Source: an uncultured Bacteroidales bacterium (GTDB lineage: Bacteria; Bacteroidota; Bacteroidia; Bacteroidales; UBA1402). From it: DNA of 15,217 nt. The notes beneath the pieces were generated by a model, which had not been told where the DNA came from, did no database searches, and was given only the letters and a program-made list of their open reading frames with translations. The stretch's first letter is position 1. Each line of letters opens with the position of its first letter. Made by a program: the position numbers and the translations under genes. Positions 1-15,217 of the stretch are shown piece by piece. Where the stretch lies: the NCBI GenBank assembly GCA_964472175.1, contig CAYYJF010000034.1, positions 4,503-19,719 of the forward strand, written 5' to 3'.

Positions 1-14
1 GAATCAATTAATAT

Positions 15-683
15 ATGACACAACTTATTTCCGTTGAAAAGTTCATAAATTCTATTATTTACGAAGAATCCATTCGTCGTAAAACAAGTGGGACAGCAAA
101 GTATTTTATTCCAAATAAATGCGATCTGCAAATTGATATACCTTCCACAAATGATATTAATTTGTTGGGGGATTATGTGGCCATTCCATATACTACCGAC
201 CGTTCGGCGAACGATTATATGAAAATATTCAAGGAGTTTGTAATATACAATAATGCTGACACGAATTATAAAATAAGGACAAATTCAAAATCGTATGAAG
301 ACTCCAAAATAGTATTGTATGAAGACCCCAAAATAATATTCCGTCAATGCGGGTCGATTGTTCCGAATAAGTCTATTATACAGTATTTTTGGTTTAATGC
401 GTATAATTTCCTTACTGGAATGAATAAAAATTTGAAAATAAATATTCCGACGGTGTGTGCGCTATTTTTATTTCGACTGGAAGATTATAGTATGGCTCAT
501 TCATACATTCAATTACAATCGAAGAGTTGGCTTCAATATCACGCCAAAAATATCGATTGTCTTGTAAAGAATAGTATATTTCTGAATAAGTCAATTGCAA
601 TCAAATTTAATTGTAATGGCTCAACCACGAACGTTACATTAACTAGCCAAGATGGTGACGTAAAACTAAATTTCAAAAATTAA
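15..683 (+). CDS. hypothetical protein, tandem paralogue family 1 (copy a)
   Basis: ATG-initiated 222-aa ORF. It shares an N-terminal architecture and a conserved GDYVAI(P/L) block with the adjacent 741-1382 ORF. No recognisable catalytic motif. Confidence 0.6.
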   Translation: MTQLISVEKFINSIIYEESIRRKTSGTAKYFIPNKCDLQIDIPSTNDINLLGDYVAIPYTTDRSANDYMKIFKEFVIYNNADTNYKIRTNSKSYEDSKIVLYEDPKIIFRQCGSIVPNKSIIQYFWFNAYNFLTGMNKNLKINIPTVCALFLFRLEDYSMAHSYIQLQSKSWLQYHAKNIDCLVKNSIFLNKSIAIKFNCNGSTTNVTLTSQDGDVKLNFKN

Positions 684-740
684 TTTTTTGGAGGCATTTG
701 TGACCATCCTGACCGGGGTGACTACAATAAAAAGAAAATT

Positions 741-1382
741 ATGGAAATAATTAATAAATCCATCGTAGATCATATCAATTCTGAGATAGAAAAGGTTAAT
801 CTAAACTCGCCAGAGTATTTATACTGCCCATCGTCAGAAGAGAATGGAACAGTTCTAATCACTAGACAAAAAACGATTAAATTTATTGGTGATTACGTCG
901 CAATCCTTCCAGAACGTCAAGTTGATGAGTTTATTCACAACATATTATGTTTTGATTATGTTAATTCTTTGAGTGATAGTATACTAAGACGAATTATTAG
1001 CCACAAACACGATGCAATTCCGACTAGTCTAATAGTGATGTGTTATTTGGATTATGTTTCATTAATGGGTCCGCGCGTGTCTTGGTTTTCTATAAGGTGG
1101 AAGGGCCCAGTAATAAAGTGTTCAGTTAGTAAATTCGATGAGAAAACAAAATCAATAAAGACATCACATAGAAGTAATATACTTAGAATCATTCCCTGTG
1201 AAGTTTATGATTTGATCCATAAGCATATACGATGCAATCTATCAGATATAGAAGATGAGCGCGTTAAAACATTGGTTGATAACAGCATAGTTTTCACAAA
1301 TCAGCTTCAATTGGAAATACGGTCAACAAATAAAATTCATATTTTTAATTCAGATGTATCAATTGATATGAAAATTAATTAA
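741..1382 (+). CDS. hypothetical protein, tandem paralogue family 1 (copy b)
   Basis: 213-aa ORF, similar length and motif (FIGDYVAILP versus LLGDYVAIPY) to 15-683. It directly follows that ORF on the same strand. Confidence 0.6.
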   Translation: MEIINKSIVDHINSEIEKVNLNSPEYLYCPSSEENGTVLITRQKTIKFIGDYVAILPERQVDEFIHNILCFDYVNSLSDSILRRIISHKHDAIPTSLIVMCYLDYVSLMGPRVSWFSIRWKGPVIKCSVSKFDEKTKSIKTSHRSNILRIIPCEVYDLIHKHIRCNLSDIEDERVKTLVDNSIVFTNQLQLEIRSTNKIHIFNSDVSIDMKIN

Positions 1383-1550
1383 TAAATATTTGATGGCGAG
1401 TTTGCTTGACTTTTTAGTATTCTACCGGAAAGCTTATTAAGCCAGAAAACCCATTCGATTTAAATTTGTTTGATGCCTGCACATCTGGAATTCATGGATT
1501 TCTAAACATTAATTTGGCAAAAAATTACAGATTATAAAGTCAGAAACTTC

Positions 1551-1579
1551 TTGACTTTTTAGCGAACTACGATATAGTT
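1551..1579 (+). promoter_or_regulatory. sigma70-like promoter (TTGACT, 17-nt spacer, ATAGTT) directed toward the tRNA gene
   Basis: TTGACT at 1551-1556, a 17-nt spacer, then ATAGTT at 1574-1579. It lies ~180 nt upstream of the tRNA in an otherwise non-coding 375-nt gap. The 13-nt motif CTTGACTTTTTAG is duplicated at 1405-1417. Confidence 0.4.
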
Positions 1580-1760
1580 ATAAGAAGTTAAGGGTTCTTT
1601 TCATCAAAATTTGAGTTTTCGGTAATCTCTGGCGTTGTTCGGATAAAACACATAATAGAGAGAGCATGAGTATCGTAAGAGATGATGGTGTTGAGAAAAT
1701 ATGGGTGCAGGGAAATGTGTTGTTGACAACAAACCAAAAAACCGACAATCTTTCAATCAT

Positions 1761-1836
1761 GGTCTGATAGCTCAATGGTTAGAGCAGGCGCTTTATAAGC
1801 GTCAGGTTATGGGTTCAACCCCCATTCGGACCACCA
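1761..1836 (+). tRNA. tRNA-Ile, anticodon UAU (reads AUA), 3' CCA encoded
   Basis: Cloverleaf folded by hand. The acceptor stem GGTCTGA/TCGGACC has 7 bp with one G-U pair. The D-arm is GCTC..GAGC. The anticodon stem is GGCGC/GCGTC with loop TTTATAA, giving anticodon TAT at 1794-1796. The variable loop is 5 nt. The T-arm is ATGGG-TTCAACC-CCCAT. The discriminator is A followed by CCA. Confidence 0.8.
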
Positions 1837-1841
1837 ATTTC

Positions 1842-1878
1842 AAAAAACCACCAATAATAAAAATGTTGGTGGTTTTTT
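1842..1878 (+). terminator. rho-independent terminator downstream of the tRNA
   Basis: Perfect 13-bp inverted repeat AAAAAACCACCAA / TTGGTGGTTTTTT with an 11-nt loop. The 3' arm ends in a T-run. Confidence 0.7.
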
Positions 1879-1918
1879 GTTGACTCGATGAATCATCTAT
1901 GATGTAGTTTTGGACATC

Positions 1919-2212
1919 ATGAAACTCTGGCTCGATGATATTAGAACTCCTCCCAACTCCGATTGGATTTGGGCTAAAACGGCGGATGATGCTATCTATC
2001 TAATCCGTACGCAGAAGGTTGATGAAATTTCATTTGATCACGATTTGGGCAATGACATCGGTGGGACGGGCTATTCCGTCGCAATGGAAATTGAGTTCCT
2101 CTGCCATGAGAAAAAAATGAAATGCCCCAAGTGGAAAGTTCATTCGGCAAATCCGGTTGGGGGTTCCAACATCATTATGGCGATGAAGAATGCTGAAAAA
2201 TATTCAATTTAA
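1919..2212 (+). CDS. hypothetical small protein with receiver(CheY)-like acidic motif pattern
   Basis: The ORF track begins at TTG 1910; the first ATG is at 1919 (MKLWLDD...). The pattern W-L-DD near the N-terminus, ISFDHDLG mid-protein, and a later S/T and K are reminiscent of a REC-like fold, but the protein is only ~97 aa. The assignment is tentative. Confidence 0.5.
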   Translation: MKLWLDDIRTPPNSDWIWAKTADDAIYLIRTQKVDEISFDHDLGNDIGGTGYSVAMEIEFLCHEKKMKCPKWKVHSANPVGGSNIIMAMKNAEKYSI

Positions 2213-2215
2213 CCT

Positions 2216-2554
2216 ATGAACGCAATTAAAAAAATCATCTCGTTTCTCTACACCGTTGCGGGTCTGCGATTTGTTGCCAGACTCGTTCGGTTCATGTTCC
2301 GTTTGTACATGGATTTTATTGATCGTGTTCTTATGCACCGTGACGCATTTGGTTTTCTTATTTTAATTGGTGGCATTAGTGTAATTGGTAGCTGGGTTTG
2401 TTGGTCGCTCGACTGGACAATTCCATATAATATGTTATTCTTTATTTTTGAGTTCATTGCTTTTTCGTTCGTTGTTGGCCTCATACGGAAAGTATATGAA
2501 TATATTACAACTGATGAAGATGTGAAGGAATACTTGCGCTCGCTTTGGAAATAA
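2216..2554 (+). CDS. small integral membrane protein
   Basis: 112-aa ORF with two strongly hydrophobic segments (FLILIGGISVIGSWVCW and FFIFEFIAFSFVVGLI). It is translationally coupled to the next gene (TAATATG). Confidence 0.6.
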   Translation: MNAIKKIISFLYTVAGLRFVARLVRFMFRLYMDFIDRVLMHRDAFGFLILIGGISVIGSWVCWSLDWTIPYNMLFFIFEFIAFSFVVGLIRKVYEYITTDEDVKEYLRSLWK

Positions 2555-2555
2555 T

Positions 2556-2975
2556 ATGAAGAAGAAACTCAATTTGCCTTTGGCGGTGTGTTTAGTTCTG
2601 GAAGGCCCATGCGAAACATTCTTGGGAGTAACGCGTAGAAATAATCCAGCTAGCTGGTGCTTCCCCGGCGGTAAGGTTGATAAAGGGGAAACGCCAGAGA
2701 AGGCAATCGTTCGTGAAGTGTTAGAGGAAACTGGGCTACGGATATTCCCAAGTGGCTTAAAGAAAATCCACACTGGATTGGATTCAATTGTAAATCCATA
2801 TCAAGTAATTAGTTTTGTATGTAATGATAATGAATGGTTTAATGACCAAAAACTAATTCAATGTGAGAATGATATTCAAGTTGGGTTTGTTCCTGTAAGT
2901 TATCTGATGAATGGTGAATTTGGGGAGTATAATAGACGCGTGCTAAAAAAATATCACACGTATAAACTTACTTGA
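2556..2975 (+). CDS. Nudix hydrolase
   Basis: Canonical Nudix box GGKVDKGETPEKAIVREVLEETGL (GX5EX7REVXEETG) at residues ~39-62. The 139-aa size is typical of single-domain Nudix pyrophosphatases. Confidence 0.85.
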   Translation: MKKKLNLPLAVCLVLEGPCETFLGVTRRNNPASWCFPGGKVDKGETPEKAIVREVLEETGLRIFPSGLKKIHTGLDSIVNPYQVISFVCNDNEWFNDQKLIQCENDIQVGFVPVSYLMNGEFGEYNRRVLKKYHTYKLT

Positions 2976-3045
2976 CTTGCATACGTAAGTTGTCCTATGG
3001 TTCCATTCTTTCTTATAATATTCGCAAAATAAATGACAAAATCAA

Positions 3046-3537
3046 ATGAAAGTTGTAATTAATAAATGTTATGGTGGGTTTGGGTTAAGTCATCAAGCAG
3101 TAATGGAATATGCCAAACGCAAAGGCATGACTTTGTACGCATACGCACATCCACCAACGGATTGCGGATACGATTGGGATAAATATATTCTAATAGACCA
3201 GACCGTTAATAACGATGATGCGTCGATTATGGCGCCCGATCAACAAGATTCAATTGTTGTGTTAAATGAGTATAGTGGGTATTTTATTCATTGTTATTAT
3301 TATTCGACTAACCGGATTTTAGAAAATGGTACGTTTCCTCCCAAAAGCTATTTTGATTATAACAACATCGAGCGAGACGACCCTGATTTGATTGCTGTTG
3401 TCGAGGAACTTGGAGAAGTTGCAGATGGATTTTGTTCAAAACTAAAAATCGTGGAAATTCCAAATGGAACGGATTGGACAATTTCTGATTATGATGGCAT
3501 GGAATCCGTTCGAGAAACCCATCGCTCTTGGTATTAA
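3046..3537 (+). CDS. hypothetical protein
   Basis: 163-aa ATG ORF with protein-like composition on the coding strand of the rightward block. No motif recognised. Confidence 0.55.
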   Translation: MKVVINKCYGGFGLSHQAVMEYAKRKGMTLYAYAHPPTDCGYDWDKYILIDQTVNNDDASIMAPDQQDSIVVLNEYSGYFIHCYYYSTNRILENGTFPPKSYFDYNNIERDDPDLIAVVEELGEVADGFCSKLKIVEIPNGTDWTISDYDGMESVRETHRSWY

Positions 3538-3635
3538 AAAAACTAAAATGAAATGCGAAGAAATTTATGAAAGTTTGAGGGAAAACAATCTTGGCTGTGA
3601 AGAAAAAGTCTAAATGAATAAGGCAACATAAATAT

Positions 3636-3974
3636 ATGAAACACATTGAAGTATTTACATATACTCCTCAGATTCCAACCGGAACAGCTCGAACGAAGGG
3701 ATACGGAAACACTGTGCATCTATTGGTGATTCTTGCCCCAAATGGATTCAAAACTAGAAATTCAACGCATCATGTTGTATATGATGGTGGATTGTGTCGG
3801 TCCGATTATGGTGGGTTGCGTGGAAAATATCGACGCGAGCGAGAATTGATGTCGCGTGCGCTCATTGAATTTTGCAAATTGTTCCCAACCGAAGAAGATA
3901 AGAATGTTGCATATGAAAATAAAATTGTAATAAAATATGATTCCGTTAATGATTGTTTTTATATAAAGCAGTGA
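3636..3974 (+). CDS. hypothetical protein
   Basis: 112-aa ATG ORF, last gene of the rightward block. It is followed by a non-coding stretch and a terminator hairpin. Confidence 0.5.
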   Translation: MKHIEVFTYTPQIPTGTARTKGYGNTVHLLVILAPNGFKTRNSTHHVVYDGGLCRSDYGGLRGKYRRERELMSRALIEFCKLFPTEEDKNVAYENKIVIKYDSVNDCFYIKQ

Positions 3975-4110
3975 TATTTATAATTGAGTGAGTTATTTGT
4001 GTTTGGCACGCCACAACGATTCACTTGGCAGTTATAATTGGATATTCAATGAGTCCCTTACTCTCATTGAAGAAAGTTCCAACGATTATTGGAGCACTCC
4101 ATAAAAAAGA

Positions 4111-4140
4111 AAAACCCTCATTAACTTGAGGGTTTTTTGT
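4111..4140. terminator. bidirectional rho-independent terminator at the convergence of the + and - gene blocks
   Basis: The stem AAAACCCTCA / TGAGGGTTTT (4111-4120 / 4127-4136) with loop TTAACT is flanked by an A-run upstream and TTTTGTT downstream, so it works on both strands. Confidence 0.65.
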
Positions 4141-4275
4141 TGGGCATTTATGTATATGATATTCTTTTGTGACGGGTATTAGATATGTTTCATTAATCTA
4201 ACCTGTTCACGGATTTATGACTTATTCAGTTTGAATTATGCCAACATATATAAATATCATTTCGAAGAATCAAAC

Positions 4276-4458
4276 TCAACCTTTTTTCGAAAATTCTTCA
4301 ACTTCGGCAATGGAATCATATGGTTTAAAATCAATTTCTCTATCACCGTCAAATAAGACAATAATCCTGTTTGCGGTAATTTCTACTTTCTTAACCGTTA
4401 GCCAATTTCCGGTCGATGACTTTATTTTATCGTATACTTGTAAGTTTTTTGCGAGCAT
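4276..4458 (-). CDS. hypothetical small protein
   Basis: 60-aa ATG ORF on the strand shared by all downstream genes, with balanced charged composition. It overlaps the upstream ORF by 37 nt, so the start is uncertain. Confidence 0.35.
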   Translation of the reverse strand: MLAKNLQVYDKIKSSTGNWLTVKKVEITANRIIVLFDGDREIDFKPYDSIAEVEEFSKKG

Positions 4459-4712
4459 ATAATTATTGAGATATTAATTTTGTTTTGAATAAAAAGTTTT
4501 TTCCGTCGTGGGAAGCCCCCAACACTCCAGCCGGAATCAATAACTGTATCGATAAACACGAAAGAATGCAAGACTTTATCTAATTCAGATTTCGTTTTTA
4601 TTTCAAAATAATATGAGTCTGGGTCATCCACGAATATTAAATCCCTTACTTCTTGGAATGTTAATAGGGCCGGCGATGTAGAACTTTCGGGTCGCATGTT
4701 ATAAATTACCAA
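4422..4712 (-). CDS. hypothetical protein
   Basis: 96-aa ORF; the track start is a non-ATG codon and an internal ATG lies 5 codons in. It has a low-complexity C-terminus. Displayed coordinates in this stretch may be off by one. Confidence 0.4.
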   Translation of the reverse strand: MVIYNMRPESSTSPALLTFQEVRDLIFVDDPDSYYFEIKTKSELDKVLHSFVFIDTVIDSGWSVGGFPRRKKLFIQNKINISIIICSQKTYKYTIK

Positions 4713-5119
4713 TCAAACAATACTTCTGTTCCATTATATATTCCAACGTTATATAAATGAATATCTGCGTCACATGACACTTGCCCTCTTTTTCCTGCCA
4801 ATAAATTAATATATGCTGTTCTACGGCTTTCTGTGTCGGTTTTTACGACCGGTTGCATAACCCATCCATCTCCTAAGAAGATTGTCGGCACTGCTTGTGC
4901 TGGAAGATCGGCTTGTAAGAAGGCTGGCCGTTTGACAATAAAATTTATCATAGGATTCTTAAAAACGAATCGATTCCGTCTAAGTGTTATTTTTTTGAAC
5001 CCAAGTTTTTTTAGGTATTCCTCTATTGTATTGGGTGACACTAAAATGTATTCTACGATGAGTAAAGCGATTTCTGAAAAATTTGTATGTAATGTAGTTG
5101 CATTAGTAAGTGAAATCAT
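4706..5119 (-). CDS. hypothetical protein (N-terminal region weakly VOC/glyoxalase-like)
   Basis: 137-aa ATG ORF. The segment VSPNTIEEYLKKLGFK resembles the N-terminal beta-alpha-beta signature of VOC-family proteins; this is a weak call. Confidence 0.5.
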   Translation of the reverse strand: MISLTNATTLHTNFSEIALLIVEYILVSPNTIEEYLKKLGFKKITLRRNRFVFKNPMINFIVKRPAFLQADLPAQAVPTIFLGDGWVMQPVVKTDTESRRTAYINLLAGKRGQVSCDADIHLYNVGIYNGTEVLFDW

Positions 5120-5131
5120 GTGGAAATAAAA

Positions 5132-5159
5132 AATCGGATATCAATGAGGATATCCGATT
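5132..5159 (-). terminator. rho-independent terminator ending the 5187-7812 operon
   Basis: Perfect 11-bp inverted repeat AATCGGATATC / GATATCCGATT with loop AATGAG. On the minus strand it is followed by TTTTTTATTT. Confidence 0.6.
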
Positions 5160-5186
5160 CTGAGTGAATTGTAAAATTAATATAAC

Positions 5187-6302
5187 TTAGGTATCTTGGT
5201 CAAGATTTTCAATTATATCACTTACCTCGTCCAATAGCTCTTTTTTCGTCTTTGATAATTTATATTCGGCGATCGCAAGCTTGTAATCCATCGATCCCTT
5301 ACCCAAATCGGTAGGCAATACACTATGTTCCCATTCGGCGATAACTTGCCCAATATTCTTTTCAGTAACATTTGGAAAGCTTTTGAGAATATGCCCGCCA
5401 CCAAAATGTTTAGATGCCTTCTGCATCTTATCTCGATTATTTTTGAATGTAGTTAGTTCATCAAGAAGATTGGATTCTGGGAACCACGATTCAATATAAT
5501 CAATTCCAGTAGGGCCAAGAGGAATATCAAATCGAGTTTTTTCTGGAAATTTATTTCTATTATCCTGCATGTATTGATACAATTCGGAAAAGAATGGTCG
5601 GGTTCTGTCTCGTTTTCGATGTTTTGTATTTTCGGAATCAGCTGATAGAAATCTTTGATCGATTCGAATCGATGAAAATAGGAATTCTTTTAACTTCTCA
5701 TATGTTACTGTTTCATCGGTATACAGAAGTTTAATATCATCAGCTACATATCCCAAAAACGATAAAATTCTAATAAAATCCTTACTTAAAAGTATTCTAG
5801 TAATTTCAGTTCCTTTTTCTCTGTAAACATATTCCAACCCATCGATTCCAAATTTTAGGTCGTACACCCTAGCAAGCCTACCAAAAAACATACCAGCGTC
5901 ACCATATGCCATATAGTTGGCTAGATATTCAAATTCCAAATCCGACTCGCATATCGTCACATCACATTGAACTCCATTATATAAAAAGCTAATTGAATTG
6001 AATTGTGTATCGACAAATGACGTGAATTCTTTAATCGCCATTAATTCTCGTTTGGTGTTACTAATGTCGCAGCAGTCTATATACACAATAAAATCAATAT
6101 CCCCAAACGAACATTTATCCGATGGGCATTTAACTAAATTGATGTTACAACAACCGATTGAGTTATGAATAATACGTGAACAACGATTACTAAAATCATC
6201 ATATTCTTCACGAGTCATTCTATTGCCATTTAAAAGTTTTCCTCCCATATAGATAAAAATTAGGTGTTGGTGGTTGGATTGGCAACCAAATAGTTGCTCC
6301 AC
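5187..6302 (-). CDS. nucleotidyltransferase-fold protein (pol-beta-like NTase motif), function unknown
   Basis: The segment CPSDKCSFGDIDFIVYID fits a degenerate h[G/P]S-x5-G-D-h-D-h-h-h NTase signature. The protein is Cys-rich. The track start is GTG at 6302, overlapping the upstream gene by 43 nt. The first ATG at 6248 (MGGKLL...) gives an 11-nt spacer and may be the true start. Confidence 0.55.
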   Translation of the reverse strand: MEQLFGCQSNHQHLIFIYMGGKLLNGNRMTREEYDDFSNRCSRIIHNSIGCCNINLVKCPSDKCSFGDIDFIVYIDCCDISNTKRELMAIKEFTSFVDTQFNSISFLYNGVQCDVTICESDLEFEYLANYMAYGDAGMFFGRLARVYDLKFGIDGLEYVYREKGTEITRILLSKDFIRILSFLGYVADDIKLLYTDETVTYEKLKEFLFSSIRIDQRFLSADSENTKHRKRDRTRPFFSELYQYMQDNRNKFPEKTRFDIPLGPTGIDYIESWFPESNLLDELTTFKNNRDKMQKASKHFGGGHILKSFPNVTEKNIGQVIAEWEHSVLPTDLGKGSMDYKLAIAEYKLSKTKKELLDEVSDIIENLDQDT

Positions 6303-6910
6303 TGCTTTGCCATTGCGTTAGCAATCCCGGAATACGTCTTGCTACGCTCCTTCCACCGAGTTGCACTGGGAGCGAGTTTGTTCTGACCGCTATCTGTTTG
6401 ATTACTCCAGCGGGTGGCAAGCGGTTTTCCGTACAAGTTACGAACAATGCGCCCAGCGACAGGAATCTCGTCCTTGATCAATTTAGGTAGGCCACCTCTC
6501 AACCACAGGCATGTTTTTTTGCTGGCATCATCACCAAATTCATATGGTTGAACGATTTGGTCCGGCTTTCGAATCTTGGTAGAAATAATTCCAACCGGAT
6601 TTTCAATGTATCCCGGAATAGGAAGTTGCATAAGTTCCCGGACCTCTTCCAGAGATTCATTTGTCTTATCCCAACCACGACCGCGATCATTCCAATGAAT
6701 TCCACTCACACAAAGATACGTGCAAGCAGGATGAGATCCAATAAAGTCCCATTTTTGCTTCTTGATAGCTTCTCGCCAGTCACATTGATAGTGAAATGGG
6801 GAATTATCATCTGCCGGAAGCAAATCACATGACCAAGCATTATGTCCCAGCGCCCGAAATGCGTTTCGCACGACACCAGATGACTCGTGAGTAATAAGAA
6901 CGTTAAGCAT
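6260..6910 (-). CDS. small C5-cytosine methyltransferase-like (Dcm-fold) protein
   Basis: SSGVVRNAFRALGH resembles motif I (xGxGG-R-A....G). GSHPACTY resembles the catalytic Pro-Cys motif IV. GYIENPVG resembles the ENV motif VI. At 216 aa it is too short to carry a full target-recognition domain. Confidence 0.55.
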   Translation of the reverse strand: MLNVLITHESSGVVRNAFRALGHNAWSCDLLPADDNSPFHYQCDWREAIKKQKWDFIGSHPACTYLCVSGIHWNDRGRGWDKTNESLEEVRELMQLPIPGYIENPVGIISTKIRKPDQIVQPYEFGDDASKKTCLWLRGGLPKLIKDEIPVAGRIVRNLYGKPLATRWSNQTDSGQNKLAPSATRWKERSKTYSGIANAMAKQWSNYLVANPTTNT

Positions 6911-6915
6911 GAACG

Positions 6916-7335
6916 TTAAATGTTACCAACGGAAAAGAACTTGAACGCGTCCTCGGAAACCAATGAAACCAATCTATCTAAGGTTTCTTTTGACTCGATC
7001 TTTTCATAATGGTCATGCCACTCACCATCCTCGAAATCAAACCCACGAACATGTGAGATTGCACAATTAATTCCACGATTTTGCCACTCCAAGACGCCAT
7101 CCTCGTTTGCAATGGGCATATCTTGGAACCAGATATAATAAGTAACTCCGCCAATGGAAACCGACACGGCATCACTCAGATACTTGTTGATGCCGACGAG
7201 CTTCTTGAAATTTTCATTCCAGCGAGGGGCCGGAACGACGCCTAGAGTTTCGATTGTTAGTTGGATGTCCTGAATCATGAGTACAAGTCTGTTGGTTAAT
7301 TCCGAAATGTCAAGACGCGTTTTAAAATTACACAT
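6916..7335 (-). CDS. hypothetical protein
   Basis: 139-aa ATG ORF. Its ATG directly abuts the TGA of the PRTase gene in the same frame (TGAATG). No motif recognised. Confidence 0.55.
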   Translation of the reverse strand: MCNFKTRLDISELTNRLVLMIQDIQLTIETLGVVPAPRWNENFKKLVGINKYLSDAVSVSIGGVTYYIWFQDMPIANEDGVLEWQNRGINCAISHVRGFDFEDGEWHDHYEKIESKETLDRLVSLVSEDAFKFFSVGNI

Positions 7336-7812
7336 TCAACTCTCAATATTATGACTCTCAATATTATGAAATAGTTTACCATTTATTTCAGAATCAAATA
7401 GTAAATTTGCCGATGGCGTATATAATGAGAGATCATTGCATAGGACCAATCCTACCAATTGCATTCCCTTGGCATCAACCGCCATTTTAATTCGGTTGAA
7501 TGTTTTCCCGCTATCAATTGTGTCATCAACGAATACAACTCGAAGTGGGTGGTCTATCCCGTTTGCGAGCTTTTCCGGTATCTCGACGCTGAATGCAGAA
7601 TGTGTCCTATCAGACTTTTTTCTGACGTACACGATTGGGATTTTGAGCTTCATTGATAGGACCATAGCATTGGCTATTCCGCTGATTCCCGTGCAAATCA
7701 AGGCATCATACTCACCCGCCTTGTCTTTGAGTAATGTCTTTGCATTTTTCAACAAATGCCCATCCTGAAAAGGAGTGCCAGATAATAGTGCTTCCAGATA
7801 TTGAACCGCCAT
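7336..7812 (-). CDS. type I phosphoribosyltransferase (Apt/Hpt/OPRT-like) family protein
   Basis: The PRPP-binding loop VVFVDDTIDSGKT is present (compare VLIVEDIIDSGNT in HGPRT). The upstream element YDALICTGISGIANAMVLSMKLKIPIVYVRKK matches the base-side loop of Apt/OPRT. The protein is 158 aa. Confidence 0.8.
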   Translation of the reverse strand: MAVQYLEALLSGTPFQDGHLLKNAKTLLKDKAGEYDALICTGISGIANAMVLSMKLKIPIVYVRKKSDRTHSAFSVEIPEKLANGIDHPLRVVFVDDTIDSGKTFNRIKMAVDAKGMQLVGLVLCNDLSLYTPSANLLFDSEINGKLFHNIESHNIES

Positions 7813-7865
7813 ACTGCCAATAGTGTGACATATACGAAGACGCGAGTCAAAATATTATAAACGAA

Positions 7866-7899
7866 AAGTGGTCAATGGATATGATTCCATTGACCACTT
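7866..7899 (-). terminator. hairpin terminator after the SPFH gene
   Basis: Perfect 14-bp inverted repeat AAGTGGTCAATGGA / TCCATTGACCACTT with loop TATGAT, 34 nt downstream of the SPFH stop. It is followed on the minus strand by a T-rich run (TTTCGTTTATAAT). Confidence 0.5.
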
Positions 7900-7932
7900 A
7901 ATTGGCCTATTCTCTAATTTTACTTGGAGTCT

Positions 7933-9048
7933 TTACTTGGCGCTAGTAGCAACCACTGCCTGCGTAGCCTGGGAGTTGTCAGTTGGGGACCCAACCACCC
8001 CGTTCAGGAACATATTCAGCCCAGCCGAGCTACCAACAATCGTAACGGGGAGTTTGCCGTCCCAACGCTTATTAAGCTCAAGTTGGTTATTCAGCGACTT
8101 GTCAATCGCGTACATCGGATTCTTAGAAGCCTTTTCGAGCGCATCATTGACGAGCGAAATGCCCTTTGCTTCGGCTTCTCGTTTGGACAAGATGGCATCG
8201 GCTTCACCCTGAGCAATCAATCGGGCATTCTTTGCCTGCTGAGTGGCCAAATCCTCGGACTTCTTATTAATATCCTTAACAGCATCAAGTGCCGCCTTCG
8301 CAGTTGCCTTTTCCTGTTCGGCAATAAACACCTTATCAATGGACTCTTGAATGCTCTTATTCTCATACGTGATACCACCGAATTGACCGAGGGTTTGAAT
8401 AGTAATACCCTTCTGCGCATAGAACGGGACAACCTTATTGCGAACAGCGTCCATCATCTCGTCCTTTTTAGCACGGAGGTCATCAAGCTTAAACTGAGTG
8501 GAATAAGACGCCATGACCTCAGCAATGCTATTACGAACCTCGTTCTTCAATACATTCTCAAGAGATTTATCACGATACATATAAAGGAACTTGGCAGCAT
8601 CTTCCTCCTTAATATATGCAGTCATGACAACACCAACGGAGAACCCGATAGAATCCTTAGACTCAACCCAAACGGCATCGGAATCGTTCGGAGTGTCGGC
8701 GAGCAACTTTACATTAACAGGAGAGCGGTCAACTTTGATAACGCGATTTACTTTCTGCCATTCGCCGGTCTGGGTCCAATCAAATCGGCCCTTATTGATC
8801 CAAACATACTCTTCTTGAATCTTGCGAACTGCGACCTTGACCGACGGAGAGTTATAATATTCTTCCGAGTCAAACTTGACTTGAGCGTTCTTGTTCTCAC
8901 CGATGAGGGGAACAACGAACATAGTTTCCGTACTGTCGGCTTCTGCGAACGTAACCGGCTTAACCGGACGGATGCAGCCGGAGGTGAACAGAGACATGCC
9001 AAACAGCATGACCGCAAGAATCATAGAGAAGAACTTAGTATATTTCAT
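7933..9048 (-). CDS. SPFH/band-7 (stomatin/prohibitin/HflK-like) domain lipoprotein
   Basis: The N-terminal signal peptide has a lipobox-like ...LFTSGC. There is a central SPFH-type region. The Ala/Glu/Lys-rich coiled-coil tail (EQEKATAKAALDA, AQGEADAILSKREAEAKG) is typical of the family. 371 aa. Confidence 0.85.
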   Translation of the reverse strand: MKYTKFFSMILAVMLFGMSLFTSGCIRPVKPVTFAEADSTETMFVVPLIGENKNAQVKFDSEEYYNSPSVKVAVRKIQEEYVWINKGRFDWTQTGEWQKVNRVIKVDRSPVNVKLLADTPNDSDAVWVESKDSIGFSVGVVMTAYIKEEDAAKFLYMYRDKSLENVLKNEVRNSIAEVMASYSTQFKLDDLRAKKDEMMDAVRNKVVPFYAQKGITIQTLGQFGGITYENKSIQESIDKVFIAEQEKATAKAALDAVKDINKKSEDLATQQAKNARLIAQGEADAILSKREAEAKGISLVNDALEKASKNPMYAIDKSLNNQLELNKRWDGKLPVTIVGSSAGLNMFLNGVVGSPTDNSQATQAVVATSAK

Positions 9049-9090
9049 ATTTGTTTTTATGTGTTATTTAACTTAACGTTGAAGATATTC

Positions 9091-9381
9091 TCAGAGTTTT
9101 TCTGAATGTCGAACTTTCTTTTCGGAATTTTCGACATTTTTCTTACTTGGCCACCAAATCCAACCAAGGACAAGTACAATTGTAATTGGAATAATTACGC
9201 TTGTGAAATTCGTCCACGAATGAATGCTATGCGATGCCACATATTCAGCGTTTCCACCGTTCACCGTAGCCAGAGTGGCCGTGTTCTGTACCAGCGTGGC
9301 CGTTGGTGTAAAAACAGGAAGAAGGATAAAATAACCAATCACCATAATAAGTGATAGGAGTGCTTTAGTTTTTATTTTCAT
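9091..9381 (-). CDS. small membrane protein (2 TM segments)
   Basis: 96 aa with two hydrophobic helices (LLSLIMVIGYFILLPVF and VIIPITIVLVLGWIWW). It lies immediately upstream of the SPFH gene on the same strand. Confidence 0.6.
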   Translation of the reverse strand: MKIKTKALLSLIMVIGYFILLPVFTPTATLVQNTATLATVNGGNAEYVASHSIHSWTNFTSVIIPITIVLVLGWIWWPSKKNVENSEKKVRHSEKL

Positions 9382-9385
9382 TTGT

Positions 9386-9694
9386 TTATTCGTTAATCAG
9401 AAAAAAGATTTTACATGTGATGTAGATTGTAAAAATCAACCCAATCAATAGAGACAAAAGACAAGACACAACAAGGAATACAAGTGTAATAATTACTCCC
9501 ATTGTACCGATTAAAATAGACGGAGACAACAATGCGATAACAAATGGAATTTCCATTCCAAGAAATATGTTTGCCAAGAAACACACAATTGGCGGAATTA
9601 AGATGAAAAACAATCTACCAGTCCATGTGCTAGGAAGTATGCAATCAATTTTAGATGAAATTGATTTCGTGGTGATTTCTTTCTTAATGGTCAT
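9386..9694 (-). CDS. small polytopic membrane protein
   Basis: 102 aa, almost entirely hydrophobic (3 predicted helices). It has an ATGA overlap with the upstream gene. Confidence 0.6.
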   Translation of the reverse strand: MTIKKEITTKSISSKIDCILPSTWTGRLFFILIPPIVCFLANIFLGMEIPFVIALLSPSILIGTMGVIITLVFLVVSCLLSLLIGLIFTIYITCKIFFLINE

Positions 9695-10386
9695 TGTTCG
9701 ATTTGATTTGTTTGTTGCGTATTATCAACCCAAGTTAGTTTGCGAACCTTAACTTGTTCTCGCTTTTTCCCAAAATTTTCGGGATAAATTTTCGACTTAC
9801 AGCAACATTTATCGTAAATACTACAACCTTCACACATATTGTCAAGGTATCGATTTGGGTACAAACACGCATCCACGGTCGAATAATCCAATGGACCACA
9901 CGGACCACCAATGAAATACTTTGGATCGTCCTGCCAAGGATAGCGAACCGGTGTAGAATCGGGTTTATCGGATTTTTTCTTGCGAGCTGAGTCTTTCTCA
10001 GGTTTCTCGCCATTTTCGTTTATATTTGAATCTATTGCCTCTTTCGTGACCTTTGCCGGCCTGCCGGCCTTCTTACCAACCGCAAAATGATTCAATTGAA
10101 TTCCCTCGTCCTTGCGAATCATTTTCACTCGATCTTCCTGAACAGAGGTCAATTTCGGGAGTTTTCCGCTCTTTTTTGCAAATTCGGCGATTTGCTCCTT
10201 TGAGTAGCCGAGGAGAACGTATTTTTTTGTGATTCGTAATTGGAAGTTCTTCTCCATCTCCTCTTCCGAATTATTATAATCCAAAAGAAGTTCATTGAAT
10301 CGATCCAATGTAACTTGAACCATCTCATGTGTGATAGAGTCGGTTAAATAAACAAATGCACCATTTCCAGATCGTCGGTATGCCAT
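9691..10386 (-). CDS. hypothetical protein with Cys-rich C-terminal cluster and basic AT-hook-like segment
   Basis: The track ORF starts at TTG 10410. The first ATG at 10386 (MAYRRSG...) sits 1 nt after the upstream stop. The C-terminus is CGPLDYSTVDACLYPNRYLDNMCEGCSIYDKCCCKSK. The central segment VGKKAGRPAKVTKE is AT-hook-like. Confidence 0.6.
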   Translation of the reverse strand: MAYRRSGNGAFVYLTDSITHEMVQVTLDRFNELLLDYNNSEEEMEKNFQLRITKKYVLLGYSKEQIAEFAKKSGKLPKLTSVQEDRVKMIRKDEGIQLNHFAVGKKAGRPAKVTKEAIDSNINENGEKPEKDSARKKKSDKPDSTPVRYPWQDDPKYFIGGPCGPLDYSTVDACLYPNRYLDNMCEGCSIYDKCCCKSKIYPENFGKKREQVKVRKLTWVDNTQQTNQIEQ

Positions 10387-10387
10387 A

Positions 10388-10777
10388 TTAGTTAGATACA
10401 GTGGGAACAACTTCCTTAATTGTCAACATAAATTGTTGACAGCGGTCAAAGAATGCAGGGTCAAACGCACGAACAAACTCGTCCGTCAATTCAATCAAGT
10501 TGCATTTTCTTATATCAATCACGAAGCTTGAATTTGCACAAGTGAGCATCACTGCATACGGCAAGTCCAATGCCCGAACGTGCAGGACTGTTTTGGAACA
10601 ATGTGCCTCATTTACAACATTTGAATTAATTGTCCCAATTGTTTTAATAATGTCCTCCGGCGCATCATATGTATCCTGAACTGGTTGTGTACAGTTGAAC
10701 GGCTTCACGTCGGTGATCATCACAAACATCCCAAGTGAAAGTTCTCCTGGGGTAATATTGGCAATGGTATTTTTCAT
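10388..10777 (-). CDS. hypothetical protein, paralogue family 2 (copy A)
   Basis: 129 aa. It shares blocks with 13377-13736: TPGELSLGMFVMI versus SPGELEVGMFVTV, LHVRALDLPYAVM versus LTVKAIDLPYIVF, and LIELTDEFV versus LMELSDDYV. Confidence 0.65.
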   Translation of the reverse strand: MKNTIANITPGELSLGMFVMITDVKPFNCTQPVQDTYDAPEDIIKTIGTINSNVVNEAHCSKTVLHVRALDLPYAVMLTCANSSFVIDIRKCNLIELTDEFVRAFDPAFFDRCQQFMLTIKEVVPTVSN

Positions 10778-10792
10778 GATGCTGATGTGTGC

Positions 10793-10846
10793 AAAAATAC
10801 CAAGGAATGTGTATAATTGAATTTTTTAACCATTCCTTGGTATTTT
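10793..10846 (-). terminator. long hairpin (16-bp stem, 21-nt loop) immediately upstream of paralogue A
   Basis: The arm AAAATACCAAGGAATG (10793-10808) pairs with CATTCCTTGGTATTTT (10831-10846). On the minus strand the stem is followed by TTTTT and then the ATG at 10777. The loop carries TATAAT on the plus strand. Confidence 0.5.
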
Positions 10847-10868
10847 AATTGTTATTAAATCGACGTTA

Positions 10869-11312
10869 TTACCAGTTGAGGAGATTGTCGTATTGCATTC
10901 CTGACTTAAAAGCGTGGCCCTTGAAGTAGCGCAACGCCGTTCGAGCGATATACCCCAGTTTAGCTCGAAGATTGAAATCATCCGGCAACGCTTCATCAAA
11001 GACGCTTTCGGCATCAAGTGCCCGCCCAAGCGCGAAAGCGAAACCGTCTTCCTTATCAAATACATCGCCTTTGGTGACGTAAGAATAAATTATATTTTTC
11101 CCAACCTTGCCGACTGGAACGAGAACACTTCGACGCGGATTGGTTCGGCTCCAACCGATGACAATATCACCGTTTTCATCGAGAGTGGCAAGGACGACAC
11201 CATACGGAGCACCTCGCGTGCCGGGACGAGAAGGCGCTGACCGAACATACGCCATAATTGCCTTGCAGTTGGTTTGAACATTAGTTTGCATTTCAGTTGG
11301 TGATGGATTCAT
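10869..11312 (-). CDS. hypothetical protein
   Basis: 147-aa ATG ORF on the coding strand of the leftward block. No motif recognised. Confidence 0.55.
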   Translation of the reverse strand: MNPSPTEMQTNVQTNCKAIMAYVRSAPSRPGTRGAPYGVVLATLDENGDIVIGWSRTNPRRSVLVPVGKVGKNIIYSYVTKGDVFDKEDGFAFALGRALDAESVFDEALPDDFNLRAKLGYIARTALRYFKGHAFKSGMQYDNLLNW

Positions 11313-11379
11313 GTTTTATAGTTGTTTGGTTGATGGTAAAAGATGTTGCAGAATATCCGGTCGGCGTCAATGATGAAAT

Positions 11380-11934
11380 TTAGAAAAAGAAATTCCACCA
11401 TTTTTTTGTTGATTTGTTTTCCGGTGTTGGTTCTTGCTCCGATGGTTTGTTTTTTTCTTTTTTATACTGGTTGGCGCAGGTAGGGGCGTTATTTTCACTG
11501 CTCCATCCATAATTGTGCATGGTTTTACTCAGGCGGTTAAGTAATAGATTCAAATCTAAACTCGCATCTGTATATGAAACGAATCTGAATTCAAATGAAC
11601 ACGATTTGTTGGTCAAGTCGGATGCTTTCCTCACTTGAACACACACGCCTTCTTTATTGAACGCACTGCAATATGTGTATATTAGATGCAGACCAATGAG
11701 ACCTCCAGTAAATGTTGCCCAAGAGCTTTGTGCTGACGGATATTGTGGGACAGATCTATAGTTGTTGTAACTTGGTCGATGTTGTGGTGCCTTTGGTTGT
11801 ATGGATTCAACCTTAGATTTCATATCAGACACATTTCCCAACTTGCGGAGACGCAAGAACGCAGAAATTGCTTCTTGTTCATTTCCTCTTGGGTCAAATG
11901 CTATATTGAAAATCTTTTCGGTTCTATCGTCCAT
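11380..11934 (-). CDS. hypothetical protein
   Basis: 184-aa ATG ORF with a Lys/Glu/Pro-rich C-terminal tail. No motif recognised. Confidence 0.55.
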   Translation of the reverse strand: MDDRTEKIFNIAFDPRGNEQEAISAFLRLRKLGNVSDMKSKVESIQPKAPQHRPSYNNYRSVPQYPSAQSSWATFTGGLIGLHLIYTYCSAFNKEGVCVQVRKASDLTNKSCSFEFRFVSYTDASLDLNLLLNRLSKTMHNYGWSSENNAPTCANQYKKEKNKPSEQEPTPENKSTKKWWNFFF

Positions 11935-11941
11935 TTTCTAT

Positions 11942-12127
11942 TTAGTCAACGTGTATAATTTCAACGTTATGTCCAAAGAAAAATGCCTTTTTGTTTGCCA
12001 TTGCCAAATCAAATTTTGTAGCATTTTCCTTTGAGACGGAATGAAATCCAGTATCCTCAATTGAATCTGTTTCCACAAAATATGCTTGTGCATTTTTATG
12101 ATAAATTACATAGTTTTTGTTTTCCAT
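11942..12127 (-). CDS. hypothetical small protein
   Basis: 61-aa ATG ORF. It ends 8 nt before the next gene on the same strand. Confidence 0.4.
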   Translation of the reverse strand: MENKNYVIYHKNAQAYFVETDSIEDTGFHSVSKENATKFDLAMANKKAFFFGHNVEIIHVD

Positions 12128-12275
12128 AATCTTATATATTAAACTTGCTTAATATTGGCGTAGGCCAACTGGCCAACTTGATTATCAACGAATTGTTTTG
12201 CTTCTTCAAACTGTTTGGTTCTTGTAATTCGGCTCATATGTGGCATGGGTTATAAGCTATGGGTGGGATAAGTCA

Positions 12276-12315
12276 ACAAAAAAGCGGAGAATCTTTCATC
12301 TCCGCTTTTTGATTT
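12276..12315. terminator. bidirectional rho-independent terminator
   Basis: The stem GCGGAGA / TCTCCGC (12284-12290 / 12299-12305) has an 8-nt loop. An A-run lies 5' and a T-run 3'. It directly follows the stop of the 12319-12453 ORF on the minus strand. Confidence 0.65.
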
Positions 12316-12318
12316 TTG

Positions 12319-12453
12319 TTAAGGATTGTTAGCGTCAACGACCATGGCAAGTTGACCACAAGCCGCCTGAGCTTGAATCTCTGCTTGAGTCGCTACGGCG
12401 ACGGCATACGAAAATCCTGCTTGCTCCAAACTGTTAATAATATTTTGGTTCAT
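12319..12453 (-). CDS. RlmN/Cfr C-terminal fragment (44 aa) carrying the conserved AACGQLA cysteine motif
   Basis: This ORF is not in the supplied track because it is below the size cut-off. The ATG at 12453 is preceded by AGGAGG with ~11-nt spacing. The product MNQNIINSLEQAGFSYAVAVATQAEIQAQAACGQLAMVVDANNP aligns to the E. coli RlmN tail ...[27 protein letters not shown] as recalled from memory. It lies in the same frame as the radical SAM ORF, 7 codons after its TAA. Confidence 0.6.
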   Translation of the reverse strand: MNQNIINSLEQAGFSYAVAVATQAEIQAQAACGQLAMVVDANNP

Positions 12454-12474
12454 ATAATAAAATTCCTCCTTTCG

Positions 12475-13380
12475 TTAAATTAAATTTTTCCCCTCAATGA
12501 TTCCATTCAATCCGTTGTTATCCGATATAACATTCCGATTGAGCGGAGAAAGCTTGATGAAGAAATACTTCGGATCGAAATATTTCTTGAGCAATTCAAT
12601 ATCAAAATCATTTTCATCAAACAATGTAAGATTGATTGTGGTGAGAAGATTGCTTTTGGTTCTGACTTGACCAAGCTCCTCAATTGTCATCTTCTTAGAA
12701 ATCGGAATCAATTGATCACGAGTCGCTTCCTTGAGAGAATGCAGTGAAAGTTGGAGAGTGATGTTATCTTTAATCCAACTAAAATCAGCACCTTTAATTC
12801 CAATTGTGCTTACAAAGAGATGGATGTTCTTGAATCTGGCCGTTAAGATTTCACATGCCTTTTTAACATTTTCTTGGTTGAGACCCCAATCGCCCATACG
12901 AGTCATATTAACCTTGAACTCTTTTGAATCTTCTGGATTCAGTTCTGGGTGTTTGGATAGAATGAAATCAACTTGTTCGACAATTTCTTGTGCGGTGAGA
13001 TTTCTGGTTCGCTTCAATTTTCCTGTCGCGCAAAATTTGCAGCCGATTGGGCATCCGCTTGCAACAGAAATCCCTATTAGGAATCTCTCCGTTCTGTCGC
13101 CCAATTCATAATTTATTAGAAAATTTTGATGGCATCCTATGGCATCTTTGGTTGAGATTGGAAGAAACGTATCAGTTACTTCAACCGGATATCCATCATT
13201 TGTATGAAGAAGATACACCGCTCCATTCGCAAAATGTTTGGATTTAATTTGATGCATAAATGAAAGTGACTGCTCCACATGCTCCAAGTAGACCTGCGAT
13301 ATCTTTGTCACCAAATAACCCGCATAGAACAGAACCAATTGCAAAAATTCCGCAAATAATCCATTTAAATTTTTCTTCAT
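12475..13380 (-). CDS. radical SAM enzyme, RlmN/Cfr family (RNA adenine C2/C8 methyltransferase-like), C-terminally truncated by an in-frame TAA
   Basis: The CxxxCxxC motif is GCPIGCKFCATG. The flanking GISVASGCPIGCKFCATGKLKRTRNLTAQEIVEQV corresponds to RlmN [36 protein letters not shown]. Further matches are MTRMGDWGLN, FVSTIGIK and LQLSLHSL...IPISKKMTIEEL, which correspond to RlmN MMGMGEPLLN, TLSTSGVV and LAISLHAP...VPINKKYNIETF. The ORF starts with an ATGA overlap on paralogue B. Confidence 0.85.
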   Translation of the reverse strand: MKKNLNGLFAEFLQLVLFYAGYLVTKISQVYLEHVEQSLSFMHQIKSKHFANGAVYLLHTNDGYPVEVTDTFLPISTKDAIGCHQNFLINYELGDRTERFLIGISVASGCPIGCKFCATGKLKRTRNLTAQEIVEQVDFILSKHPELNPEDSKEFKVNMTRMGDWGLNQENVKKACEILTARFKNIHLFVSTIGIKGADFSWIKDNITLQLSLHSLKEATRDQLIPISKKMTIEELGQVRTKSNLLTTINLTLFDENDFDIELLKKYFDPKYFFIKLSPLNRNVISDNNGLNGIIEGKNLI

Positions 13381-13736
13381 TCATGTTTATTTTTATTTTT
13401 TTCTTCAATTTTATTTTTTAAATGGGGATGACGCGCGATGACATAATCATCGCTCAATTCCATTAAAGTTGTTCGACGCGTATCCAATGTCGAAGTGTGT
13501 GTATCAGTGGGACAGTTATTTTCTGCCTGAAATACAATATACGGCAAATCGATTGCCTTAACGGTTAAAACATCTCCATACCAAGACCTATCGTGTGTTT
13601 TTGTGGTAACAACGGTTAGCCCACCGAAGCCCTCGTCACTTACATGTTCTTTTGTGTATGGGGCGTGGTTGTGGACCGTTACAAACATTCCAACTTCAAG
13701 TTCTCCCGGTGAAAGTATTTTTGAGTTTGCTGACAT
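13377..13736 (-). CDS. hypothetical protein, paralogue family 2 (copy B)
   Basis: 119 aa. Homologous blocks to 10388-10777 are listed under that feature. The ATG lies 9 nt after a terminator hairpin. Confidence 0.65.
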   Translation of the reverse strand: MSANSKILSPGELEVGMFVTVHNHAPYTKEHVSDEGFGGLTVVTTKTHDRSWYGDVLTVKAIDLPYIVFQAENNCPTDTHTSTLDTRRTTLMELSDDYVIARHPHLKNKIEEKNKNKHE

Positions 13737-13745
13737 AATTAAAAA

Positions 13746-13778
13746 GCTCGTTGGTGAGAAAGTATCTCACCAACGAGC
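13746..13778 (-). terminator. rho-independent terminator after the NAMPT gene
   Basis: Perfect 13-bp inverted repeat GCTCGTTGGTGAG / CTCACCAACGAGC with loop AAAGTAT. On the minus strand it is followed by TTTTTAATT. Confidence 0.6.
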
Positions 13779-13791
13779 ACAGAGGTCAATG

Positions 13792-15186
13792 TTATTGTGT
13801 GGCGTTCTTCCGAATTTCGTCGAACGAATATTTCTTTACCAGTTCTCCGCAGTTGAATACCTCAACCAAGACATCCTCACCCTCGTCTTCAAGACGACGG
13901 GTTTCATACCCAGTTTCGGTTTTAACTAGCTTCAATCGACCCTTCTTCGACTTCTTTCCGCCATCAATCGGGTCTTTAAAAATATCATTCCATTTACCAT
14001 CTCGGTATTGAGCGGAGCATTTGAAGGCAAATCGAAGATCGTCTCGACAAACTCGTTGCAATAGATTAGATCCGATTCCGAAGCAAGAGATATTCTCAGT
14101 TGCCCAACCATTAATGGTAAGAGCCCCAAGAATATTCTTAACTCCTTGAATATCAACACCGTCTCCCCATAGCAATTTTAATTTTGGATTGATTACCTTG
14201 TATCCTTTGCTATTAATAGTCCCGCCAAACTTGTTCCAAAGAATGTTGCACAATTTAAGAAGTACCTCCTCTGGGTCGCCGGAATCTGGGCGGATAACCA
14301 ATACACCATCACGCGCAAGAATTTGTTCCTTGTACTGCTCACCGCAAATCTTCTCGGCGAAGTCGTAAATGTTGTAGGTATCCCCCACAAGGGACAGAAT
14401 TCCGGTAGGATATTTTGTAAGGAGATCGCCAACAACTTTCGCTTCACCTTCTCGACCCAACGCTGACATTATTTGATGCTCGCTGGCCGGCACACTGAAC
14501 CCAAGATTGTCCAAATTTGCATCGTAATACTCACAGGCTCCCTCCAATGCAATAATCGTATCAGTTCCCTTGAAATTTACAAGATGTGCCATACCCCCAA
14601 GAGTGGCTTGCTCTGGCGTGGTGACACTTCTGAATCCAAAATCGTGAATAAAAAAATCAAGAAGGAAATTGTCGGAAGTCTTCTCCAAGAAGTGTTTAAC
14701 GGATAATTTTGCATATCGACCCTGAGTAGCAACGGTACTACCATACCACATATAATTGGTCAAAACAGTTTCAAGATAACCAGTGAGCCAACGGAATTTG
14801 CTTCCGCCCAGATTATGAATGGTCATCAATACATTGGATGTTCCAACCGTCAACCCTTCGGGTACAGCTCGGATTACTACTGGAAGTTTACCGTTGTAGT
14901 CGGTTAGAATATCTTCCCACCCCTGTCGATTGAATGAATTATCGTTTCCAAAATGTTTCTTAGCCAAAAGAGCTGCCCGCTCAATCTTTTCACGGGTAAC
15001 AACTTGACCTACCAAGTGTCGCATAATTCCAACTTGAAGACCGAAGAAAGTTACAAAATCCCACTTCCCACCAGCTCGCGCCTCAAAGTAAGAGTATGTA
15101 GTTTCCGTTCTCTCTGGGAACATGTTCCAATGGGCACCAAGCTTATAGCTATCGGTCGTGATGATAATATTATCGATGTTTTTCAT
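13792..15186 (-). CDS. nadV: nicotinamide phosphoribosyltransferase (NAMPT / NadV-like; type II PRTase)
   Basis: 464 aa with hallmark NAMPT blocks: IITTDSYKLGAHW, FKGTDTIIALEGA, VIRPDSGDPEEV and LLWGDGVDIQGV. The length and domain order match phage and bacterial NadV/NAMPT. It cannot be distinguished by eye from the NAMPT-like Namat of the NARP1 pathway. Confidence 0.9.
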   Translation of the reverse strand: MKNIDNIIITTDSYKLGAHWNMFPERTETTYSYFEARAGGKWDFVTFFGLQVGIMRHLVGQVVTREKIERAALLAKKHFGNDNSFNRQGWEDILTDYNGKLPVVIRAVPEGLTVGTSNVLMTIHNLGGSKFRWLTGYLETVLTNYMWYGSTVATQGRYAKLSVKHFLEKTSDNFLLDFFIHDFGFRSVTTPEQATLGGMAHLVNFKGTDTIIALEGACEYYDANLDNLGFSVPASEHQIMSALGREGEAKVVGDLLTKYPTGILSLVGDTYNIYDFAEKICGEQYKEQILARDGVLVIRPDSGDPEEVLLKLCNILWNKFGGTINSKGYKVINPKLKLLWGDGVDIQGVKNILGALTINGWATENISCFGIGSNLLQRVCRDDLRFAFKCSAQYRDGKWNDIFKDPIDGGKKSKKGRLKLVKTETGYETRRLEDEGEDVLVEVFNCGELVKKYSFDEIRKNATQ

Positions 15187-15217
15187 ATATTATTTTTCCC
15201 TTATCTTTTATCAGGTT

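What the first reader, a model, noticed from the sequence alone, without database searches (positions are those of the whole stretch)
5132..7899. Terminator-bounded four-gene operon: type I PRTase, unknown, Dcm-like C5-MTase-fold, NTase-fold. Candidate nucleotide-modifying or anti-defence module
The four minus-strand genes are packed with 0-11 nt spacers (TGAATG, a 5-nt gap, then an overlap or 11-nt gap). Hairpin terminators delimit the unit on both sides (7866-7899 upstream, 5132-5159 downstream), so it looks like a discrete transcription unit. It combines three nucleotide-acting folds:
- a PRPP-dependent base-to-NMP enzyme,
- a pyrimidine-C5-directed methyltransferase-like protein too small to carry a DNA target-recognition domain,
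- a pol-beta-superfamily nucleotidyltransferase-fold protein.
That combination is what one would expect for synthesis of a modified nucleotide (C5-modified pyrimidine NMP made from base plus PRPP, then transferred or activated) or for a nucleotide-signal manipulating system (anti-CBASS, anti-Thoeris or similar). I do not recognise it as a described system.
Basis: partly seen in the sequence, partly recalled or inferred. Interest (0 to 1): 0.7.

Follow-up and report, generated by a model that had tools for sequence, protein, structure and literature searches.

The report
Co-transcribed but unrelated phage accessory genes

Summary
Observation confirmed. Four minus-strand genes (7812-5187) have spacers of 0, 5 and 11 nt. 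They sit between two strong hairpins, 7899-7866 and 5161-5130.

The fold calls hold:
- Gene 1 is a type I PRTase (Pfam above threshold, PRPP loop intact). No base specificity can be assigned.
- Gene 2 is an ORFan confined to this phage clade.
- Gene 4 is a truncated family-X polymerase (palm plus thumb, as in ASFV Pol X) with an extra roughly 190-aa helical domain.

The system-level idea is not supported. In 80 viral loci carrying the Pol X-like gene and 80 carrying the MTase-like gene (±10 kb), the partners never co-occur. In a sister phage the Pol X-like gene alone was swapped for a 71%-identical allele, while its neighbours stay 92-99% identical.

Most likely these are independent co-transcribed accessory genes: orphan DNA methylase, base-salvage PRTase and repair-type nucleotidyltransferase. 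They lie in an accessory-gene region that also encodes a NAMPT, a Nudix, a cREC domain, an RlmN-like enzyme and a tRNA. Moderate-to-low interest.

The parts
7866..7899 (-). Upstream hairpin: terminator of the preceding SPFH/Band_7 gene, or an attenuator
   Evidence: 14-bp stem, -24.6 kcal/mol, z = -7.5. Compensatory G:C to C:G change in L007.
7336..7812 (-). Type I phosphoribosyltransferase, 158 aa, base specificity unassigned
   Evidence: PF00156 at 2.1e-8, 34.1 bits against a 26.3 cut-off. phrog_2068 at 8e-11. PRPP loop VVFVDDTIDSGKT read from the sequence. All NCBIfam equivalogs fall far below their cut-offs. Weak PDB match to OPRT 3dez.
6916..7335 (-). ORFan, 139 aa; its start abuts the PRTase stop codon (TGAATG)
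   Evidence: No Pfam, PHROG, NCBIfam, PADLOC or PDB hit. No phage tblastn hit. An exhaustive phmmer over 1.84 billion representatives found only its own cluster plus two spurious repeat matches. 97% identical in L007, with 9 synonymous and 4 non-synonymous codon changes, so it is a real gene.
6260..6910 (-). TRD-less C5-cytosine-methyltransferase-fold protein, 216 aa (PHROG 757; P-SSP7 gp12 / Bcep1 gp12 family)
5187..6248 (-). Truncated family-X polymerase-like nucleotidyltransferase, 353 aa: palm plus thumb, then a roughly 190-aa helical C-terminal domain
5130..5161 (-). Downstream intrinsic-terminator-like hairpin with a T-run
   Evidence: 13-bp stem, -15.8 kcal/mol, z = -6.1. Identical in L007.

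Best explanation
This is a lineage-specific, co-transcribed string of four functionally independent accessory genes in the accessory-gene region of an uncultivated, probably large, phage.

Shown:
- The gene structure and the two flanking hairpins.
- The fold and family of three of the four proteins.
- The lack of linkage among the genes outside this clade.

Inferred functions:
1. The 216-aa protein is an orphan SAM-dependent DNA cytosine-C5 methyltransferase of the very common PHROG-757 family. It would methylate phage DNA to evade restriction. A short, highly conserved loop (RWSNQTDSGQNKL) stands where a target-recognition domain normally sits.
2. The 158-aa type I PRTase converts a free nucleobase plus PRPP to an NMP (purine or orotate type, specificity unknown) and so tops up nucleotide pools. 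Its start-stop junction with the ORFan (TGAATG) suggests translational coupling, so the ORFan may be its partner or regulator.
3. The 353-aa protein is an ASFV-PolX-like minimal family-X polymerase. It would add nucleotides to a 3'-OH in short-gap DNA repair, or possibly in RNA or tRNA 3'-end repair. Its basic C-terminal helical domain may replace the missing 8-kDa and HhH DNA-binding domains.
For: - Folds and motifs.
- Independence by neighbourhood: 0 of 80 and 0 of 80 co-occurrence within +/-10 kb.
- Different neighbourhoods for the MTase-like gene: MazG/nrdJ/thyX in phiM6, the early region of P-SSP7, next to a primase in Silvanus, and even 6-8 kb Microviridae genomes.
- Different neighbourhoods for the Pol X-like gene: tRNA arrays, a CCA-adding enzyme, PNK, phosphoesterases, PhoH, plus DNA ligase, PARP, NAMPT and GIY-YIG genes.
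- PRTase relatives in cluster-A mycobacteriophages lie by a DnaB-like helicase and an RDF.
- Genome level: 16 Stenotrophomonas phages carry the Pol X-like gene, while Stenotrophomonas is not among the top organism names for the MTase-like gene.
- Mosaicism: window against L007 DNA identity is 92-100% on both sides and 51-79% exactly across the Pol X-like gene. Protein identities are 92, 97, 99, 71 and 96%.
- No PADLOC hit for any of the four proteins.
Against: - No biochemical evidence exists for any of the four proteins.
- I found no experimental characterisation of PHROG 757 or of the Pol X-like family in the searchable literature.
- Pfam PF00145 does not hit the MTase-like protein, and a profile comparison with E. 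coli Dcm is insignificant, so the link is structural only.
- 60-69% identity among the best-matching MTase-like homologues, with hosts of related phages ranging from Proteobacteria to Actinobacteria and a Methanosarcina virus at 37-58%, is unusual for sequence-specific DNA MTases. It could mean a universal, non-DNA substrate.
- The window's Pol X-like protein departs from the family at several near-invariant positions: K4, P42, G116, M120 and R127 in place of N, Y, N, N and H (and the sequence).
- Lack of conservation elsewhere does not prove that the proteins do not cooperate in this phage.
- The ORFan remains unexplained.
Confidence: 0.6

Rival explanations
1. First reader's model. The four proteins form one pathway that makes or installs a C5-modified pyrimidine nucleotide (base plus PRPP to NMP, C5 modification, then transfer by the NTase), or that manipulates a nucleotide immune signal (anti-CBASS or anti-Thoeris-like).
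For: All three assignable folds act on nucleotides or nucleic acids. The genes are tightly packed between hairpins. The arrangement is kept in seven contigs of the clade.
Against: No co-localisation in 160 related loci or in isolate phages. The NTase was exchanged independently of the other three genes. The NTase is a Pol X-type polymerase, not a CD-NTase or a small-molecule NTase. C5-MTase-fold enzymes act on polynucleotide-embedded cytosine, not on free NMPs (established knowledge). No PADLOC signal.
Confidence: 0.1
2. Metabolite-pool counter-defence. The PRTase, perhaps with the coupled ORFan, belongs with the flanking NAD+/ADPR genes (NAMPT, NMNAT-Nudix, Nudix, cREC). It would re-synthesise nucleotides from free bases released by defence nucleosidases, for example adenine from ATP-nucleosidase effectors, in analogy to NAD+ reconstitution. 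The MTase and Pol X genes would remain independent.
For: A NAMPT lies at 15186-13792 and passes its NCBIfam cut-off. A bifunctional NMNAT/Nudix lies just upstream of it in L001. A cREC domain and a Nudix are in the window. Iyer et al. 2021 (PMC7824862) describe cRec, Nudix and NAMPT as NAD+-centred counter-defence genes in jumbo phages. The best PRTase family matches are hypoxanthine/guanine and adenine PRTases.
Against: The PRTase scores are far below every equivalog cut-off, so base specificity is unknown. The NAMPT is about 6 kb away, with several hairpins in between. No relatives link the PRTase to NAD genes. I found no published precedent.
Confidence: 0.15
3. RNA or tRNA-directed module. 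The Pol X-like protein repairs or extends tRNA or other RNA 3' ends, and the TRD-less C5-MTase-fold protein methylates a universally conserved RNA (Dnmt2-like). Together with the phage's RlmN-like enzyme, cREC domain and tRNA gene, they would counter tRNA-targeting defences.
Confidence: 0.1

Closest known systems
Phage orphan C5 DNA methyltransferases, PHROG 757 (P-SSP7 gp12, Bcep1 gp12, phiM6 gp40)
   Same: Full-length match at 1.6e-58 and 45-58% identity to isolate phage proteins. C5-MTase catalytic-domain fold with Pro-Cys and ENx motifs.
   Different: Relative to classical Dcm or M.HhaI: about 110 residues shorter and no target-recognition domain. Motif I reads ESSG instead of FxGxG. No PF00145 hit. 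I found no experimental proof of activity for the family.
African swine fever virus Pol X (minimal family-X polymerase) and bacterial or eukaryotic Pol X (T. thermophilus PolX, Pol beta, Pol lambda)
   Same: Palm with three catalytic Asp residues (D50, D52, D96) and a thumb subdomain with a YFTGS-like motif. Like ASFV Pol X, it starts at the palm and lacks the 8-kDa and HhH domains.
   Different: It has an extra roughly 190-aa helical C-terminal domain carrying a conserved basic motif N-x3-R-x-R-D-x2-R. Identity to solved Pol X structures is only 9-15%. It has no PHP domain. In phages it lies near tRNA arrays or RNA-repair genes and not in a base-excision-repair cluster.
Type I phosphoribosyltransferases (APRT, HGPRT, OPRT); phage phrog_2068 (cluster-A mycobacteriophage PRTases)
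   Same: PF00156 domain and PRPP-binding loop.
   Different: Only 158 aa. It fits no equivalog model: 13-38 bits against cut-offs of 100 or more. The function of the phage PRTase family is itself unknown.
NARP2 (NAMPT plus NMNAT) phage NAD+ reconstitution
   Same: The same phage carries the NAMPT (15186-13792). A bifunctional NMNAT/Nudix lies just beyond the window end.
   Different: None of the four genes belongs to NARP1, NARP2 or NARP3 (PMC13464706). The small PRTase is a type I PRTase, whereas NAMPT belongs to the NAPRTase family (PF04095).

Membership tests
Type I PRTase (PF00156) | Profile score above the curated threshold | tested here: met
   34.1 bits against a 26.3 cut-off, E = 2.1e-8.
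Type I PRTase (PF00156) | PRPP-binding loop: hydrophobic strand, two acidic residues, then small residues and (T/S)-G-x-T | tested here: met
   VVFVDDTIDSGKT, read directly from the translation.
Specific PRTase equivalogs (APRT, HGPRT, XPRT, OPRT) | Score above the NCBIfam equivalog cut-off | tested here: not met
   Best is HPT_Archaea at 38.4 bits against 200. All others are lower.
C5 cytosine methyltransferase (Dcm / PF00145) | Class I MTase catalytic-domain fold of the C5 family | tested here: met
C5 cytosine methyltransferase (Dcm / PF00145) | Sequence-profile membership | tested here: not met
   No PF00145 hit at E <= 1. No NCBIfam hit. The profile against PDB finds no MTase. hhalign against E. 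coli Dcm gives probability 0.2%.
C5 cytosine methyltransferase (Dcm / PF00145) | Motif IV Pro-Cys nucleophile and motif VI E-N-x | tested here: met
   H60, P61, C63 and E103, N104, P105 are invariant in 30 family members. They follow strands E56-59 and E100-104 of the model. Their equivalence to HhaI C81 and E119 is inferred from order in the fold, not from a residue-level structural alignment.
C5 cytosine methyltransferase (Dcm / PF00145) | Motif I FxGxG SAM loop | tested here: inconclusive
   The loop after strand 1 reads C/H-E-S-S-G, with E9, S11 and G12 invariant. It is a variant loop, and SAM binding was not tested.
C5 cytosine methyltransferase (Dcm / PF00145) | Target-recognition domain between motifs VIII and IX | tested here: not met
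   The protein has 216 aa, of which 183-192 align to catalytic cores of 291-327-aa enzymes. Only a conserved loop, RWSNQTDSGQNKL, occupies that position.
C5 cytosine methyltransferase (Dcm / PF00145) | SAM-dependent methyl transfer to cytosine C5 | not testable with these tools
   Needs biochemistry or methylome sequencing.
Family X DNA polymerase | Pol-beta-type palm with three catalytic carboxylates | tested here: met
   The profile aligns GDlD with GDLDFLV and QvD with QVDL of TthPolX at E = 5e-5. D50, D52 and D96 are invariant in 42 sequences.
Family X DNA polymerase | Thumb (nascent-base-pair) subdomain with a YFTGS-type motif | tested here: met
   Yfa-nD aligns with YLTGSD of TthPolX. 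152 residues align to the 176-aa ASFV Pol X chain, which by established knowledge consists only of palm and thumb. The window protein itself reads YMAYGD and has M at the near-invariant N120.
Family X DNA polymerase | N-terminal 8-kDa (dRP lyase) and HhH fingers domains | tested here: not met
   The match to PolX starts at query residue 3 and PolX residue 147. There is no N-terminal extension, as in ASFV Pol X.
Family X DNA polymerase | Template-directed nucleotide addition | not testable with these tools
   Needs primer-extension assays.
Conserved multi-gene system (nucleotide-modification or anti-defence operon) | Component genes co-localised across divergent genomes | tested here: not met
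   0 of 80 and 0 of 80 loci. Isolate contexts differ. The same order is seen only in near-identical relatives.
Known defence or anti-defence families | Match to a defence-system protein model | tested here: not met
   PADLOC gave no hits for the four proteins. No anti-defence-specific library was available.

The most novel reading that the evidence does not exclude
The unannotated, ASFV-PolX-like 'mini Pol X plus helical C-domain' family has at least 575 members, mostly in large phages. It repeatedly sits beside tRNA arrays, a CCA-adding enzyme, PNK and phosphoesterases. It may be an RNA or tRNA 3'-end repair nucleotidyltransferase that counters tRNA-targeting immunity, not a DNA polymerase. 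In the same reading, the ultra-conserved TRD-less C5-MTase-fold family (found from microviruses to large phages) would act on a universal non-DNA substrate.
Probability: 0.12. Interest if true: 0.6.

Novelty: new member of a known kind. Interest (0 to 1): 0.3.

Why it matters
The result removes a false lead: this is not a new four-gene nucleotide-modification or anti-signalling system. It also points to two large, experimentally untouched phage protein families that are cheap to test:
- A roughly 210-aa C5-methyltransferase-fold enzyme without a recognition domain. It is highly conserved (37-69% identity to the window protein) across phages of Proteobacteria, Bacteroidota, Cyanobacteria, Actinobacteria and Archaea, and occurs even in Microviridae.
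- A minimal Pol X with a new C-terminal domain.

Knowing their substrates would improve annotation of thousands of phage genomes. It might also yield a compact cytosine methylase or a compact polymerase as a tool.

Tried and rejected
1. Near or distant DNA relatives among 50,697 phage records: only one 105-nt match inside the MTase-like gene. The phage is uncultivated.
2. Direct PDB sequence searches for the MTase-like protein, the NTase and the ORFan: nothing significant. The MTase family profile against PDB also found nothing.
4. ORFan homologues: an exhaustive phmmer returned only its own cluster and two spurious repeat or low-complexity proteins.
5. Single-sequence search for related loci for the NTase and the PRTase in viral contigs: no relatives. 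The alignment-based scans worked.
6. The 232-aa neighbour of the distant NTase homologue P0003 (locus L008) is unrelated to any of the four proteins.
7. AFDB Foldseek was unavailable.
8. Repeated promoter-like motifs near the hairpins: none found.
9. Literature: searches aimed at experimental work on PHROG 757, phage mini Pol X or a phage type I PRTase counter-defence found none. NARP3 is an unrelated PnuC/NadR pair.
Full report
**Observation**

The window carries four minus-strand ORFs:
- 7812-7336, 158 aa
- 7335-6916, 139 aa
- 6910-6260, 216 aa
- 6248-5187, 353 aa

The spacers are 0 nt (TGAATG), 5 nt and 11 nt. The alternative overlapping GTG start at 6302 is wrong. Six independent metagenomic gene calls use the 353-aa form, and M1-G2-G3 is invariant in 42 family members.

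Both hairpins exist and are far stronger than shuffled sequence:
- 7899-7866: 14-bp stem, -24.6 kcal/mol, z = -7.5.
- 5161-5130: 13-bp stem, -15.8 kcal/mol, z = -6.1, followed by a T-run.

In the relative L007 the upstream stem carries a compensatory G:C to C:G exchange, which argues that the structure is selected.

Caveats:
- The whole minus-strand array from about 15186 to 4422 is co-directional and is broken by several such hairpins.
- Terminator-like sites are not enriched window-wide (15 against 11.4 +/- 3.5).
- No sigma-70-type promoter was called between the upstream hairpin and the first start codon.

A 'discrete transcription unit' is therefore plausible but not demonstrated.

**Source**

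There is no close DNA relative among 50,697 phage records. The exact MTase-like protein occurs on at least 23 metagenomic contigs, up to 26 kb long, with the same gene order. The nearest NAMPT relatives are in phages of 170-640 kb. The window therefore probably comes from an uncultivated large phage.

**Gene 1: PRTase**

- Pfam PF00156 is above its gathering threshold (34.1 against 26.3 bits), and phrog_2068 hits at 8e-11.
- The PRPP loop VVFVDDTIDSGKT is intact.
- All NCBIfam equivalogs (archaeal HPT, APRT, XPRT, OPRT) score 13-38 bits against cut-offs of 100 or more. The only PDB sequence hit is a weak OPRT match. It is a type I PRTase of unassigned base specificity.
- Its only phage relatives in the isolate collection are 178 cluster-A-type mycobacteriophage PRTases. 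In the one locus inspected (phage Fredward) the gene lies next to a DnaB-like helicase and an RDF, with no MTase or NTase partner.

**Gene 2: ORFan**

- No hit in Pfam, PHROGs, NCBIfam, PADLOC, PDB or phage genomes.
- An exhaustive phmmer over 1.84 billion representatives found only its own cluster plus two spurious repeat proteins.
- It is 97% identical in L007, with 9 synonymous and 4 non-synonymous codon changes, so it is a real gene.
- Its start abuts the PRTase stop codon. This is the only hint of a functional pairing within the unit.

**Gene 3: MTase-like protein**

Family size and spread:
- phrog_757 'DNA methyltransferase' hits at 1.6e-58.
- 308 phage records carry it, including P-SSP7 gp12, Bcep1 gp12, phiM6, Ruegeria, Cellulophaga, Flavobacterium and Arthrobacter phages, a Methanosarcina virus, and 6-8 kb Microviridae genomes.
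- There are at least 7,946 homologous clusters. The best are 60-69% identical to the window protein.

Sequence and structure evidence:
- Pfam, NCBIfam and PDB sequence or profile searches see no MTase. hhalign against E. coli Dcm is insignificant.
- Invariant residues sit where C5-MTase motifs are expected: E9-x-S11-G12 after strand 1, D29 at the end of strand 2, D44 after strand 3, H60-P61-x-C63 (consensus HPPCTYL-S-AG, i.e. motif IV PPCQxFSxAG), and E103-N104-P105 (motif VI ENV).
- There is no room for a target-recognition domain. An invariant loop, RWSNQTDSGQNKL, occupies that place.

Its activity is presumed in the literature, not shown. For example, PMC11499846 simply presumes anti-restriction methylation.

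**Gene 4: NTase**

- phrog_24943 'DNA polymerase' hits at 6e-16.
- A first word-indexed search found three proteins. A profile that included distant phage homologues found at least 575, all 'hypothetical' and without Pfam domains.
- The family profile hits T. thermophilus PolX at E = 5e-5, then Pol lambda and Pol beta. The alignment starts at PolX residue 147, where the palm begins. It superposes GDxD on GDLDFLV, QvD on QVDL, and Yfa-nD on YLTGSD.
- BFVD Foldseek returns phage homologues and giant-virus family-X polymerases.

The protein is a minimal Pol X (palm plus thumb, with no 8-kDa, HhH or PHP domains). It also has a helical C-terminal domain of about 190 aa carrying a conserved basic motif: N207, R211, R213 and R217. 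From my memory of the Pol beta sequence (not checked with a tool), Y112, D117, N120 and R124 of the family correspond to Pol beta Y271, D276, N279 and R283. The window protein keeps the catalytic triad and R124, but departs from near-invariant family residues at positions 4, 42, 116, 120 and 127.

**Are the four genes a system?**

The same order is found only in contigs of the same phage clade (L001-L007).

Neighbourhood tests:
- I fetched 80 viral loci encoding Pol X-family members with +/-10 kb flanks. None contains an MTase-like or ORFan homologue. One has a weak PRTase hit about 7 kb from the Pol X-like gene.
- Another 80 viral loci encode MTase-family members. None contains a PRTase, ORFan or Pol X-family gene, by tblastn for all three queries and additionally by a Pol X-family HMM.

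Contexts in isolate phages:
- The MTase-like gene sits next to MazG, nrdJ and thyX (phiM6), in the early region (P-SSP7), or beside a primase (Silvanus).
- The Pol X-like gene sits after a run of about 16 tRNA genes and near a PNK and a phosphoesterase (Mendera), next to a CCA-adding enzyme (pPa_SNUABM_DT01), near tRNAs and metallophosphoesterases (X1), or next to PhoH (ME3).

Recurrent neighbours across 59 non-redundant Pol X loci:
- T5orf172/GIY-YIG mobile endonuclease genes
- an unannotated 178-aa protein with two H-x-S motifs (possibly a 2H phosphoesterase, judged by eye only)
- PARP
- ATP-dependent DNA ligase
- a NAMPT-like protein (judged from its sequence; it was not among the proteins scanned)

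In addition, 36 of 80 loci carry tRNA arrays, though many of these loci are syntenic and so not independent.

Mosaicism: the window-against-L007 alignment is 92-100% identical on both sides and falls to 51-79% exactly across the Pol X-like gene. Protein identities are 92, 97, 99, 71 and 96%. That gene has been exchanged, or has diverged, as a single-gene cassette.

**Wider context**

The unit lies in an accessory-gene region that includes:
- NAMPT at 15186-13792 (NCBIfam 499 bits against a 405 cut-off). A bifunctional NMNAT/Nudix lies just beyond the window in L001. Together they form a NARP2-type pair.
- An RlmN/Cfr-like radical-SAM gene.
- An SPFH/Band_7 gene.
- A cREC domain and a Nudix.
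- A tRNA-Ile with anticodon TAT.

Iyer et al. 2021 (PMC7824862) interpret cRec, Nudix and NAMPT as NAD+-centred counter-defence genes in jumbo phages. The four genes are thus embedded among independently acquired auxiliary and counter-defence genes, which fits the 'string of independent accessory genes' reading.

**Mechanism I commit to (confidence about 0.6)**

The genes are co-transcribed but independent.
1. An orphan SAM-dependent DNA C5-cytosine methylase protects phage DNA from restriction.
2. A type I PRTase salvages a nucleobase with PRPP into NMP, possibly assisted or regulated by the translationally coupled ORFan.
3. A minimal Pol X extends 3'-OH ends in short-gap DNA repair, or less likely in RNA or tRNA end repair. 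Its C-terminal basic helical domain may supply nucleic-acid binding.

The folds, motifs, gene structure and lack of linkage are shown. The substrates and biological roles are inferred.

**Rivals**

- The single-pathway or anti-signalling model (about 0.1).
- A base-salvage counter-defence role for the PRTase, linked to the NAD+ genes (about 0.15).
- An RNA or tRNA-directed role for the Pol X-like and MTase-like proteins (about 0.1).

**Novelty and interest**

Each assignable gene is a new member of an existing, annotated but uncharacterised phage family. The four-gene arrangement is a lineage-specific juxtaposition. Interest is modest (0.3). The residual value lies in the two large untested families: the TRD-less C5-MTase fold and the mini Pol X with a new C-terminal domain.

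Noticed in passing
window 13792-15186 (-); L001:692-1687: A full-length NAMPT (NCBIfam 499 bits against a 405 cut-off). Just beyond the window end in L001 lies a 331-aa bifunctional NMNAT/Nudix. Together they form a NARP2-type NAD+ reconstitution pair.
   Followed up: partly
window 12475-13380 (-); L004:2496-4436: A phage radical-SAM protein of the RlmN/Cfr type (TIGR00048 at 1e-21, below cut-off; motif GCPIGCKFCATG...RNLT). In the sister contig L004 the same gene is 646 aa and carries an intein (PF14890).
   Followed up: partly
window 1761-2975 (+): tRNA-Ile with anticodon TAT (1761-1836), a cREC_REC 'cyclic-phosphate processing receiver' domain protein (1910-2212, 7e-26) and a 139-aa Nudix (2556-2975), clustered on the plus strand.
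   Followed up: partly
window 5238-6234 against L007: The Pol X-like gene alone is 51-79% identical in DNA between two phages that are otherwise 92-100% identical. This indicates single-gene allelic replacement or fast divergence.
   Followed up: yes
window 10388-10777 and 13377-13736 (-): Two small proteins of unknown function (129 and 119 aa) look like paralogues. They share N-terminal motifs (PGEL..GMFV) and DNA repeats D2 and D17.
   Followed up: no
window 7933-9048 (-); L003: The SPFH/Band_7 gene directly upstream of the unit is missing in contig L003. The 163-aa gene at 3046-3537 (phrog_16527) is missing in L007. These are presence/absence differences among close relatives.
   Followed up: no
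phage records MG945187, MT837589, PQ006155: Homologues of the TRD-less C5-MTase-fold protein occur in 6-8 kb genomes: one Microviridae record (MG945187) and two unclassified small viruses (MT837589, PQ006155). That is a large investment for such small genomes.
   Followed up: no
L050:8955-9494 and 27 related ORFs: An unannotated protein of about 178 aa with two H-x-S motifs (possibly a 2H phosphoesterase, judged by eye) is the second most frequent neighbour of the Pol X-like gene, in 15 of 59 locus groups. It has no Pfam hit.
   Followed up: partly
window 5187-7812: PRTase, MTase-like and Pol X-like start codons lack an obvious Shine-Dalgarno sequence upstream; the ORFan has only a weak GAGAG. 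A perfect TATAAT lies just after the upstream hairpin but has no properly spaced -35 element (sequence).
   Followed up: no

What the first reader, a model, noticed from the sequence alone, without database searches (positions are those of the whole stretch)
12319..13380. RlmN/Cfr-family radical SAM enzyme split by a single in-frame TAA, with the methyl-carrying cysteine motif on a separate SD-equipped mini-ORF
Seen directly in the sequence:
- The 301-aa radical SAM ORF ends ...GKNLI-TAA. After 7 in-frame codons (RKEEFYY) there is an ATG that opens a 44-aa ORF.
- That ORF contains AACGQLA, the motif that in E. coli RlmN surrounds Cys355, the residue that carries the methyl group.
- The 7-codon gap contains AGGAGG, which is the only strong Shine-Dalgarno in this region.
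Conservation of the small piece argues against a decaying pseudogene. The alternatives are a two-polypeptide enzyme, programmed stop-codon readthrough, or an assembly error.
A second point depends on an alignment recalled from memory. The residue aligned with RlmN Cys118, the cysteine that resolves the covalent enzyme-RNA intermediate, is Gly/Ile here (LIGISVASGC versus [11 protein letters not shown]). If that holds, the phage enzyme could crosslink to its RNA substrate or perform different chemistry.
A phage-borne RlmN beside a phage tRNA would suggest tRNA (m2A37) or rRNA (A2503) modification, or RNA sabotage, as a host-takeover or anti-defence function.
Basis: partly seen in the sequence, partly recalled or inferred. 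Interest (0 to 1): 0.8.

Follow-up and report, generated by a model that had tools for sequence, protein, structure and literature searches.

The report
Two-gene phage RlmN-like radical SAM enzyme
This is not a broken gene: thousands of phages encode an RlmN/Cfr-like radical SAM enzyme as a 260-aa catalytic protein plus a separate ~40-aa mini-protein carrying the key cysteine, and the family lacks the second cysteine that normally finishes the reaction, so it must work differently from its known relatives.

Summary
On the minus strand, a radical SAM ORF ends GKNLI-TAA. Seven in-frame codons containing AGGAGG follow, then a 44-aa ORF with AACGQLA. The TAA is not an error, a fresh nonsense mutation or a readthrough site. 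About 70 related loci from cultured phages, IMG/VR contigs and MAGs carry the same two genes, and the small gene lies in any of the three frames behind TAA, TAG or TGA. It sits 2-21 nt downstream, more than 1 kb downstream, or upstream of the large gene. In two proteins it is fused to the N-terminus of the large one. The small ORF is under purifying selection and usually has its own Shine-Dalgarno.

The large protein probably starts at ATG 13257, giving 260 aa rather than 301. Its model matches only RlmN/Cfr structures. The small protein aligns with RlmN 329-362, so its Cys32 corresponds to C355. The C118 position is an invariant Gly, whereas unsplit phage relatives keep both cysteines.

My best reading is a two-subunit class-A-like radical SAM enzyme with the methyl-carrier cysteine supplied in trans and a non-canonical final step. 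The substrate is unknown. I found no publication describing it, so I rate it a new variant of a known kind.

The parts
12475..13257 (-). Large (catalytic) subunit gene, 260 aa plus the TAA stop. The mechanical ORF runs up to ATG 13380 (301 aa), but the likely start is ATG 13257.
   Evidence: ORF listed. Pfam Radical_SAM and NCBIfam TIGR00048 RlmN score 77 bits against a cutoff of 290. Homologues are 259-264 aa and start at the equivalent Met. The AF2 model has pLDDT 92.4, and its only Foldseek PDB hits below 1e-3 are RlmN and Cfr structures.
13030..13053 (-). CX3CX2C motif (Cys69, Cys73 and Cys76 in 260-aa numbering) that binds the [4Fe-4S] cluster and SAM.
   Evidence: Read from the sequence. 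These are the only three invariant cysteines in 120 homologues.
13072..13074 (-). Gly62 codon (GGG), the position equivalent to the resolving Cys118 of E. coli RlmN.
   Evidence: Alignment to PDB RlmN and to E. coli RlmN. Gly is invariant in 120 homologues and in 41 of 41 further loci where the motif could be read.
12475..12477 (-). TAA stop codon of the large gene.
   Evidence: The C-terminus ..G.I...NL[IV] is the same across the family and in independent assemblies.
12454..12474 (-). 21-nt intergenic spacer containing the Shine-Dalgarno AGGAGG (12465-12470), 8 nt upstream of the small gene's ATG.
   Evidence: Predicted anti-SD duplex is -11.6 kcal/mol here, against -5.6 for the large gene.
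12319..12453 (-). Small subunit gene, 44 aa plus stop: MNQNIINSLEQAGFSYAVAVATQAEIQAQAACGQLAMVVDANNP. It is the homologue of the RlmN C-terminal helix, strand and Cys355 loop.
   Evidence: hhalign places it on RlmN 329-362. It is present in about 70 related loci. There are at least 2830 stand-alone relatives of 40-68 aa. Differences fall mainly on third codon positions.
12358..12360 (-). Cys32 codon (TGT) of the small protein, aligned with the RlmN methyl-carrier Cys355.
   Evidence: Alignments. Invariant in 24 aligned small proteins, together with A30, A31 and G33.
12279..12310 (.). G+C-rich hairpin (GCGGAGA...TCTCCGC) flanked by A and T runs, immediately after the small gene. It is a likely bidirectional intrinsic terminator that ends the transcription unit.
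   Evidence: The scan reports it on the + strand. On the minus strand the same stem is followed by TTTTTTGTT (sequence).
13746..13778 (-). Strong terminator-like hairpin (14 pairs) between the NAMPT gene and the 119-aa ORF. It marks the probable upstream boundary of the transcription unit 13736..12319.

Best explanation
This is a conserved two-gene phage module that encodes a heteromeric relative of the class A radical SAM methylases RlmN and Cfr. The 260-aa large protein (13257 to 12475) is the partial TIM-barrel core that binds the [4Fe-4S] cluster and SAM. The 44-aa small protein (12453 to 12319) is translated independently from its own Shine-Dalgarno and ATG.

The small protein supplies in trans what RlmN carries at its own C-terminus. 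That is an amphipathic helix and a beta-strand that dock on the core, followed by the mobile loop whose cysteine (Cys32, equivalent to RlmN Cys355) reaches the SAM site.

By analogy with RlmN and Cfr, Cys32 is methylated by one SAM. A second SAM is cleaved to the 5'-deoxyadenosyl radical, which abstracts a hydrogen atom from the S-methyl group. The resulting S-CH2 radical adds to an sp2 carbon of the substrate, most plausibly an adenine in RNA or in a nucleotide.

The resolving cysteine (RlmN Cys118) is an invariant glycine here, so the last step cannot be the canonical one. Either another group resolves the adduct, or the small protein stays attached. In about a third of related loci a second radical SAM gene lies between or next to the two genes, so in those phages the pair is part of a longer pathway.

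What is shown: homology, the fold of the large subunit, the independence and conservation of the two genes, the absence of Cys118, and the association with a second radical SAM gene. What is inferred: physical assembly of the two proteins, the methyl-carrier chemistry, and the substrate.
For: 1. Homology. RlmN/Cfr NCBIfam models are the best hits. The PDB sequence hits are RlmN and Cfr. The AF2 model (pLDDT 92.4) matches only 6fz6, 3rf9 and 9p0p below E = 1e-3. The small-protein profile aligns to RlmN 329-362 with its Cys on C355.

2. Two genes is the family norm. All of the best 120 of 1740 homologues are 259-270 aa, apart from three outliers of 243, 281 and 301 aa, and the family ends at the same motif. 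There are at least 2830 stand-alone small proteins of 40-68 aa. The pair is present in Kehishuvirus 'tikkala', Moorella phage MTATph1, Pectobacterium Wc4, Yersinia P778 and Vibrio D479. It is also present in all but 2 of 27 IMG/VR loci and in 41 of 42 genome/MAG loci.

3. The small gene is independent. It occupies frames 0, +1 or +2, follows all three stop codons, and lies 2-21 nt away, 1.1-3 kb away, or upstream. It has its own SD wherever the host uses one.

4. Purifying selection. Among 23 distinct nucleotide versions of the core, differences by codon position are 2060, 1084 and 4789.

5. Rosetta-stone fusions. P0244 is small module plus large subunit, fused at the N-terminus. P0259 is small module plus large subunit plus a second radical SAM domain. 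These argue that the parts act together.

6. Cys118. Gly is invariant at that position. Among 94 full-length representatives, Gly at -7 with a fused Cys occurs 0 times in 27, against 36 of 41 for Cys at -7 (Fisher p = 3e-14). Unsplit phage relatives (ANB28, Arash) keep both cysteines.

7. The stop is reproducible in independent assemblies.

8. Terminators bracket the unit.

9. The roles of C355 and C118 in RlmN are taken from PMC9692996.
Against: - There is no direct evidence that the two proteins bind each other.
- The score against the RlmN equivalog model is far below its cutoff (77-82 bits against 290).
- The N-terminal RNA-binding domain of RlmN is missing, so an RNA substrate is not assured.
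- Without Cys118 the canonical cycle is predicted to stall at a covalent adduct (PMC9692996). The methylase reading therefore needs an unidentified substitute.
- Other unsplit relatives also lack Cys118 (18 representatives), so the split is not required for losing it.
- The tandemly duplicated small unit in Vibrio phage D479 and the co-located extra radical SAM and methyltransferase genes would also fit a reading in which the small protein is a substrate.
Confidence: 0.75

Rival explanations
1. Sacrificial or crosslinking reading. Because Cys118 is missing, the S-CH2 radical adduct is never resolved. The ~40-aa protein then ends up covalently attached through a thioether-methylene bridge to its nucleic-acid or nucleotide target. 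Splitting the enzyme would keep the catalytic subunit reusable while the mini-protein is consumed stoichiometrically.
For: - Gly is invariant at the Cys118 position.
- RlmN C118 mutants trap exactly this covalent protein-RNA intermediate (PMC9692996).
- Every representative with Gly at -7 lacks a C-terminally fused Cys loop.
- The small unit is tandemly duplicated in Vibrio phage D479 and partly duplicated in P0121. That is easier to reconcile with a consumable module than with a fixed structural element.
Against: - In the natural fusions P0244 and P0259 the small module is tethered to the enzyme, which would make the whole enzyme single-turnover.
- The small gene's SD is not significantly stronger than the large gene's (p = 0.19), so there is no sign of excess production.
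- Unsplit relatives without Cys118 exist, so some other way of resolving the adduct probably exists in this superfamily.
Confidence: 0.12
2. Substrate (RiPP-like) reading. The mini-protein is not a subunit but the substrate. The large radical SAM enzyme, plus the second radical SAM and the methyltransferase where present, modifies its cysteine or neighbouring residues to produce a modified peptide.
For: - The layout is a small peptide gene next to one or two radical SAM genes and sometimes a class-I-methyltransferase-like gene, in 25 of about 78 loci.
- Tandem copies of the unit occur in D479.
Against: - The whole peptide is conserved, not only a leader. Its invariant AACG motif and the preceding helix and strand are those of RlmN's own catalytic C-terminus.
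- No RRE or SPASM domain was found in the large protein; Pfam reports only Radical_SAM.
- No protease or exporter recurs next to the pair.
- The module is fused to the enzyme in P0244 and P0259.
Confidence: 0.08
3. Artefact or decay. The TAA is a sequencing or assembly error, or a recent nonsense mutation in a once-continuous gene. Alternatively, the two ORFs are joined by programmed readthrough, recoding or ribosomal bypassing.
For: In this window the two ORFs are in the same frame and only 7 codons apart. Some phage lineages are known to reassign stop codons (my own knowledge).
Against: - Cluster members from independent assemblies are no longer than 301 aa and those read in full end at GKNLI, and the exact 44-aa protein is recorded on 24 contigs.
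- Relatives use TAA, TAG and TGA, and place the small gene in all three frames. In Kehishuvirus the gap is 2 nt and the frame is +2.
- The two genes can be separated by 1-3 kb of other genes, or be in reversed order.
- No C-terminally fused member was found among the family's representatives.
Confidence: 0.02

Closest known systems
E. coli RlmN (23S rRNA m2A2503 / tRNA m2A37 methyl synthase; PDB 3RF9/3RFA, 5HR6/5HR7)
   Same: - CX3CX2C radical SAM core and the N-terminal beta-extension.
- Best sequence and fold match.
- The C-terminal helix, strand and AACGQL loop with the methyl-carrier Cys is conserved residue for residue.
   Different: - The C-terminal element is a separate 44-aa protein.
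- Cys118 is Gly.
- The N-terminal helical RNA-binding domain of roughly 60-90 residues is absent.
- The score is far below the equivalog cutoff (77-82 bits against 290).
- The substrate is unknown.
Cfr (23S rRNA m8A2503 methyl synthase; PDB 9P0P)
   Same: Same class A architecture. Second-best family hits.
   Different: Cfr has both Cys105 and Cys338 on one chain. The phage enzyme has only the Cys338/355 equivalent, and has it in trans.
Unsplit phage RlmN-like proteins (Stenotrophomonas phages ANB28 and BUCTxx99, Salmonella phage Arash)
   Same: Phage-borne and lacking the RlmN N-terminal domain. About 30-34% identical to the window protein.
   Different: A single chain of 309-319 aa with Cys at -7 and a fused GGGCGQLW C-terminus. 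These have the canonical two-cysteine layout. In the Stenotrophomonas phages the gene sits inside a tRNA gene cluster.
RlmN C118A/S mutants (engineered trapping variants)
   Same: No cysteine at position 118, with Cys355 retained. The top PDB sequence hits for the window protein are in fact the C118A chains 4PL1 and 5HR6.
   Different: Those are laboratory mutants that stall as covalent enzyme-RNA adducts (PMC9692996). Here the loss is natural, invariant and combined with the split.
Phage 'genes in pieces' such as T4 topoisomerase gp39/gp60 and Aeromonas phage Aeh1 NrdA split by mobE (from my own knowledge, not checked here)
   Same: An enzyme encoded as two polypeptides in phage genomes rich in homing endonucleases. 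In relatives the space between the two genes holds a GIY-YIG endonuclease, and one large subunit carries an intein.
   Different: The second piece here is only about 40 aa and carries a catalytic residue. The split is ancient and spans phages of very different hosts. The spacer often holds functionally suggestive genes (a second radical SAM, a methyltransferase) rather than only selfish elements.

Membership tests
Class A radical SAM methylases (RlmN/Cfr) | CX3CX2C motif binding the [4Fe-4S] cluster and SAM | tested here: met
   C69-X3-C73-X2-C76 (window 13030-13053). Pfam Radical_SAM hit. Invariant in 120 homologues.
Class A radical SAM methylases (RlmN/Cfr) | Sequence membership: score at or above the curated cutoff of an RlmN or Cfr equivalog model | tested here: not met
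   TIGR00048 scores 77.4 bits, or 81.9 bits with the two pieces joined, against a cutoff of 290. The Cfr models score 54-64 bits against cutoffs of 468-550. The protein is a distant relative, not an orthologue.
Class A radical SAM methylases (RlmN/Cfr) | RlmN/Cfr-type fold (partial barrel plus N-terminal beta-extension) | tested here: met
   AF2 model with pLDDT 92.4. Foldseek PDB hits are 6fz6 at 3e-12, 3rf9 at 3e-9 and 9p0p at 1e-7. The next hit is at 2e-3 or weaker.
Class A radical SAM methylases (RlmN/Cfr) | Conserved methyl-carrier cysteine (RlmN C355 / Cfr C338) in a C-terminal loop | tested here: met
   Cys32 of the 44-aa protein aligns with C355 and is invariant. It lies on a separate polypeptide, which is not the case in any characterised member.
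Class A radical SAM methylases (RlmN/Cfr) | Second conserved (resolving) cysteine (RlmN C118 / Cfr C105); the class is defined by two conserved cysteines (PMC9692996) | tested here: not met
   Gly62 occupies the aligned position. Gly is invariant in the family. No other conserved cysteine exists; a Cys at -4 occurs in only about 50% of members, and the window has Val there.
Class A radical SAM methylases (RlmN/Cfr) | N-terminal helical RNA-binding domain | tested here: not met
   The profile alignment begins at about position 102 of the RlmN model. In the MAFFT alignment RlmN residues ~25-67 face a gap and its N-terminal ~100 residues correspond to only ~50 in the phage protein. The model begins directly with a three-stranded sheet.
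Class A radical SAM methylases (RlmN/Cfr) | Catalyses C2 or C8 methylation of adenosine in rRNA or tRNA | not testable with these tools
   This requires biochemistry or nucleoside mass spectrometry.
Two-polypeptide (split) enzyme | Both pieces conserved as separate, independently initiated ORFs across diverged relatives | tested here: met
Two-polypeptide (split) enzyme | The two products associate physically | tested here: inconclusive
   The only evidence is indirect: the Rosetta-stone fusions P0244 and P0259 and homology to a contiguous RlmN element.
Programmed stop-codon readthrough or recoding | The downstream ORF is consistently in frame with a specific stop codon | tested here: not met
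   Frames 0, +1 and +2 all occur, as do TAA, TAG and TGA. Separations reach 3 kb, and the order can be reversed.
RiPP precursor plus radical SAM maturase | Leader/core organisation with a variable core, and an RRE or SPASM domain in the maturase | tested here: not met
   The peptide is conserved along its whole length, with 10 invariant positions. Pfam finds only the Radical_SAM domain in the large protein.

The most novel reading that the evidence does not exclude
The ~40-aa protein is a dissociable one-carbon carrier protein, in effect a free-standing, mobile version of the RlmN Cys355 loop. It would either shuttle a methyl or methylene unit between the RlmN-like enzyme and the second radical SAM enzyme often encoded between the two genes. 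Or, because the resolving cysteine is missing, it would end up covalently grafted onto its nucleic-acid or nucleotide target, making this a natural peptide-nucleobase conjugating system used by phages during infection.
Probability: 0.2. Interest if true: 0.9.

Novelty: new variant of a known kind. Interest (0 to 1): 0.66.

Why it matters
Class A radical SAM methylases are defined by two cysteines on one chain: a methyl carrier and a resolver. This large, mainly phage-borne family breaks both rules at once. The carrier cysteine sits on a separate ~40-aa protein, and the resolver is an invariant glycine.

That makes a natural test case for how, or whether, the covalent enzyme-substrate intermediate is resolved without Cys118. 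It also raises the question of whether a methyl-carrying cysteine loop can act as a diffusible carrier.

The family is present in cultured phages of Bacteroides, Moorella, Pectobacterium, Yersinia and Vibrio, so genetics and biochemistry are feasible. Finding the substrate (host or phage RNA, DNA or a nucleotide) could reveal a new phage strategy for takeover, self-protection or anti-defence.

There is also a practical point. The small gene is easily missed, or the pair is easily misread as a pseudogene, and the automatic label 'RlmN' over-interprets it.

Tried and rejected
- **Complex model.** A single-sequence AF2 run on the large subunit was useless (pLDDT 39). Both jobs are now spent, so the natural fusion P0244 could not be modelled.
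- **Source of the window.** The look-up of encoding contigs found no record for P0001. blastn of the window against phage genomes found nothing close: 65% identity to Kehishuvirus over the gene, and tRNA-only hits elsewhere.
- **Defence and phage libraries.** PADLOC gave no hit for either protein. PHROGs gave only an unannotated family.
- **Stoichiometry from SD strength.** The idea that the small gene has a systematically stronger SD, and is therefore made in excess, is not supported (means -6.8 against -5.4 kcal/mol, Wilcoxon p = 0.19).
- **SPFH/prohibitin fusion.** The BUCTxx99 'prohibitin family protein' is simply a misannotated unsplit RlmN-like protein. SPFH genes lie nearby in the window and in Kehishuvirus, but they are not a conserved neighbour.
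- **A substitute for Cys118.** A Cys at -4 is present in only about half of the family and is absent from the window.
- **Charge as a clue to the substrate.** The large subunit has pI about 7.7 and the small one about 4.3, which is not informative.
- **P0416.** This 578-aa member of the small-protein cluster is an ABC transporter, so it is a clustering artefact.
- **Ribosomal bypassing** of the T4 gene 60 kind was considered and rejected for the same comparative reasons as readthrough.
- **Literature.** Seven full-text searches found no description of a split or phage-type RlmN. This is absence of evidence in the held library only.
Full report
**1. What is in the window**

On the minus strand, a mechanical ORF at 12475..13380 (301 aa) ends ...IEGKNLI-TAA. 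Seven in-frame codons follow (CGA AAG GAG GAA TTT TAT TAT, RKEEFYY) and contain AGGAGG at 12465-12470. ATG 12453 then opens a 44-aa ORF, MNQNIINSLEQAGFSYAVAVATQAEIQAQAACGQLAMVVDANNP, which ends at 12319.

The first 41 codons of the 301-aa ORF are probably not translated as part of this protein.
- Homologues are 259-264 aa and begin at the Met equivalent to ATG 13257 (MHQIKSKHFANG...).
- Members of the same 90% cluster are called at 260, 287 or 301 aa.
- A 54-aa ORF with hydrophobic stretches (13244..13408) overlaps the extension.

A 14-bp terminator-like hairpin (13746-13778) lies upstream of the preceding 119-aa ORF. A GC-rich hairpin flanked by T-runs (12279-12310) lies immediately after the small ORF. 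The two genes therefore sit at the end of a short transcription unit (sequence).

**2. What the two ORFs are**

The large protein matches Pfam Radical_SAM. Its best NCBIfam hits are the RlmN and Cfr models, but far below their cutoffs (TIGR00048 77 bits against 290). When the two pieces are joined, the RlmN alignment extends to profile position 342 of 355.

phmmer against PDB sequences finds only RlmN and Cfr chains. It aligns 'erfliGisvasgCpigCkfC' with '[20 protein letters not shown]', so the residue opposite RlmN Cys118 is Gly62.

With a 47-sequence alignment, AlphaFold2 gives a confident model (pLDDT 92.4). Its only Foldseek PDB matches below 1e-3 are the RlmN-like enzyme 6fz6, E. coli RlmN 3rf9 and Cfr 9p0p.

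I fetched E. coli RlmN from NC_000913 and aligned it with the joined phage pairs.
- The split falls between RlmN ...YGRSSNSRI and DRFSKVLMSYGF.
- The small protein corresponds to the last helix, the last strand and the AACGQL loop.
- Its Cys32 lies on Cys355.
- hhalign of a 24-sequence small-protein profile against RlmN aligns residues 329-362 with E = 3.7e-4.
- The RlmN N-terminal helical domain is absent.

**3. The split is the normal state of a large family**

The nearest cultured relatives have the same two genes.
- **Kehishuvirus 'tikkala'** (Crassvirales, 59% identity): a 262-aa gene, a 2-nt gap, and a 43-aa gene in a different frame.
- **Moorella phage MTATph1** (43% identity): a 15-nt gap, in frame.
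- **Pectobacterium phage Wc4 and Yersinia phage P778** (Wc4 filed under Ounavirinae; ~33-36% identity): the small unit lies one gene further downstream.
- **Vibrio phage D479**: the small unit is present as two tandem copies within one ORF.

The wider searches agree.
- A protein search gave 1740 homologues. The best 120 are 259-270 aa, apart from three outliers of 243, 281 and 301 aa (the last being the window's own over-extended call), and the family ends ..G.I...NL[IV].
- A profile of the small protein found at least 2830 hits, and the best 120 are all stand-alone proteins of 40-68 aa.
- All but 2 of 27 IMG/VR loci, and 41 of 42 loci from genome or MAG contigs, carry the small gene.
- The small gene follows TAA, TAG or TGA and starts in frame 0, +1 or +2. 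It lies 2-21 nt downstream, 1.1-3 kb downstream, or upstream of the large gene (L044, L077).
- Among 23 distinct nucleotide versions of its 29-codon core, differences by codon position are 2060, 1084 and 4789. Ten residues are invariant: L9, G13, A19, A21, T22, E25, A30, A31, C32 and G33.
- SD-like sequences precede the small gene wherever the large gene also has one. Neither gene has one in the Bacteroidota-type loci. The difference in strength is not significant.
- The window's own stop is reproducible. The 90% cluster has 17 members from four sources, none of the listed ones longer than 301 aa and those read in full ending at GKNLI, and the exact 44-aa protein is recorded on 24 contigs.

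Assembly error, a recent nonsense mutation, readthrough, recoding and bypassing are therefore excluded. That the two ORFs are in frame in this window is a one-in-three coincidence.

**4. The missing cysteine**

In 120 large subunits, the only invariant cysteines are the three cluster ligands. The -7 position is invariant Gly. A Cys at -4 occurs in about half of them, but not in the window. All 41 additional loci where the motif could be read have Gly at -7.

More distant unsplit phage homologues (Stenotrophomonas ANB28, Salmonella Arash) keep Cys at -7 and a fused GGGCGQLW tail. Bacteroides phage Versailles is unsplit, with Thr at -7.

An exhaustive profile search found 6152 hits. Among the best 150, the 94 full-length representatives fall as follows:

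| Residue at -7 | Fused C-terminal Cys motif | No fused Cys motif |
|---|---|---|
| Cys | 36 | 5 |
| Gly | 0 | 27 |
| Other | 18 | 8 |

- The Gly-versus-Cys contrast gives Fisher p = 3e-14.
- Of the 27 Gly representatives, 13 belong to this split family.
- The other 14 belong to a second family that has the helix and strand but no Cys loop at all. The one member whose context I looked up is cellular.

Loss of Cys118 is thus coupled to loss of the cis Cys loop in this lineage. Loss of Cys118 alone also occurs elsewhere in the superfamily.

According to the review PMC9692996, class A enzymes are defined by two conserved cysteines. C355 carries the methyl group, and the methylene radical derived from it adds to the adenine. 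C118 is indispensable for resolving the covalent protein-RNA intermediate, and C118A traps that intermediate.

**5. Clues to partners**

Two representatives are natural fusions.
- **P0244** (315 aa) has the small module at the N-terminus of the large subunit, which is a circular permutation relative to RlmN.
- **P0259** (695 aa) is small module + large subunit (Asp at -7) + a second radical SAM domain.

In 25 of about 78 loci, a second radical SAM gene lies between or beside the pair.
- Eighteen loci have a ~250-aa MoaA/viperin-like enzyme plus a ~150-aa class-I-methyltransferase-like protein.
- Seven loci have a ~270-298-aa radical SAM enzyme, preceded where I examined it by an ~83-112-aa protein with a Gly-rich tail ending in Cys.

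The window has no second CX3CX2C protein. The only other recurrent neighbours are NAD-salvage genes. NAMPT is present in 9 loci including the window, and an NMNAT-like gene in 7.

**6. Interpretation**

The best-supported reading is a two-subunit, class-A-like radical SAM enzyme. Its methyl-carrier cysteine loop is supplied in trans by a dedicated mini-protein, and its final chemical step differs from that of RlmN and Cfr.

- Shown: homology, fold, gene independence and conservation, absence of Cys118, and linkage to a second radical SAM enzyme.
- Inferred: assembly of the two proteins, S-methylation of Cys32, radical addition, and the substrate.

Two rival readings cannot be excluded with these tools: the sacrificial or crosslinking reading and the RiPP-like substrate reading. 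The N-terminal fusions argue against a freely consumed peptide. The conservation of RlmN's own catalytic motif argues against a mere substrate.

**7. Novelty**

JGI pipelines already label both pieces 'RlmN'. However, seven full-text literature searches found no description of a split RlmN/Cfr relative, of a trans-acting Cys355 module, or of the phage family. I rate it a new variant of a known kind. It is widespread, present in cultured phages and directly testable.

Noticed in passing
L028 2759-4561 (IMGVR_UViG_3300014205_000240); also P0242: The large subunit carries an intein with a LAGLIDADG endonuclease, inserted exactly at the third cysteine of the CX3CX2C motif (..CPVGCKF|C-intein-HN|CATGKL..).
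   Followed up: partly
L004 4946-6162; L007 4776-5977; L024 4752-5905; L011 5744-6864; L065 3784-5004: Between the large and small genes lies an ~83-112-aa protein with a Gly-rich tail ending in Cys (for example ..DPCGYSGGGRSPC), followed by a second radical SAM enzyme of ~270-298 aa. Only generic radical SAM and Fer4_12 hits were found, so the function is unknown.
   Followed up: partly
L037 3786-4999, L048 3799-4949, L059 3774-4950 and 15 other loci; L021 6112-7749: An alternative cassette lies between the two genes in 17 of these loci (in L021 it lies further along the same interval): a ~250-aa MoaA/viperin-like radical SAM enzyme (CNM...CYFC) plus a ~150-aa class-I-methyltransferase-like protein (DFGSGYNP...VVHHV).
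   Followed up: partly
L032 3300-3581 (Vibrio phage D479); P0121: The small unit is tandemly duplicated within one ORF, giving two complete helix-strand-AACGQM units. P0121 has a partial duplication of the Cys loop.
   Followed up: partly
P0244 (315 aa) and P0259 (695 aa): These are natural fusions with the small module at the N-terminus of the large subunit (a circular permutation). In P0259 a second radical SAM domain follows at the C-terminus, and Asp occupies the C118-equivalent position.
   Followed up: partly
window 13244-13408 (-): A 54-aa ORF with hydrophobic, membrane-like stretches (..WIICGIFAIGSVLCGLFG..AGLLGACGAVTFIY..) overlaps the 5' extension of the 301-aa ORF. This supports the downstream start at 13257. 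It was not found as a conserved neighbour.
   Followed up: partly
window 13792-15186 (-), 7336-7812 (-), 7933-9048 (-): The window encodes a nicotinamide phosphoribosyltransferase (NAMPT), a phosphoribosyltransferase-domain protein and an SPFH/Band-7 protein. NAMPT recurs near the pair in 9 loci, and an NMNAT-like gene in 7. This may be a shared auxiliary-gene region rather than a functional link.
   Followed up: partly
window 1761-1836 (+): A tRNA-Ile gene with anticodon TAT (reads AUA). It is the only tRNA in the window and lies 10.5 kb from the finding.
   Followed up: no
L083 1402-2361 (Stenotrophomonas phage BUCTxx99); also Xanthomonas phage JGB6 hit H25: The BUCTxx99 CDS annotated 'prohibitin family protein' is a 319-aa CDS matching the same RlmN-like region as its relative ANB28 and lies inside a tRNA gene cluster, so the product name looks wrong. 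The JGB6 hit carries the same label but was not examined.
   Followed up: yes
L021 8138-8248: This small ORF has the Cys loop deleted (..AEISAGAA--SIITEE) and lies 3.3 kb from its large gene. It is possibly a decaying copy.
   Followed up: no
P0311, P0316 and 12 other representatives; L085 2132-2971: A second Gly(-7) family (IGVSLSSGC..C.YC, 258-287 aa) keeps the C-terminal helix and strand but has no Cys loop at all. The one member whose context was looked up, P0311, lies between pyruvate kinase and greA in a cellular contig. A further unsplit group has Ile, Asn or Val at -7 with a fused GSNCGQ motif. These are uncharacterised RlmN relatives that also break the two-cysteine rule.
   Followed up: partly
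P0305, P0326, P0317, P0378: More distant RlmN-like proteins are fused to other domains. P0305 (NUDIX), P0326 (HD/dNTPase-like) and P0378 (beta-lactamase-like) have the canonical Cys at -7. P0317 (isochorismatase) has Met there. The fusions hint at nucleotide rather than RNA substrates in parts of the superfamily.
   Followed up: no
L011 4847-5689 and 7946-8671: A GIY-YIG/NUMOD3 homing endonuclease lies between the large and small genes, and an HNH endonuclease lies right after the small gene. The interval between the two genes looks like an insertion hot spot.
   Followed up: partly
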